64,000 bases of DNA from the NCBI GenBank assembly GCA_963674825.1, contig OY771587.1:2240001-2304000 (forward strand). The letters run 5' to 3'. Under the pieces are notes generated by a model. That model made no database searches. It was not told the DNA's origin and saw only the letters and a list, made by a program, of their open reading frames with translations. A program made the position numbers and the translations under genes. How positions within the stretch are numbered: position 1 is the stretch's first letter; every line of letters begins with the position of its first letter. Shown here piece after piece: positions 1 through 64,000 of the stretch. This stretch comes from Candidatus Cloacimonadales bacterium. Its GTDB lineage: Bacteria > Cloacimonadota > Cloacimonadia > Cloacimonadales > JAIOQZ01.

Positions 1-5
1 CTGCC

Positions 6-1640
6 GTGAAGGCCTGCGAGCGTTTCGACAAGCTCTTTTACCTCACCGCCAAGACAACCGGCAGAGCAGTGGCCGAAACCACCTTTGATATTCTACGGAC
101 ACGTGGCCTTAGGTTTAAGACACTCACAGTCACTGCGAAAGACAAAATATGCTTCCAGCCTGGAAGTGCTTGCGTTCCGGAAGAATGCCCGTTTGCGGAA
201 GGGTATTTCGATCGTCTGCGTGGTGCGATGGAAGATGCGCACGAGCAGGATAGCCTGAACCGTGCCACCATCGAAGAAATCGCCCGAAGGCATCGTATAT
301 GTCCGTTCGAGTTCTCGCTGGAGATGTCGCTGTGGGCTGATGCGGTGATCTGCGATTATAACTACGTTTTCGATCCCCGAGTGTATCTCCGCAGATTCTT
401 CCAGGAGTCCAGTGCTCCGTATCTCTTCCTGATCGACGAAGCTCATAATCTTCCCGACCGTGCCCGTGAGATGTATTCTGCAACCTTATCCAAGAAGGAA
501 ATCATGCAACTTCGACGCGATATCAAGGATGTCTCGCCGCCGATGGCCGAGACGCTGAAATCGCTGAACAAGCACATGCTGGGCGTACGGAAATCCTTGG
601 AAGCAGAAGAGCGAGAAGCCGTGACTGATCGTGAATTGCCCCAGGATGTGCTGCTTCTAGTGAAGAAATTCATCGGTCAAGCGGAGCTTTGGCTGGTTAC
701 GAACCGGTTTAATGAAACGAGGCTGCAAGTATTGGATTTCTATTTCAGTTGTCTATCGTTCGTGCGAACCGCAGAACTTTTTGATGAACGCTATCTGACT
801 CTCTACGAGAAGCACCGGGATGAATTGACCGTCACACTCTATTGCCTTGACCCATCGTATCTCCTTGGCAAGGCCATGGACAAGAGCGTTTCGGCAGTGG
901 TCTTCTCCGCAACACTCACACCTATCGAATACTATATGGAAATTCTTGCGGCTTCACCGGAAGATAGTAGCCTTCAGCTCGAGTCGCCGTTTTCGAGAAG
1001 GAATGTGGCAGTGCTGGTTGCGAATCGTATTCCAACTACCTGGAAGCTTCGCGATCAATCCGCGCCTGATGTGGCAAGGATGATCGAATCGGCCGTGGGC
1101 AGCCGGAAAGGTAATTACATTGTCTATTTCCCATCATACCAATATATGCGTACGATACTGGAGTTAATTGATCTGCCCGATGCGGACATTATAGAGCAGG
1201 AATCTGGCCTGAGCGAGGCAGCGCGGGATGAATTTCTGGCGCGCTTTGAGGTGGGTGGTGATAATACGCGCGTCGGATTTTGTGTTATGGGCGGTGTTTT
1301 CGGTGAAGGAATAGACCTGGTTGGGGATAGGCTGGTGGGTGCGATTATCGTGGGTGTCGGGCTTCCGCAGATCAATCCACGACTGGATCTGATTCGCGAC
1401 TACTATGACGAACAGGAAGGTACTGGTTTCCAATACGCGTATATGTTTCCAGGAATGGGACGTGTTTTGCAGGCGGCTGGGCGTGTGATACGGACTGCGA
1501 CCGACAAAGGGCTGATATTTCTGATTGACGAGCGCTTCACCCATCGGCGATACATGGAGCTTTTTCCGTCACTTTGGAAAAACTGGCGACCAATCGCGAA
1601 ACCGGAGGATGTCAAGCCGCTTCTGGCAAGGTTCTGGTGA
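6..1640 (+). CDS. ATP-dependent DNA helicase, XPD/Rad3/DinG (YoaA-like) family, Fe-S type; 5' part lies outside the window
   Basis: Fe-S cysteines (ICF..C..ECPF, ICPFE), DEAH box (LIDEAHNL), SAT motif, FGEGID, motif VI QAAGRVIR. Confidence 0.9.
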   Translation: MKACERFDKLFYLTAKTTGRAVAETTFDILRTRGLRFKTLTVTAKDKICFQPGSACVPEECPFAEGYFDRLRGAMEDAHEQDSLNRATIEEIARRHRICPFEFSLEMSLWADAVICDYNYVFDPRVYLRRFFQESSAPYLFLIDEAHNLPDRAREMYSATLSKKEIMQLRRDIKDVSPPMAETLKSLNKHMLGVRKSLEAEEREAVTDRELPQDVLLLVKKFIGQAELWLVTNRFNETRLQVLDFYFSCLSFVRTAELFDERYLTLYEKHRDELTVTLYCLDPSYLLGKAMDKSVSAVVFSATLTPIEYYMEILAASPEDSSLQLESPFSRRNVAVLVANRIPTTWKLRDQSAPDVARMIESAVGSRKGNYIVYFPSYQYMRTILELIDLPDADIIEQESGLSEAARDEFLARFEVGGDNTRVGFCVMGGVFGEGIDLVGDRLVGAIIVGVGLPQINPRLDLIRDYYDEQEGTGFQYAYMFPGMGRVLQAAGRVIRTATDKGLIFLIDERFTHRRYMELFPSLWKNWRPIAKPEDVKPLLARFW

Positions 1641-1667
1641 TCAAAATGAAGGGTTGAAATAAAAAAA

Positions 1668-1716
1668 GTTCCATAATTGCAACTTTTCCCTTGACGTGCA
1701 ATTCCAGATATGTAAC
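1668..1716. promoter_or_regulatory. Two 16-bp dyad operator candidates (1668-1683 GTTCCATAATTGCAAC; 1701-1716 ATTCCAGATATGTAAC) flanking a TTGACG -35 box (1691-1696)
   Basis: Imperfect palindromes GTTNCA-N4-TGNAAC; a near-identical third copy lies upstream of uvrA. Confidence 0.65.
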
Positions 1717-1753
1717 CTTTGGTTTGTTACTTGATCGAGTATAAGGAGTCTTT

Positions 1754-2422
1754 ATGAACACCGAAGCTATTGAAATCGGGATACGGCTGAGAAAGCTGAG
1801 GAAGGAAGCGGGTGTGACGATCTCGAGCATCGCCAAGACGACCGGAATCAGCAAGTCGAATCTGTCGCGTTACGAACGCGGTTTGCATCAGCCAAGTATC
1901 AAGATTCTCAGCGAGCTTGCAGATTATTTCAATGTCGATTTCGACTGGCTTGCAACGGGTGAAACCCATGAGGAACATGGATCGAATGTTACAGAGTTTC
2001 CAAATGATGCGCCCGGTCTGATCGAGATGCAGATTGTGGCGGAGATTGCCGCTGGCGATCCTGTGGAAGCAATGAACGACGAGCCGCTCGGTAGCCTCTT
2101 CGTATCCTCCAGCCTGGTCAACAACGCTCCCAGAGATTATTTTGTTTTTCGCGTCAACGGCCAGAGCATGCAGCCGACAGTCGCTCACGAAGATGTTGTC
2201 TTCATTAAGAAGATGAGCGACTGGAACCGTGCCAACCGTAAGATCGTCGCGGTAAGGCTCGAGGGCGAAATCACGCTCAAGCGGCTTCAGATGAATCCCG
2301 ATACGGGTATGATTCTCTTGATTCCGATTAATCAGGAGATGGAGACCATCATGGTGAATCCCGAAAGCGTTCGTGATATTCATCTGATCGGAGAACTGAA
2401 GACGATTATAAGAAGATTTTAG
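1754..2422 (+). CDS. lexA: XRE-HTH + peptidase S24 repressor (LexA/CI-like)
   Basis: N-terminal HTH_3 (LSRYERG..QPS), Ala-Gly cleavage site (IAAGDP), catalytic Ser (GQSM) and Lys (TLKR); AAGGAG RBS. Confidence 0.8.
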   Translation: MNTEAIEIGIRLRKLRKEAGVTISSIAKTTGISKSNLSRYERGLHQPSIKILSELADYFNVDFDWLATGETHEEHGSNVTEFPNDAPGLIEMQIVAEIAAGDPVEAMNDEPLGSLFVSSSLVNNAPRDYFVFRVNGQSMQPTVAHEDVVFIKKMSDWNRANRKIVAVRLEGEITLKRLQMNPDTGMILLIPINQEMETIMVNPESVRDIHLIGELKTIIRRF

Positions 2423-2503
2423 ACTGTACCGAATACATACCCTGGTAAATGTATCGCTAACCCCTCTCACCCCCGAGAGGGGTCCCCTTTTCATCACTCA
2501 GTT

Positions 2504-2532
2504 AAGGCTGGCCCAAGTGCCGGCCTTTTTTT
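2504..2532 (+). terminator. Rho-independent terminator of the repressor gene
   Basis: AAGGCTGGC-ccaagt-GCCGGCCTT followed by a T run; a further hairpin at 2460-2483. Confidence 0.7.
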
Positions 2533-2545
2533 ATATGAAGTGGAA

Positions 2546-2580
2546 AACAAAAAGCCCGGATTTATGTTCCAGGCTTTGTT
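2546..2580 (-). terminator. Probable terminator of uvrA
   Basis: AAAGCC...GGCTTT inverted repeat with an A run on the + strand, just past the uvrA stop. Confidence 0.55.
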
Positions 2581-2598
2581 ACAGTTTCTGTAATGGGA

Positions 2599-5445
2599 TT
2601 ATTTAATCTTGATTCCTTCCTGCTCGAGATGCTTTTTCAGAAAATGACCAGTGAATGAATCCGGATTTGAAGCAACTTCCTCCGGTGTACCCTGTGCGAT
2701 AATGGTTCCGCCGTTGTCTCCGCCATCGGGGCCGAGATCGATGATATAATCCGCGCTCTTGATCACATCGAGATTATGCTCGATGACGATGACGGTATTT
2801 CCTTTCTCAACGAATTTCTTCAGCACGATGAGTAGTTTTCTGATATCATCGAAGTGAAGACCGGTAGTAGGCTCGTCCAGGATATAGACGGTCTTGCCGG
2901 TACTGATGCGACTAAGCTCTTTAGCGAGCTTGATACGCTGAGCTTCGCCGCCAGACAGTGTCGTGGACGACTGCCCGACTTTGATATAATCAAGCCCGAC
3001 ATCCGCGAGCGTTTTCAGCTTGTTCTTGATTGTGGGTACATTTCCGAAGATTTCCAACGCTTCCTGTACATCCATGTCCAGTACATCCGTTATGCTTTTA
3101 CCCTTGTACTTCACGCTGAGGGTTTCAGCATTGTAACGTTGGCCTTTGCACACTTCGCACGGTACATAGAGGTCGGCAAGAAAATGCATTTCGATCTTGA
3201 TCACCCCAGCACCCTGACATGCTTCACATCTACCACCCTTGACGTTGAAGGAAAACCGTCCGGGAGAATAACCGCGGATTTTAGATGCGGGAAGTTTGGC
3301 GAAGAGGTTACGGATGGGGTCGAAGAGCTTGATATAGGTAGCCGGATTTGAACGCGGTGTTCGACCGATAGGCTGCTGATCGATGCATATAACTTTATCG
3401 AGATGCTCGTCGCCGGTAATCTCGTCATAGTCGGACTCAGGCATTCGGGCGTGATTGAGCCGATTAGCAAGCGCTGGGTAAAGCGTCTGGTTGATCAGAG
3501 AGCTTTTACCGGAACCGGAAACACCCGTGATGCAGGTGAAAACACCGAGCGGAATGTCCACATCCAGGTTTTTAAGGTTGTTCTTTCGCGCGTTCCTTAT
3601 TGAAAGGTAGCGAATTTTCTCTACCTTACGTTTCTCAGGCGTCTCGATTTTCATCTTACCCGAGAGGTACTGTCCGGTCAGCGACGCATCGATTTCCGAT
3701 ATCTCATCCAGGGTTCCCTGTGCAACGATTTCGCCTCCGAAGATTCCGGCATGCGGACCGAAATCGAGAATCTGATCTGCGCAGCGCATCATTTCTTCAT
3801 CATGCTCAACGACCAGGATAGAATTGCCAATATCACGAAGCTGCTGAAGCATGGCGATAAGTTTTCCATTGTCGCGCTGATGGAGGCCGATACTTGGCTC
3901 GTCAAGGATATACATTACGCCAACAAGGCTGCTTCCGATCTGGCTGGCAAGCCTAATACGCTGTGATTCGCCACCGGAAAGAGTGGGTGCTTGACGGTCC
4001 ATAGCGAGATAATGCAGGCCAACATTTATAAGGAAACCGAGCCGGGCGCGAATTTCTTTAAGAATCTCTTCCGCGATAATCTTCTCGTTACCTTCAAGAA
4101 TGAGGTTCGTGAAGAATGCGTGTGCTTCGGAAACAGACATGGAAGTCGTACTATCAATAGCTATGCCGTTGATCTTGACTGCCAGGCTTTCTTTGCGAAG
4201 ACGTTTACCATGACAATCGGGACAAGGCTTATTACTAATATAGCGCAGGAATTCGCGACGACGCCACTCGGACTTGGTCTCGTGCATCAGCCGTTCCATG
4301 TTTGGAATTACGCCTTCGTGCTTTGTAAGGAACTCACCGGAACCATGACTACTTTCCCACTGGATGCGGATGCGCTTGCCCTTGCTACCGTACAGTAGGA
4401 TGTCCTGAATCTTCTCAGGCAGCTTTTTCCAGGGTGTGTTGAGGTCGAAGTCGTATTCACGCATCAACTGTTTCAGATAGCGATATCGCCAACTGGTTCG
4501 TTTGTCGGACATCACACCCCAAGGAAGGACTGCGCCCTGATTGATCGTGAGGTTTTTGTTTGGGACGATCAACTCGGGATCGAACTCCATGGTGGTGCCC
4601 AGGCCGTTGCAAGTCTGGCACATTCCGATGGGGCTGTTGAATGAGAAATGCTGTGGCGTGAGTTCCGGATAGCTGATCCCGCATTTTGTGCATGCGTTGG
4701 CTTCGGACAACACTTCGTCGCGACTCTCGTCTGGATAGTCTATCTTTACACTGCCGCTGGTAATGCGTAGCGCTGTCTCGACGGAATCAGTCAGACGTGA
4801 TCGAACATCGGGTTTAATCACGAGTCGATCGATAACCAGATCGATGGTGTGCTTGCTCTTTTTATCGAGCTCGATATCCTCGGCAAGCTCGCGCATAACA
4901 CCATTGATCATCACACGCACGAAGCCTTCACGCCTCGCTTCGTCGAGTTCTTCCTTGTGGGTTCCCTTGCGGTTCTGCACAATGGGTGCGAGAATCTGAA
5001 TTCGCGTTCGTTCTGGTTTCTCCATCAGGTGATCAACGATCTGATCCACGGATTGAGAGCCCACCGGGTCGCCACAATTGTAGCAATGTTGATGCCCTAT
5101 ACGCGCGTATAATATACGTAAGTAATCGTAGATTTCGGTGACGGTACCGACCGTTGAACGCGGATTCTTGCTGGCGCTTTTCTGCTCGATGGAGATGGCG
5201 GGAGAAAGTCCTTCGATGTAATCGACTTTCGGCTTCTCCATCTGGCCGAGGAATTGTCTGGCGTATGCGGAAAGCGATTCGACATAGCGTCGCTGCCCTT
5301 CTGCATAGAGTGTATCAAACGCCAAAGAGGACTTTCCAGAGCCTGAAACACCGGTGAACACGACAAGCTTATTGCGTGGTATGGTTACATTTATGTTTTT
5401 CAGGTTGTGTTCCTGAGCGCCTTTGATAATGATTTTGGTCTTCAT
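2599..5445 (-). CDS. uvrA: Excinuclease ABC subunit A
   Basis: Two Walker A motifs (GVSGSGKSS), zinc fingers, LSGGE signatures; start set at MKTKIII after CAGGAGG RBS. Confidence 0.98.
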
Positions 5446-5467
5446 CAGAGCCTCCTGACGGGTTCTT

Positions 5468-5501
5468 GTTGCAAATATGTAACGCGCGTATTTTTTGTCA
5501 A
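5468..5501 (-). promoter_or_regulatory. uvrA promoter (TTGACA at 5501-5496) with dyad GTTGCAAATATGTAAC (5468-5483) over the -10 region
   Basis: Consensus -35; the dyad matches those upstream of the S24 repressor. Confidence 0.65.
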
Positions 5502-5658
5502 CGAGAAAAGTGACAAATGTGGAAGGAAAAAAATCCATCGCATCAGTGAAAAATATTTATAAAATGAATTTTGAAAATTGAGTGAAAGCAAGCTCAAGTA
5601 TTTCATAGTGATCTGACTCTGATAGTATCACGAAAAGAGCCTAGCTAAGAAAAAAAAA

Positions 5659-5686
5659 TTGACAAGGATAATCAGTATGGTAAATT
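5659..5686 (+). promoter_or_regulatory. Sigma70-type promoter for the large secreted protein
   Basis: TTGACA-N16-TAAATT with TG extended -10 and an upstream A tract. Confidence 0.55.
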
Positions 5687-5814
5687 CAAGCTGAGTAAGT
5701 TTGAAGAGAACTGCTCTGGTCTGAGTGACGGCGGGACAGTGAGTTACGCCGGTCTCATACTTGAAAAGAGGATTGATTAGAATGAATATAAAAAAGATAG
5801 ATACTGGAGGAAGT

Positions 5815-8800
5815 ATGAAAAAGTTATCTTTGCTTGTTGCTTTTACCTTGCTTTCGATTGGTTTGGTATACGGGCAATCGTTGGACATTAACTACATCAC
5901 ATTCCATGGATCAGATGGCGTGACAGATGATGTATTCTCGGCAGGTGAAACCGTCACTGTGCGAGCAAGGTATGACGCAGTTTCGCTGCAGTCGATAACT
6001 GGCGTTTTTCGTGCGAGTGACTACTCGGGCACATCGGAGATCTATGTATTGTGGTACACTGGCACTCCGGATAGTTCTCCCGATGGATCCAATATTGTGA
6101 GCATTTCGAACTTCAACTATAACGGTTTAAGTGAAGATGGGTATGCTGAGTTTGATATCACCTTGCCGACTCCTGCAGCAGGCGCAACAACTTTCCAGCT
6201 CGCGTTCGGTATTTATGGCGAAAGTTCAGACTGGCGAGCCACTGCCTACTCTGACCGTAATACAAGCTATGCTACCGTTGGCACGATGACGGTATGCCCC
6301 GGAGACGATAGTGACGGCAGTGGAACCATTTCTCCTGAATGGGAAGTTTACGGAAATCTGGATAGCACAACCGAAACACCGACATTGATCGATCCTGAAG
6401 ATGGTGCGTCAGACAACGCTTCGATGTACATTGCGTTCAACCTTCCCGAAGACGCAACGAATAGCACCGTGAAGTTATATGTCGATGACGACTCGAATCA
6501 CACAAACGGATATTATAACGTTCTGACACTGTTGAATGATTATACCACATCTGGTAATCACTCTATGTATATCAACGGTGGCGACTTGGACGACGATCCA
6601 CAAGCGGGTGATGCAACCGACGATGTGATGTCTGTTTCAACTCCTGGTAATAACTCGTTGACAAATGGCTCAACGTATTATTTGGCAATTGGCTATCAGG
6701 ATGAAACCGGTAACGCCGAAGCCAAGAGCGCTTGGGCAGAATTTACATATGATACCTCTGTCACGAACGTGTCCAGCGTCATCGCAACCGACCTGGATCT
6801 TGATGAAGTGCAATTGTCGTATTACTTGCCAGAATGCTCACAGGACTGGAAAGTGACTTTCTGCTTCGATACAGACACGAACTACAGCAACGGATATACT
6901 TCCGAAATTGTACTGGCAGACGAGACAAATGTCGGTTCACCAGGTACTCGCACGGTATTGTTCAACGGTAATGAACTCTCGACAACAGATTATTACATCA
7001 GCCATTCTGGCGCTGAAGCGGGATCTCTTACATCAGGTACTCAATACTATGTAGGCGTTCAATACACTGATTGCGCTGGAAATACATCCTCCATAACATA
7101 CTCCGGTGTATTCACATATGTGTACGATACACAGACCGAAGAAGCAACCAGTGTTTCGATTGATGAAGAAGCCAATGCGAGTGAGGGGCCAGTTCTCGAT
7201 GTTTCTTACACGCTACCGGAAGATGGTGGTGCGAATAGCGTCTATCTCCTGATCGACGATGATGAAATTCATGGTACTTCCGGCCAGGAAACAGCGACTG
7301 ACGTGTTGTATCTGATTCGTATTAGCGGAAACTACCTGACAGGATCTCACAATTTCAACCTGTCCATACCCTTCGTGACGCTGGATGGTGGTGGAGATGG
7401 TGATCAAGTTTTATCTATCACCACCAACGAATTAGCGCCGTATGGCCTTAACGATTCTCAAACCTACTATTCCGCGATACGCTACTACGATAGCACAGGC
7501 AATCCGGCCGTTACGACAACACCGTGGGTCTCTTTTACGTGGGATGATGTTTCAGAAGCGCCAACCTGGAGCGGATCACAGCCGACAGCAGATAATCGTG
7601 CATTTACTTTCGCATACACTCTTCCGGAAGATGGCGAAACAAATTCGGTCAGAATTCAGATAGACAATGATGCAACCCATACGACAATCTGGACAACGCT
7701 GAATATTCTTGCGAACGATGATCTGGGTGACAACAGCTTTGTTGTTGATGCAAATCAGCTCAACGATGCAACAGCTTATGATGACGGTACCGACGACGTG
7801 ACCAATACGCCTACTCAGAGTGCGCTTCCGCAAGGATCCAACTACTACTATCGTATAGGCTACCAGGATCAGTACGGCAATGCTTATGCTTACTCAGACT
7901 GGATGCAGATTCTTTATGATAGCATCACGCAGACTCCGACGCTCGATTACCCCGCTGCAAGCACAACGTTTACAACAAACTTCACGCTTCAGTACGATCT
8001 GCCGGAAAATGCTTACGAAGGTTCGCTCTATGTAATGTTCACACGTACCAGCGGTACAGCTGACTCTAATTCACCGCACAAGCTTGAAATCGTCAGTGAA
8101 ACAGCTGGAAACAATATCCAGATTACCGGCCTTGATCCCGATAATCTGACAAGCAGCGCTGCAATTGCCAATACTCCGATTAGCGGTACCGGTACTCTTG
8201 TTGATGGTGCAATTTACACGATCACAATCGGTTACCAGGACATTTATCAGAATACTGAAGCAACCGATTCTCATACTAGCTGTGAGTATTCCAGTGGAGC
8301 AGCGGTTCTTGAGGTTTCTAATGAAGTTCTTGATCTCCTGCCACTTGCTGGACCGAGTAACACGAATCAGCTGATCTTCGGCTTCAACCTGAACACAACA
8401 TCCGGTTCTGCAGATTTCTCAGCTGTTACATTCAGCCGTTCAGGAACAGCAGCTTCTGGTGAAATTACCGCTTCCAGCTTCAAGCTTTGGCTTGACGATG
8501 GCGACGATGTATTTGAGCCTGCTCAGGATGATGACATGAGCACCGGCACGGGATATAATGACTGGACAACCGGTACCTATTCAAGTATCGCAATGACTGG
8601 TACTGCAGTATCGATTGATGCGTCCGGCGAAACATTCTGGGTAACGATCGACGAAACTGCATCTGCTGTGAAAAATCACTCGATCAAGCTTGGGCTCAGC
8701 TCAGCAGCCAGTGTGATATCCGATGCTGATAACACGATCGGTACTTTCCCGATCAATGGTAAAGAGCACGAGATGGACGGATATGTGATCATCAGTGTTG

Positions 8801-9873
8801 ATACCAGCTTCAGTGGTGGTCAGCTCTATCATGGAAGCAATCGGGCTATTCATAAGTTCTCCATGAGAACGAACCAGGGTACAGCATACATCAGCCAGGC
8901 AATCATCGATTTCACGGGCTCTGGTGCAGCTGCTGGAAACTTCGAAGGTTCAACTCCGATGAAACTTTGGATGTCAACTGATGAAACCTTCAACAGCAGC
9001 TCTGACTCTGTGGTTGGCGGCCCTCTTGCTTATAACAGTGCTTTGACCTTCAACTGGAGCGCTCGCGCACTGCTTAGCGTCGATGCAACAGAAGAATGGT
9101 ATTTCGTTACGGGAGATATTGCTGAAACAGCCGAGGGCACAATCCAGGGCTCAATGGACCAGGATGCCGTGACATCCGACTACGGAATCGAAACTGACGC
9201 TGATGGCAACGAAACATGGACCGATGCTGGCGGTACTTCTACATTGCCGGTTGAGCTGTCCGTATTCTCAGTTACCAACTCAGGTCATACGAATATCCTC
9301 TCCTGGACTACTGAAACTGAAACTGATAACCTCGGTTTCAACGTTTACCGTGGTCTTTCTCTGGATGATATTTCTTCCGGTGATGCGATTCAGATCAACC
9401 ATAGCCTTATAACAGGCGCTGGTACCACATCTGAGCCTACTAACTACAGCTACACCGACGAGTACTCGGTTGAATACAATGTAACATATTGGTATTGGCT
9501 TGAGTCTGTCGAACTTGGTGGCATCACGGTTCTGTTCAGCCCCAGAAGTTATACTCCGGCTGAAGGAGGTGGCTCTGAGACTCCGGATATCGAATTCTAC
9601 GGTCTTGGAAACAACTACCCGAACCCGTTCAATCCGAGCACAACGATTACCTTCTGCCTGAAGAAGAGCGAATATGCTACACTCGACATTTACAATGTCC
9701 GTGGCCAGCTTGTGAAGAATCTCTTCAATGGCACAGTTAGCGCTGATGACGAGAAAACCGTTAATTGGGACGGTAGAGACGAATCCGGGAAAGAAACCGG
9801 TTCCGGTATCTACTACTATCGTCTGAAACATGGCTCGACAAGCGAAATGAAGAAGATGATCCTTCTCCGCTAA
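5815..9873 (+). CDS. Large acidic secreted/surface protein with tandem Ig/FN3-like repeats and a C-terminal FlgD-Ig/T9SS-type sorting domain
   Basis: Signal peptide MKKLSLL after GGAGG; five repeats with LPE and Y.D..GN motifs; LPVELS.F linker; NYPNPFNPST...IYNVRGQLV...WDG.D..G....SGIYYY. Confidence 0.85.
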   Translation: MKKLSLLVAFTLLSIGLVYGQSLDINYITFHGSDGVTDDVFSAGETVTVRARYDAVSLQSITGVFRASDYSGTSEIYVLWYTGTPDSSPDGSNIVSISNFNYNGLSEDGYAEFDITLPTPAAGATTFQLAFGIYGESSDWRATAYSDRNTSYATVGTMTVCPGDDSDGSGTISPEWEVYGNLDSTTETPTLIDPEDGASDNASMYIAFNLPEDATNSTVKLYVDDDSNHTNGYYNVLTLLNDYTTSGNHSMYINGGDLDDDPQAGDATDDVMSVSTPGNNSLTNGSTYYLAIGYQDETGNAEAKSAWAEFTYDTSVTNVSSVIATDLDLDEVQLSYYLPECSQDWKVTFCFDTDTNYSNGYTSEIVLADETNVGSPGTRTVLFNGNELSTTDYYISHSGAEAGSLTSGTQYYVGVQYTDCAGNTSSITYSGVFTYVYDTQTEEATSVSIDEEANASEGPVLDVSYTLPEDGGANSVYLLIDDDEIHGTSGQETATDVLYLIRISGNYLTGSHNFNLSIPFVTLDGGGDGDQVLSITTNELAPYGLNDSQTYYSAIRYYDSTGNPAVTTTPWVSFTWDDVSEAPTWSGSQPTADNRAFTFAYTLPEDGETNSVRIQIDNDATHTTIWTTLNILANDDLGDNSFVVDANQLNDATAYDDGTDDVTNTPTQSALPQGSNYYYRIGYQDQYGNAYAYSDWMQILYDSITQTPTLDYPAASTTFTTNFTLQYDLPENAYEGSLYVMFTRTSGTADSNSPHKLEIVSETAGNNIQITGLDPDNLTSSAAIANTPISGTGTLVDGAIYTITIGYQDIYQNTEATDSHTSCEYSSGAAVLEVSNEVLDLLPLAGPSNTNQLIFGFNLNTTSGSADFSAVTFSRSGTAASGEITASSFKLWLDDGDDVFEPAQDDDMSTGTGYNDWTTGTYSSIAMTGTAVSIDASGETFWVTIDETASAVKNHSIKLGLSSAASVISDADNTIGTFPINGKEHEMDGYVIISVDTSFSGGQLYHGSNRAIHKFSMRTNQGTAYISQAIIDFTGSGAAAGNFEGSTPMKLWMSTDETFNSSSDSVVGGPLAYNSALTFNWSARALLSVDATEEWYFVTGDIAETAEGTIQGSMDQDAVTSDYGIETDADGNETWTDAGGTSTLPVELSVFSVTNSGHTNILSWTTETETDNLGFNVYRGLSLDDISSGDAIQINHSLITGAGTTSEPTNYSYTDEYSVEYNVTYWYWLESVELGGITVLFSPRSYTPAEGGGSETPDIEFYGLGNNYPNPFNPSTTITFCLKKSEYATLDIYNVRGQLVKNLFNGTVSADDEKTVNWDGRDESGKETGSGIYYYRLKHGSTSEMKKMILLR

Positions 9874-9893
9874 GCGGAAAGGGTTAAGATAAT

Positions 9894-9928
9894 GCGAAGA
9901 CCGGTTAATGCCGGTCTTCGCGCGTTTT
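9894..9928 (+). terminator. Rho-independent terminator
   Basis: GCGAAGACCGG-ttaatg-CCGGTCTTCGC perfect stem after the stop codon. Confidence 0.7.
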
Positions 9929-10042
9929 GAAACGATAAAACGCTGATAGATAGAAAATTGATTGACACCTGATTGCATCAAAAGATTATTGGCGCCTGTA
10001 TCGTAAAAAAGTAATATATGGTTGATAATAGAAGGAGTAACA

Positions 10043-10255
10043 ATGAAAAACGACATTCATCCGAAGTATGAAACCGTTACGGTGAAATGCGTATGCGGAA
10101 ACGTCTTCGAAACCAAGTCAACCCGTAAAGACCTTACGGTTGATATCTGTTCGGAGTGTCATCCGTTTTATACCGGCAAGCAGAAGCTGATGGATACCGC
10201 CGGTCGTGTTGAAAAATTCCAGAAAAAATACGCGAAGCATAACAGCAATAAATAG
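10043..10255 (+). CDS. rpmE: 50S ribosomal protein L31 (Zn-binding type)
   Basis: [36 protein letters not shown]. Confidence 0.97.
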
Positions 10256-10269
10256 CTTCTATCACTTTG

Positions 10270-10309
10270 AGGCGCCACTACCTTATCTTTTTAGGGAGTG
10301 GCGCTTTTT
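10270..10309 (+). terminator. Terminator/attenuator after rpmE
   Basis: GCGCCACT...AGTGGCGC followed by TTTTT. Confidence 0.6.
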
Positions 10310-10348
10310 GCGTAAAACGGATACTCACCCGGTAAAAAAGGGAAACTG

Positions 10349-11320
10349 ATGAAAGAGAAAAAGGAAATTGCAGTCGGTGGACAAGCTGTGATCGAAGGGG
10401 TCATGATGCGTGGTCCCGAGTACATCGCAACCGCAGTTCGTAGAGAAAGTGGAACGATCGAGCTAAGCCGCGATCGATTCGAATCCAGGACCAAGTCTCA
10501 TCCCATCCTCAAGCGACCGGTTATTCGTGGTTTCGTCTCGCTCATCGAGATGTTGATCATCGGATATAAGTCACTGACCTTCTCTGCGAATCGCTGGGAA
10601 CTGGATAACGTAGAGGAAAACGCCAAAGAGAAGTCCGAGAGCCGTAAAAAGGTGGAGGAGTTCTTCAGCTTTGCGTTCGCGATCGTGTTGGCGCTTGTGC
10701 TATTCGGATTCGTTCCGTACCTCATCAGCTACTTTCTGAAGCTAGGTAAGGAAAATCTATATTTCAACCTCGTTGCCGGAATTATCCGAGTGATCTTCTT
10801 TGTGGGATACGTATGGATTATCAGCTTCCTGAAGGATGTCGGCAGGCTGTTTGAATACCACGGCGCAGAGCATAAATCGGTGTTCGCCTACGAGAACAAC
10901 GACAGCCTCACCCCGAAGGATATACAGAAATACACCACGCTACACCCGCGTTGCGGAACCAGTTTCATCTTTTTCGTTCTGTTGATCTCGATCCTCGTGT
11001 TCACGCTGGTCGATTTTGCTGTTGCGAAAATTATTGGTTTCCTGCCGTCGTTTGCGATCCGATGGTTGTATCATATCCTGCTTATACCGTTTATCTCTGG
11101 AATATCCTATGAGGTGCTGAAGATGTCAGGCAAGAAGCAGAACAACTTCTTCGTGAAGATAATGATGGCACCAGGACTCGCTTTGCAACGTATAACGACA
11201 AGACAGCCAGACGATAGCCAGGTGGAAGTGGCCGTTTGCGCCATGAAAGCCGCGCTGGAAATGGATTTACCCGACAACCTAGAATATACATGGATTCATG
11301 ATGATAGAAAACATACCTGA
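10349..11320 (+). CDS. DUF1385 membrane protein
   Basis: [26 protein letters not shown] motifs; usual rpmE-DUF1385-prfA context. Confidence 0.9.
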
Positions 11321-12377
11321 AGAAAAGATTAATGAACTGATCAAAGAACACGAGACGCTCAAGATACGCATTATCGACCCCGCAGAAATGCAGGATCAAA
11401 GAGGCTACGGTAAGCTCAGCAGAAGGCTGAAAGAACTTGATAGGCTTGTAACGTGCTGGACTGAACTCAAAGAACTCAAGCAAACAATGGAAGACAACCG
11501 TGACCTCATGCATAACGCGGAAGAAGAAGAGTTACGCGAGATGGCTGCCGAGGAAAATGAAGAACTCGAGCAGGAATACGAGAAGAAGTTCGAAGATCTC
11601 AAGCAGATGATGACGCCCAAGGATCCTAACGATGACAAGGACGCGATTGTAGAAATCCGTGCCGGAACCGGCGGGGACGAAGCGGCGTTGTTTGCAGCGG
11701 ATCTATTCCGTATGTACCAGTATTTCGCGGAGCGCCGTGGCTGGAAGCTGCAAATCCTCTCATCCAACGCGATCGAACTCGGCGGGTTCAAGGAGATATC
11801 CTTCTCGCTTTCGGGTGAGAATGTTTATGGCATCATGCGTTTCGAGAGCGGAGTACATCGCGTGCAGCGAATTCCTCAGACCGAATCGAGTGGACGTATT
11901 CACACATCTGCCATATCGGTCGCAGTGCTTCCCGAGGCCGACGATGTCGATATCGAGATCAACGATAACGATCTTCGTATTGATGTATATCGCTCATCCG
12001 GTCATGGTGGACAGAGTGTTAACACTACCGACTCCGCTGTACGTATCACGCATATACCGACGGGTCTTGTGGTTACATGCCAGGACGAGAAATCGCAGCA
12101 CAAGAACAAAGCGAAAGCGCTCAAGGTCTTGCGTGCAAGGCTACTTGACCAGGAGATCGCGAAACACGAAGCCGAGATTGCACATCAGCGGAAATCACAG
12201 GTGGGAACCGGCGACCGCAGCGCGAAGATTCGTACGTACAACTTTCCGCAATCGCGCGTGACCGATCATAGAATAAATTTGACATCCTACAAGCTTAACG
12301 CTATTCTTGTTGGCGAGTTAGATGAATTCACCGATGCCCTGAGATTGGCATACAACAACGAGAAGATAAATAACTGA
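11298..12377 (+). CDS. prfA: Peptide chain release factor 1
   Basis: GGQ motif, PQT (PxT) RF1 specificity loop, IRTYNFPQ. Confidence 0.97.
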
Positions 12378-12378
12378 G

Positions 12379-13629
12379 ATGTTTCTACTATACCTGTTTC
12401 TGTTTCTGTTTTTCTTCGCGTCGGCGGCATTTTTTGCCGGACTGGAGACTGGTCTCGTATCGATTGACAGGCTAAAGCTCGAGACCGAAGCGAAGACGGA
12501 TAATCGCAAGAACTATCTGCAGAAATTCACGACCAATCCAGATTTGACCTTCGGATTGACGCTGATCGGTACCAATATATCCCAGGTTATTGTCTCTACC
12601 ATTTTCACTGCCTACTTCATTAAGAACTGGCTCCACATCGATGAGAAGCTTGGTTCACTCATTCTTGCCGGCGTGGTATTGATCTTCGCTGAGATCATTC
12701 CAAAGGCGATTTATAGGGATTATCCGGATAGACTGGTCATGAGTTCCTATCCGTTTATCAGGATCGCTCATTTCATTTTGAAGCCATCAATAAACGTGAT
12801 TTCCTGGTTCAATAATCAGCTTGCGCGGTTACTGAAGGTTGAGAATGGAATGCATGTTCTAAGCCGTGACGACCTCTCCTATATCTTCTCTGAGACAGCT
12901 TCTTCGAATGCAATACAGCAGGATCAGAAAGAGATGCTCGAAGACGCGCTGGAATTCAGCGAACTCGTAGCCCGCAATGTGATGATTCCCCGTATCGATA
13001 TCATTGCCATCGATGCGGATTCGCCACTGGATCACGTAATAGAGATTGCCCGGAAAGAGGGCTACACACGTTATCCGGTCTATGAGGACAGCCTCGACCA
13101 TGTGATTGGCATCTTGATTATTTACGATCTTATCGATCGCGATAAGAGCCAGAAGCAGACAGCTCGCGATTTTCTTAGAGACGCGTTCTTCGTGCCGGAG
13201 AACATGGATGTAGATGTCCTTCTCAAGGAGATGCAGACACTCCGAAAATCGATGGCGATCGTTGTCGATTCCTACGGAGGTACGGCCGGTCTTCTGACTA
13301 CCGAGGATATTCTGGAAGAGATCGTCGGTGAGATCGAGGACGAGTACGATAACGAAGAAGACAAAGATGTCGAAAAGATTGATGATCATACATATATTGT
13401 TAAGGGTTACGTCGAAGTCGATGACCTGATCGATGTCTACGGGATCGATCTTCCTGACGAAGGGGATTACGAGACCCTGGCGGGACTGATCATCGATAAA
13501 ATTGCTCGCATCCCGGCAAGAAACCAATTGATCCGGATTGGTGCCTGGAACGCGCAGATCATGCAGGTCTCCAGTCGAAAAATCATCAAGGTCAAGCTTA
13601 CTCGCAAACAACAGAAAGAACAATCATGA
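12379..13629 (+). CDS. Hemolysin/CNNM family protein (DUF21-CBS-CorC)
   Basis: SAAFFAGLET, FAEIIPK, CBS pair, VVDSYGGTAGL.T.EDILEEIVGEI.DEYD. Confidence 0.9.
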   Translation: MFLLYLFLFLFFFASAAFFAGLETGLVSIDRLKLETEAKTDNRKNYLQKFTTNPDLTFGLTLIGTNISQVIVSTIFTAYFIKNWLHIDEKLGSLILAGVVLIFAEIIPKAIYRDYPDRLVMSSYPFIRIAHFILKPSINVISWFNNQLARLLKVENGMHVLSRDDLSYIFSETASSNAIQQDQKEMLEDALEFSELVARNVMIPRIDIIAIDADSPLDHVIEIARKEGYTRYPVYEDSLDHVIGILIIYDLIDRDKSQKQTARDFLRDAFFVPENMDVDVLLKEMQTLRKSMAIVVDSYGGTAGLLTTEDILEEIVGEIEDEYDNEEDKDVEKIDDHTYIVKGYVEVDDLIDVYGIDLPDEGDYETLAGLIIDKIARIPARNQLIRIGAWNAQIMQVSSRKIIKVKLTRKQQKEQS

Positions 13630-14831
13630 TACGAATAAAGACCAACCTGCTGAATCCGGTTTCGCCGGGCTCGGCACAGTTGCAGCGTAACTGCGTTCTG
13701 ACCATTCATGACGGACGAATCCACAGTATTACGGAATCAGGCGAATTCGATCTCGATTACAGTGATTGCGTCTGCACACCCGGATTTATCGACGCGCATG
13801 TGCATCTATCGCAGTACCATGTGCGTGGCATGCACGCTCCGCACCTGATCAAGTGGCTGGAAACCTATATCTTCCCGGAAGAGGCGAAGTCCTTTGACCC
13901 CGTCTATGCCAGAAAGACAGCAGAAGATTTCTTCGACGCGCTGATTAAGGCCGGCACTACTACAGCGGTGATCTACGTCTCTGCATCGAAAGTGGCGACC
14001 GATATAGCGTTTCAGGTAGCGCAGGAAAAAGGCGTTCGGGCGATTATAGGCAAGGTGATGATGGATGTGAATTCACCGGAGGCCTTGCAGGAGGATCCGA
14101 TCCAGTCCATGAAGGACAGCCTGGAACTTTACGAAAAGTGGCATGGCAAGACGGCCCTTCTGGATTACGTTTTTTCTCCTCGATTCGCGCCTGTTTGCAG
14201 CAGTGGATTGATGCGCGAGATCGGCCAGGAAGCTTCCAGGCGGAACGCATATATTCAGACGCACCTCTCCGAGAACCATGACGAGATTAAATGGGTGCGG
14301 GAGCTTTTCCCACAATGCAAATCCTACACGCACGTGTACGACAGAGCAGGGCTTCTGACGGATCGTACGTTGCTGGGCCATTGCCTGCATCTGTCCGAGC
14401 AGGAGATCGAGTTAATCAAGGAACGAGATTCGAAGATTATCCATTGTCCCGATTCGAACTTCTTCCTTAAAAGCGGCGCTTTCCCGTGGAAACAAATAGA
14501 GGCTGCTGGTGTCGATTTTGCGCTTGCAAGCGATGTTGGTGCTGGAACAACACTCTTGATGCCAGAGATCATGAAAATGGCCGTCTATCGTCAGGATTTC
14601 TCGCTTACGCCGGAAGAAGTTTTCTACCGTGCGACAGTATCAGGAGCGAAGGTGCTTTCACGAGAGGGAGATCTTGGTCTCTTGAAAGAGGGTATGCTGG
14701 CGGATATGGTATTTCTGCGGATGCATGATTTGGACGGGAAAACTGAGAATGAACTACTTTCTCAGATGATCTACTTGACGGATTTACGGCAAATCGTAGC
14801 TGTTTACGTCAATGGGGTGCAAATAAACTAA
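13626..14831 (+). CDS. guaD: Guanine deaminase-like amidohydrolase
   Basis: PGFIDAHVHLSQ, SPRFAP.CS, QTHLSEN, HCPDSNFFL.SG, SDVGAG. Confidence 0.8.
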   Translation: MIRIKTNLLNPVSPGSAQLQRNCVLTIHDGRIHSITESGEFDLDYSDCVCTPGFIDAHVHLSQYHVRGMHAPHLIKWLETYIFPEEAKSFDPVYARKTAEDFFDALIKAGTTTAVIYVSASKVATDIAFQVAQEKGVRAIIGKVMMDVNSPEALQEDPIQSMKDSLELYEKWHGKTALLDYVFSPRFAPVCSSGLMREIGQEASRRNAYIQTHLSENHDEIKWVRELFPQCKSYTHVYDRAGLLTDRTLLGHCLHLSEQEIELIKERDSKIIHCPDSNFFLKSGAFPWKQIEAAGVDFALASDVGAGTTLLMPEIMKMAVYRQDFSLTPEEVFYRATVSGAKVLSREGDLGLLKEGMLADMVFLRMHDLDGKTENELLSQMIYLTDLRQIVAVYVNGVQIN

Positions 14832-14861
14832 ATATAGAACGTTAAATGACTTGGAGGTTGA

Positions 14862-16526
14862 ATGAAACTTGTCGAATGTGTACCGAACTTCAGTGAAGGC
14901 AGGAACAAGGGTATTCTCGATGAAATCTCGAACGCGATCCGTTCAGTTGCGAAAGTGACGCTTCTGGATGTCGATCCGGGCCAGGATACGAACCGCACCG
15001 TCTATACGATGGTTGGCGAGCCGGACGCGGTTGTGGAAGCTGCGTTTCAAGCGATTAAAAAGGCTTCCGAGCTGATCGATATGTCTAAACACTCCGGCGC
15101 ACATGCGCGTCAGGGCGCTTGCGATGTCTGTCCTTTCGTTCCGGTATCCGATATGACCATGGACGAATGTGTCGAGCTGGCAAAAAAGCTTGGCAAGCGC
15201 GTCGGTGACGAGCTGGGTATCCCTGTTTACCTCTATGAATATGCCGCGAGCAAGCCGGAATGGAAAAACCTGGCAGTGGTTCGCAAGGGTGAATACGAAG
15301 CGCTTCCCGAGAAAATGAAAGACGACTACTGGAAGCCCGATTTCGGTCCGCAGACGTTCAATAAAAAATCCGGTGCAACCGCGATTGGTGCGCGTGAATT
15401 CCTGATCGCCTATAATATCAACCTGAATACTCGCGACAAGAAGAAGGCGCATGACCTGGCGCTCAGCATTCGAGAAAAAGGCAGAGTAAAGCGTGACGCC
15501 AAGGGTAAGATCGTAAAGGACGAGAACGGCGAGAAAGTGTACGAACCTGGTTTCTTTACGGAATGCAAGGCTGTTGGCTGGTACATCGACGAATACAACC
15601 GTGCGCAGATCAGCATAAACCTGACCAATTATAAGATCACTCCGCCGCATTTGGTGCTGGATAAGGTACGTGAACTGGCATGGGAGAAGAATATTCAGAT
15701 CACTGGTAGTGAGCTTGTGGGTCTGATTCCCAAGGACGCCATGATTATGGCTGGTAAATATTACCTCAACAAGCTGGACGAGAGCCCGGGAATCCCTGAT
15801 CGGATGATTATCGAAACCGCGATTCAATCGTTGGGACTCGAGGATCTTGGCCCGATCGATGTCGATAGCAAGATTATCGAGTATGCGATCGAGAATAAGG
15901 ACAACCTGGTGAACATGAAGATCAATGACTTCATGGATGAGCTTTCCAGCGATTCACCGGCCCCCGGTGGAGGAAGCGTTGCCGGTGTATGTGCCGCACT
16001 TTCCGGTTCTCTCTCCGCGATGGTGGGTAACCTCACTGTCAACAAGAAGGGTTACGAGAAGGTGCAAGCCGATGTGAAGGAAGTGGCAGAGATTGGTCAG
16101 CAGATCAAGCTCGATTCGCTCTATCTTATTGACAAGGATACCGATGCGTTCAATATCATGATGGATGCTAACCGTCTTCCCAAGAAGACCGACGAAGAAA
16201 GCGCCATTCGCGATCAGGCGATCGAAGCTGCGACGCAGAACGCGATCCAGATTCCACTCGAGACCATGAAGATCTCGCTCGATGCGGTCAAGCTGGCACA
16301 ACGTGTATCCGGCGTTGGTAACTCGAACGCGCTTTCAGATGCGGGTGTTGCGGCGATTACCGCTAACGCCGCCTGCAAGGCTGCCTATCTCAATGTCATG
16401 ATCAACATGGCCGGCATCACCGATGAGGCGTTCAAGACCAGAACCGTCGAAGAGGCGAAACAGATCTTGAACGAAGTGAATCAAATCGCGCTGGCAGTTG
16501 AAGAAGATGTGAAATCCAGAGTGTAA
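14862..16526 (+). CDS. ftcd: Bifunctional glutamate formimidoyltransferase / formiminotetrahydrofolate cyclodeaminase
   Basis: ECVPNFSEGR, GAH.R.GA.DVCPFVP, C-terminal SPAPGGGS cyclodeaminase domain. Confidence 0.93.
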   Translation: MKLVECVPNFSEGRNKGILDEISNAIRSVAKVTLLDVDPGQDTNRTVYTMVGEPDAVVEAAFQAIKKASELIDMSKHSGAHARQGACDVCPFVPVSDMTMDECVELAKKLGKRVGDELGIPVYLYEYAASKPEWKNLAVVRKGEYEALPEKMKDDYWKPDFGPQTFNKKSGATAIGAREFLIAYNINLNTRDKKKAHDLALSIREKGRVKRDAKGKIVKDENGEKVYEPGFFTECKAVGWYIDEYNRAQISINLTNYKITPPHLVLDKVRELAWEKNIQITGSELVGLIPKDAMIMAGKYYLNKLDESPGIPDRMIIETAIQSLGLEDLGPIDVDSKIIEYAIENKDNLVNMKINDFMDELSSDSPAPGGGSVAGVCAALSGSLSAMVGNLTVNKKGYEKVQADVKEVAEIGQQIKLDSLYLIDKDTDAFNIMMDANRLPKKTDEESAIRDQAIEAATQNAIQIPLETMKISLDAVKLAQRVSGVGNSNALSDAGVAAITANAACKAAYLNVMINMAGITDEAFKTRTVEEAKQILNEVNQIALAVEEDVKSRV

Positions 16527-16547
16527 CAGCTCAGTTTACCATATTAC

Positions 16548-16582
16548 AACCGCGGATGAGGAGACTTGTCCGCGGTTTTTTT
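16548..16582 (+). terminator. Rho-independent terminator
   Basis: AACCGCGGA...TCCGCGGTT followed by a T run. Confidence 0.75.
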
Positions 16583-16595
16583 GTCTTCAGTTGAG

Positions 16596-16685
16596 ACCCT
16601 CACCCCAGCCCTCTCCCATTTCATGGGCGAGGGGGTAGGGAAACCCCATCCCGGTCTTCCCCTTTGGAAAAAGGGCAAGGGGTAG
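16596..16685. repeat. Two tandem GC-rich palindromic REP-like units (CCCTCACCCC.GCCCTCTCCC...GGG.GAGGG type)
   Basis: accctcaccccagccctctccc-atttcat-gggcgagggggtag, then a degenerate copy accccatcccggtcttcccc-tttggaaaaa-gggcaaggggtag. Confidence 0.6.
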
Positions 16686-16870
16686 AGAGTGCTGTTTACA
16701 GATGGTGGTCACGCCGGCATATATTTCCCAATTTATGATCTATCATAGCGGAAATTGTCTAACACCACGTCTTCGAAGTGGATGAACACGGCTGCTCGGG
16801 CTTGAACGAATCTGCTGCGTGGAAAAGCACTAGAGCGAAAGAATGGAGTATGGGTGCGTAACGTTTGTGA

Positions 16871-17770
16871 TTATCCCAGCCACCAGATGAGGATGGGGAA
16901 GTAGATCATACCGGTGAGGATGGAGAAAGAAACCAGAGATGCCGCGAATTTTTCGTCGAGATTCTCCATGACCGAAAAGACCAGAGTATTGTAGCCGACA
17001 GGTGCTGCACAGCACAGAATGACGATTTTACTGAGAACGCCTTTCCATCCGAAGATGGAACATATACCGATACCGACCATGAATCCCCCGAGACTGCGGA
17101 TCAGCATTGCCGGAAGGATGTGTTTGATCGATTGCAGACGTGGTTTGAAGTAAATGCCCAATGATAGCATCACCAGCGGTGTGATCATCGCACCAAGCAG
17201 CTTCAGCCATTCCGAGGCTATCTCCGGCAAGGGTAGGTGGAGGACGTTCCAGAGCAGTCCGCCGAAGAGCGCCCAAACGGGCGGCAACCCGAAAATCTTC
17301 TTCCAGGGGACTTTCCCTTCAGAACCCATTCCGTAGCGTACCGCGAGAAAATAGCAGAACGCGAAGGTCATAAAGCCGTTGCCGAGGTTGTAAAGCGAGA
17401 GATAGGCCATGCCTTCTTCGCCATACACAGAAATGACGAACGGAATGGCGAAGGCAATGTTCACGATGAGGCTTCCGACGATGAAAGAGCCTCGTCGTTT
17501 GCGGTCCATATTCAATCTTCTGGTGGTAAGATAGCTGATGCCCCAGATCACGATGTAGGTACCGATTGCGACCAATGGCAGGCAAAGATGGTGGGGTTCA
17601 AGCTCGATCGTAGCGACCGATTCGAAGGCATAAGCAGGCAGCGCGACGTAGAGTACCAATTGCAGGAACAGCGCCGCGCTGCTTTCATTGAAAAGCTTGA
17701 TTTTACGAAGGAATATCCCTAGTATGAACGTACCAATAATCGGTAGCAATTTGATAAGGATACTCAGCAT
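16871..17770 (-). CDS. AEC (auxin efflux carrier) family transporter
   Basis: About 10 TM helices; YVALPA, N.AFAIP, PLVMLSLG, AAPVG motifs. Confidence 0.85.
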   Translation of the reverse strand: MLSILIKLLPIIGTFILGIFLRKIKLFNESSAALFLQLVLYVALPAYAFESVATIELEPHHLCLPLVAIGTYIVIWGISYLTTRRLNMDRKRRGSFIVGSLIVNIAFAIPFVISVYGEEGMAYLSLYNLGNGFMTFAFCYFLAVRYGMGSEGKVPWKKIFGLPPVWALFGGLLWNVLHLPLPEIASEWLKLLGAMITPLVMLSLGIYFKPRLQSIKHILPAMLIRSLGGFMVGIGICSIFGWKGVLSKIVILCCAAPVGYNTLVFSVMENLDEKFAASLVSFSILTGMIYFPILIWWLG

Positions 17771-17779
17771 CGAGTGTTG

Positions 17780-18985
17780 TTAATTCCTGTGTCTGCGCGG
17801 AACCGTGAACCGCTCTGAATCAATTGTGACGCCCAGCATACCCATGGTTACGGGGGCATCGCCGATAACATCCGACATGATGCCGAACGATACATCAGCG
17901 ATTGATGACTTGATGGTGAAGCCACCGGTTATAAATGCCTGGTCGTTGTCTTCAATAAGACCGTAGTCATAGCCCTCAGCTGGGTAGTACGGGTTCTGGT
18001 TTCCGCCGAATCCGCCATCCGGGTAGTCATATTCGCCGGTGAATACGCCGGGAACATACATGAAGCCGCAACGGAGGGTGGAGTACATATAATCGTACTC
18101 GAAACCGAGTTTCATGCGGGTGCGATCGTCGAAATCGTCGGCCTGCTCGCTGCAACGTTCGTATTCGATATCGGCGGCAGCGCGAAATTCTTTGTAGCGA
18201 AAGAGCACTCCCGCTGTGAGGACGGACGGGAAGGTCACGTCGTATTTCTCATCGTTATCGAGATCGAAGGTCTTGGTCGTCTTCGGCATGTAGCTTGCGC
18301 CGATTGTGACAGACTTGAAGTCGTACTGGAACCCGGGCTGGAAGCGGAATGCTGTCTCCTGGACATCGGTTCGATTGTTCTGGTAATAGTACCGGTAGTC
18401 ATCCAACGTGTAGATGCAGTAGTGGACGTTAAGACCGAGCCGAAGATTATTGAACGCATACGATGTTGCCAGTGATAACCTCGATTGCACATATGATGGC
18501 TCGAGTGTGTAAAAAGAGTCGTCGCTCATCTCACGGGTGAAGTCCATGTACTCCAGAGATTGATCCATGGAGTAGCTGAGCCCGACTGAGAGACCATTTA
18601 CAGGCTGGAATCCGATGCCGACATAGGCGAATGGATTGTTTGACTGGTAACTTTGCAAAGAATTGGTCTCGTAGATGCTTGTGGCATCGTGCTGGCGGAA
18701 CCGGGTATGATTCATCTCTTCCATATCGGTTTTATGGATGAATTCAAAGTGGAAAGTCGTCAGTTCGGTGGTGAATCCCGCCGGATTAATCATGGCGTTT
18801 TCCACGCCTTCCTGGAAAGCTGCGCCAGTGTTGCCGCGTCCCATGGCGTTGATGTTCAGGTAGTTACGAGAGTACTGGTCGTAAATGCACTGCATGAATT
18901 CAGGTGCAGTGTATTGGTAGCGGTCCAGGGCGACCACTTGCAGGAACATGCTCAGAACAAGAAGAATAAGCATGCTGCGTTTCAT
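17780..18985 (-). CDS. Outer-membrane beta-barrel protein, FadL/PorV-like
   Basis: Signal peptide; AMGRGNTG....NPAG plug motif; alternating aromatic strands. Confidence 0.6.
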   Translation of the reverse strand: MKRSMLILLVLSMFLQVVALDRYQYTAPEFMQCIYDQYSRNYLNINAMGRGNTGAAFQEGVENAMINPAGFTTELTTFHFEFIHKTDMEEMNHTRFRQHDATSIYETNSLQSYQSNNPFAYVGIGFQPVNGLSVGLSYSMDQSLEYMDFTREMSDDSFYTLEPSYVQSRLSLATSYAFNNLRLGLNVHYCIYTLDDYRYYYQNNRTDVQETAFRFQPGFQYDFKSVTIGASYMPKTTKTFDLDNDEKYDVTFPSVLTAGVLFRYKEFRAAADIEYERCSEQADDFDDRTRMKLGFEYDYMYSTLRCGFMYVPGVFTGEYDYPDGGFGGNQNPYYPAEGYDYGLIEDNDQAFITGGFTIKSSIADVSFGIMSDVIGDAPVTMGMLGVTIDSERFTVPRRHRN

Positions 18986-18996
18986 AAAATACCCCT

Positions 18997-20250
18997 TCAT
19001 GTACGGTAAATGGTTTGTTTTCTGTCAGGTCCAACCGAGATGACGGTGAACCGGATACCGATCACCTCTTCCAATTTCGCTATATATTTCTTTGTGTTTT
19101 CTGGTAACTGGTCGTACTCGCGAATGGTGGAGATATCCTCACGCCAGCCATCCATCTCGATGTAGATGGGCTCGGCGTGTTCGAGGTCTTCCGCGTTGAA
19201 CGGCATTTCGCGCGTGCTGATCCCTTCAATGCAGTAGCCGATGCATATCTTGATTTTATCGAATCCGCTGAGAACGTCCAGCAGGGTGATCGCACCGTCC
19301 GTGAGGCCGTTGATCATGGCGGTGAAGCGAGCAGCAACGGCGTCGAACCAGCCGCAGCGTCTTGGTCGGCCTGTTGAAGCGCCGTATTCGTGGCCCTGCT
19401 CGCGGATGCGGTTTCCTGTCTCGTTATTGAGTTCGGTGGGGAAGGGACCTTCGCCAACGCGCGTCGTATAGGCTTTGTAAACGCCAAGGATGCGGTCGAT
19501 TTTGTTTGGTGCGAATCCGCTTCCTGCCGATATACCGCCGGCGGAAGTGTACGATGATGTCACGAACGGGTAGGTTCCGAATCCGACATCCAGAAGCGTC
19601 CCTTGTGCGCCTTCGAACAGCAATTCGCGACCTTCGCTGTGGAAACGATCCAGCAGGTACGGCACCTGTGCAAAATATGGTTTGAGCCTTTCGCCGGCAG
19701 CGAGTAGCTCAGTGATTACGTTATCGATGTCTTGTGTATCTTTCTTGTGGAATGCATAAATACGTTCGAGTCTGGCTCGGAGTTGGACTGGATTTGTGAG
19801 ATCGATGATCTGCGGAGCAATACGCGATGCGCGATCGGCGTAGGTTGGCCCGATACCGCGTCGGGTCGTGCCGATCTTTGTCTGACCAACAGAGTCCTCT
19901 CTGCTGGAATCGAGTTCTTTATGCAGAGGAAGAACCAGGGTTGCGCGAGGATCGATGAAAAAGCGTCCTTCAAACGACAGACCGCGGCTGCGCAGTTCGT
20001 CCATCTCCTGAAGAAGCATGATCGGGTCGATCACGGTTCCTGCTCCCAGAAAACAATTTTTCTCGGGATAGAGCATTCCGGATGGAACCAGATGAAACAC
20101 AAACTTTTCGCCATCCTTGATGATGGTGTGACCTGCGTTGCTGCCTCCCTGAAAACGGATAATGGCATCCGCCTTTACTGCCAGGGCATCGACGATTTTG
20201 GCTTTGCCTTCATCGCCCCAAAGGCATCCCAGTACTGCTGTTACGGACAT
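18997..20250 (-). CDS. purA: Adenylosuccinate synthetase
   Basis: WGDEGKAK, GGSNAGHT, EGAQG, TGRPRRCGWFD. Confidence 0.97.
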   Translation of the reverse strand: MSVTAVLGCLWGDEGKAKIVDALAVKADAIIRFQGGSNAGHTIIKDGEKFVFHLVPSGMLYPEKNCFLGAGTVIDPIMLLQEMDELRSRGLSFEGRFFIDPRATLVLPLHKELDSSREDSVGQTKIGTTRRGIGPTYADRASRIAPQIIDLTNPVQLRARLERIYAFHKKDTQDIDNVITELLAAGERLKPYFAQVPYLLDRFHSEGRELLFEGAQGTLLDVGFGTYPFVTSSYTSAGGISAGSGFAPNKIDRILGVYKAYTTRVGEGPFPTELNNETGNRIREQGHEYGASTGRPRRCGWFDAVAARFTAMINGLTDGAITLLDVLSGFDKIKICIGYCIEGISTREMPFNAEDLEHAEPIYIEMDGWREDISTIREYDQLPENTKKYIAKLEEVIGIRFTVISVGPDRKQTIYRT

Positions 20251-20331
20251 AATCTCTCCTAAGTGTATGGATACACCATTCATACGACGGAAAGAAATGA
20301 TGTCAAGCAAGGAAACGAGGAAACTTGCCCA

Positions 20332-21402
20332 CTATGGCATTGCGATCTTCTGAATGAAGCCAGTCAATCCGAATAATGGATGACCGACATGCCCATACAG
20401 GATGATCGATTCACCGTCGCGGACCGCGTCAGGTATCATCAGCACTTTGGGATCGAAGGAACTCAACATCTCGATCTTGCCGTCTTTGGTTATTTTCTGG
20501 ATGGCCACCAGCGTTGTGAGGTCAGGTTTTTCTTTTGATTTCTGTACGCCCAGTATCAGGTTATCAAGGAACTTCACCACGTATCCTTCGTAGGGGATTT
20601 CCATACCGGATTCGAGCATAAACAGGCGACTGTCTGATGGAACCGGTCCCGCGTCAGTTTTTGTGTATAGCGCTACCAGGCCGGTATTGCCGGTTGTGAA
20701 GTCTTTAACGCCAAGATTTGCATCAAATCCATCGACTGTCTTGATAGGCGTGATGGCGTGATTTTCCATATCCAGTTCGCTTATGGTAAGGATGCCGTCA
20801 TTTTTTGCACCTGCAAGGAGCATTCCTGAATCCTGCTTGATTCGATCGATCTCCTGTGGTATCAACCACGGACTTATCGCAATTTCATCTTCCGTAAAGG
20901 AATAGAGAAACGTGGAATCGTGATCGTAAACTACCAGGATTCCGCTATTGCCGGTAGAGAACAGGTCCATGCGAATAATGCGATCTGCGTCCATGATTGC
21001 TTCCGCATGCAACGGGTTTCCATTCTGATCGATATGCACGAGGTCGTAATGATAATATTCCGGATGCACGTATGTCTGCTGTAGCAGCCAGTAGCCATGA
21101 TTTGACTCAACGCACTTCTGGATTACTGCTAAAGAATCCAGATGGATCGTTGTGCGCCCGATTTCATTCAAATCCTGGTCGTACTTCAGTATCATATGTT
21201 TGGTTATTGGCTTGAGCACTTCCAGGGTACTCGCGAGAATTTCATAGGAGCCATCGCTTTGCGGAAAGACGCCGTGAATCATTGTGTTGGCATCTGGATT
21301 GACGATCTTGTATGGTGCATCTTTGAGTGCTGGAAATCCACACGAAATCAGAATCAGAAAAGTGATCGAGAGCATGAAAAGTATGCGAGTGTGCGTTTTC
21401 AT
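20332..21402 (-). CDS. Hypothetical lipoprotein (beta-rich)
   Basis: Lipobox LILISC; AAGGAG RBS; 356-aa ORF. Confidence 0.65.
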   Translation of the reverse strand: MKTHTRILFMLSITFLILISCGFPALKDAPYKIVNPDANTMIHGVFPQSDGSYEILASTLEVLKPITKHMILKYDQDLNEIGRTTIHLDSLAVIQKCVESNHGYWLLQQTYVHPEYYHYDLVHIDQNGNPLHAEAIMDADRIIRMDLFSTGNSGILVVYDHDSTFLYSFTEDEIAISPWLIPQEIDRIKQDSGMLLAGAKNDGILTISELDMENHAITPIKTVDGFDANLGVKDFTTGNTGLVALYTKTDAGPVPSDSRLFMLESGMEIPYEGYVVKFLDNLILGVQKSKEKPDLTTLVAIQKITKDGKIEMLSSFDPKVLMIPDAVRDGESIILYGHVGHPLFGLTGFIQKIAMP

Positions 21403-21467
21403 AAGGAACTCCTTGGTCAGGGTCGCTGATCTACTGCGTCTTTGGTAAATTTATTGATTATCCGTGA

Positions 21468-22568
21468 TCACAGAAGCGTGTTGATCACCTCATTGGAAAC
21501 GAAATAGCCCTTTGGCATAAGGCGTAGATGACCATCGATAATGCAGATATAGCCGTCGCGGATCAGCCGGAAGATTTCGGTTCCCTTCTCTTTCAGCAGG
21601 TCATGATGAAACCGCTCGTTATACTCATCGAGGTTGAGCCCGACGGTCTTACGCAGACTGAGCAGGATTATCTCTTTGCGGAGCTCTTCTTCGTATAGTT
21701 GGATCGCGTTGGGCATGATGTAGTTGTGTTCAATGTTCTCGATGTAAGCCTGGATATCCTCGCGGTTGGTGTAGCGCTTGCTGTCGATGAAGCCGGATGC
21801 GCCGGCACCGAGTCCAAGGTAATCGACCCCGTTCCAGTACGAGGTGTTATGGCGGCTGTGAAAGCCATCTTTGGCAAAGTTGGAGATCTCGTATTGCCCG
21901 TAATCGGAGAGACCTTTTCGTAGCGTGTCGTAAAAGTCCGTGACCAGATCGTCGTCCGGCAGGGTAGCGCCGAACATGGGTGCGTCGGGTTCCAGGCTGA
22001 GGCAGTAGGTGGAAATATGCTCTGGCTTCATCTCGCGAACGCGCTCGAGATTGTAAGCGATGTCATGCATCGTCTGGCCGGGGAGGCCGTACATCAGGTC
22101 GATGGAGATATTGTCGAAACCAGCTTGCCGTAGCTCATGGATCGTGTTGCGTGCCTGTTGTGCGTCATGGAGTCGGCCAAGGAGCATAAGCTCGCGGTCG
22201 ATGAACGATTGCACGCCGAGGCTGACACGGTTGATCAGTCTGCGGTAATCAGCGAGTGGTGCGGCGATGACAGCCGGATTCATTTCGATGGTTATCTCGG
22301 TATCGTCTGGGTAATCGAAGCAGGCGAGGATGGATTCGATATCCTGCGGTGTCAGCAGCGATGGCGTACCGCCCCCGAAGTAGATGGTTGAAGGCTGGAT
22401 ATCGTATTGCTCGTGGAAGAGATGGATTTCTCGCCGGAGTGCGCTGAGATAGCGTTTTCTATGAGATACAAAGCTATTATCGTCGATTGGCAGTGAGAAG
22501 AAGGAGCAATAGCCGCACTTCCTCTTGCAGAAAGGGATGTGGATATAGACGTGCCGGATCGGCGTCAT
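21468..22568 (-). CDS. hemW: Radical SAM heme chaperone HemW
   Basis: YIHIPFCxxxCxxC, YFGGGTPS, YEISNF, HN.xYW. Confidence 0.9.
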   Translation of the reverse strand: MTPIRHVYIHIPFCKRKCGYCSFFSLPIDDNSFVSHRKRYLSALRREIHLFHEQYDIQPSTIYFGGGTPSLLTPQDIESILACFDYPDDTEITIEMNPAVIAAPLADYRRLINRVSLGVQSFIDRELMLLGRLHDAQQARNTIHELRQAGFDNISIDLMYGLPGQTMHDIAYNLERVREMKPEHISTYCLSLEPDAPMFGATLPDDDLVTDFYDTLRKGLSDYGQYEISNFAKDGFHSRHNTSYWNGVDYLGLGAGASGFIDSKRYTNREDIQAYIENIEHNYIMPNAIQLYEEELRKEIILLSLRKTVGLNLDEYNERFHHDLLKEKGTEIFRLIRDGYICIIDGHLRLMPKGYFVSNEVINTLL

Positions 22569-23401
22569 CGGATCAGATTGAAGAAACGCTCCCAGCGGAT
22601 TCGTGAGGGAGGTTTCTTGCCCTGCTGCATCAACCTCATGGTGTAGGCGTATTCGTTCATGTTCTTGATCGGTTCTTCGCCAACGGAGAAGAAGATCAGC
22701 AGCGGTGTTCCGGTGATGCGTCTGCGATCAAGGAAGCCCCAGTAGCGGCTGTCGAGACTGCGATCGCGGTTGTCCCCCAATACGAAGTAGCTTCCTTCCG
22801 GTACAATAATCGGTCCGAAGTTGTCGCGCGTTCCCATCTCCTGTCCTTCGTACTCGCCGAAGTTGACATCAGCACCCGGGTAGCTCCCGCGGCTCCAAAC
22901 GATCTGATCTTCGATCAATTCGCCCTGGCGATTTCTGCCCATCCAATTCTGCGGATCGACGTGCTGCTCGTAATCGCGGATCATCACTTCGCCGTTAACA
23001 TAGACGCGCTGGTTGACGATCCTGATGCTGTCGCCCGGCATGCCGATAACCCGTTTCACGACGTTCTTGGGCGCGTGATAGGTGAAGAACATCTTGTCTC
23101 TGTCCCAGAAGATCGGGCCCAGCAATCGTTTGTAGTTCTCCGGCGGTTGCGGCGTGACCGGATCGGCTGGATACCGGAACGTGACGATGTCTTCCCATTC
23201 GGGGTCTTCAAACAGGAAGCTGATCTTGTCCGCCACCAGGTAGTCGCCGATAAGCATGGTCGATTCCATGGACGAAGAGGGAATCATGAAGTTCTGGAAG
23301 GTGTAGTTTCGGATCACCATCGCGACAACAAACGCGAACAGCAACGCCTCTACGTAATCCTGAACGATATTCTTTTTGCGCTGAATTTTCTTCTTTCTCA
23401 T
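22565..23401 (-). CDS. lepB: Signal peptidase I
   Basis: IPSSSMEST (Ser), VVKRVIG (Lys), GDNRDRSLDSRYWG. Confidence 0.95.
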   Translation of the reverse strand: MRKKKIQRKKNIVQDYVEALLFAFVVAMVIRNYTFQNFMIPSSSMESTMLIGDYLVADKISFLFEDPEWEDIVTFRYPADPVTPQPPENYKRLLGPIFWDRDKMFFTYHAPKNVVKRVIGMPGDSIRIVNQRVYVNGEVMIRDYEQHVDPQNWMGRNRQGELIEDQIVWSRGSYPGADVNFGEYEGQEMGTRDNFGPIIVPEGSYFVLGDNRDRSLDSRYWGFLDRRRITGTPLLIFFSVGEEPIKNMNEYAYTMRLMQQGKKPPSRIRWERFFNLIR

Positions 23402-23562
23402 ATTGATACCTGTAATCCAAACGCATTTCCAGATGAGTCGTGTCAAGAAAAACGTGGTGGAGGCTGTTATATTGAGGAGTTGATCTTTTCAGAAAGAAAT
23501 CATTTGACAGTAATTGAGCGACAAAGCATTCATTTAATAAATAAGTTAGGTGTCGAGAAAAG

Positions 23563-24395
23563 ATGCAATACTATTGTTTGAATAACACACATTGCGATTA
23601 TGAAGGCTTCAGGCAGATAATTGAGTTGTATCATTACTGTCGTAAATTCGAATTTACTCAAATTCCAATCCAATTGAATTCATGGTTCAGCGCTAACCTA
23701 TGCTCATGCCTTGGTGGAATTCTTGATCTAACTGATAATAATTTTCTTTTTCAGTTTCAAGAGCCGAAAACACAAGAAATATTTCAACGTAATGGTTTTT
23801 ATCTCATTTCTCTTATCCGAGAATGAGAGATGGGTATCAGACAACAATTGAATACTTAAAATTAAAGCCAGAGCATGGAAGGTATTTTACGGAGGTATTG
23901 GTAACGAAATTATTGAGCCATCCAGAATACCCTGATTTGGCAAGTGAAGCGAAAAAGAAAATTTACGAGTCGATATTAGAGATTTTTGATAACGCTAAGC
24001 ATCATAGTGAAACTATGCAAATTTATACTTGTGGGCAATATTTTCCCCAAAAGAATTCTATTAAATATACAATTACGGATACAGGGATTGGAATTCCGGA
24101 ACGGATTTTCAAAACCTATGGTAGAAAACTCGATTCGAGACGGGCTATTGAATGGGCAATAGAATATGCTAACTCAACGAAGCAAAATGCATCAGGGGGA
24201 ATTGGACTATATGACTTAAAAGATTTCATTGCCAAAAATCAAGGACGGATTCATATTGTCAGTGCTGATGGATTTTATGAATTGGATCCTTCGGGTGAAA
24301 GGTTTTTGCTATTTGATAAGCCTTTCCCGGGAACGATTGTTAACATGGAATTTTGCACTAAGAGTGCGCCTGTAAGTGCAGAATATGAAGTTTAA
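23563..24395 (+). pseudogene. GHKL/HATPase anti-sigma-like kinase split into two ORFs (23563-23826 and 23823-24395) by an apparent 1-nt deletion in a T run
   Basis: N-box EIFDNAKHHS, G1 ITDTGIGI, G2 STK..SGGIGL, FPGT; adding one T at 23796-23800 gives a continuous 277-aa frame (QRNGFLSHFSYPRMRDGYQTTIEY). Confidence 0.7.
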
Positions 24396-24406
24396 GGGGA
24401 GAAGTA

Positions 24407-24754
24407 ATGGAGCAGTTCAAGTTAGATATCTATAATATTGTGGGGAGCGAATATTGCATTGAATCGGGAGATGGTGAGCACGTCTTCAGCGTGATAAATA
24501 GAGCGCTTGATAGTGGAAAGCAAGTTCTGCTTTCTTTTAATAACATTGATATTGTCACTACAGCTTTTCTAAATCCTGCGATAGGTAGGCTCCTTGAAAA
24601 GCACGCAAAAAGTGAGATTTATAGTAGGATCATTTTTTCGGATATCTCTGAGTCTGACATGATAAAAGTAGAACGTGTTATCGAAACAGCGGAATTGTAT
24701 TACAAGGATCCTGATAGAATGCAAAGATCTGTTGATAGCGTTTATGAGGATTAA
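24407..24754 (+). CDS. STAS-like domain protein (DUF4325)
   Basis: G..VF..I...L......LSF.NI....TAFLN.AIG.L pattern; 115 aa; follows the GHKL gene. Confidence 0.8.
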   Translation: MEQFKLDIYNIVGSEYCIESGDGEHVFSVINRALDSGKQVLLSFNNIDIVTTAFLNPAIGRLLEKHAKSEIYSRIIFSDISESDMIKVERVIETAELYYKDPDRMQRSVDSVYED

Positions 24755-24757
24755 TGT

Positions 24758-25300
24758 ATGAATCGGCGATACTGCAAAGGAGACATCGCTTCTTTTTCAG
24801 ATCAGACCGTATTCTTCGATGCAAATGTATTGCTGTATTTATTCTATCCTGCATATTCCAAGAATCATTGGGTACCGAAATATTCAAGTATTTTTGGCGC
24901 ATTGATGAGAGACAAAATAAATATCGTTGTGGATTTCATGGTTCTTTCTGAATTTGTAAATCGCATATTAAGGGAGTCTTACAAAGATAGATGCAGGAAA
25001 AAAAAGGTGTCTCAACAAAAGTATTCATACAAAAAATTCAGGAATTCAAGGGTATGCATAAAATTGGAAAACAGTATATATGATTGGATTAGAAATGACA
25101 TTTTAAAGGTGTGCTCAATTTATTCATATTCAATATCCGAATCGGACGTACAGTCAATACTTACAGTGAGTGAGCTCGATTTCCAAGACAAACTCATTGA
25201 AAAAGTATGCAGGGATAACGATTTCATTCTCTGCACAAACGACTCAGATTTTAAAAATTCGGATATTGATATTCTGAGCGCACATCCTGACTTAAGCTGA
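24758..25300 (+). CDS. PIN-domain nuclease (putative toxin/effector)
   Basis: FFDANVLL, VLSEFVN, LDFQD, CTNDSDF acidic tetrad. Confidence 0.85.
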   Translation: MNRRYCKGDIASFSDQTVFFDANVLLYLFYPAYSKNHWVPKYSSIFGALMRDKINIVVDFMVLSEFVNRILRESYKDRCRKKKVSQQKYSYKKFRNSRVCIKLENSIYDWIRNDILKVCSIYSYSISESDVQSILTVSELDFQDKLIEKVCRDNDFILCTNDSDFKNSDIDILSAHPDLS

Positions 25301-25428
25301 TCTTCTTCCCAATAATATCGTCAATTTAACAAGCTCCTCGCTCCCATCTCTTTTTCCTTGACGGAAATTGTATCGAAACCAGATTTTTATGGTACGATAC
25401 GAAAATGTATGGTACACAGGAAGGTTCG

Positions 25429-26106
25429 ATGATATATTCAAAATTACTTGAACGCTATGATAATATCGTGCATGGATTTGGCACGGTCAGAGATTCATTG
25501 CTGGACATACAGAACGCCTGCAAGCCGCTTTTTGGCGGAGCGAATCCAGCGCTGATTCAGGCGGAACAGGTGCACGATGCCAAAGTGGCGATTGTGCACA
25601 ACAACATTTACACAGGTAGCGCCCCCATCCGTAACATGGACGGGCTGATCACTCGCGATATGGATACGGTGGTCATCGTTCGCAGCGCGGACTGCATCCC
25701 GATCCTGATCTACGACCCGGTGAAGAAGGTTTGCGGAGCTATACATGCCGGACGCAGAAGTATCACCAAGGGCATCGTCGAGAACGCTGTGCAGATGTTC
25801 AAGGGACGCTTCAGCAGCCAGGTGGAAAACCTGCTGGTGGTGCTCGGTCCCGCAATCTGCAAGGATCACTACCAGGTGGACCAGAAGACACAGGATATCT
25901 TCGTCTCGGTAACGGGCATCGCGCAGGAGAAAGGCGTGATCGACCTCACCGGTGCGGTTGTCCAGAAGCTGGAAAAGCTCGGGCTGCCGAAGAAGAATCT
26001 GGACGTGATTGATATCTGTACATTTGAGCACGAAGATTTCCATTCCTACCGTCAGAAGAAGACGGAACAAAGACAATACTCCTACATCGGATTGAAGCAT
26101 GACTGA
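25429..26106 (+). CDS. pgeF: YfiH/PgeF (laccase-domain) purine nucleoside phosphorylase family
   Basis: QVH, DGLIT, ADCIP, AIHAG, GPAI, CT...FHSYR. Confidence 0.88.
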   Translation: MIYSKLLERYDNIVHGFGTVRDSLLDIQNACKPLFGGANPALIQAEQVHDAKVAIVHNNIYTGSAPIRNMDGLITRDMDTVVIVRSADCIPILIYDPVKKVCGAIHAGRRSITKGIVENAVQMFKGRFSSQVENLLVVLGPAICKDHYQVDQKTQDIFVSVTGIAQEKGVIDLTGAVVQKLEKLGLPKKNLDVIDICTFEHEDFHSYRQKKTEQRQYSYIGLKHD

Positions 26107-27415
26107 TATTCTTACCGATCCCAATGGACTCTTGACACTGCAAATACGTGATGACGGCGCATGGCTTACCATGCTCAACGCGAATGAGATTATCAATGAA
26201 CAGGCGATCTTGGAGCTTATCGAAGGCGCAGGAATCGTGGAAGGTTTTGAGCGTGCGCGCGACTACATGGATGTTCACTACCTGGAGCGCAACTTCGGCG
26301 AACCGTTTCCCATCGCGCTCAATCAGATGCCGGCTCAACCACAGATCGAATTTACACCGCTGTTCGACGAGAATAGATGTATCGATCCGGATCATTACAG
26401 CTTCAACGAGCTGGGAAATCTTGTTACAACAGAACCGGGCAAGCCACTGGCGCACCTCTTCGTGACGCGCTCAGGCAGTCCCGGGAAAGACATCTATGGC
26501 GACGCTATCTCGCCCTCCATGGACGATCAGGAAGCGTTGGAATCGAAGCTGGGTACGAATGTCCGATTCGATGAGGATATGAGTCAGATTATTGCGGAAT
26601 CAGCCGGATATCCATATATCGATGCTGAAGGCCGTGTCTGCGTAAAAAGCGAGTTCGTGGTGGAAGGTGATATCGACCTGAACCAGGATAATTTCAAGCT
26701 CTTTGCCAGTCTGATAGTCAATGGTAATATTCAGGACAAGATCAACATCGAACTTGCCGGAAATCTGGAAGTAAATGGCGATATTGTCGATTCTTCGATC
26801 AAGGCAGAGGGCGATATCAAGGTTTACGGAGATATCTTGAATTGCCAGGAGGCAGGCATCTTCTCGCGCGGCAATATCGAGTTCGAGAACGCGGAAAACG
26901 CGTTCTTGATGGCGGCCGGAAAGATTCGCTTTACCGAGCATGCCAATTTCTGTAAGATGATCTGCGAACGCGCGATTCAGGGCGATGCCGAGAAGAGCTC
27001 GGTTGTTGGGGGCATGGTTCAATGTGGTGGCGATGTGGAAGTTGCGGTTCTTGGCAGTACAGGTGCGATTGGAACGGAAGTTGAGATTACCATCAGTCCC
27101 TACAACAAAGAGCGGATGCTGCATCTAACCAAGAAACTGAGCGATTTACGCCGGAATGAAACAAACAACGAAGCTGAAATCGCGTTCATTGAAGCTACGC
27201 TGGAAGATCTGGAAAATCGGCTTGAAGAAGAGATCAACCGCACGCTTCTTTCCGACGAAACAAAACCCAAACATATCGTTGCATATAAAAAGGTATTTCC
27301 TGGAACATATGTCCGGATTCTGAAGAAATCCCGAACCATCACCGAAGAGTATGATAAGATATCTTTCTCGCTGATCGATGGTGATTTGGTGATGGAATCG
27401 TATCTGGTGGACTGA
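26099..27415 (+). CDS. DUF342/FapA family protein
   Basis: PG.DIYG, beta-helical V.GDI repeats, GG..QCG, LGS..A..T, coiled coil, VFPGT. Confidence 0.8.
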   Translation: MTDILTDPNGLLTLQIRDDGAWLTMLNANEIINEQAILELIEGAGIVEGFERARDYMDVHYLERNFGEPFPIALNQMPAQPQIEFTPLFDENRCIDPDHYSFNELGNLVTTEPGKPLAHLFVTRSGSPGKDIYGDAISPSMDDQEALESKLGTNVRFDEDMSQIIAESAGYPYIDAEGRVCVKSEFVVEGDIDLNQDNFKLFASLIVNGNIQDKINIELAGNLEVNGDIVDSSIKAEGDIKVYGDILNCQEAGIFSRGNIEFENAENAFLMAAGKIRFTEHANFCKMICERAIQGDAEKSSVVGGMVQCGGDVEVAVLGSTGAIGTEVEITISPYNKERMLHLTKKLSDLRRNETNNEAEIAFIEATLEDLENRLEEEINRTLLSDETKPKHIVAYKKVFPGTYVRILKKSRTITEEYDKISFSLIDGDLVMESYLVD

Positions 27416-27440
27416 CAGATAGAAACAGATTGGAGAGAGC

Positions 27441-27674
27441 ATGATTTTTATTGTACTTGGAATTCTACTGGTCGTTGGATTCCTCAGTTACAAGACCTAC
27501 CGCGCGGATAAGGAACACAATGTTTTTTACTACTACACAGCTGTTGCTGTACTGATCTTTGTTCTGGGCGGTAAATTCGTGACCGGAACGAACATGACGC
27601 ATTTGATTCTGGCCGTGAGCTTCCTTGTTGCGCACATGGTGGGTGTTTTTGCCCGCACATGGGATCAGTGGTGA
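27441..27674 (+). CDS. Small hydrophobic membrane protein
   Basis: Three hydrophobic segments, GGAGA RBS, operon context. Confidence 0.6.
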   Translation: MIFIVLGILLVVGFLSYKTYRADKEHNVFYYYTAVAVLIFVLGGKFVTGTNMTHLILAVSFLVAHMVGVFARTWDQW

Positions 27675-27735
27675 TCCCTTCTGAAATCCCGATAGAAATC
27701 GCATTACGATACTATACAATCAGAAGGAGGAATCT

Positions 27736-29259
27736 ATGGCGATTGTCCTGAACGGAACTGGTTTAACAGTTGAGAAACTTGTCCGGATCGCACGTCACAA
27801 CGAGAAGGTGGAGCTTCATCCAGACGCGGTGGGGCGCATCAACAGATGTCGCGAGATGCTCGAGAAGAAGATACGTCAGCATGAGATCATGTATGGCGTT
27901 AACACGGGTATCGGAGAATTTTCCGAGGTGGTTCTGAGCGATGAGCAGATCAAGGATTTTCAGAAATACTTGATCTATAATCACGCAGCCGGAATCGGAG
28001 ATCCTGCTCCGATCGAGTACGTGCGCGGCGCAATGACAAGTCGTGCGAACATCCTTTCCAAAGGGCATTCAGGCTGTCGTCTGCAGATCGTTGAGACGCT
28101 TATTGCGATGCTCAACGAAGGCGTAACTCCTTATGTATGCCAGAAAGGTTCTGTGGGAGCCTGCGGTGATCTTGCACCGATGTCGCAGATTGCGCTGATG
28201 ATGATGGGTGAAGGCCATGCCTATTACAAGGGCGAACTCCTTCCCGGCAAAGAAGCGCTTGATCGCGCCGGCATTCCGATCCCCGGACTGGAAGCGCGCG
28301 ACGGGCTTGCGACAATCAATGGCTCGAATCTCCTTACCGCAATGAGTGCGATCATGCTTTATGATACGGATCGCTGGCTCCGCCAGGCTGAGATCGCATG
28401 TGCGATGTCGCTGGAAGCTTTGCTGGCAAACATGAAGCCGTATCATCCGCTTCTGCATGAAATTCGTGGATTCCAGGGCGCACAGCGTGCCGCCAAGGCA
28501 ATCCGTACGGTTCTTGAAGGCGGCGACGTCTATGAAGGCAACATCAAGATGAAGGTTCAGGACGCCTACTCGATGCGTTCCGCTCCGCAGGTTATCGGCG
28601 CTGCGCACGACCAGGTGCGCTGGGCGAAATCGCAGGTGGAAATCGAGCTCAACAATGTGGGCGACAATCCAATCTTTTTCCCGGAACACAATCTTCAGCT
28701 TTCCGGCGCAAACTTCCAGGGATCACCTGTTAGCGTACCCATGGATATGGTCGGCGCGGTTGTGACGATGGTATCGGTAATGTCCGAACGCCGTATGAAC
28801 CGGCTCAATCACCCAGCGCTCAATATCGGCCTGCCGGCGTTCCTGACCAAGGGCGCGGGTATGATGTCCGGTTTAATGTTGAGCCAATATACAGCCGATA
28901 TGCAGATCGTCGAGCAGCGCATTCTCTCCATGCCTGCCTCGATCCAGTCCATTCCCGCGGCAGCAGATCAGGAAGACTTCGTATCGATGGGGATGAACAC
29001 CGCGATCAAGAACTTCCAGATCATGGACAACGCCTACGGAATCTTGGGAATCGAATTCATGGCGGCTGCACAAGCGCTTGATTTCCGTGATCTGAAGTTG
29101 GGCAAGGGAACCGGCAAAGCGAAGGAAATCATACGCAAGTACGTCGAGTTCCTCGATATCGATCGACCGCTCTATCCCGATCACACCAAGATGAAAGAGC
29201 TGGTCAAGTCATGTGAAATCCTGGAGGCGGTCGAAGAAGTCGTCGGACCGCTCGAATAA
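27736..29259 (+). CDS. hutH: Histidine ammonia-lyase / aromatic amino acid lyase family
   Basis: YGVNTG.G, GSVGACGDLAP (MIO site), GLA.ING, QDAYSMR, DNP, GANF.G, QEDFVSMG. Confidence 0.85.
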   Translation: MAIVLNGTGLTVEKLVRIARHNEKVELHPDAVGRINRCREMLEKKIRQHEIMYGVNTGIGEFSEVVLSDEQIKDFQKYLIYNHAAGIGDPAPIEYVRGAMTSRANILSKGHSGCRLQIVETLIAMLNEGVTPYVCQKGSVGACGDLAPMSQIALMMMGEGHAYYKGELLPGKEALDRAGIPIPGLEARDGLATINGSNLLTAMSAIMLYDTDRWLRQAEIACAMSLEALLANMKPYHPLLHEIRGFQGAQRAAKAIRTVLEGGDVYEGNIKMKVQDAYSMRSAPQVIGAAHDQVRWAKSQVEIELNNVGDNPIFFPEHNLQLSGANFQGSPVSVPMDMVGAVVTMVSVMSERRMNRLNHPALNIGLPAFLTKGAGMMSGLMLSQYTADMQIVEQRILSMPASIQSIPAAADQEDFVSMGMNTAIKNFQIMDNAYGILGIEFMAAAQALDFRDLKLGKGTGKAKEIIRKYVEFLDIDRPLYPDHTKMKELVKSCEILEAVEEVVGPLE

Positions 29260-29270
29260 ATTATTAACAC

Positions 29271-29303
29271 GCCGTCGGGGATTTCTCCCCGACGGCATAC
29301 TTT
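29271..29303 (+). terminator. Hairpin/terminator after hutH
   Basis: GCCGTCGGGG-atttct-CCCCGACGGC perfect stem with a weak T tail. Confidence 0.6.
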
Positions 29304-29311
29304 GGAATAGA

Positions 29312-31546
29312 ATGATTAAACGAACGCTGTATCTCGCCATCATGATCGGCAGCTTGATCCTCTCGAGCTGCACATTTGCATATTTTAACGTATTTTACAA
29401 TGCCGAACAGTATTTCAAAGATGCACAGGCAGCCCCGCTTCGCGATAATGGAAAACCAAGCGCGAACGCGGTGCAGGATTATAATAACGCGATCAAGAAA
29501 TGCGGTATTATTCTCACCGATTACAAGGATAGCCGCTGGGCAGACGATGCTCTTTTCATGCTTGCGCAGTGCCTCTATTACAAGGGAAACAGCAACACAC
29601 AGGCGCAGGAAAAGTTCCAGGATGTTATCAATTTTTACCCTGAAAGCCCGTTTGTTGCCGATTCATGGCTCTATATCGCCAGATGTTTGTATCAGCTCAA
29701 CCGCAAGGACGAGGCAATCAAGACGCTGAAGGATTTTATTGAAAAGCCTGAATTCAGTGACAAGCATCCCGACGCACTGCTATTGATTGCCGATTTCTAT
29801 GTGCAGGAACGTCAATACTTGCTTTCCGAACGCTATCTACAGAAGCTTCTGGACGAGTACAAAGATTCCGATCAGTATTCTGAAGCCTTCTTCTTGCTTG
29901 GCAGAATGCACAAGGAACAGGGTGAATACGAACTTTCGAACCAGGTTTACATGGAGCTTCTCGATTCACGGCTGGACCGGCGTATGAAGCTCGATGCGCG
30001 TTATATGATCGCTGAAAACTACATTGATCTTCACGAATACGAGAAAGCGCTCGATATTGCAAACCGTCTGATGAAAGACGAGTATCTCAGCGAAAAAATT
30101 GCTCAAGCACAGCTCTTGCAGGCAAGGGCATTCGCCGGTATCAACCGCCATGACGAAGCTATCGACCTTTTCGAACGCATTATCAAAGACAACGCCAGAA
30201 CCACGCTCGCTGCTGCAGCGTCTTATTATATGGGGGAGATGTATTTCCGCCAGTTGCTCGATTACGACCAGGCTGTGGAAGCTTATAAGCAGGTTTCGAG
30301 GCACAATCGTAATTCCGAGTATTACGAACTGGCCAAGAAGCGCGAGGAGATAGCTAACGAGATCAAGACCTTCATGAATCCGGAACGGGAAGTGGCTATG
30401 AAGGATCGATTCGATGAGCACCTTCGCCTTGCTGAGCATTACCTTTACGTGCTCGAGCTGCCCGATTCATCGCTTGCGGTTTATAACCGACTCGAACACT
30501 TCGAAACCACCATTCAACTTAAGCTGGACACACTTGCCGTGCAGTTCGACAGCCTTTCAACACTCGATGACTCACTGGTGGCAGCGCGGATCGACTCTCT
30601 GAACCTTGTGCGAGACGCGCTAAAAGACGACTCGAACATGCTGATGAGCGAACAGCTTCCGTTCAGTAAGTTTGTCACGGTCTGGATCTATCTGAACATC
30701 AAGAATGATCCTGATGGCGCTCAGCAAGTATTGGACGACATGAAGGCGCGTTTCCCGGATAACAAATACACATACGCAGCCGAAAGGATGATCGCCGGAG
30801 ACGAGATCGAGATCACTACTTTGAGTGAGAAACAGGCCCGGGCCGAATATCAGGCGGCTATACCACTGATGGAGTCGGAACCGGAAATTACCCTCAACCG
30901 CATGCGGGAGATTATCGATCGATACGATAACGCGGTGTCTCGACAGGCGAAATTCACGACCGGATACATCTACTATTTTATTCTGGACGACTCAACTTCT
31001 GCCAGACCATGGTTTGAAGACATTCTGGAGCAGGATGACGAATATTCCGATTACGTGAGAAGCTTCTATCAGGATAGCGTGTTTGTCAGGACAGATAGGC
31101 TTCCCTACCTGATCGAACTGGAGGAGCTTGAACAGCAACGGCTTCAAGCAATGCAGGACAGTCTTCTCGCCGCCGACTCACTCGGAGTTTTGCAGGACAG
31201 CCTTCTTGTGAGTGATCCCGAGCATCAACATCCACGTGGTCCCAAGCCTGACGACAGCGATGTTGATAGCGTTCCAAGAGCGCTCATTCAGGAGATGCCG
31301 TGGTATCCGCCCGATATGAAGGAAGATGGCCCAAGCGGTGCGGTCGTTCTGAATTTACTTGTACTGCCGGATGGCTCGGTGGGTGATATCCGTGTGGAAA
31401 GTTCGCTCATGCCGAGTCCGAATGTGTTCGATGAGATCGCCATTCACGCAGCCGAGAAGTGGATTTTCACACCTGCACGTCGTAATGGCGAGGCTGTGCC
31501 GTATCGTATGACGATTCCGGTGCCATTCGAAAAGCCGAAAGAATAG
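29312..31546 (+). CDS. TPR-repeat lipoprotein with a C-terminal TonB_C domain
   Basis: Lipobox LILSSC then YFNVFYNA; many TPRs; C-terminal P.YP......G.V.L...V..DG.V...FD..A..AA.KW.FTPA.RNG..V. Confidence 0.8.
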   Translation: MIKRTLYLAIMIGSLILSSCTFAYFNVFYNAEQYFKDAQAAPLRDNGKPSANAVQDYNNAIKKCGIILTDYKDSRWADDALFMLAQCLYYKGNSNTQAQEKFQDVINFYPESPFVADSWLYIARCLYQLNRKDEAIKTLKDFIEKPEFSDKHPDALLLIADFYVQERQYLLSERYLQKLLDEYKDSDQYSEAFFLLGRMHKEQGEYELSNQVYMELLDSRLDRRMKLDARYMIAENYIDLHEYEKALDIANRLMKDEYLSEKIAQAQLLQARAFAGINRHDEAIDLFERIIKDNARTTLAAAASYYMGEMYFRQLLDYDQAVEAYKQVSRHNRNSEYYELAKKREEIANEIKTFMNPEREVAMKDRFDEHLRLAEHYLYVLELPDSSLAVYNRLEHFETTIQLKLDTLAVQFDSLSTLDDSLVAARIDSLNLVRDALKDDSNMLMSEQLPFSKFVTVWIYLNIKNDPDGAQQVLDDMKARFPDNKYTYAAERMIAGDEIEITTLSEKQARAEYQAAIPLMESEPEITLNRMREIIDRYDNAVSRQAKFTTGYIYYFILDDSTSARPWFEDILEQDDEYSDYVRSFYQDSVFVRTDRLPYLIELEELEQQRLQAMQDSLLAADSLGVLQDSLLVSDPEHQHPRGPKPDDSDVDSVPRALIQEMPWYPPDMKEDGPSGAVVLNLLVLPDGSVGDIRVESSLMPSPNVFDEIAIHAAEKWIFTPARRNGEAVPYRMTIPVPFEKPKE

Positions 31547-31553
31547 ACCAATC

Positions 31554-32180
31554 ATGTGTAACGGTCAGCTATTCGCGCTGATTGCCTACAGTATTGTCTT
31601 TATTTTCAGCGCGATTGCAGATGCTAATGCACTTTACGTCATCGTTGCACTAAGTGCGATCCATGCTTTCACCGATCCGCGAGCAATCCTGCAGTGGATA
31701 CGGTTCGTGGCGCGGATATCAATCTTTCTGATCGTGCTGGTCGCTGTCGGAATGCTTTTTAACCAACCTTTTCCACAACAAATGCTGCTGATTCTTCGTA
31801 TTATGCTATTCCTGCTTATTTCTGCGATGCTAACCCGTTTGATCACCCTGGATGGATTGTATCGTTCGGTGTCTGGGGTAGCATCCCGCAGGATGCGCGA
31901 TTTCTTCTTTTACCTTTTCTGTACGCTCATGTTCATTCCTATCTTATTCAGCGAGTATGACAATTTGCGAAAACAAGATGGTAAACGGTCATTACAGACA
32001 TATCTGAAACGCCTGGAGAATGTGTTTCATAATGCAATAAATCGTGGCGATGAGGTAGCTAAGCAGGCGCATGAGGCGATGAAATCCGATCAGGAAAGAG
32101 TTCTCCAGCAAAATGGTGCAAAGTTGCTGTTATTGTTCTTCTATAGCGCTGCCGTGGTGATTGTCTCGATGTTTGTGTGA
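31554..32180 (+). CDS. Membrane protein, possibly EcfT/CbiQ-like
   Basis: Several TM helices, then ..FIPIL..EY..L amphipathic region; the canonical ARG motifs are not evident. Confidence 0.45.
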   Translation: MCNGQLFALIAYSIVFIFSAIADANALYVIVALSAIHAFTDPRAILQWIRFVARISIFLIVLVAVGMLFNQPFPQQMLLILRIMLFLLISAMLTRLITLDGLYRSVSGVASRRMRDFFFYLFCTLMFIPILFSEYDNLRKQDGKRSLQTYLKRLENVFHNAINRGDEVAKQAHEAMKSDQERVLQQNGAKLLLLFFYSAAVVIVSMFV

Positions 32181-32251
32181 GGAAATGCGCTCGGTTCAGC
32201 GGTCCCGCCTTGCTGTGTTGTAATGGGATTTGCGGGGACAACTCATCTCAA

Positions 32252-32289
32252 GTTCCCTCGATACGCACTCCGTGCTACTCGGGATGACA
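32252..32289. repeat. Palindromic REP-like element (GTCATCCCGAG...GAGGGA type on the - strand)
   Basis: - strand gtcatcccgagtagcacggagtgcgtatcgagggaac; internal dyad; lies between convergent genes; single copy in the window. Confidence 0.45.
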
Positions 32290-32399
32290 CGTGATTGGTG
32301 GCGAGCAATAGAAGTATTTTCGTAGTAAATTAGGCAAATCCTCTTCCAACAATCAAGGCAGCCCACCCTCCCTCGTTGCGAGCGCATTTCTTCCAGTCG

Positions 32400-33608
32400 C
32401 TAATCGATTTTCAATTCACCGTATTTTCCGTCGTATCCGGGTGGATCAAACCGGAAATGGCCAGCCTGAACGTGACAGATAGCTTGAAGAACATGATCGG
32501 GTATAACGTGAGAAAGCTCTGCTAAGAGGTCATCGGAAGTCCACAGCGCGATTTCAGAGGGATAGACGGACATAATGGCGTCGAAGGTGGAACGGACTTT
32601 CTTCGAGGATGCGTTTTTCACACCGAAAGCAGCAGCGATAACTTCCACCAGGGGTATCAGGTGGAGGAATTTTCGCGGAAGCGGTTTCAGAGATTCGTCT
32701 TGCAGCGACTTACTGCGGTGGAGAACGCCCTGGTGCATGGGCTTTCCGCAGATAGTGCAGCGATAATCTTTCGGTGGATCGCTGTAGAATATGGTGTGGG
32801 TGTCCTTGTCGTGCCCGGTCATGAAGTATCGACCTTCGGCAGGATTAAACTCGGCTGTCAGGTGCACGTTGTTACCACGTAAAGCGTCGATGATACCCCG
32901 GTAATCGAAGGTAGCTGCGTCGAGGATGGTGAATTCCCGACCGATGCGGTTGAGGGCAGCACTATGGCAGTCGCTGTTGGATATCATGGTGAGTCTGTGG
33001 AAATCGGGGATGGTTCCGAGCATGGAAGGGTCAGCGCTGAGCCCGGTCTCGATTACGCGGATATTGGGCGTGAAATCGCCGTAGAACTCGGTAATAGAGC
33101 GGAGGTTGTTTTTACTGCCCATGATGCCGTCGGGTGTCATGACGTGCGCAGGTATGATCTCGATATCAGGATGTACGTCCTGCATTTCGAAGAGGCGGTC
33201 TTGTAGTTGGGCTGGATTCTCTGTGACGATGAATGGCCTGCCGATGGTGTTCTTGTCACCGTGTCGCTGCATGATCCGCTGCATCTTCTGGATGGATGCG
33301 AAATCAGGGAAGAGGATGACGTGATGCGCGACGGTGCGGTTTGTGTAGCCCTCGATCTGCGTGGAGAGGATCACCTCGGTTTGTAATAGGAAGCGTGAGG
33401 AATCGCCCTTCAGCGCGAAGAGTCCCGATTCCTCTTCGCGCAACAGAGCTTGTAATTCTTGCGTACGGACGGGGAGGAGACAGTCGCCGGTACCGAAGAC
33501 ATCGATTCCCTTGAGTTTCATCGTCCGGGAGACGTCTTCGAGGCAAATCTGTCCAACGCCACCCGCATAACCGGAATGCGAGTGGAGATCGACCGCAATT
33601 CTCTTCAT
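32400..33608 (-). CDS. PHP-domain endonuclease Q-like protein
   Basis: DLHSHS, GTGD, PAHVMTP, ETGLSAD, SNSDCHS, GRE, CTICGK....GV..R, PGYDG.YG. Confidence 0.8.
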   Translation of the reverse strand: MKRIAVDLHSHSGYAGGVGQICLEDVSRTMKLKGIDVFGTGDCLLPVRTQELQALLREEESGLFALKGDSSRFLLQTEVILSTQIEGYTNRTVAHHVILFPDFASIQKMQRIMQRHGDKNTIGRPFIVTENPAQLQDRLFEMQDVHPDIEIIPAHVMTPDGIMGSKNNLRSITEFYGDFTPNIRVIETGLSADPSMLGTIPDFHRLTMISNSDCHSAALNRIGREFTILDAATFDYRGIIDALRGNNVHLTAEFNPAEGRYFMTGHDKDTHTIFYSDPPKDYRCTICGKPMHQGVLHRSKSLQDESLKPLPRKFLHLIPLVEVIAAAFGVKNASSKKVRSTFDAIMSVYPSEIALWTSDDLLAELSHVIPDHVLQAICHVQAGHFRFDPPGYDGKYGELKID

Positions 33609-35318
33609 TTATTTCAGTGCTTCGAGTTCCTCACGAACGAAATCGACGAGGCTCTTAATATAGTCAGCGCTGAAGTCAAACCGGATACCGGCTGCTTCGT
33701 AGAGCTCATTAACCGGCTTGGTGTAAAGCAGGCTGAGGAAGTTTTCGTACTGATCGACGGCCTTCTTGGGATCCTGGCGGTAGTTACGGTAGATGGAGAG
33801 CGCGCCAAGCTGCGAGATACCGTACTCGATGTAGTAGAACGGCGTTTCGAAGATGTGCAGCTGACGTTTCCAAAGGTTTTTGCGATTCTCTGTCAGGCCG
33901 CTCCAGTCTGTGCCGGAGTCGAAGCGTTCGCTGAGTTCCAGGAAGAACTTCGCCCGTTCTTCGGGAGTGTGGTCGGGATTGAGATAAATCCAGTGCTGGA
34001 AGGCGTCGACGACCATGCACCACGGCAGGAATGTCAGCGTTCCTTCGAGCTGCTCGCGTTTCGCTTTTTTAAGGTCTTCTTCGTCGCTGTAGAATTCATT
34101 CCAGAAATCCATCGAGATCAGCTCCATGCTCATGGAAGCAAGCTCGGCTACTTCGCTAGGTGTATCGCGGTAGAAGCTGATTGGCGTGTTGTTCATCTTG
34201 GAAGCATGCAGCGCGTGGCCTGCTTCGTGGAGCAGCGTGCTGACGTCGTCCTGAACGCCGACTGAATTCATGAAGATGAAGGATGCTCCCCATTCGCTGA
34301 GCGGATAGTTGTACCCGCCCGGAGCCTTGCCTTTGCGGTTGTCGAGATCGAGGAAACCAGTGTTTCTCATGAGCTCGAGCTGCTTGCCGAACTCAGGTTT
34401 GATCTTGCTGAGGATGCGGATCGATTTCTCGGTCAGCTCTTCAGTGTCCTCGAATGGCTTGAGGATTTTTCCATCGAGATCGACGGAAGTGTCCCATGGG
34501 CGCAGTACGTCGAGACCGAGTTTCGCTTTGCGTTCTTCGTTGAGCTCTTTGCAGAAAGGCACAACGTGTTTTTCTACCGATTCATGGAACTGGTAGAGAT
34601 CTTCGGGTGTGTAGCTGAAGCGGCCTTTCGCGCGATGCGTATAATCTCGATAATTGTCGAAACCGCAATTCTTTGCCATTTGAATACGTAATGCTTTCAT
34701 CGCGTCGAAGAGTTCATCGAATTCCGCGCTTTTCTCGAGGTATTTTCCCTGGACAAGCTGCCATACTTCTTCACGCACTTTGCGGTCGGTCTTCTTCAGG
34801 TAGATCGAAAGCTGGCGCATTGTCTGCTCTTTGCCGTCGTATTCGGCGGTCAGGCTACCGGAGAGTGCGCCGTATTTGTTGGCGATCTCGCGTTCCTGCT
34901 GGCTGAGCGGCGTGTTTTCTTCGCGGAAAAGCTCGATATCGACCGCGATGATCTTGTTCAGAAGGTCGTATTTGTCTTTGTCCAACTCGTGGCGGTAAGG
35001 GCTGTCGTAGAATTTCTTCATAAGCTCGAACGACGGCTTCCTGGTATTGCTGACGATTTCCGAGTAGAAGGTGTTGAAAGCCTCTTCTTTTTCGGGCTGA
35101 TCGGCGTGACAAGACATTGCGATGTAGCGATGGGCCATCTCATCAGCCGTGATGAAGGAAAGTTCGCTGTACTGCTTGAGCAATTCGATCAGATCGTCGG
35201 CTGAATTGATCTCCATGTCGAGAAGGCGCTCAAATTCTGCTACGACTTGTTCTTTGATGGAGGGATCAAACGATTCCGAGTAGAATCTTCTTGGGTATTT
35301 CGTCAATTTGTCTGACAT
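33609..35318 (-). CDS. pepF: M3 family oligoendopeptidase F
   Basis: GKAPGGY, HEAGH, EVAELASMSME, HIFETPFYYIEY. Confidence 0.9.
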   Translation of the reverse strand: MSDKLTKYPRRFYSESFDPSIKEQVVAEFERLLDMEINSADDLIELLKQYSELSFITADEMAHRYIAMSCHADQPEKEEAFNTFYSEIVSNTRKPSFELMKKFYDSPYRHELDKDKYDLLNKIIAVDIELFREENTPLSQQEREIANKYGALSGSLTAEYDGKEQTMRQLSIYLKKTDRKVREEVWQLVQGKYLEKSAEFDELFDAMKALRIQMAKNCGFDNYRDYTHRAKGRFSYTPEDLYQFHESVEKHVVPFCKELNEERKAKLGLDVLRPWDTSVDLDGKILKPFEDTEELTEKSIRILSKIKPEFGKQLELMRNTGFLDLDNRKGKAPGGYNYPLSEWGASFIFMNSVGVQDDVSTLLHEAGHALHASKMNNTPISFYRDTPSEVAELASMSMELISMDFWNEFYSDEEDLKKAKREQLEGTLTFLPWCMVVDAFQHWIYLNPDHTPEERAKFFLELSERFDSGTDWSGLTENRKNLWKRQLHIFETPFYYIEYGISQLGALSIYRNYRQDPKKAVDQYENFLSLLYTKPVNELYEAAGIRFDFSADYIKSLVDFVREELEALK

Positions 35319-37462
35319 GATAACTCCTTATATTTCAATTCTCTTAAAGCAATGACAAGGGAGTTCTCCTGGAACTCCACGGGGTTGATAAAAATCTCGA
35401 TTTCAATAGGCTTACCTGCTTTGGTTTTCGTGCAAGCAGGGAACCATCGTTCAGATGACCCGATCAGGTAGGCGATGAGGCTTTTCCTGATCGCTTCGAT
35501 CATATCGAGTGTCACATACAGGTAGAACGACGACATCATTTCCTGGGCGTGCTTCATGTCGAAGAGCCTCAGACAGGCCTGATTTACTTCCAGAATCTCC
35601 ATTTTATCGAGGCGCTTCTTGACTTCACCAAGATTAGATTCGATCAGTGTATTCGGATCAACGTTTTTTTCGTATATGACTTTTTTGAGCTTGTGTATTG
35701 TCGTCGGATCCTGCACGATCAGCATGGGCAGTGGGTTGTTCTCGAACAGGATTCGGTTCATGATATATTGCTCGTCGAGTCGTTCGCTTGTGTGACGATA
35801 GTCGTTGATATCGATAGCACTGCTGAAGATTCTTTCCATCACTCCCTGCTCATTTTTCTGGACAATCAGATTGCTCGACAACCAGCGATAATCATTGAAC
35901 TTGGTTCGGATGCGGTATGCGAGTGTTGTTGTGGTGAGCTTTTGGTTGTTCTCCTCCGCTTCGAAGAAAAAATTCCGTAGCAGGCTTCGATCCTCAGGAT
36001 GAACAAGCTCCATCATAGATTCATATGTGAGTGAATATAGTTCCTCATAGGTAAATCCATAAAGGCTGATGGCGGTGTCGTTTGCAAACTCGACTTTATT
36101 CTTGATCGCATCAAACGAGAAAATCGAAAGATTCGAAACGTTCATAAGGACATCAAGGATATCACCGTGCTCGAAGCTGAAACCAGTAACAACCTTGATG
36201 TAGTAGGTTATATCGGTAACGATTGCCATAACGCCATTGGGATTACCGCTTAGGTCGCGAATCGTAGTAGGGGAGATCGTCAGCCAGATACGTTCACCGT
36301 TTTTCTTCACGATGGTTATCTCATATTTACGATCTCCCATTTGTGGCCGTTCATCGCGCATTCGGTTGACCTTCTGCATCATGGACGGCTCGAAGAAATC
36401 CCATATCTTACTGCCGAGATAGTCCTCTTCCGAGTACCCGGTCATTTCGCACAGCTTACGGTTTACGAGAGTAAAACGTTCATCGCGATCGATGATCACC
36501 ATGCCTTCATTCATGTTGTCCATAAGAGCACGGTAATTATGCATGGTTTCGTGAAGTTGCCGGCGGGAAGAGTCTCTGTCGATGAAGCTGGCGATCCAGT
36601 TTGTGAAAACGAGTAACGTATCCAGCGTGAGGGTTCCGACAGCCTTCATTTCAATCTGAATGGCAATGATTCCTATGGGACGCTCTTCGCTAAGCATGGG
36701 GATGAGGTGATTCGCAGGCACATCGGAGTGTTGCCATGGAAAGAAATGCTGCTCGCCTTCATCAGATTTCAGCTCGCCAGGTATTGCACGCCTGGAGATT
36801 GTCGGCGGAAACTGATTCTGCGCTTCGGTTCGTTGGCAAGAGGATAGAAGACGGAGCTTTTGCGAATCTGTAAAAGTGTAAACCGCACAGTTGAGGATCC
36901 CTTTTATCCGGCAGATCGCTTCCAGGATTTCGTTGAGAGATTCTTGGGTGTTGCTCACTTTCTGCAAGGCATTCAGAATCTCATACTGTACTTGCAGGAT
37001 GTCCTCTGCACGGTCGTAATTCTCCTTGTAGCTGTTGCCATTATCTTCTTCCTTATGAAGGAACCTGACGGATCTTAAATCCGGCTTGGGTTCTGGTTCC
37101 TTTTCCGGATTTATCGCTTTTCCAAAGTCAAAAAATATAAGCAGGCCATAGTCTCTTTTTTCGATCCAAACACAGGATACAATGAGATTTCTCCCTTCTG
37201 TAGTATTTCCCTGAGGTGAATAATGGATGGAGAAGTTACCAGGCCGATTCTCGTTTAACCTTGGAATAATCTGAGTTCCGAGAACATTATCGAGCTCTTT
37301 ACCGACAGTTGTGATCCTGTTTTGTTTGAAAAAGCGATTGAAAGCGTCGTTCGTGAAGACGATTCTACCATAAGGCTGATGGATCATCACTGTTGGCTCG
37401 ATAATCTCCTGCATCACCTTGCGGTAATGAGCGAGCTTTTCTTCCCGGTGTGGACTATCCAT
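35303..37462 (-). CDS. Multi-PAS (+GAF-like) sensor protein with no recognisable output domain
   Basis: PAS motifs (VNRKLCEMTGYSEE..G, VHPEDR, KKNGERIW, FENNPLPM, VNQAC..LF); no HisKA, GGDEF or HD motif before the stop. Confidence 0.75.
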   Translation of the reverse strand: MDSPHREEKLAHYRKVMQEIIEPTVMIHQPYGRIVFTNDAFNRFFKQNRITTVGKELDNVLGTQIIPRLNENRPGNFSIHYSPQGNTTEGRNLIVSCVWIEKRDYGLLIFFDFGKAINPEKEPEPKPDLRSVRFLHKEEDNGNSYKENYDRAEDILQVQYEILNALQKVSNTQESLNEILEAICRIKGILNCAVYTFTDSQKLRLLSSCQRTEAQNQFPPTISRRAIPGELKSDEGEQHFFPWQHSDVPANHLIPMLSEERPIGIIAIQIEMKAVGTLTLDTLLVFTNWIASFIDRDSSRRQLHETMHNYRALMDNMNEGMVIIDRDERFTLVNRKLCEMTGYSEEDYLGSKIWDFFEPSMMQKVNRMRDERPQMGDRKYEITIVKKNGERIWLTISPTTIRDLSGNPNGVMAIVTDITYYIKVVTGFSFEHGDILDVLMNVSNLSIFSFDAIKNKVEFANDTAISLYGFTYEELYSLTYESMMELVHPEDRSLLRNFFFEAEENNQKLTTTTLAYRIRTKFNDYRWLSSNLIVQKNEQGVMERIFSSAIDINDYRHTSERLDEQYIMNRILFENNPLPMLIVQDPTTIHKLKKVIYEKNVDPNTLIESNLGEVKKRLDKMEILEVNQACLRLFDMKHAQEMMSSFYLYVTLDMIEAIRKSLIAYLIGSSERWFPACTKTKAGKPIEIEIFINPVEFQENSLVIALRELKYKELSCQTN

Positions 37463-38408
37463 CTGCTTCCTCGCCTGTGGCGTTGAGAACCGTACTGATA
37501 GAGACATCGCTGGCCCCGGATCTCTTTCGGAAGAGGTTTACAAGCAGCTCGCCGATAAGACCAATCGAAAGGAACTGCATTCCGATCATGATCATGAGCA
37601 GGCCGAGTAGCAGAAGCGGACGATTGGAAAGTGGGTGTCCGAAACCAAGCTTGAGGACGGTGAGATAAGCTTCGATCACGAATCCAATTGCCATCATGAC
37701 GGTTCCCCATCCTCCAAAAAGGTAAAGCGGACTGCGATTGTAGCCAGTGATGAGCCTAACAGTGAGTAAATCGAGGAATCCGCGCATGTAGCGCTCGAAT
37801 CCGTACTTGGTTTTGCCAAATTCTCGCGGTCTGTGATCAACCGGGATTTCGGTTACACGAAAGCCTTTGGAATCAGCCAAAACCGGGATATAACGATGCA
37901 ATTCGCCATAGACGTCGATCTCTTCGGTAATCTCTCTACGATAGGCCTTAAAGCCGCAATTGTAGTCGTGCAGGCGTAGGCCGAATACCCATGAGGTAAC
38001 GTTATTGAAGAAACGTGACAGAATCTTTTTCTCAAGCGGATCGTGACGCTTCTTCTTCCATCCGGAAACCAGATCGAACCCTTCATCGAGTTTTTCGAGG
38101 AATTTCCCGATCTCGGCGGGATTATCCTGCAAATCTGCGTCGAGTGTAAAGACGATTTCGCCCGTAGCATAGTGGAACCCCTGCTTCAGCGCGGCTGATT
38201 TACCGAAGTTCCGTCGGAAGCGGATGACCGTTACGCGTTGGTCTTCCTTGGCGAGCTCTTGCATCTTCGCGAAGCTGCTGTCTGTGCTGCCATCGTCGAT
38301 GAAAACGAACTGCTTCTCATAACCTTCGGTGTACTGGTTTATTTCGTCGTATAGACGTCGGATGGTGTCTTCTTCGTTGCAGACAGGTATCACAAATGAT
38401 AGCTTCAT
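37455..38408 (-). CDS. GT2 polyprenol-phosphate glycosyltransferase (DPM1/GtrB/ArnC-like)
   Basis: VIPV.NE, DDGSTD, RNFGKSAA, DADLQD, D.NCGFKAY, two C-terminal TM helices. Confidence 0.9.
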   Translation of the reverse strand: MKLSFVIPVCNEEDTIRRLYDEINQYTEGYEKQFVFIDDGSTDSSFAKMQELAKEDQRVTVIRFRRNFGKSAALKQGFHYATGEIVFTLDADLQDNPAEIGKFLEKLDEGFDLVSGWKKKRHDPLEKKILSRFFNNVTSWVFGLRLHDYNCGFKAYRREITEEIDVYGELHRYIPVLADSKGFRVTEIPVDHRPREFGKTKYGFERYMRGFLDLLTVRLITGYNRSPLYLFGGWGTVMMAIGFVIEAYLTVLKLGFGHPLSNRPLLLLGLLMIMIGMQFLSIGLIGELLVNLFRKRSGASDVSISTVLNATGEEADG

Positions 38409-38411
38409 ACC

Positions 38412-39014
38412 TTACCCCGGGATGAAAATATTGGTTATCGCCATGATAATCGCGGCGAAGACCGGAATCTTGATGTTATCGTCAACCTGGATACGGGATG
38501 CTTCAGCGATGGTTGTCGCCAGCGCTCCGGTAAAGCACAGCGCGGGATGTATCCCGAATGCCAGCCCGAACGCGAAGCTGCTGGTGAAGCACGCGAGGCT
38601 CCCTTCCAGGCTCTTGCTGGTTCCTCTGATTTTGCGCTTTCCCATCAGAATTCCAATGATAGCCGCGAACGTATCGCCTACAGCTAAGGACGAGAGCGCG
38701 AAGAAAGCGATCATGTCGCCCGGAAAGAATGCAAAGCAAACCAGCGAGGAGACCATCAGGTAGGTTGCGCCGGTGAAATTGTTCACCTCGTGTTTACGCA
38801 ACAGGATTCCGAACAGGTGGTAGAATATCCGGCGGAATGTCTTGTTCTCCAGCCGGATGATTTCGATAGCCATTGCAATGATGGTCAATGGCAAGAGGAT
38901 CAGAAACATCAGCTTCCGATCCTCGTGTAAAATATAGAGATATGACAACGGAATCACGAGCGAGGAGATGTGGATCGTCTTGCGAAAAGCCTCTTTCAGC
39001 TTACGTGATTCCAT
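38412..39014 (-). CDS. CTP-dependent isoprenol/diacylglycerol kinase (dolichol/phytol kinase-like)
   Basis: RKTIH, GD..AA..G...GK......KSLEGS, DDN..IP motifs; multi-TM. Confidence 0.8.
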   Translation of the reverse strand: MESRKLKEAFRKTIHISSLVIPLSYLYILHEDRKLMFLILLPLTIIAMAIEIIRLENKTFRRIFYHLFGILLRKHEVNNFTGATYLMVSSLVCFAFFPGDMIAFFALSSLAVGDTFAAIIGILMGKRKIRGTSKSLEGSLACFTSSFAFGLAFGIHPALCFTGALATTIAEASRIQVDDNIKIPVFAAIIMAITNIFIPG

Positions 39015-39020
39015 GGCTCA

Positions 39021-40211
39021 TTATACGTTCAGCTTGCTGACGACAAAAGCCTTTGCAAGCTCGGCGACGAGGATTGGATCCTTCTTGATCGCCTGGAAAA
39101 AGATTTCGCGGAGCGTGAGTTTATCGGTCGGAAGCGTATTGCACATGGCGATCAACCGATTGAGGTTTTCGTCGCCGTAGTGCAGGTATTTGCTCTTCAT
39201 CTTGTACATCAACCGGTGGTTCGCTCCCAGGGCTTTGTCCCATTCCTTGTAGTAACGGGAGAGGAACTTCTTGCTGAAGTCCCTTTTCTCGACAGCCATT
39301 GCAGCCGTTTCACCGGCTTTCGCGCCACCAAACATCGCCGTGATGATGCCTCCGCCGGTCATGGGATTGACCTGCCGCGCCGCATCGCCAGCGAGCATGA
39401 TGCGCTCGGAAGCCATATCTTTAAGCGGAAGTCCGGTGGGGATTCCGCCACATACGATGGCATTGATCTGGCCATTCGGGAAACGCTTTTGCACGAAATT
39501 GTCGAGATAGGAGATCGGCCCGTGATCTTTGATCATGTTGCCCGAAAGCCCCAGTCCGACGTTTGCGGCAGTCTTGGACTTCGGGAATATCCAGGTATAA
39601 CCTCCCGGCGCCATGTGGTCACCGAAGAAGAATTCACAATATCTCTGATCGGCATCGATGTTTGTCATCGTGTACTGGATGGAAGTTTCAATATCTTCCA
39701 AATCGCATGCGGTGTCGATACCAGCCCAACGCCCCACGCGTGATTCTACACCGTCAGCGCCGATAACCAGGTCGCATTTCACCACATGTTCCTGTCCGAG
39801 GTGACGATATCTTACGCCGCAGATTTGTTCATTATGATATTCGAGTCCGATCGCATCCGCTTTAGTGAGCATGTGTGCTCCTTCAGCGCAGGCGAGGTTA
39901 CAGAGCTCGCGATCAAAGATACGCCGTTCAAGGATATAGCCAGCGCCTATGTTGTGCAGCTCGAGCATAGTTCCATCGGGTGCGTAGATACGTGCGGCGT
40001 CAATTTCGACTGCGATCCATTTGGGATCAGGTTTGATAAACTGCGCGAGTCCCTTGTGAGACACGCCTTCTGCGCAACGTACCGGAATGCCGGGTTCGCG
40101 GTCGCGTTCCAGGATCAGAACGCTTGCTCCGCCTTTTGCTGCGTAGCGCGCAGCTGTGCTGCCGGCAGGACCTGAGCCGATTACGACTACATCATATCGA
40201 TTCTCGATCAT
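39021..40211 (-). CDS. Geranylgeranyl reductase family FAD oxidoreductase (archaeal DGGGPL reductase-like)
   Basis: GSGPAG, P..CAEG, IGADG..S, APGGYTWIFP (PxxYxWxFP), GDAA..VNP.TGGGI. Confidence 0.88.
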   Translation of the reverse strand: MIENRYDVVVIGSGPAGSTAARYAAKGGASVLILERDREPGIPVRCAEGVSHKGLAQFIKPDPKWIAVEIDAARIYAPDGTMLELHNIGAGYILERRIFDRELCNLACAEGAHMLTKADAIGLEYHNEQICGVRYRHLGQEHVVKCDLVIGADGVESRVGRWAGIDTACDLEDIETSIQYTMTNIDADQRYCEFFFGDHMAPGGYTWIFPKSKTAANVGLGLSGNMIKDHGPISYLDNFVQKRFPNGQINAIVCGGIPTGLPLKDMASERIMLAGDAARQVNPMTGGGIITAMFGGAKAGETAAMAVEKRDFSKKFLSRYYKEWDKALGANHRLMYKMKSKYLHYGDENLNRLIAMCNTLPTDKLTLREIFFQAIKKDPILVAELAKAFVVSKLNV

Positions 40212-40381
40212 GATTGACCTCCCGAAATTGCTTTGAATGGGCAAATCGTTTCGCATTTTCCGCACTCGATGCAAGTATTCAGGTCAATGTACACACGAAA
40301 TTCGGTGACTCGAATAGCATCGACCGGACATACCGCGACGCAGGTGCCGCAAAGTCCGCAAATCTCATGATCGATTTTCAT
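40208..40381 (-). CDS. 2x[4Fe-4S] ferredoxin (57 aa; absent from the ORF track)
   Basis: Manual translation MKIDHEICGLCGTCVAVCPVDAI...TCIECGKCETICPFKAISGGQS; two CxxCxxCxxxCP motifs; GGAGA RBS; ATGA overlap with the reductase. Confidence 0.93.
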   Translation of the reverse strand: MKIDHEICGLCGTCVAVCPVDAIRVTEFRVYIDLNTCIECGKCETICPFKAISGGQS

Positions 40382-40401
40382 ATAATCTCCAAACTATGGT
40401 T

Positions 40402-41943
40402 TTATTCGCTGAATTGGTGATCCAGAATCACCATATTTCCATCGTTGCGAAGCTGTATCACAACGTCGTATTTAATATAGGATTCCATCGTGTTTTTACC
40501 GGAAAAGAGCAGTCCTGTGCTGTCCATATGTTCCTTGGTAAATCCCCGTACGAGGAATACCGGTTCCGGGTTTCCCTGTCCGAAAGGCTGGAAACGGTCG
40601 AGGTCGTTGAGCATCTGTTCGTGGATTTGATTCGGGGCGATCAGTGCGTCGATTTCAATCTTGCGTGAAAGCTCAATCTCATTACGGTGATCGTCCACGA
40701 ACTCACGGAAGCATTCCTTGAATTCATCGAGACGTTCCTCATGGATGGTGAAGCCGGCAGCGCGTGCGTGGCCGCCGTATTGCACCAGAATATCGCTACA
40801 ATGGTTGAACGAATCGATCAGATTAAAACCATCTGTGCAGCGTGCTTCGCCGACGATGAGGCCCTTCTTTCTCTTCAGGAAGATTACAGGAATCTTGAAA
40901 ATGCTGGCTACAATTGATGCTGAAAGGCCATAGAGCGCGAAAGGTATGCGATCCTGTTCGTCGAAGTAGAAGTGATAGAATCCTTCCGGCTTGATGCTCA
41001 TGACGATGTCGAGCACGACATTGATCTTCCGCTCATATTCGTTCTTCTCCATGAAGAGACGCTTGAGGTGATCGCGTTTTTCCACAGGATTTGCCACTAA
41101 CAACTTCATGCCGCGATTCTCGCCGTTACGCATACGACCGCTGGATAGGATCTTGTAGGTAAAAGCGATGAAATTCATTTTGGAACGTTTGTCTTCAGGC
41201 GTGTAGTAGTACTGACTGAGAAAATGTGCCGTATCGTCGAAGATGGATTTCCATTTATCCAGTACTTCCAAGCAGATGATACGGTTAACGCCGTCGAGCG
41301 GAGCTTTATCCGCGACAAGCCCTACCATGACCCAGAACATATAACTGGGGCTTGGTTCCACATCGCATTCACGGGCGATTTGCCGAATCAGAAACCATGT
41401 GACTCCAACGCCGGCCAGCATCGGATAGGGATACTGGCAGTCTGCCTGCTTCGGATTGACGATCGCGTAAGCTTCGGGCAGTTCGTCCTGTACCAGATGA
41501 TGATCGGTGATGATGGTGTCGATACCAGCTTCATTCAGTGCTTTCACGCCTTCGAAAGACGAGCTGCAGCCATCGACGGTAATCACAAGATCGGCCTTCA
41601 ATTCCTTCGCCTTCCGGACGAAAGACGGCTGGATACCATGATGATCGACCAGCCGGTTTGGGATATAGTAAAAGTGGTTTTGCGACCCGAGCTTTTCAAG
41701 GTAGTCGAAAAGGATGTAAGTGCTAGTTATCCCATCGGGATCGTCGTCACCGTATATTACGATGGTTTCTTTATCGATCAGGGCCTGGATTACGCGTTTG
41801 GCGGCCTTCTCAAGGTCCTTCATCAGCGTGTCTTCAGGCAGATCGTCAAGGGTAACCTTGAATGTTTCTTCCCGGTAGTCACGCTTGGCTACAAGTTGCT
41901 CGATTAGTGTACGGTCGCCGGGATCGTTCCAAATCCATTTCAT
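40402..41943 (-). CDS. recJ: RecJ-like DHH/DHHA1 ssDNA exonuclease
   Basis: YGDDDPDG, ITVD, TDHH, VNP, GGHARAAG, PFGQGNPEP. Confidence 0.85.
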   Translation of the reverse strand: MKWIWNDPGDRTLIEQLVAKRDYREETFKVTLDDLPEDTLMKDLEKAAKRVIQALIDKETIVIYGDDDPDGITSTYILFDYLEKLGSQNHFYYIPNRLVDHHGIQPSFVRKAKELKADLVITVDGCSSSFEGVKALNEAGIDTIITDHHLVQDELPEAYAIVNPKQADCQYPYPMLAGVGVTWFLIRQIARECDVEPSPSYMFWVMVGLVADKAPLDGVNRIICLEVLDKWKSIFDDTAHFLSQYYYTPEDKRSKMNFIAFTYKILSSGRMRNGENRGMKLLVANPVEKRDHLKRLFMEKNEYERKINVVLDIVMSIKPEGFYHFYFDEQDRIPFALYGLSASIVASIFKIPVIFLKRKKGLIVGEARCTDGFNLIDSFNHCSDILVQYGGHARAAGFTIHEERLDEFKECFREFVDDHRNEIELSRKIEIDALIAPNQIHEQMLNDLDRFQPFGQGNPEPVFLVRGFTKEHMDSTGLLFSGKNTMESYIKYDVVIQLRNDGNMVILDHQFSE

Positions 41944-41949
41944 GTGTTA

Positions 41950-43176
41950 TTACTTTTTGTCCGGTTGCGGTATATCGCGATGTTCGATGTTCTTTTTGCG
42001 TTTTTTGAATATGTCGAATCCCTTGGTTCCGATGGTGAACATGACGGTCTTTTCCTGAAGACCATGATCATTCTTATCGCCACGAAGGGTGTATTGAACT
42101 GCGAAGTGTATCTCTTTTCCGGGTGATTTGAATGGCACAGAGAACCCTCCGCTGAATCCCATCTCATTTACGCGATTCTCGTTTACTTCAAAGGGAAGCT
42201 GGCGATAGCTGAAGCCGACACGTACGGGCAAGCTTGCATACCAGTCCTGACGTTCGTACATGGGATCATAAGCGATTCCGATGCTGGCACGGTAGGAATT
42301 GAGATTCTCCACGGCGTTATCGGTTTTTTCCCATAGCTCGTAGTGGAAGTCGCTCGAGAATTTGAATTTCTGTTTGAGCCGCCAGGTTACGCTGAGGCTG
42401 TAGCGTTCGGGGAGCTCGAAGGAGCTGTCGTCCAGATCGCTCACATAGGGATCGAAAACGTAGTTGAATTCGGTGTCGCCTTCCAGCTTGACCTCGGGGC
42501 GATATGCCACGCCGAAAGAGAGATTGCTGAAGCGTTTGCTGAGGCCGATGTTCCAGCTGTAGTTGTGGAAGTAGTGGTCGGTCTCGTACTTAGCGTCAAC
42601 ATAGTCGTCGTCTTCAAAATCAGCCTCCACATAGCGTGAGCGCTGCCCGGTGTAGTAGTTAACGCCGAGTCCGACGTTGATCCAATCCGTATGCAGAGCA
42701 TAGATTGCGTCCAGCCGGTAGATGTTGGATTCGATCCGGTTGATTTCCGTCACGTTCGTGGTTCCGTTGGAGAATGTGTATGAGCGTGTGATTTCGCTCT
42801 CGTAATTACCAGCGGATACAGTGTTGAAGTTGAACGCGAAGTGGTGATTGCCAAAGGGCACTGCGACGGAGAAGTAGGGCAGAAAAAGCCCATCGTCGCG
42901 GAATGAGTTACCAGCTTTATCGGAATAATACATATAGCCAAACGTGACGCCCGAGGAGAAAACCACGCTGCTGCACGAAGTGGCCAGTGACGGATTACCG
43001 AATCCGGTGTTGAAACGATAGAGGTCTGAGTAACCTGTTTCGCCCATTCCGAGGGAATATGTATCGACGCTATAGTACTGCTCGGCAAAGCCATAGCTCG
43101 AAAAAATCGAGTTCGCTGCCAGCATGCCTGATACCGCCAATATAAGCGCGAGAATGCAATATCTTTTTCCTGTCAT
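41950..43176 (-). CDS. Outer-membrane beta-barrel protein, FadL/PorV-like
   Basis: Signal peptide; S..S.YG, LGMG.TG....NPS plug motif; amphipathic strands. Confidence 0.65.
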   Translation of the reverse strand: MTGKRYCILALILAVSGMLAANSIFSSYGFAEQYYSVDTYSLGMGETGYSDLYRFNTGFGNPSLATSCSSVVFSSGVTFGYMYYSDKAGNSFRDDGLFLPYFSVAVPFGNHHFAFNFNTVSAGNYESEITRSYTFSNGTTNVTEINRIESNIYRLDAIYALHTDWINVGLGVNYYTGQRSRYVEADFEDDDYVDAKYETDHYFHNYSWNIGLSKRFSNLSFGVAYRPEVKLEGDTEFNYVFDPYVSDLDDSSFELPERYSLSVTWRLKQKFKFSSDFHYELWEKTDNAVENLNSYRASIGIAYDPMYERQDWYASLPVRVGFSYRQLPFEVNENRVNEMGFSGGFSVPFKSPGKEIHFAVQYTLRGDKNDHGLQEKTVMFTIGTKGFDIFKKRKKNIEHRDIPQPDKK

Positions 43177-43471
43177 TAGACGTTTCCTTTCAGAGTACCT
43201 TGAACGATCAAAAAACTATTATTCAATCACGTTGTCAAACATTCTTTCCTGCGAAATTATGTACGTTATTAAGTTCGGTCTATCGGCTTGTTTCACAGCG
43301 TTCCGGTGTTGGCTGTGGATGAATAGGGCCGGAAGTGAGCCATTTCGACGATCTTAACAAAATAATTGGTTGACATCCCACACGGTGTTAGCGTAGAGCA
43401 GACGTAGTATTTCCCTTCTACCTGACGACCGTTAAAAGTGCGTCGAAGGCAGGGGAAACAGAGAGGAGACC

Positions 43472-44404
43472 ATGAAAAAATTCTCGCCCTTTCTCTACAT
43501 CCTTCCGGCAGCGATAATCATTATCCTGTTCCGGTTGATCCCGATCATTATCTCCTTTTTCATCAGCTTTTTCGAATGGAAAGTTGATGGTATCGGCTCG
43601 TTCATCGGGCTTCAGAACTACATGCACATCTTTGTGGATCAAGAGTTCTGGCAGTCGATGGTCAACACCTTCTACCTCGTTGTGTTCGTGGTGCCGTCAA
43701 CCTTGGTTCTCTCCTTGATATTCGCGGTTCTGCTGAACCACATCAATGCGCTCAAGGCTTTTTTCCGCACCATATACTTCATTCCTACGGTGACTTCGCT
43801 TGTAGCTATCTCGATCGTCTGGAAAATCATCTACAATCAGCAGAGCGGTCTGATGAACTTCCTGCTGGGCAAGATCGGCATCAATCCGCTCGGTTGGCTC
43901 TCAGAGAGCACCGGCATCTTTCAGATGATCTTCGATAATTTCAACGTACAATTGCCTGCGGTGTTTCAGGGACCATCTCTAGCCCTCTTCTCGATCATCA
44001 TCCTATCCGTATGGCGCTCATTGGGTTACAATACGATTATCTATCTTGCGGGATTGCAGAATATCCCGAATGTATATTATGAAGCTGCCTCTATCGACGG
44101 TGCAAGCAAGGTGCGGCAGTTCTTCGGAATCACCATTCCAATGATCTCGCCCACAACATACTACGTGCTGATGATGACCACGATTACCACTTTCCAGGTA
44201 TTTTCGCAGGTTTACCTGATGACTGGACCTCCCATTGGCGGTCCGCTGGGAACGACAAAAGTGATCGTCTATTATATCTTCGACAAAGGCTTTGGCGAAA
44301 GCAATAACCTGAGTTACGCAAGTGCGATCGCGCTCGTGCTCTTCCTGATTATTCTGGGACTTACCATGCTGCAGAAGCGGCTTGAGAAACGAGTTCACTA
44401 TTGA
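43472..44404 (+). CDS. Carbohydrate ABC transporter permease (MalF/UgpA-like)
   Basis: FIGLQNY, LAGLQNIP..YYEAASIDGA (EAA motif). Confidence 0.92.
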   Translation: MKKFSPFLYILPAAIIIILFRLIPIIISFFISFFEWKVDGIGSFIGLQNYMHIFVDQEFWQSMVNTFYLVVFVVPSTLVLSLIFAVLLNHINALKAFFRTIYFIPTVTSLVAISIVWKIIYNQQSGLMNFLLGKIGINPLGWLSESTGIFQMIFDNFNVQLPAVFQGPSLALFSIIILSVWRSLGYNTIIYLAGLQNIPNVYYEAASIDGASKVRQFFGITIPMISPTTYYVLMMTTITTFQVFSQVYLMTGPPIGGPLGTTKVIVYYIFDKGFGESNNLSYASAIALVLFLIILGLTMLQKRLEKRVHY

Positions 44405-45060
44405 TCCATAAAAAGACGACCATGATCGCTGTCCGTCATGGTGAGACGGAGTGGAACGCGCAACTGCGATATCAGGGTCACCTGAACTCAGAACTTACGC
44501 CGCGTGGTCTGGCACAGGCTGGAGCCGCTGCGGATGCCCTGGCGACAGCGTCGCCGCTCTGGAACGGAAGCTTTGCAGCACTCTACAGCAGTGACCTGGG
44601 CAGAGCCGTGCAGACAGCGGAAGCGATCGGCAAGAAGCTGAATCTGCCGGTCATGACCGATACGCGGATGCGTGAGATCCATCTTGGCATCGTACAAGGC
44701 ATGACACGTATGGAAATCGCGGAGAAGCACCCTGAGATCCATCGTCAGATCGATCATTGGGAATATGCGCCACCGGAAGGTGAGACGCGCCAGCAGCGAT
44801 ATGATCGCTCGGTGGAGTGCATGCTTGAGCTGTTCGATCGCCACGACGGCGAGACCTTTATCCTGGTCACTCATGGCGGTGTGCTGGATGGCCTTTTGCG
44901 TTACACGCTGAAGATCCCGATATCGGATCCACGTCGGTTCTCGATCTTTAACGGAAGCTTGAATGTTATCAGCCGGCAGGGCGACGATATGCGGCTGGAG
45001 AGTTGGGGAATTGTCCATCACCTCACCAGTTCACGCGTCCTGGATGGCGAAAAAATATGA
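44401..45060 (+). CDS. Histidine phosphatase family protein
   Basis: RHGET.WN, SSDL.RA.QTA, VTHGG. Confidence 0.9.
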   Translation: MIHKKTTMIAVRHGETEWNAQLRYQGHLNSELTPRGLAQAGAAADALATASPLWNGSFAALYSSDLGRAVQTAEAIGKKLNLPVMTDTRMREIHLGIVQGMTRMEIAEKHPEIHRQIDHWEYAPPEGETRQQRYDRSVECMLELFDRHDGETFILVTHGGVLDGLLRYTLKIPISDPRRFSIFNGSLNVISRQGDDMRLESWGIVHHLTSSRVLDGEKI

Positions 45061-45071
45061 GGAAATAAGAC

Positions 45072-46058
45072 ATGCGCTGGATTGGAAAAAGCCTGACCTA
45101 CGCAATCCTGATTCTTTGCGGATTGACCATGGTGGTCCCGTTTTTATGGATGGTTACCACTGCACTCAAGACACAGATCGAAGTGAACAAAGGGAACGTG
45201 GGATTTATCCCCATCGACGATACGACAATATATCGCGAAGGCGATCAAACCTTCAACGTGAAGATCGTCAAAACCGAAGGCGATTACGCGTACGTGCACT
45301 TCTTCGATAAGGATAACAACATCATCAAGGATAAGGCCTACACCAAGGTTCCGGTCTCGTCCCTGAAGAGCGTGAAAAAGCTGAATCCGCATTGGGAGAA
45401 CTTCGGCAAGGCGTTCAGTAAGGTTCCATTTGGCCGCTATTTTCTGAATACGATCATTGTGTCGCTTTTCATTATGGTGGGTGTGATTGTGACTTCCTCG
45501 CTGGCTGCGTATGCATTCGCGAGGATGCATTTCTTCGGCAAGGATGTGCTTTTCTATCTGTTCATCAGCATGATGATGGTTCCTCAGCCGATCTACCTTA
45601 TTCCTTCGTATGTGCTTTTAAACCATTTGGGATGGCTCGATACTTATCAGGCGCTCATCGTCCCATGGCTCGCCAATATTTTTACTATCTTCCTGCTTCG
45701 GCAGCATTTTAAAACACTTCCACAGGATCTCTTCGACGCCGCCGCTATCGACGGATGCAGCCGCTTCCGTATGTTGTGGCAAATCGTCCTGCCGCTTTCA
45801 AAGGGCGTAATCGCCACTGCCGCGATTTTCTCGGTGATCGGTAGCTGGAACAGCTTCATGTGGCCGCTGGTCATGACAAATAGCGAGTCGATCCGCGTCC
45901 TGCAGGTTGGTCTGAGCTACTTCTCGCAGGAATCGTCATCACAGACGGTGCTGCTGATGGCTGCGTCCACATTCAGCATTCTTCCGCTGGTTATCCTGTT
46001 CCTGCTGGCACAACGTCAGATCATCCAGAGCTTTGCATCCAGCGGATTGAAAGGGTAA
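45072..46058 (+). CDS. Carbohydrate ABC transporter permease (MalG/UgpE-like)
   Basis: LAAYAFAR, LP.DLFDAAAIDG, WNSFMWP. Confidence 0.92.
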   Translation: MRWIGKSLTYAILILCGLTMVVPFLWMVTTALKTQIEVNKGNVGFIPIDDTTIYREGDQTFNVKIVKTEGDYAYVHFFDKDNNIIKDKAYTKVPVSSLKSVKKLNPHWENFGKAFSKVPFGRYFLNTIIVSLFIMVGVIVTSSLAAYAFARMHFFGKDVLFYLFISMMMVPQPIYLIPSYVLLNHLGWLDTYQALIVPWLANIFTIFLLRQHFKTLPQDLFDAAAIDGCSRFRMLWQIVLPLSKGVIATAAIFSVIGSWNSFMWPLVMTNSESIRVLQVGLSYFSQESSSQTVLLMAASTFSILPLVILFLLAQRQIIQSFASSGLKG

Positions 46059-46105
46059 GGCAACATCAGGACTTTCGACCTCAACGATGACTTACCGATC
46101 TTTTA

Positions 46106-48493
46106 TTACTCCGATCTGAGGTATTCGATAAGGCGTTTCTGGTGCAACCTGCGCCAATGAATGAGTACTCCTGTGAAAATCAGCAGGCATATGGAGGCCA
46201 GGCCGAAGAGGTAATCGAACACCGTGAGACTTACCCGGCTCGAGAAGCCTTCCAGCCAGCGCTGCAGCACATAATAACTGACCGGAATTGAAATACCGAA
46301 CGCGATACCGGAGATGATCAGGTAGTTATTCAGGAGATAGATGAGTGTATCGCGCTGACTTGCTCCAAGCACCCGACGAATGGCGAGGTTTTTCATCTGT
46401 CTGCGCAGCGTGTATGCCGTGAGCCCGAAGATACCAACGAATGTGAAGAACATTCCGATGATGGCGATTCCGACAACCACTTTCATGAAATTCCGTTCCG
46501 GGTCCGATTGATGTACGAATTCCCAGTCGGTGTTGTATTCTGTTGCGGCCATTACTGTCGTCAGAGAACGCTGCTGGAAGTAATCCATGATCTTCTTGTG
46601 TGTCACTTGAGCGATAGCAGGTGTAACGCGGAAATGGAAATAGGTCTCCAGTTGTTTGTCGCGATAATAAACCATGGGCTGGATATTCTTACGGAATCCT
46701 TCCCAATAAGCGTCTCCCACAACGCCGATGATGGGTCCCTGAAAATAGATGTTATTGGGTAAATTCTGCCCAAGCTCGATTTCGGTACCGAGCTTGATTC
46801 CGTGGTAGCCGAACCGCTTGATGAATGACTGGTTCACAACGACTCCGGTGCTATCGTTACCCTCCCACAATCTGCCTTCTATCAGCGGAATTCGATACAC
46901 GTCGAAGAAATCGCCACCAATGTAATTGAATCCGCAATTGCCGTATGAACCTTCGCTTTTCGTACCGTGAATCCGAACGAAGATCTTCATCAGGTAGTCT
47001 GGCGGCATGATCATGCCATGTGACACAGCCTCAACGCCAGGAATCCTGCTTACTTCCTCCATAATCTCTTCCTGCGGTGTATCGCCGAGGAACGCGAGAT
47101 GATAGCTGAAGACGTTAGTCGAGTCGAAGCCAGGATCCTTAGTGTCGATCAGGTGGATCTGACGGATGAGCAGAATGGAGCTGGTCAGCAGCACAAGAGC
47201 GATGGTCAGTTGCACCAGCATGGCGAATTTCCAGAAAGAACCTGAGAGTTCACGATACAGGATCACCCTGGCGAATGCGGCAGGATAAAGCACGATGATA
47301 GCTCCGGCGGTGATCATGCCATAGAGTGAATAGGCCACAACTTTCGACCAATCGATGTTCTCGATGCAGAAGCTGGGAATGATCGTTTGCAGATAAGGTA
47401 GAATAATTGAAAGAAGGAGAACGGTGAAAAGCGCCATCAGCAGGTAAATACTGAGATGCTCGCGCGTGAATAGCCAAAAGATATCCCAACTAGCTGCGCC
47501 GGCACTTCGACGGATGACGAGCTCCTTTTTGCGGCTCAGGGTGCGGACCATGAGCAGGATCAGGCTGTTTGTCACCAGAACCATCAGAATCGCGATTGCA
47601 ACGACGCCGTATTTGACGAGCTTGCTCTTGTCGAAAGTGTCGAAATAGCTCACGAATGTCTTTTCGTAATGGGTCTCATCCATGGGTACGACACGGAAGG
47701 TGATCTTCGTATTCTCGGGCAGATTGGGTATCTTGTCGAGATTCTCTTCGATTATACGGTCTGCTTCCTGAACCAGAATAGCTGGATCCGTGTCCTCATC
47801 CAGGATGCAGTATAGCTCATCTAGCGAATAATGGAATTCATCGGGTTTCTCCATGACGGTTGAGGATGTATTGAGATCGTTCTCCGTGTAATGGGTGATA
47901 TAGTCTCCCTGGATATGCTGGTTTGAAGGGAAGTCTTCGAATACACCGGTTACAACGTAGCGTGGGAATGTCCTTCCAGGAAGATGAAGGAGCAGTTCTT
48001 CGCCCACGGGATTGATGTCGCCGAATATCTCGAGCGCTTTCGAGCGGGATATCAGCAGTGATTTATTCTGCTGAGAAAACGCGTCGGCCCACGTTCCATA
48101 CACCATCTTGAAGTTGAGCCTTTCCGGCGCGTTTCTTGAGCAGTAGATGACCTTACCCAGTGCAATCGGATTATCGTTCCAGGTGAACATCAGCTTGATG
48201 TCATATACGGTGACCGTAAACCAATCTTTGATTTGCGGCAGCCTTGCTACGAGCGGACCGGCCACCTGCTGAGAAATACCGGTCGATGTGTAGTCGTATC
48301 CGAGGGAGTGATCCATCTGTACGCGCCAGATGTTCTCATGATTTGGGATATGCTTGTCCCACGATAGTTGGTAGGTAATATGAATAGTAAGCAGCACGAA
48401 TATTGTCATGCCGAGAATCATGCAGATGATCAGGATTGAGCTGAGAAGAGGTTCCGTTAGCCATACACGCAAGAAACGAGGTACATTTCGCAT
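46106..48493 (-). CDS. MacB/FtsX-like ABC permease (duplicated architecture)
   Basis: Two periplasmic+FtsX halves; RKKELVIRRSAGA and KNLAIRRVLGAS motifs. Confidence 0.85.
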   Translation of the reverse strand: MRNVPRFLRVWLTEPLLSSILIICMILGMTIFVLLTIHITYQLSWDKHIPNHENIWRVQMDHSLGYDYTSTGISQQVAGPLVARLPQIKDWFTVTVYDIKLMFTWNDNPIALGKVIYCSRNAPERLNFKMVYGTWADAFSQQNKSLLISRSKALEIFGDINPVGEELLLHLPGRTFPRYVVTGVFEDFPSNQHIQGDYITHYTENDLNTSSTVMEKPDEFHYSLDELYCILDEDTDPAILVQEADRIIEENLDKIPNLPENTKITFRVVPMDETHYEKTFVSYFDTFDKSKLVKYGVVAIAILMVLVTNSLILLMVRTLSRKKELVIRRSAGAASWDIFWLFTREHLSIYLLMALFTVLLLSIILPYLQTIIPSFCIENIDWSKVVAYSLYGMITAGAIIVLYPAAFARVILYRELSGSFWKFAMLVQLTIALVLLTSSILLIRQIHLIDTKDPGFDSTNVFSYHLAFLGDTPQEEIMEEVSRIPGVEAVSHGMIMPPDYLMKIFVRIHGTKSEGSYGNCGFNYIGGDFFDVYRIPLIEGRLWEGNDSTGVVVNQSFIKRFGYHGIKLGTEIELGQNLPNNIYFQGPIIGVVGDAYWEGFRKNIQPMVYYRDKQLETYFHFRVTPAIAQVTHKKIMDYFQQRSLTTVMAATEYNTDWEFVHQSDPERNFMKVVVGIAIIGMFFTFVGIFGLTAYTLRRQMKNLAIRRVLGASQRDTLIYLLNNYLIISGIAFGISIPVSYYVLQRWLEGFSSRVSLTVFDYLFGLASICLLIFTGVLIHWRRLHQKRLIEYLRSE

Positions 48494-48905
48494 TAACAAC
48501 TCCAGATTTCAAGTTCGAGTAGGAAGATTACATGCATTTCATGTTCCGATGAAGGTAAGTTTGAATTGCATTTTTACGAATGGTAGTATGATTGAGCAAT
48601 GGTTATAGTCAACAAACTATATTGGAAAGCTTTGGCAGGATTCTGGACGGTCGCACGTGTTGATGCTTTCTGCGGGGTATGGTCAATCGGGAATACGATT
48701 ACGGAAACTATCTGTACGGTATCGGTCAGAAATGAAATCATCTTCTGAATGTGACGAATGTTGTGAGACTCTTCCGAATGTTGATTTCATGAGCTTGGGA
48801 TGATCGATGAGAGATGGGGATAGGGATGCGGACGAGGACCTCCGCGCTCCATGTAGAGAGAAATACGGGCGAAAAAAATTGCGTACCCAGGAAGACATGG
48901 GAAAG

Positions 48906-48940
48906 AAAAAAAGCCGCCCTCACCCAGAGAGGCGGCTTTT
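48906..48940 (-). terminator. Terminator of the secDF operon (possibly bidirectional)
   Basis: AAAAGCCGCC...GGCGGCTTTT. Confidence 0.75.
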
Positions 48941-48970
48941 ACGATATATTGCCTTGAGAAATCTCGTGAA

Positions 48971-49891
48971 TTAGTTACCGCGAGTGATACCTTTCTTCTT
49001 CTCACGTTTGAGGAAGTATTCCACCATAATCGGGCTTGCGATGAAGATGGAAGAATAGGTACCGACGACAACACCGATCATCAACGCAAACGCGAAGTCA
49101 TGGATCACGGTACCGCCGAAGAGGTACAGAGAAAGCACCACGATGAAGGTGGTGAGTGAGGTGATCACGGTACGGTTGAGCGTTTCATTGATACTGTGGT
49201 TGATCACGCTCTCGTACGATTCGCGACGGTAGATTTTCAGATCTTCGCGGATACGGTCGAACACCACGATTGTATCGTTGAGGGAGTAACCAACGATGGT
49301 CAGCAGCGCGGCGACGATGTTGAGGCTCATTTCCTTGCCGACGATTGAGAATACGCCGACGGTAATCAGCACGTCGTGGAACAGCGCAGCGACAGCAGCC
49401 ACACCAAAGGTGAACTGGAAGCGCCACCAGATGTAGAGGATGATACCAAGAAGTGAGTAGAAGATAGCCAGCACGGCCTTGCCGCGAAGCTCTTTACCAA
49501 TCTTGGGACCGATCTTTTCCTGTGAGCGGGAAACCACTTCATAACCAGTGTAATTCGCTTTGATCTTTTCGATCAGCTGCTCGCCTTCGCCTTCTGCCTG
49601 CTGTGTCTTGATCAGGTAGTGGTTAGTTCCTCTGTAGCGCTGAATCTCCGCATCGGGATATCCTGCGTCCTTGAGTGCATCTCGAAGATCGCTCACGGAG
49701 AGGTCAGGATTTCCTTCTTGTGGGATGATGGTCAGCTCGACCGACACACCACCGGTGAAGTCGATACTGTACTTCGGACCACCCTGGATGATCAGAGATA
49801 CGATACCGGCGAGAATGATCAGGCCAGATACGATGAACATCGTTCTTCTTTTACCGACAAAATCTATTTTTGTGTCTCCGAATAATCTCAT
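48971..49891 (-). CDS. secF: Protein translocase subunit SecF
   Basis: IDFTGG, HDV, GYSLNDTIVVFDRIRE, GTYSSIFIA. Confidence 0.97.
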   Translation of the reverse strand: MRLFGDTKIDFVGKRRTMFIVSGLIILAGIVSLIIQGGPKYSIDFTGGVSVELTIIPQEGNPDLSVSDLRDALKDAGYPDAEIQRYRGTNHYLIKTQQAEGEGEQLIEKIKANYTGYEVVSRSQEKIGPKIGKELRGKAVLAIFYSLLGIILYIWWRFQFTFGVAAVAALFHDVLITVGVFSIVGKEMSLNIVAALLTIVGYSLNDTIVVFDRIREDLKIYRRESYESVINHSINETLNRTVITSLTTFIVVLSLYLFGGTVIHDFAFALMIGVVVGTYSSIFIASPIMVEYFLKREKKKGITRGN

Positions 49892-49900
49892 TGGAGCCTC

Positions 49901-51646
49901 CTAAATACTCAGCGTCTTACGGGGTTTATTTCCGATCATACCGTCGAAGATGGCGCGCACCAGGATAATGGAGGCGAACATCGATCCGATGATACCGATG
50001 GAAAGTGTAACCGCGAATCCGCGGATGGGTCCGGTTCCAAACTGATACAGCACGATTGCTGTAATAAGGGTGGTAATATTCGCGTCCAGAATGGTCACAA
50101 TCGCGCGGCTGAAGCCGGAATCGATCGCGGAGCGAACCGTCTTGCCGGTTCTGAGCTCTTCACGGATACGTTCGAAGATCAGCACGTTGGCGTCAACCGC
50201 CATACCGATCGTAAGGATCATACCAGCGATACCTGGAAGCGTAAGAGTTGCTTCGAGCATGGTCAGGGCTGCAAGGATGAAGCCGATGTTCACGAGCAGA
50301 GCCAGGTCGGCGATAAGGCCGGATAGCTTGTAGTAAATGGTCATGAACAGGGCAACAACGATCAAACCGATCACGGCTGACATAAAACCAGCCTTGATAC
50401 TGTCGGAACCGAGGGTCGGGCCCACGCTGCGTTCCTGAATAATGGTAACTGGCGCCGGAAGATTACCGGCTTTAAGCACGATCACGAGGTCCTGAGCTTC
50501 TTCTTCGTCAGCCAGACCAGTGATGCGGCCTTCGCCAAAGATCTTGTCCTGGATGGTCGGCGCCATGAAGACGTTGTCGTCCAGTACGATCGCGAGGCGA
50601 CGGTTGATATTGTTACCTGTGAGGGTAGCGAATTTTTTACTGCCGTTGCGGTTGAACTCGAGCGCGACATACGGTTTGTTCTGTTCGCGCGGGTCATCGC
50701 CCTGGCCGATTCTCACGCTCGCGTCCGCGAGATCCTGTCCTGTAACTTCTGCTTCGTCTTCAAGCACGTACAGTGGACGGGGCTTCGTGGGATCGAGTTT
50801 GCTCTCTTTTCCGAGCAGAATTTCAGTTCCCTGAACCATTTTGTGCTTGATCTTTTCATCCTGAAGGATTTTGGTCACAAGCTGAACATTGTTCTGGGAA
50901 ACCATCATCGGATAACCGTTGTAAGAGGTGATCTTGGAGAAGAGGTTCTTTTTGTCGATCGTCGTGACTTCTTCGTCTTCAGCGACTACTTCTTCTTCGG
51001 TTCCGGTCGAGTCATTTTCTTCTTCGAATTCGATGGGTGTTTCAACATCTTCGGTGAATTCGGCGAAGTTTTTCAACTGAGGATACTCTACTGCGTAGTA
51101 TGTATCGTAGTTGAGCTCGATTTCTTTGTCGATGCGCTCGAAGGTTTGTTTGAGCTTCTCGTCTTCTGCGACCAGTTTGAATTCGAGTCGCGCGGTTTTT
51201 TTAATCAGATCCTTGGCGCGATCAAAATCGTGAACGCCCGGTAACTGAAGAATAATACGGTTTTTACCGGGTGAACGGGTCAATATGGGTTCGGCTACAC
51301 CGAATTGGTCAATACGATTTCGTATGATTTCGAGTGCTGCTTGAACTGCCTGCTCCTGTTCGGCTTCAGGTATGTTCGTATCGGTGAAATCAACCGCCAG
51401 GTCGATCTGCATACCGCCCTTGAGGTCAAGACCGAGCTTGAGCAGCTTGTCTGTCCAAAGACGCATTGAGTAGTCGGTACCATCATCACCCGACTTGAGT
51501 AAATAATCCCACGGTAACAGAGAGACAGTTTTCTTCTCGTCTGCCTGGGGAGACTTCATTGTCTCAAGAAGCAGGGGTACCAGAAAATAGGCAATCCCCA
51601 GCAGGACAACGATGATGATAATCGTTCTTAATCGTGTTTTTTTCAT
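49901..51646 (-). CDS. secD: Protein translocase subunit SecD
   Basis: LGLDLKGG, RIDQFGVAEP, VGPTLG, GMAVDANVLIFERIREE. Confidence 0.97.
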   Translation of the reverse strand: MKKTRLRTIIIIVVLLGIAYFLVPLLLETMKSPQADEKKTVSLLPWDYLLKSGDDGTDYSMRLWTDKLLKLGLDLKGGMQIDLAVDFTDTNIPEAEQEQAVQAALEIIRNRIDQFGVAEPILTRSPGKNRIILQLPGVHDFDRAKDLIKKTARLEFKLVAEDEKLKQTFERIDKEIELNYDTYYAVEYPQLKNFAEFTEDVETPIEFEEENDSTGTEEEVVAEDEEVTTIDKKNLFSKITSYNGYPMMVSQNNVQLVTKILQDEKIKHKMVQGTEILLGKESKLDPTKPRPLYVLEDEAEVTGQDLADASVRIGQGDDPREQNKPYVALEFNRNGSKKFATLTGNNINRRLAIVLDDNVFMAPTIQDKIFGEGRITGLADEEEAQDLVIVLKAGNLPAPVTIIQERSVGPTLGSDSIKAGFMSAVIGLIVVALFMTIYYKLSGLIADLALLVNIGFILAALTMLEATLTLPGIAGMILTIGMAVDANVLIFERIREELRTGKTVRSAIDSGFSRAIVTILDANITTLITAIVLYQFGTGPIRGFAVTLSIGIIGSMFASIILVRAIFDGMIGNKPRKTLSI

Positions 51647-51757
51647 CAGCATCAACTCCCTTGATTATAATCTTCCAATGCTGTATCTAACTCCCGTAGC
51701 TATTAATCAGTTTATACGCACAGGGGTCTAACAACAAAATTCATACCTTTTTCGGCG

Positions 51758-52060
51758 TCAAGGTTTTTGTCCTTCACTCATAAATCCGATTTCTTTATCG
51801 CCGGATTTTTCATAGGTGTCGATTGTGCCGTGCTTCTTTTCGTAGTTCTCGATATTCGCTTTCAGAATGTTGAAGAACTGCTTTGCATGCTGCGGCGTCG
51901 TGACGATTCGGCTATAAATCTTCGCTTCGGGAATACCCGGCATCAGACGACCGAAATCCATGATGAATTCGGAAGGCGACCAAGCCATCATGAACATATT
52001 GGAATATGTTCCCTCGCCGATCGTAGCATCCAGCTTGACGTTGATTTTCTGTTTCTGCAT
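51758..52060 (-). CDS. DUF3467 family protein
   Basis: G.YSN......S.SEF..DF, SRIV.TPQHAK, NI..YE...G.I. Confidence 0.85.
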   Translation of the reverse strand: MQKQKINVKLDATIGEGTYSNMFMMAWSPSEFIMDFGRLMPGIPEAKIYSRIVTTPQHAKQFFNILKANIENYEKKHGTIDTYEKSGDKEIGFMSEGQKP

Positions 52061-52064
52061 CTTA

Positions 52065-52556
52065 CTACTCCTTAAATTTTTTCTTGAATTTCTCGATCAG
52101 GATTGCCTCGACATTTTTCGGCACATATTCGCTCAGGTTGCCACCCAGAAGGATTACCTGACGTACCATGCTGGAGCTCAGGTAAAGGTACTTGTGGTCT
52201 GGAAGCAGGAACATTGTCTCGATATCGGGGCTCAGATTGCGGTTCATGAGCGCCAGTGAAAGCTCGTACTCGAAATCCGAGACTGCACGCAGCCCCCGGA
52301 TCATCACGTCGGCTTCCACCTTTTTGGCAAAGTCAACAACCAAACCGGAGAAACGCTCCACGCGAACATGTTTGAGGTCAGATACAGCCTGCCGGCAGAT
52401 CTCCTCACGTTCTTCAAGGCTGAGGAAAGTATTTTTACCGGTCGTTTCGGCTACGGCAACAATTACTTCGTCAAAGATACCGGTTGCTTTCCGCAGGATG
52501 TCGATATGACCGAATGTGATGGGATCGAAAGTACCCGGATAGATCGCTCGTTTCAT
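52065..52556 (-). CDS. coaD: Phosphopantetheine adenylyltransferase
   Basis: YPGTFDPITFGH, RGLRAVSDFEYE, LSSS. Confidence 0.97.
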   Translation of the reverse strand: MKRAIYPGTFDPITFGHIDILRKATGIFDEVIVAVAETTGKNTFLSLEEREEICRQAVSDLKHVRVERFSGLVVDFAKKVEADVMIRGLRAVSDFEYELSLALMNRNLSPDIETMFLLPDHKYLYLSSSMVRQVILLGGNLSEYVPKNVEAILIEKFKKKFKE

Positions 52557-52566
52557 GCCAACTCCG

Positions 52567-54336
52567 TTAACCGATGGGTTCGGTCATTTTTTCGAGCCAG
52601 GCGGCTTCTTCTTCGTTGAGGTACGGCGTCAGCTTTTCCCGAACGTCCTTATGATATTGGTTCAGCCAGTCTATCTCGTCGCTGCGCATCTGAGCAGGAA
52701 CGATAAGCCGTGTATCGATCGGGCAGACAGCCATTGTCTCGAACCTCAGGTATTCGCCGTCATCGGTTGCTTTCTGGCACATGATGAGGTTTTCGATACG
52801 GATGCCGTAATGCCCTTCGACATAGATACCTGGTTCGTTCGATACGAGCATGCCGGGGGCAAAGGCAATCTTGTCCGATGCCATACTGATACCGATAGGA
52901 CCTTCATGTACGTTGAGGAACATGCCTACACCGTGTCCGGTTCCATGCCCGTATTCTTGGAAGATGTCCCAAACCGGGCCACGAGCGAGGATATCCAGGT
53001 GGATACCTTTCGTTCCCTTGCGGAAAACGGCGCGCGAGAGGTTGATCATACCACGAAGCACGGCTGTGAAACTTCGGCATACTGTGTCATCGACTTCTCC
53101 AAGCGCGAACGTACGCGTGATGTCCGTAGTACCGGTGTCGTATTGACCACCGGAATCGCACAAAAGGATGCCTTTGGGCTCTACTTTCAGTGAGCCTTCG
53201 GGTTTGGGTGAATAGTGTGGTAGCGCTGCGTTAGCGTTGTAACCAACGATAGCATAGAAGCTCGGACCACGGTAGTTTTCCATCGGGCCGCGGAAATCTT
53301 CCAGCTTCTGTTGCAGGCTATATTCGGTCATTTCGATCTTGCCGACATTCTGTTCGACCCAATATTGCCATTTCACCAGCGCTGCGCCATCGAGTATATG
53401 TGTTTTACGAATATTCATTTTCTCGAAATGATTTTTCTCGAGCTTGAGCATCATCGGGATGTTGTATGCGAATTCCGTTTTACAGCGTTCTTTGATGCGA
53501 GTCAGCATACGATGGCTGAATCTGTCTTCGTCGAGCAGGACTGTCCAGCGTTGATCGAGGTCATCGATGTAACGATAGATGGCGTCGTAATCCTGAATCA
53601 GGATGCCATCCAGTTCAATCTTCACGCGCAGATCGAAATCGATTTTCTTCTGATCGATGAAGAGGATTGTCTTGTCCTGCGTGAAAGCAGCGTAGGCATA
53701 GACGACAGGATTATAGGCGATGTCAGCTCCGCGAATATTGAATGTCCAGGCGATATCGTCAAGTGCTGAGACGATGTGGCAATCGACTCGTTTCTCTTGC
53801 ATCTTCTCTTTGATGCGATCGATTTTTCCTTTGCGAGTTTCTCCAGCAAAGCAAGTCTCGTGCTCAATCACCGGGTTATCGGGAATAGCTGGACGATCGG
53901 TCCATATCTCGTCGATAAGGTCGTCGCAAGTGACGATCTCGATTCCCTTGAACTTGTCGACCATTGCCTTGTATTGCGAGATCGGGATGATGTCGCCCGG
54001 AATACCCAGTTTCGAGCCTTCCTTGAAGTTATCAGGAATCCACTTGAAGGTATAGGGCACTCCTGGGAGGCCAGATTTAAAAATATGGATGTTTGTTCCT
54101 TCCAGTTCGCGATCAGCCTGCACATGGTAGCGTGAATCAACCCAGATATAGGCGTTGTCGGGGGTGACGACAACCAGCGACCGTGAGCCTGTAAATCCTG
54201 TAAGCCATGCGTTTTCGCGCCAGCGTTCGGAGACATATTCGCTCAAATGAGGATCGGTGCCCGGCATAAACCAGCCGTCGAGGCCTTTCTCTACCAGAAG
54301 ATTTTGCAGAGCTTTGATTTTTATGTTCGTATCCAT
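52567..54336 (-). CDS. Xaa-Pro aminopeptidase (M24B, aminopeptidase P)
   Basis: DPHLSEY, DSGGQY..GTTDITRT, HGTGHGVG..L.VHEGP, EPG.Y....GIRIEN. Confidence 0.93.
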   Translation of the reverse strand: MDTNIKIKALQNLLVEKGLDGWFMPGTDPHLSEYVSERWRENAWLTGFTGSRSLVVVTPDNAYIWVDSRYHVQADRELEGTNIHIFKSGLPGVPYTFKWIPDNFKEGSKLGIPGDIIPISQYKAMVDKFKGIEIVTCDDLIDEIWTDRPAIPDNPVIEHETCFAGETRKGKIDRIKEKMQEKRVDCHIVSALDDIAWTFNIRGADIAYNPVVYAYAAFTQDKTILFIDQKKIDFDLRVKIELDGILIQDYDAIYRYIDDLDQRWTVLLDEDRFSHRMLTRIKERCKTEFAYNIPMMLKLEKNHFEKMNIRKTHILDGAALVKWQYWVEQNVGKIEMTEYSLQQKLEDFRGPMENYRGPSFYAIVGYNANAALPHYSPKPEGSLKVEPKGILLCDSGGQYDTGTTDITRTFALGEVDDTVCRSFTAVLRGMINLSRAVFRKGTKGIHLDILARGPVWDIFQEYGHGTGHGVGMFLNVHEGPIGISMASDKIAFAPGMLVSNEPGIYVEGHYGIRIENLIMCQKATDDGEYLRFETMAVCPIDTRLIVPAQMRSDEIDWLNQYHKDVREKLTPYLNEEEAAWLEKMTEPIG

Positions 54337-54679
54337 CTTGCTCCCCTGTAAGATTTTATTTCGTGTATTCCAATAGGTATCATATGCGATCATGGGATAC
54401 CAGTTCACGAGTTTCCGATTGAAAGCTGTGAAACGACGAAATGAACAAACGGAAAAGTGTTCTCAGAGAACAACTTCCGTCACCATAACCGTTTGTATTG
54501 ATAGCGTCTCAAAGCGGATATTTTACTTTCCAAATTCTCTTATCGATTAGAATCGTGCAAGCTTTTTCTTCGGATGTTGTTAGTGGGGTGATGACACCGT
54601 TTTCAGGTGGTTTGAGAAGGTCTCCTGAATAGCCTTCTCGCATGAAATCATCTTCCGTATGTTGATTTCTTCGCCTACT

Positions 54680-54704
54680 GTAGGGGCAGACCACCGTGTC
54701 TGCC
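54680..54704 (+). repeat. GTAG-type REP element
   Basis: GTAG-GGGCAGAC-caccgt-GTCTGCC: GTAG tetranucleotide followed by a GC stem. Confidence 0.6.
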
Positions 54705-54888
54705 TTTTCCATATGGAACGCGGACGTCTATGAATTTGTTTGCAAATTCGAATCCCCATGATCGTCCGCATTGTCTTATATCAAACCGACTGGACGTCAG
54801 CGTACCCTAGGCTGTATGTGTCCATCTACGAAGGGCGAACCAGGGGAGGGGGAATGCCAAGCTGGGGCTTGGCGATCCCAGGGAGATA

Positions 54889-54920
54889 GAAAAAGAAACC
54901 CGGGACGTAAATCCCGGGTC
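54889..54920 (-). terminator. Terminator of the porV operon
   Basis: - strand GACCCGGGA-tttacg-TCCCGGGT followed by TTCTTTTT. Confidence 0.7.
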
Positions 54921-54943
54921 GAAGATGTTGAGAAAAAATCAGA

Positions 54944-55612
54944 TCAAAATCTCCAGCTTGCCACGAATGTCGGGGTCATATCTTCTTTCAGCTCGACACC
55001 CATTTCGATGCGGCGGTTGGTGTTTCGGGCGGTGAAAAGCGAGTTGAGTCCGCTAACCACGTGGTTGAGCACGATTGCTCCCACCATAGCCTGCGCGTAG
55101 TCTTTATTGTGCTGGATATCTTTGTAATGCTTTGTGTAGGTGTTGCGACTGTCGCGGTCATCCCAGCTCCAGGCGAGTTCGTCCGAATAGGCGTGATCCT
55201 GAATGTAATCCTGTTGGGCGTCAGTGTCTCCGGGGTAGAGATTGATCGCGGTACGGCGCACGTTTTCGTTGTAGCCGCCGGCTTCGTAGCCTGAACTATC
55301 ATATTTCGATAGATCATGAAGATAGTCGTTGCCGTAATCACCCGGTTTGATATGAGCATACTCGAGTGCGTATTCGTAGGCGTGTCGTTCGCTGAGGTCG
55401 GATTCTTCCTGGAAATAGTACATGGAGCCCCAAAGGAGGATTTCCGAAGCGATGAAGGCGTAGCCAATCGACTTGCCCTGCGAAAGCTCGCCATATCCCG
55501 GTACGACCAGTGATTTCAAGAACATTACGCCCGGTTTGTGCTGCGCGGATAATCCCAGAGCTATCATGATGATCATGATGAGCAGTACGGCTTTCTTAGA
55601 AGTGGATTGCAT
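54944..55612 (-). CDS. DUF5683-like membrane protein, paralog 3
   Basis: Signal peptide; S.VVPGYG.L, E..LW, NHVVS, C-terminal ...SWRF. Confidence 0.65.
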   Translation of the reverse strand: MQSTSKKAVLLIMIIMIALGLSAQHKPGVMFLKSLVVPGYGELSQGKSIGYAFIASEILLWGSMYYFQEESDLSERHAYEYALEYAHIKPGDYGNDYLHDLSKYDSSGYEAGGYNENVRRTAINLYPGDTDAQQDYIQDHAYSDELAWSWDDRDSRNTYTKHYKDIQHNKDYAQAMVGAIVLNHVVSGLNSLFTARNTNRRIEMGVELKEDMTPTFVASWRF

Positions 55613-56273
55613 AGTTCAGCCTGATTCCATTGTTTTGTAAGTCCGGTTCGATGGATACGTTCTTCAGCATTCGAACCGCACGATTGTGCTTACGCGCGCT
55701 TGCCGTTGTCGCGATAACAGAGACGACACGATTTAAAATCGCAGCGCCCAGTGCGAAGTTTGAGTAGATTTCCATATCCTGCTTACGGTTACGGCGTTTC
55801 TTGTACTCACTCCATCGCGAATCGTTTTCCCATTGCCATGCTTCTTCCTCGGGGATCAGGTAGTTGCTGAGGTATTCCTGGTAAGCTTCCTGATCGTTGT
55901 TGTAGATCAGATAGTAGTTACGGGCATCGCGGATAACGTCGTCGTTGTATTCCTCGCTGCTGTAGTAGTTCTGGATGCGCTGGTAGTAGTCGTCATCCTG
56001 TCCCTTGGGTACACCGGCGTATGCGTCGGCGTAATCCTGATAGGATTCGATCGCCCAGTCGCGTTCCTGATCCAGGCGAAGATACGCTAACCAGATAATG
56101 ACTTCAGCGCTCAGGAATGCTGCGCCTTTCTGGTAATTGCCCATGTATAAATCTCCAGCGCCAGGTAACACAGCTGAAAGCGCCATTGCTTTCAATACCG
56201 AGACCTTTTCCTGAGCTGCCATGGTGCAGAGAAGCAGGAGAAGCAGAAGCGCGAGAACGGTTTTTCTTATCAT
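55596..56273 (-). CDS. DUF5683-like membrane protein, paralog 2
   Basis: Signal peptide; AMALSAVLPGAG.LY, E..IW, NRVVS, C-terminal ...YAIHF. Confidence 0.65.
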   Translation of the reverse strand: MIRKTVLALLLLLLLCTMAAQEKVSVLKAMALSAVLPGAGDLYMGNYQKGAAFLSAEVIIWLAYLRLDQERDWAIESYQDYADAYAGVPKGQDDDYYQRIQNYYSSEEYNDDVIRDARNYYLIYNNDQEAYQEYLSNYLIPEEEAWQWENDSRWSEYKKRRNRKQDMEIYSNFALGAAILNRVVSVIATTASARKHNRAVRMLKNVSIEPDLQNNGIRLNYAIHF

Positions 56274-57193
56274 TAGAATTTCCAGCTTGTCATCAGCATG
56301 GGCGTAATGCGCTCATTGCAGACAACGGGTTGCACGTTGAACTGGAATCTTGGAGCCTGCGAGAGATATTCCACGTTGTAGGCGCGGGTCACGCGGTAGG
56401 CGTCCAGGATCGCGATAACGTGGTTTGCCATGATACCCCAGGTGACGTAATCGGCTCTGTCGTAGCTGTCTTCCGCATCCTGACGCATGTGGATATAATC
56501 TTCACGGAGGTTACTGTACGGTCTGTCGTACTGACCTTCTACCGCAGTACCGTCTGTGGGCTTGTTTCCCAGCCAGGTTCCATCCGAATCGAATTCCCAG
56601 TCGAACGTATTATCGTGTCCGTACTTGGCGTACCAGTCAGTCCAGCCAAATACATACTTGTTGTATTTACCGATATCTTCATAGAAATGCTGGGTGTTTC
56701 CGATGTCCAAGCGGAAATGATTATCGTCGTAAATATCGTTTTCGTCCTGGTTTTTCAGATCGGTCATTGCAGTTTGATAGTACTGGCGATTGTAATTATG
56801 ATTCGCGAAGTCCTCGTAGTCCGATTCCTTGTTGAGGCCTTCATTCTGGTAGTGGGCGTAACCAACCCAGAGGCAAGCTTCGATAACCGGGAAAACGTAG
56901 CCGGTCCAGGATGAGTAATCGGCGTAGATCGAGCCGAAACCGGGAATCACAGCCGACAGCGCCATTGCAAGCGCAGCGGATTTCTTCTGGTAATTTACCT
57001 TGATGATATCCTGGTCGTCCTCTTCATCGATATCTTCGAGCTCGATTGCAGGTTTTTCTTTGGGTTTGGCAGCCTTTGTATCTTCGAGTTTTATTACATC
57101 TTCAGTTTCGGTAGCGTTGAATTCCTCCACTTCCTGCGCCGCAAGGACAAATACACATGTCAGCATCAGCATAATCGCGAGAATTCTTTTCAT
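56273..57193 (-). CDS. DUF5683-like membrane protein, paralog 1
   Basis: Signal peptide after CAGGAGG; AMALSAVIPGFG.IY, E..LW, NHVIAILDAY, C-terminal ...SWKF. Confidence 0.7.
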   Translation of the reverse strand: MKRILAIMLMLTCVFVLAAQEVEEFNATETEDVIKLEDTKAAKPKEKPAIELEDIDEEDDQDIIKVNYQKKSAALAMALSAVIPGFGSIYADYSSWTGYVFPVIEACLWVGYAHYQNEGLNKESDYEDFANHNYNRQYYQTAMTDLKNQDENDIYDDNHFRLDIGNTQHFYEDIGKYNKYVFGWTDWYAKYGHDNTFDWEFDSDGTWLGNKPTDGTAVEGQYDRPYSNLREDYIHMRQDAEDSYDRADYVTWGIMANHVIAILDAYRVTRAYNVEYLSQAPRFQFNVQPVVCNERITPMLMTSWKF

Positions 57194-57215
57194 TATACGC
57201 CTCCTGGCAAAATTC

Positions 57216-60200
57216 TTATTTTTCGATTCCGAATTTGATCGTTTTGCGATGTCCACCCGATTCAACCTGTCCGAAGTACATGCCTGCGGACATACGTCTT
57301 GTATCGAGCCTTATCGATTCATCCGGTTCATAGTTTCTTTCGAAAACAAGAGAGCCGGCAATGTTGTAGATCTTGAGTTTGATGTTTTCTGTTGCGCCTT
57401 CAACTTTGACACGCATCTGTCCTTGCCGAACCGGATTGGGGTAGGCGATGGCGGAGAAGTGCGTTTCATCCGAAGGATTGTAGGTTATGGTTCCTCGATA
57501 GCATCCCGTTCCAGCGTTACGATAGCCAGCCCACTCGATGGGATTTTCATAGACCTCGTCGATGCTGGCAATGCCGATGCGGCAGGTATCGTCTCTGAAT
57601 TCGCTATAGATGTAGTTCAGACGGGAAAGCTCTTTCTCCCAGTGGAAGAAATCGAAGCCAGATATACCATTCCAGCACAGCGAGTAGTATGGAATGTAGG
57701 TTCCTTCCATGTTTACTGCGTAATATCCGTGATCTTTGGCAGGCATGAGCGCAATCGATTCGCCCTTGAAATCAACCAGAACCGGGTAACCGGTCGGCTG
57801 AAGCGTGAGGTCTTCCAGCTTCAGGGGGAAGCCGTCTGCCATTACGCCTTCGGTGTCGATGGCGAACACATAGTTACCTGCGCCGAAGAATAGATAAACC
57901 TTTCCGTCATCCATCGGTGAGCCGATTGAGAGATTGGTCACGGATGCCGATGTATAGGGATAAATCTCGAATATCTGTGTAAAGGATCCATCTTTGATCT
58001 TATACAGGTTACCTTCGTTTGACATCATGAAAACAGCGCTGCGAGCAACGTTCACGGTGTCCGAGAAGACCACTGGTTCGTAGTCTGTTTCACTGAACGG
58101 CAGCCTGACCTGATCGGTCACGTTGAAATGATCGTGGTAATTGATCATGTTCAGCATGCCACTTTCGAAGGCGTAAATGTACTCCTCGTCCGCGGTAAGC
58201 TTGTCCGTGTTCAGTGCGATCGATTCCGGGGCATCCTGCGTGAACTTGTAGAGGAATTGATCGGTGCTCACGAGGTATGAATCGATACCGTCTTCATCCA
58301 GCGGCATGGGCTTGGAGATGATATCACCAGTAAGCGTGATCGATTGCAGGATTTCGGGTGTCTTGATGACATGGAATGTGTTGCCGGATGGTGCGATGTA
58401 TTCGTCGTAGCCGTCCAGGTCATAGTCGATTGTCAGAGGCGTTTGGGTGACCGTGAAGTCCGTCGGGATCTTGGTGAGAAGATCCTGCCATTCGTCGAGG
58501 CTGCCGCCGTCATGGAGGTGGGAAATAACATTCACGCCATTCCGGGAAAAGACGGGGAACTCTGAAATGGTGGAATTAGGCAGGAAGCTCGACAGTCCAG
58601 CGCCGCCAATCGCGGTGACGGAATCAATTTCGACAAACGGTACATAGCTGGTTTGATCGAAAGCCTGGACCTTGAAACGGAAGCTGACGATTTCCGGAGG
58701 TATGTGGAAAGGTCGGTAATAATGTTCCGAATCAATATCGTAGATGGAGAACATGGACGGTTCGCCGGTGTTTGTCATGAGGGCCGGTTTTGACGTTGCA
58801 GAAAGCTCGTCATTGTACTTCTCGATGTCCCAACCGGTAAAGAAACCATTTATATCGAGCATCGGTTTATACTTGAAGTACGGATCGTAAACAGTGCCCT
58901 GCCAGTAGAGCGAATAGACGTTGCCGATATCTTCGAGGCCATCCGCTTCGATGATATAAACGCCGCGCTCACTGTACCTTGTGTTGACCGTGTTGGCCGT
59001 ATAGTTGCTAACGAATTCACCATCGGATTCGTAGTAGCCTTCGTTATAGATAATCTGATCGTCAACATGCCAGATGATCAATCCACCACCGTAGCTGTTG
59101 TTGTCTCGATCGACCCAGTCCGGTAGCGCGTAATCATATTCGTCTGCCGTGTTGTTGGGGTCGTCATCGCCTGTGGGGTACAGGATAACCTGTGAATCTT
59201 CGCCGTTATCGCCCACGAGCACGGTTGGTCCGTCATCGTCGTGGTTGGTCTGGCGGTTTTCGATCAGGAGATACTCTGTTTCGCTGAGGGGTACTTTTAC
59301 GATGTATGCCTGATTTGACCCGATAGAACCATCGTAACGTTTGCCGGCAGCGATTACCTCGATAGGTTCGCTGAGGTCGAATTCGGTAATGTCTTTCAGG
59401 AGGCCGGCAGCGCGGAATTCCTCTTCCCATACGAGTTCCTTGTGGAACGCGCCTGGAAGCGCCGGGATGCCACCTTCAATCAAATACACGTTATCGAGAA
59501 CACCGTCTTCGTCCTCGTCCGCTCCCATGGTGAGTACGGTCGAGCCGCCGCTGTCCATGATATCCCAGTAGCCAACTGCGGGACGATAGTTATAGGTATT
59601 GTATAGATCGACAAAGCCGAGTGTGTGGCCAAATTCGTGAGCGGTAACGGAGTTTGTGACGCCGTAGCCATCATGGTAAACGAGTCCACCATCGGTGTAG
59701 GTCGATGTATCTTGCGTAATGGTCTCGGGGACGTTGCAGAGATGCTTAATCTCTTTAGCACCGTCATCGACGGAAACTTCTTTACCGTCTCCGATTGTGA
59801 TGAAGAACGACGGTAGATCTCCGGGGGTATTGCCCAGGACATCATGCTGCCAGTCTGCACCCGCATGAATGACCATGTAGTGTCCGTAATCGGAGAACAC
59901 GACATTGGGGTCGGTATCAGCAGTCTGAAGCACGTCGCGGAAGTATTCCTCGAATCTTGACAACATGAGGCTTGAGGATGCTCCAGGTGGATTATAATAG
60001 GTCATCTCGTGCGGCAGCGTATAGAATGTGCCATCCTGAGGATAGATATCGCAATCCAGATCGTAGTAACCCTGGCTGACTTCCTGATAGTAGTACCGCA
60101 CAGATTCCATGACCTTCTCAAAGTATGCATGGTTATGCGGTGGAGCGCCGATTGTCAGCGGGTAATCGGGATCTTCGAGCACGAATGTCCCGTCGCCGGT

Positions 60201-60440
60201 AGTTTGGGGATCATCATCCTGCTGGAACTCCGCGAGGATCACCAGCAGCTTGTTGTTGGCACGTAACGAAGGTTGAGCCTTCTGGATTCCACCGCCCATG
60301 AGCTTCTCAATGGGGTGGACACGGACTTCCTGGTTACGCGCTTTCTTGCCTTGAATGCTGATCCTGCCTTCGTTAGCCGAGAGGCAGGCTACCGACAATA
60401 ATACAGTGATGGCAAGCGCCAGAGAAATTGTGCGACGCAT
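57216..60440 (-). CDS. M6 (immune inhibitor A-like) metalloprotease with a T9SS-type C-terminal sorting domain
   Basis: Signal peptide; VIHAG, HEFGHTLGFVDLY (HExxHxxGxxD), WDIMDSG Met-turn, YLLIENRQ; C-terminal AYPNP...IYNIAG..V...AGMYF. Confidence 0.85.
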   Translation of the reverse strand: MRRTISLALAITVLLSVACLSANEGRISIQGKKARNQEVRVHPIEKLMGGGIQKAQPSLRANNKLLVILAEFQQDDDPQTTGDGTFVLEDPDYPLTIGAPPHNHAYFEKVMESVRYYYQEVSQGYYDLDCDIYPQDGTFYTLPHEMTYYNPPGASSSLMLSRFEEYFRDVLQTADTDPNVVFSDYGHYMVIHAGADWQHDVLGNTPGDLPSFFITIGDGKEVSVDDGAKEIKHLCNVPETITQDTSTYTDGGLVYHDGYGVTNSVTAHEFGHTLGFVDLYNTYNYRPAVGYWDIMDSGGSTVLTMGADEDEDGVLDNVYLIEGGIPALPGAFHKELVWEEEFRAAGLLKDITEFDLSEPIEVIAAGKRYDGSIGSNQAYIVKVPLSETEYLLIENRQTNHDDDGPTVLVGDNGEDSQVILYPTGDDDPNNTADEYDYALPDWVDRDNNSYGGGLIIWHVDDQIIYNEGYYESDGEFVSNYTANTVNTRYSERGVYIIEADGLEDIGNVYSLYWQGTVYDPYFKYKPMLDINGFFTGWDIEKYNDELSATSKPALMTNTGEPSMFSIYDIDSEHYYRPFHIPPEIVSFRFKVQAFDQTSYVPFVEIDSVTAIGGAGLSSFLPNSTISEFPVFSRNGVNVISHLHDGGSLDEWQDLLTKIPTDFTVTQTPLTIDYDLDGYDEYIAPSGNTFHVIKTPEILQSITLTGDIISKPMPLDEDGIDSYLVSTDQFLYKFTQDAPESIALNTDKLTADEEYIYAFESGMLNMINYHDHFNVTDQVRLPFSETDYEPVVFSDTVNVARSAVFMMSNEGNLYKIKDGSFTQIFEIYPYTSASVTNLSIGSPMDDGKVYLFFGAGNYVFAIDTEGVMADGFPLKLEDLTLQPTGYPVLVDFKGESIALMPAKDHGYYAVNMEGTYIPYYSLCWNGISGFDFFHWEKELSRLNYIYSEFRDDTCRIGIASIDEVYENPIEWAGYRNAGTGCYRGTITYNPSDETHFSAIAYPNPVRQGQMRVKVEGATENIKLKIYNIAGSLVFERNYEPDESIRLDTRRMSAGMYFGQVESGGHRKTIKFGIEK

Positions 60441-60448
60441 GGATTCCC

Positions 60449-61546
60449 TTAGAATTCAAGCCGAAGCGAGAAGGTTTTCTGGTAATCCTGCAGTTCACCG
60501 CCCTGTTCCATGGCGAAGTCAACATTGATCTTATAACGACTGCTCCATTCAAAGCCGAGGCCAGCACCGAATGAAGGACCAGTCATTGAGCCGGCTATAT
60601 CCTGATAGTATCCAGCGCGAAGAGCGAGGATATCGTAATAGATGTATTCAACACCATACTTGCGGATGATTTCTTTCATTTCCTGGCTGGATGAGTCGTC
60701 GCTCCAGGCAGAGAACATACGAGTGAGGACATCGTCGTCATTTGCCAGCAGTTTGTTCCATTCCGCGTTGAGGGTGAGTTTGTTGATTTTGGATTCGAGC
60801 AGTCGGTAAGAGAGACCGAAGCACCAGTTCATCGGAAGCGGATCAGCTTGCGATTCGTTGATGTAGGTAATGTCGGGACCGATGTTCTGGAGAACCCATG
60901 CATAATCAAGCTTGGAGAGGTACCACCAGAGGCTCTGCCATTCTGGTTCGCCTTCGCCGTAAGGACGAAGTGTGTGCTTGATACCAACATCGAATGCCCA
61001 GCTGGTTCCCTGACCTTTCTGCTGTTCTTCGGTTTCGCCAGTACCTTCGGGCGCGAGATCGCTATAGATGAATTTCAGCGATGCGCCAAGACCGAGTTGG
61101 TCGTAAAGTTCGTAAGCATAGCTGGGTCCAAGTGCGATTTCATAACTGTGGAATGAACCCAGGTCTTGCTGGTTTTCGTCGGTACGCTGTTGCTTACCGT
61201 AGGTCATATAAACAATATTGAAACCAATATTGCCGAGATCTTCAAAGTACTGGTTCCAGCCGAGGTACATGTGATACATGTCGTCGATGCCTTCGGTATC
61301 GCCAAACCAGTTGGTTGCGTTGACCGCGATCTGTGTTTTACGGTTGAACGCCATTGCGCCAGGATTCCAGAAAGGCGCGTATGCGTCGTCAACCATCGCG
61401 ATGTAGGCTCCGCCCATACCACCGGCTCTCGAGCCGGGTTGAATGAGTAAGAAGATCACTCCCGCTTCTGATACCGCGCTGAGTGCGAGGGGCAGGAAAA
61501 GCGCGATAAGCAATAAGGATATTACTCCCGTCTTTCTTGATATCAT
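60449..61546 (-). CDS. porV: PorV/PorQ family outer-membrane barrel
   Basis: FLLI.PGSRAGGMG, D.YA.FWNPG, NIGP.I.Y......DPLP, LRAGY, terminal ..LEF. Confidence 0.8.
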   Translation of the reverse strand: MISRKTGVISLLLIALFLPLALSAVSEAGVIFLLIQPGSRAGGMGGAYIAMVDDAYAPFWNPGAMAFNRKTQIAVNATNWFGDTEGIDDMYHMYLGWNQYFEDLGNIGFNIVYMTYGKQQRTDENQQDLGSFHSYEIALGPSYAYELYDQLGLGASLKFIYSDLAPEGTGETEEQQKGQGTSWAFDVGIKHTLRPYGEGEPEWQSLWWYLSKLDYAWVLQNIGPDITYINESQADPLPMNWCFGLSYRLLESKINKLTLNAEWNKLLANDDDVLTRMFSAWSDDSSSQEMKEIIRKYGVEYIYYDILALRAGYYQDIAGSMTGPSFGAGLGFEWSSRYKINVDFAMEQGGELQDYQKTFSLRLEF

Positions 61547-61670
61547 TTCTAAACCTCCAGAAAGTATTTGAACCAGAACATTACCTGTGGAAAATCAGGT
61601 GTTTATTTGAGGCAGGCGGAGATAATAAGTTGTAAACAAGAATTTTCGATCGATCCTCCGAAAAAAATTA

Positions 61671-61758
61671 TGGTGCCGAAGGCCGGACTCGAACCGGCAC
61701 GCCGCAAAACGGCGGTGGATTTTGAGTCCACTGCGTCTACCAGTTTCACCACTTCGGC
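61671..61758 (-). tRNA. tRNA-Leu (anticodon CAA)
   Basis: GCCGAAG acceptor stem, GTGGA-CT-CAA-AA-TCCAC anticodon arm, long variable arm, GGTTCGAGTCC T-loop, encoded CCA. Confidence 0.97.
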
Positions 61759-62120
61759 ATGCATCAGGAAACAGACTCAGAATGCACCGCACTGTGTCAA
61801 GATATTTCTCTGCGATATAGCGTTTCAAATAACGGCTCCACGCAGTTGCCGTCTCTTACTTACTGCCAATGTAACGGAAGCTCTATTCCGATGTTACATC
61901 GCACATGCATTACAGTTTGATAATTGCCTCAAATAATCCGTCAAGGAAATATTTGGTTAATTTGTTTGCGCGCAATCTTGTAGGAAGCATTCACCGCGTG
62001 TTCTCGGTTGTCGATGTTATTGCGCTGAATGTTGATATCGTGCGTTCGACGGGGAAATAGCGGATTTGTCTGAGGGACGATATTCATTTATCTTATTAGT
62101 ATCTGAAATATTGAACGGAA

Positions 62121-63320
62121 GTGAAGATGAAAGGAGCAAATCCCTGTAAGCTAACAATTCAGGCGTGGATTGAGAGTATCCCGATTGCCACTTTGGCGGT
62201 CATGAGCGAAGGCGCAGTTCTGGCAGTGAATGAACCGGCGGCAATCATGGGTTTTCGTGAGGAAAGCCATATATCAGACTTCCTACCATTCAACCATCCA
62301 TCGTTGATTGAGGCGAGCATGACACAGGCGTTCGATTCGAATGAGCGCGTTGTGATCCAGGTATTCCACGCATTGGATCACCAGGAATACGACATTGCTT
62401 TTTCGCCTTTTAAAAGCGCTGATCTTGAAGTCTGCATCGTTGTAATCACGCGGAGCCACAAGTCCGGAGAGACGATGGAGCGCTTGGAAGCAGGGCATAA
62501 ATTTATCACAATGGGAAGGCTTTCAGCGGGTGTGCTTCATGATATCCGTTCACCGGTGCAATATATCAGCGATAATATTCGCTTCGTACGCGAATCAGTG
62601 TCGGACATTGTTCGTTTTATACAGGCTGTACGAGACTTTGTCTCACAGGACGAAGAGAGCCTTCTGGCGCAACGATTCGCTAAGATTCTGTCGGAAGGCG
62701 ATATCGATTATCTGCTGTCAGAGATACCTCCAGCGCTTGGAGAATCACAGGAAGGGATACGTCAGGTGCGAAACATACTTGACGCAATGAAAAAGTTTTC
62801 ACATCCTGGATTGGATAAAAAAGAAATGGTCAATCTCAACGATACGATCGAAAGCGCGCTAACGATTACTCACAGTGAGTGGAAGAGCGTTGCCGAAATG
62901 AAAACGAATCTCGATCCTGCACTGCCCAAGATTCCTATTTACAGCGATGAGATGAATCAGGTACTTCTCAACCTGATTGTTAATGCTACGCATGCGGTGC
63001 AGGAAAAGAAGGACGTGACTGGCGAAAACGGCATTATCACGATCACGACCAAACACCGCGACCGCGAAGTTGTCCTTTGGGTCAGCGATACTGGCGCAGG
63101 AATGCCCAGATCGATTCTCGCGAAGATCTTTCAGCCTTTTTTCACTACGAAGAAGCCTGGTGACGGAACCGGGCAGGGACTAGCTCTGGTTCACTCCATC
63201 ATCGTGGAAAAGCATGGCGGGACGATCAGCGTACTATCAGAACCGGGGTCGGGAGCGGTTTTCGAGATCCACCTGCCGACAACTGATCTGGATAAGCTCC
63301 AAGATGGCAAAGGAGTATGA
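62121..63320 (+). CDS. Cytoplasmic PAS sensor histidine kinase (NtrB-like)
   Basis: H-box GVLHDIRSP, NLIVNA, DTGAG, FQPFFTTK, GTGQGL. Confidence 0.92.
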   Translation: MKMKGANPCKLTIQAWIESIPIATLAVMSEGAVLAVNEPAAIMGFREESHISDFLPFNHPSLIEASMTQAFDSNERVVIQVFHALDHQEYDIAFSPFKSADLEVCIVVITRSHKSGETMERLEAGHKFITMGRLSAGVLHDIRSPVQYISDNIRFVRESVSDIVRFIQAVRDFVSQDEESLLAQRFAKILSEGDIDYLLSEIPPALGESQEGIRQVRNILDAMKKFSHPGLDKKEMVNLNDTIESALTITHSEWKSVAEMKTNLDPALPKIPIYSDEMNQVLLNLIVNATHAVQEKKDVTGENGIITITTKHRDREVVLWVSDTGAGMPRSILAKIFQPFFTTKKPGDGTGQGLALVHSIIVEKHGGTISVLSEPGSGAVFEIHLPTTDLDKLQDGKGV

Positions 63321-63324
63321 GGTT

Positions 63325-64000
63325 ATGACAAATCGCATCCTTTTCGTGGATGATGAACCCAGAGTACTTGATGGCCTTCGTCGCAGCCTGCGTTCGAAAA
63401 GAAAGGACTGGCAACTCTCCTTTGTGTCATCGGGAGCAGAAGCGCTCGAGAAGATCGAGAAAGAACCATTCGATATATTGATATCCGATATCAAGATGCC
63501 GAACATGAATGGTGTCGAGCTCTTGAAAGAGGTATCAGAACGAAAACCAGAGATGGTACGTATCATTCTCACGGGATACGCAGAGCAGGATCTCTCGATG
63601 AAAGCGGTGAAGATTGCTCATCAATACCTAACCAAGCCCTGTGAATCCGACCATCTGATCGGAATTATCACTCAAGTGCTGAATCTTCGAAAGCTAATGC
63701 GAAACGAGAAGGTTATAAGTCTTGTTTCCAGCATGAGAACGATCCCGAGTCTGCCGAAATTCTATCAAGAGCTTTTACAAGAACTCGAACGGCAGGATAC
63801 ATCGATAAAACGCGTGAGTGAGATTATAAGCAAGGATATGGGAATGAGCGCAAAAATCCTGCATGTGGTCAATTCGCCGTTTTTCAGTACATACCGAACC
63901 GTATCGAATCCTCTTCAGGCAGTAAGCTTACTTGGACTCAACACCATACGAAATCTGGCTCTGACCATTCACCTGTTTCAAGCTTACGAGAACAAGACGT
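63325..64000 (+). CDS. Response regulator, REC + HDOD (runs off the window end)
   Basis: Manual translation MTNRILFVDDEP...ISDIKMP...LTG...TKP, then IPSLP...IISKD.GMSAKIL.VVNSPFF...AVSLLG. Confidence 0.88.
   Translation, partial: MTNRILFVDDEPRVLDGLRRSLRSKRKDWQLSFVSSGAEALEKIEKEPFDILISDIKMPNMNGVELLKEVSERKPEMVRIILTGYAEQDLSMKAVKIAHQYLTKPCESDHLIGIITQVLNLRKLMRNEKVISLVSSMRTIPSLPKFYQELLQELERQDTSIKRVSEIISKDMGMSAKILHVVNSPFFSTYRTVSNPLQAVSLLGLNTIRNLALTIHLFQAYENKT

Follow-up and report, generated by a model that had tools for sequence, protein, structure and literature searches.

A ferredoxin-geranylgeranyl reductase pair beside a kinase-like/glycosyltransferase pair in Cloacimonadota, with a probable role in saturating archaeol-type ether lipids

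A 64,000-nucleotide stretch of a Candidatus Cloacimonadales genome (the window; its own genome, G000, is 99.6% complete) carries four adjacent genes on the minus strand, namely those for a ferredoxin, a geranylgeranyl reductase (GGR), a kinase-like membrane protein, and a GT2 glycosyltransferase. The best reading of our analyses is that these comprise two functionally separate pairs that adjoin each other within a housekeeping run passed on by vertical inheritance. We consider it probable (roughly 0.65) that the first pair saturates archaeol-type ether lipids with electrons from the ferredoxin, and that the second is a housekeeping kinase/glycosyltransferase pair of undecaprenyl-phosphate metabolism.

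A conserved gene order within a longer run

The ferredoxin gene (40208..40381, minus strand) encodes a 57-aa 2x[4Fe-4S] protein (Fer4 E 7.9e-17) and is present in the mechanical ORF list of the window. Its TGA (40208-40210) and the ATG of the GGR gene (40209-40211) form the ATGA overlap that an earlier note on this DNA had described. The GGR gene (39021..40211, minus strand, start ATG at 40211, 396 aa) is followed after 6 nt by the kinase-like gene (38412..39014, minus strand, 200 aa), and this after 3 nt by the GT2 gene (37455..38408, minus strand, 317 aa). The order ferredoxin-GGR-kinase-GT2 is unbroken in 27 of 30 loci (the window's own genome and 26 of 40 relatives) from 11 families; chance is excluded, and the synteny, set beforehand as a check, is conserved across Cloacimonadota.

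These genes lie within a nine-gene co-directional run that begins with a BamG-like outer-membrane barrel (41950..43176, minus strand; NF053685 131 bits, below the cut-off of 250) and a RecJ-like DHH exonuclease (40402..41943, minus strand; TIGR00644 326 bits, below cut-off), and that ends with a PAS protein, an M3 peptidase, and an unassigned ORF. All eight gaps are ≤20 nt, as are those of 49% of 1917 co-directional neighbors genome-wide by crude ORF calls; tight spacing is no special mark of these four genes. RecJ is a conserved upstream neighbor, and the BamG-like gene lies upstream in many relatives; the RecJ-like gene stands outside the lipid function and marks the site of ferredoxin-GGR loss in relatives. 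Rfam matched one tRNA only in the window, and promoter- and terminator-like sites were not more frequent than in shuffles (8 vs 11.3 and 15 vs 11.9, respectively).

A euryarchaeal-type reductase, its ferredoxin, and the ether-lipid genes

The GGR scored 223.5 bits with TIGR02032 (geranylgeranyl reductase family), over the cut-off of 158.8. Among archaeal equivalog models, the best, NF041160, gave 276 bits against a cut-off of 780, and NF041080 (173/580) and NF041385 (90/700) were likewise below cut-off; as these models are lineage-specific, the misses lower formal membership rather than likeness in function. Its closest solved structure is the Thermoplasma acidophilum DGGGPL reductase (PDB 3oz2; full length, E 1.7e-73), with which it shares the FAD motifs, the conserved Cys, and PxxYxWxFP. 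Indeed, the whole motif set given for archaeal DGGGP(L) reductases in the text of PMC10821996 (GxGxxG, a conserved Cys, RxxxD, PxxYxWxFP, and LxGD) is present, as GSGPAG (12-17), C46, ERRIFD (95-100), PGGYTWIFP (202-210), which the earlier note had read correctly, and LAGD (273-276).

Outside the phylum, the nearest named GGR clusters belong to Ca. Syntrophoarchaeum (46%) and Methanosarcinales (44%). In a FastTree of 123 rows, built without a formal clade test, the Cloacimonadota GGRs form a clade (0.85) inside a bacterial clade (0.90) that includes Ignavibacteria, Fibrobacteria, Delongbacteria, and Poribacteria; the enclosing group (0.75-0.93) holds GGRs of Methanosarcinia, Thermoplasmata, and Methanothermococcus, so that the Cloacimonadota enzymes cluster with the reductases of Euryarchaeota, apart from distant paralogs. 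G000 itself has a second, distant GGR-family gene at 1031645. The phylogeny suggested in the earlier note shows the euryarchaeal grouping; ChlP, MenJ, and FixC, whose characterized sequences are not among the rows, were compared by model score. Menaquinone reductase, FixC, and chlorophyll reductase identities were rejected on scores far below cut-offs (MenJ 74/700, ChlP 83/505, BchP-ChlP 140/343, FixC 38/610 bits), together with the DGGGPS-like nature of the sole UbiA-family match. Model scores, structure, and tree support a GGR of the euryarchaeal DGGGP-reductase type, in line with the archaeal style that the earlier note had seen in it.

The ferredoxin has two CxxCxxCxxxCP motifs, both kept in 38 of 38 aligned orthologs, and four natural ferredoxin-GGR fusions occur (in G014, in G020, and as both copies in G024). 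On the strength of these fusions, the ferredoxin is very probably the partner of the GGR, in line with what had been proposed for it, and probably its dedicated electron donor. The Methanosarcina acetivorans GGR works with a neighboring ferredoxin (Isobe et al. 2014, as summarized in PMC9385802), and both reductases have an adjacent 4Fe-4S gene. The window GGR differs from the Methanosarcina and Thermoplasma enzymes in its bacterial host, in the natural fusions, and in scoring far below the archaeal equivalog cut-offs. Among 18 close GGR loci outside Cloacimonadota, 13 have an adjacent ferredoxin by a clean ferredoxin profile, and none has the kinase or this GT2. In Poribacteria, a GGGP synthase gene directly follows the GGR ortholog at 12 of 15 loci, and a DGGGPS-like gene is no more than 1.5 kb away in five. 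Poribacteria also contain a candidate selenocysteine GGR with a TGA codon, which at locus L250 was not located by regular expression; folding single sequences of the region that follows the TGA gave no significant structure (z -1.6 and -0.9).

Elsewhere in G000 lie a GGGP synthase (59622-60410; TIGR01769 223.9, over the cut-off of 161.55) and a polyprenyl synthase/DGGGP synthase pair (2599204-2600967), unlinked to each other and to the GGR locus. The DGGGP synthase scored 177.5 with NF009521, below the cut-off of 296 and far above the UbiA, ChlG, and EboC models; as it is the only UbiA-family match, G000 gives no sign of a prenylquinone or chlorophyll substrate. The earlier note's statement on both synthases in Cloacimonetes holds for this genome; its call to look for CarS as well returned zero matches. 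No clear G1P dehydrogenase was found in G000, and four partial PF13685 matches (E 6e-8 to 5e-4) are read as ordinary iron alcohol dehydrogenases. G000 also encodes CdsA (separate in five of five genomes tested), a PgsA-like CDP-alcohol phosphatidyltransferase, PgpA, UppS, and, for ester lipids, PlsY and a PlsC-like acyltransferase. Neither a MenJ/FixC grouping, nor a genome free of ether-lipid genes, nor unconserved synteny, which the earlier note had listed as sequence-level counterevidence, was observed.

Ether-lipid genes and euryarchaeal-like GGRs in Cloacimonadota are already published. Villanueva et al. (PMC7852524) reported GGGP and DGGGP synthases, a polyprenyl synthase, and a Euryarchaeota-like GGR, with neither CarS nor EgsA, and proposed CdsA as a substitute; G000, from the same phylum, has the same set and likewise lacks CarS, and differs in that its two synthases are unlinked. 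In E. coli, the Cloacimonetes GGGP and DGGGP synthases yielded only 8-fold unsaturated PG-archaeol (PMC7852524). That paper's main text makes no mention of the four-gene locus, of fused genes, or of the joint loss described below; "kinase" does not occur in it, and "ferredoxin" stands in one reference title only, although the supplement (Fig. S15b, tables) may show the locus. With that same proviso, our literature search returned no paper on the four-gene locus, and nothing on an archaeol kinase or joining SEC59/DGK1/VTE5 with archaea.

In the mechanism we propose, the GGGP synthase and the polyprenyl/DGGGP synthase pair would make the substrate, with activities as suggested by PMC7852524, and bacterial CdsA would probably activate DGGGP. 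Electrons of low potential would pass from the ferredoxin to the FAD cofactor of the reductase, a step to which the fusions, the joint loss, and the Methanosarcina precedent point. With these electrons, the GGR would reduce the geranylgeranyl chains, either of di-geranylgeranylglyceryl phosphate itself or of derivatives that carry a headgroup. Ether phospholipids of the saturated archaeol type would result, alongside the ester lipids of the same membrane. Since DGGGP is already phosphorylated, and CdsA, a PgsA-like enzyme, and PgpA are encoded, the ether-lipid route needs neither the kinase nor GT2.

The kinase-like protein and the glycosyltransferase

Homologs of the kinase-like protein are named SEC59/DGK1/VTE5 by NCBI/JGI, and others phosphatidate cytidylyltransferase; PF01148 matches it weakly (E 0.022), as well as 29 of 53 homologs. 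Its model is all-helical (pLDDT 94.7), and the invariant residues are R11, K12, H15, D114, K134, and G138. The best folds were CdsA (Z 9.0, rmsd 5.9, 163 aligned) and CarS (Z 7.8, rmsd 3.4, 99 aligned), with no kinase structure of the SEC59/DGK1/VTE5 family among the fold-match lists, and Foldseek returned nothing at E <= 0.001. Judged by its invariant columns and model against motifs taken from the texts of published papers, it has the features of that family, namely (i) a multi-helix membrane fold, (ii) RKxxH, which is the N-terminal "charged clamp" R-K-x-x-H of Plasmodium PolK, and (iii) DxxAxxxGxxxG..KxxEG with two deviations. The stretch D114..A117..G121..G125-x7-SKSLEG nearly matches DxxAxxxGxxxG-x8-KKTxEG of DOLK, with a spacer one residue shorter and the first Lys replaced by Ser; at 200 aa only, the protein also differs in length from DOLK/Sec59, VTE5/FOLK, and PolK, and its C-terminal motif is common to CdsA. 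From its sequence, we regard the product as a SEC59/DGK1/VTE5-type candidate CTP-dependent lipid-alcohol kinase, which would phosphorylate a free lipid alcohol with CTP, most likely undecaprenol, with diacylglycerol and archaeol as possible substrates. DgkA/UdpK (PF01219) was found in none of five genomes, including G026, which also lacks the kinase. Among 80 metagenome kinase loci, 50 distant ones (30-41% identity), many of them short contigs, were without GT2 or GGR, and 17 loci have SecA.

The GT2 protein (PF00535 E 1.7e-33) has a GT-A domain, DAD at residue 90, and C-terminal membrane helices. Its profile scores were 192 bits for ArnC, 163 for PgfS, and 85 for archaeal AglJ, none of which reaches cut-off, and 63 for a halophile Dol-P hexose transferase, and its PDB matches were ArnC (E 7e-52, 180 bits), sll0501 (E 1e-30, 110 bits), and dolichol-P-mannose synthase (E 2e-19, 73 bits). 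It is therefore nearer to Und-P than to Dol-P transferases, falling outside the DPM1/archaeal Dol-P group, and it matches ArnC/GtrB (sll0501) over the full length, including the DxD and the C-terminal membrane helices. The earlier note had placed a kinase-like gene and a DPM1/GtrB-like GT2 within a few bases of the GGR; the spacing and the GtrB likeness stand, whereas DPM1 gives way to the much closer ArnC/GtrB. It differs from ArnC/GtrB in that it does not reach the ArnC and PgfS cut-offs and has no flippase or GT-C gene adjacent. Searches for GtrA and PMT_2 found no conserved partner of GT2 (GtrA was not found in two and PMT_2 in three of four relatives tested), with GtrA-like and PMT-like genes elsewhere in G000. 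In several relatives, a UDP-glucose pyrophosphorylase gene follows GT2. GT2 may charge undecaprenyl phosphate with the sugar of a nucleotide donor, possibly UDP-glucose, and this sugar would be passed on outside the cytoplasm.

Kinase and GT2 look like a routine housekeeping pair of the cell envelope. Sequence tests showed no archaeal character in either protein, and an archaeal origin of the two was rejected, as was a recent transfer of the four-gene block from archaea.

Distribution of the two pairs and competing readings

Of 41 genomes, 27 have a GGGP synthase, and precisely these 27 have a DGGGP synthase as well. We counted co-occurrence in 131 genomes, each at least 90% complete, having excluded four weak DGGGPS hits (28-34% identity) and two paralog-only GGR hits (27-29%). 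DGGGPS and GGR were both present in 52 genomes and both missing from 66; DGGGPS alone was found in two and GGR alone in 11. GGR thus accompanies 52 of 54 DGGGP synthases and is missing from 66 of 77 genomes without one; the kinase, too, is missing from the two exceptions with DGGGPS, one of which (G030) has its GT2 match at a contig edge. Families f2, f3, and f12 (perhaps f14) form one FastTree clade (support 0.998), so the losses are not independent, and the counts stem from about two to four such events. The ratio of GGR distance to GT2+RecJ distance was 0.46-0.94 in 14 chosen DGGGPS-positive pairs and 1.23-2.05 in five DGGGPS-negative pairs. Together, the joint loss and the faster GGR divergence without the synthases are comparative evidence of selection acting on the pathway as a whole.

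The kinase behaves differently. It is found in 121 of the 131 genomes, and the four genes are not gained or lost together, with the kinase occurring without GGR in 66 genomes and GGR without the kinase in eight. The single saturate-phosphorylate-glycosylate route of the earlier note is not supported as the main reading: (i) the kinase is kept in 66 of 66 genomes that lack both GGR and DGGGPS; (ii) RecJ abuts kinase-GT2 directly in 10 loci without ferredoxin-GGR, and 13 of the loci read have kinase-GT2 with no adjacent GGR; (iii) in another order, thiamine genes separate ferredoxin-GGR from kinase-GT2 (five of five f15 loci); and (iv) neither kinase nor GT2 has archaeal character or is needed for the ether-lipid route.

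A dual use of the ferredoxin-GGR pair is an unlikely alternative, though the strongest of the three we weighed. Here, the pair would also, or mainly, saturate a polyprenol or the polyprenyl phosphate made by the kinase and glycosylated by GT2, and Cloacimonadota would glycosylate on a dolichol-like lipid phosphate from a CTP-dependent dolichol-kinase homolog, a partly saturated bacterial sugar carrier that GGR-less lineages would replace with an unsaturated one. The four-gene order kept in 27 loci, the encoded UppS, and the UDP-glucose pyrophosphorylase gene are consistent with this, as are seven f12 genomes with GGR and without DGGGPS or kinase, three of which, when read, have ferredoxin-GGR-GT2 in a row. 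A single Haloferax GGR acts on diether lipids as well as on dolichol phosphate, which was lost in its saturated form once the gene had been deleted, and the literature describes GGRs as promiscuous (PMC10821996, PMC9385802); mycobacterial HepR reportedly reduces heptaprenyl diphosphate. Against it, kinase-GT2 persists without GGR, the GGR has diverged faster in every tested DGGGPS-negative pair though GT2 stays, GT2 is not DPM1-like, and the GGR-kinase-GT2 linkage was not seen outside the phylum among 80 metagenome kinase loci and 18 GGR loci. If the dual role is true, the carrier role would be the only one left in f12 (genera g22/g39) and f2, which have retained a diverged ferredoxin-GGR-GT2 set after loss of the ether synthases.

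Less probable still is one pathway, leading to a saturated glycolipid of archaeal type or to a salvage product, in which free archaeol or phytanol would regain a phosphate through the kinase, or the kinase would take the place of CarS, and GT2 would glycosylate the ether lipid. The position of the kinase directly behind GGR, the missing CarS, the CdsA and CarS folds, and the cytidylyltransferase annotations would fit, but 70 of the 77 genomes that have no DGGGPS retain the kinase, and it is missing from G094, which has DGGGPS and an assembled ferredoxin-GGR-GT2 locus; moreover, CdsA is encoded separately, and the closest relatives of GT2 act on polyprenyl phosphate.

We give equally little credence to a GGR acting on another isoprenoid (GGPP to phytyl-PP, a monoether lipid, or an unknown prenylated molecule), with the ether-synthase link reflecting shared ancestry. 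The few independent losses, the promiscuity of the family (PMC9385802), and the 11 genomes with GGR and without DGGGPS speak for it. In those genomes, the GGR copies are more diverged; of seven aligned, all keep the main motifs and three have an altered RxxFD. As G008, G026, and G031 have no UbiA-family match at all, GGR there has another substrate or decays slowly. The physical linkage of GGR to GGGP/DGGGP synthases in Poribacteria, the lack of a quinone/chlorophyll prenyltransferase match in G000, and a DGGGPL reductase as the closest solved structure argue against it.

In summary, the proposed ferredoxin-driven saturation of archaeol-type ether lipids extends a published pathway and is not a new kind of system. 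The locus names the native pair missing for its last step, namely GGR and ferredoxin, or a one-gene natural fusion of the two, and it bears on a question still argued in the "lipid divide" debate, namely whether any natural bacterium makes a mixed archaeal/bacterial membrane.

Organization of the locus and identity of the reductase

The ferredoxin, geranylgeranyl reductase (GGR), membrane protein and glycosyltransferase (GT2) described in the earlier note were all found on the minus strand, and we read them as two pairs (probability of roughly 0.65): a ferredoxin-GGR pair for ether-lipid saturation, and a separate pair of the SEC59/DGK1/VTE5-type membrane protein (hereafter the kinase) and GT2, rather than the single saturate-phosphorylate-glycosylate route first proposed. 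Gene identities, fusions, presence patterns and a rate shift form the directly observed part of this reading.

The 57-aa ferredoxin (40208-40381) is followed by GGR (39021-40211; 396 aa, counted from the ATG overlapping the ferredoxin stop), the 200-aa kinase (38412-39014) and the 317-aa GT2 (37455-38408), with intergenic gaps of -4, 6 and 3 nt. A module cannot be read from this spacing alone, because every gap is at most 20 nt throughout a nine-gene run, from a BamG-like gene and RecJ to an ORF at 32400-33608, and because 49% of 1917 co-directional neighbours across the genome (a single 3.89-Mb contig, 99.6% complete) are equally tight. Homologues with names assign this genome to Cloacimonadota. 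The BamG-like barrel heading the run (41950-43176, minus; NF053685, below cut-off) is kept across the order. A multi-PAS protein of about 720-734 aa (35303-37507, minus), which overlaps the GT2 end, has a weak GAF match and no recognised output domain; among the loci read, it lies behind GT2 in its own genus only. The 402-aa ORF at 32400-33608 (minus) has no Pfam match and begins with DLHSHS, which we take to be the look of a PHP-type metal hydrolase. The sole Rfam match within the window is a tRNA gene (61674-61758, minus).

GGR passes TIGR02032 (223.5 bits; cut-off, 158.8), and scores highest on the Thermoplasmatales digeranylgeranylglycerophospholipid reductase model (276 bits, under the cut-off of 780), with far lower scores on BchP-ChlP (140), ChlP (83), MenJ (74) and FixC (38). 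The closest solved structure is 3oz2 (E 1.7e-73), and the archaeal-type motif claim was borne out, as every motif given for archaeal GGRs in PMC10821996 is present. Among the 20 of 150 representatives (50% identity clusters) whose names were looked up, the nearest named ones are Ca. Syntrophoarchaeum caldarius (46%), Methanosarcinales (44%) and Delongbacteria (42%). In a FastTree of 123 rows, with moderate deep supports, the Cloacimonadota GGRs group together (0.85, some unnamed rows among them) within a bacterial clade that also holds Ignavibacteria, Fibrobacteria, Delongbacteria and Poribacteria (0.90), which adjoins euryarchaeal reductases. The phylogeny suggested earlier thus places GGR beside the euryarchaeal enzymes, while its comparison with ChlP and MenJ comes from model scores, with no characterised MenJ, ChlP or FixC among the rows. 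The placement fits an old bacterial lineage of euryarchaeal type, rather than a recent import. A second, distant GGR-family gene (C1:1031645-1032850, locus L013) lacks the conserved cysteine (VHTSGGSW); its type is patchy across the phylum.

Both cysteine motifs of the ferredoxin are kept in 38/38 aligned orthologues, and in three genomes (G014, G020 and, twice, G024) it is fused in frame to GGR, giving four natural fusion genes of 467-487 aa in two families (L140:4486-5895, L141:2678-4093, L109:5680-7143 and L111:4240-5643). G024 (82% complete) carries the locus twice. Outside the phylum, ferredoxin adjoins GGR in 13/18 close loci, archaeal and bacterial, and in only 2/27 distant ones (adjacency count, 46 of 80 GGR loci examined). 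According to a review (PMC9385802), the neighbouring ferredoxin raises the activity of M. acetivorans GGR in E. coli, and Euryarchaeota have largely retained this gene arrangement. Two genomes of family f3 lack the ferredoxin at the locus, and their GGRs are the most diverged (32-34%).

The probable kinase and the glycosyltransferase

The kinase has no Pfam match at E 0.01 and only a weak one to PF01148 (E 0.022), which 29/53 of its homologues match. Database names of its relatives include SEC59/DGK1/VTE5 family, dolichol or phytol kinase, and phosphatidate cytidylyltransferase, and the atlas clusters around it are bacterial (Cloacimonadota, Zixiibacteriota, Fidelibacterota and Elusimicrobiota). 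The nearest folds to its confident structure model (pLDDT 94.7) are those of CdsA (Z 9.0, rmsd 5.9) and CarS (Z 7.8, rmsd 3.4), Z scores that are middling for a helical protein. The modelled charged clamp of Plasmodium PolK matches the invariant R11-K12-H15 (PMC10849223), and the DOLK CTP-binding motif is nearly matched by residues 114-138 (PMC13586052). The presence of a separate, complete CdsA makes kinase activity likelier than that of a cytidylyltransferase. DgkA/UdpK was not found in the five genomes tested, which leaves room for a salvage role, and the kinase may act on undecaprenol or diacylglycerol.

Over its full length, GT2 aligns with ArnC (E 7e-52) and with sll0501 (GtrB; E 1e-30); its match to archaeal dolichol-phosphate-mannose synthase covers only 202 residues (E 2e-19), so that the second half of the earlier DPM1/GtrB-like label fits much better than the first. 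A dual-use GGR that also makes a dolichol-like carrier has precedents in Haloferax, where GGR deletion removed the saturated forms of dolichol phosphate and of the diethers alike, and in mycobacterial HepR, a bacterial case (PMC10821996); for this locus, we consider it unlikely. A UDP-glucose pyrophosphorylase gene follows GT2 in several relatives and is unlinked in the present genome (C1:2087790-2089142, locus L346; PF01704 type, 452 bits), where GtrA-like and PMT-like genes, patchy among relatives, also lie elsewhere.

Distribution of the two pairs

The ether-lipid potential and GGR of Cloacimonetes are already published (PMC7852524), and the gene set in that paper, including Euryarchaeota-like GGRs, is the set seen here. 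The genome search proposed in the earlier note recovered GGGP synthase (GGGPS; genome positions 59622-60410; TIGR01769 over cut-off) and a DGGGP synthase-like gene (DGGGPS), adjacent to a short-chain polyprenyl synthase (the two together at 2599204-2600967) and the sole UbiA-family match; it returned no CarS match. No clear G1P dehydrogenase was seen either. The genome also encodes CdsA, next to which UppS lies, together with PlsY, PgpA, a PgsA-like enzyme and an acyltransferase resembling PlsC. According to a preprint (10.1101/2021.10.08.463351), roughly one in four of 46 genomes has the two synthases, with loss in later-diverging lineages. Neither the main text of PMC7852524 nor our literature searches showed the ferredoxin partner, the fusions or the joint loss, although the supplements of that paper may contain them.

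Synteny proved conserved within the phylum: the four-gene order is intact in 27/30 loci (41 genomes), the others being two that lack only the kinase and one paralogue. Of these 41 genomes, 27 have both GGGPS and DGGGPS, and none has just one of the two. Across a larger set of 131 genomes, each at least 90% complete, 52 have DGGGPS and GGR, 2 DGGGPS only, 11 GGR only and 66 neither, with four weak DGGGPS matches (28-34%) and two paralogue-only GGR matches (27-29%) set aside. Both DGGGPS-only genomes (G030 and G033) also lack the kinase; in G030, a GT2 match sits at a contig edge, so an assembly gap is likely, and a DNA search of G033 gave no match. One DGGGPS match scored as present (G083:C80:3836-4644) lies in two overlapping pieces, from a frameshift or assembly error.

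The kinase is present in 121/131 genomes, including 66/66 with neither DGGGPS nor GGR, and at 10 loci kinase-GT2 directly abuts RecJ, a clean absence of ferredoxin-GGR. An archaeol kinase/glycolipid route appears very unlikely beside this pattern. In family f15 (L127-L131), thiamine genes separate GGR and kinase in 5/5 loci (thiE and thi4, with thiC and thiD in three), and glycine cleavage P genes lie upstream of the ferredoxin; in family f14, the run is secA-kinase-GT2-adk. Conversely, seven f12 genomes and G094 have GGR without the kinase. Close kinase loci (47-58%) carry GT2 in 30/30 cases and GGR in 12/30; neither gene was near distant kinase homologues (0/50 loci, many on short contigs), and outside the phylum no kinase was found beside GGR (0/45 GGR loci).

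In Poribacteria, the ferredoxin-GGR pair directly precedes GGGP synthase in 12/15 loci and, at L161, shares a run with a DGGGPS-like gene. A second UbiA-family protein, longer at 334-355 aa and distinct from a canonical DGGGP synthase, is encoded close to the pair at L161:905-1972 and at L167:2791-3795; the latter is in a record labelled Cytophagia, where a CDP-alcohol phosphatidyltransferase follows GGR. GGR was matched in 16/26 Poribacteria genomes, with one in-frame TGA in 14/14 full-length matches, and the TGA falls at the conserved cysteine in 14/15 loci read (L161:4142-4144; L237-L249 and L253). In 13 of those 14, 351-352 open codons follow, and all 14 have a similar predicted hairpin behind the TGA, with one compensatory pair change. 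The sole genome tested, G138, has SelB over cut-off; its ferredoxin stop codon is TGA. These TGA-bearing genes, which share an operon with those for ferredoxin and GGGP synthase, probably encode a selenocysteine GGR, judging from sequence; our literature searches found no report of one.

Reductases without DGGGP synthase

Kin are not independent, and the presence table spans related genomes: a neighbouring-gene tree groups families f2, f3, f12 and f14 at 0.998 (f14 perhaps by long-branch attraction), with possible separate losses in G005 (81% complete) and G010 (90% complete). Joint loss would therefore amount to about two to four events.

GGR identity to an other-family panel is 0.45-0.61 with DGGGPS versus 0.34-0.44 without it, and GT2 identity stays at 0.55-0.66. 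GGR distance divided by GT2+RecJ distance comes to 0.46-0.94 for 14 hand-picked pairs having DGGGPS, against 1.23-2.05 for five pairs lacking it, three of the five sharing genomes. This faster divergence after synthase loss fits relaxed selection or a substrate change. The diverged genes are at L112, L113 and L136 (f12), L110 and L111 (f2), and L134, L135 and L304 (f3-like). The three f12 loci have a similar ~300-aa gene after GT2, a lipid A acyltransferase in the one scanned (L112). All seven aligned GGRs from genomes lacking DGGGPS keep the cysteine and PxxYxWxFP, and five retain ferredoxin, which argues against simple decay; in 7/7, Phe, Met or Pro takes the place of Ser51. No UbiA-family gene was found in three tested genomes having GGR without DGGGPS. 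Action of GGR on an unrelated isoprenoid substrate is, in our judgement, very unlikely.

Under the favoured two-pair reading, ferredoxin would pass electrons to the FAD of GGR, which would reduce DGGGP-derived chains, with CdsA standing in for CarS; beside it, the kinase would phosphorylate undecaprenol, and undecaprenyl phosphate would be the acceptor for GT2.
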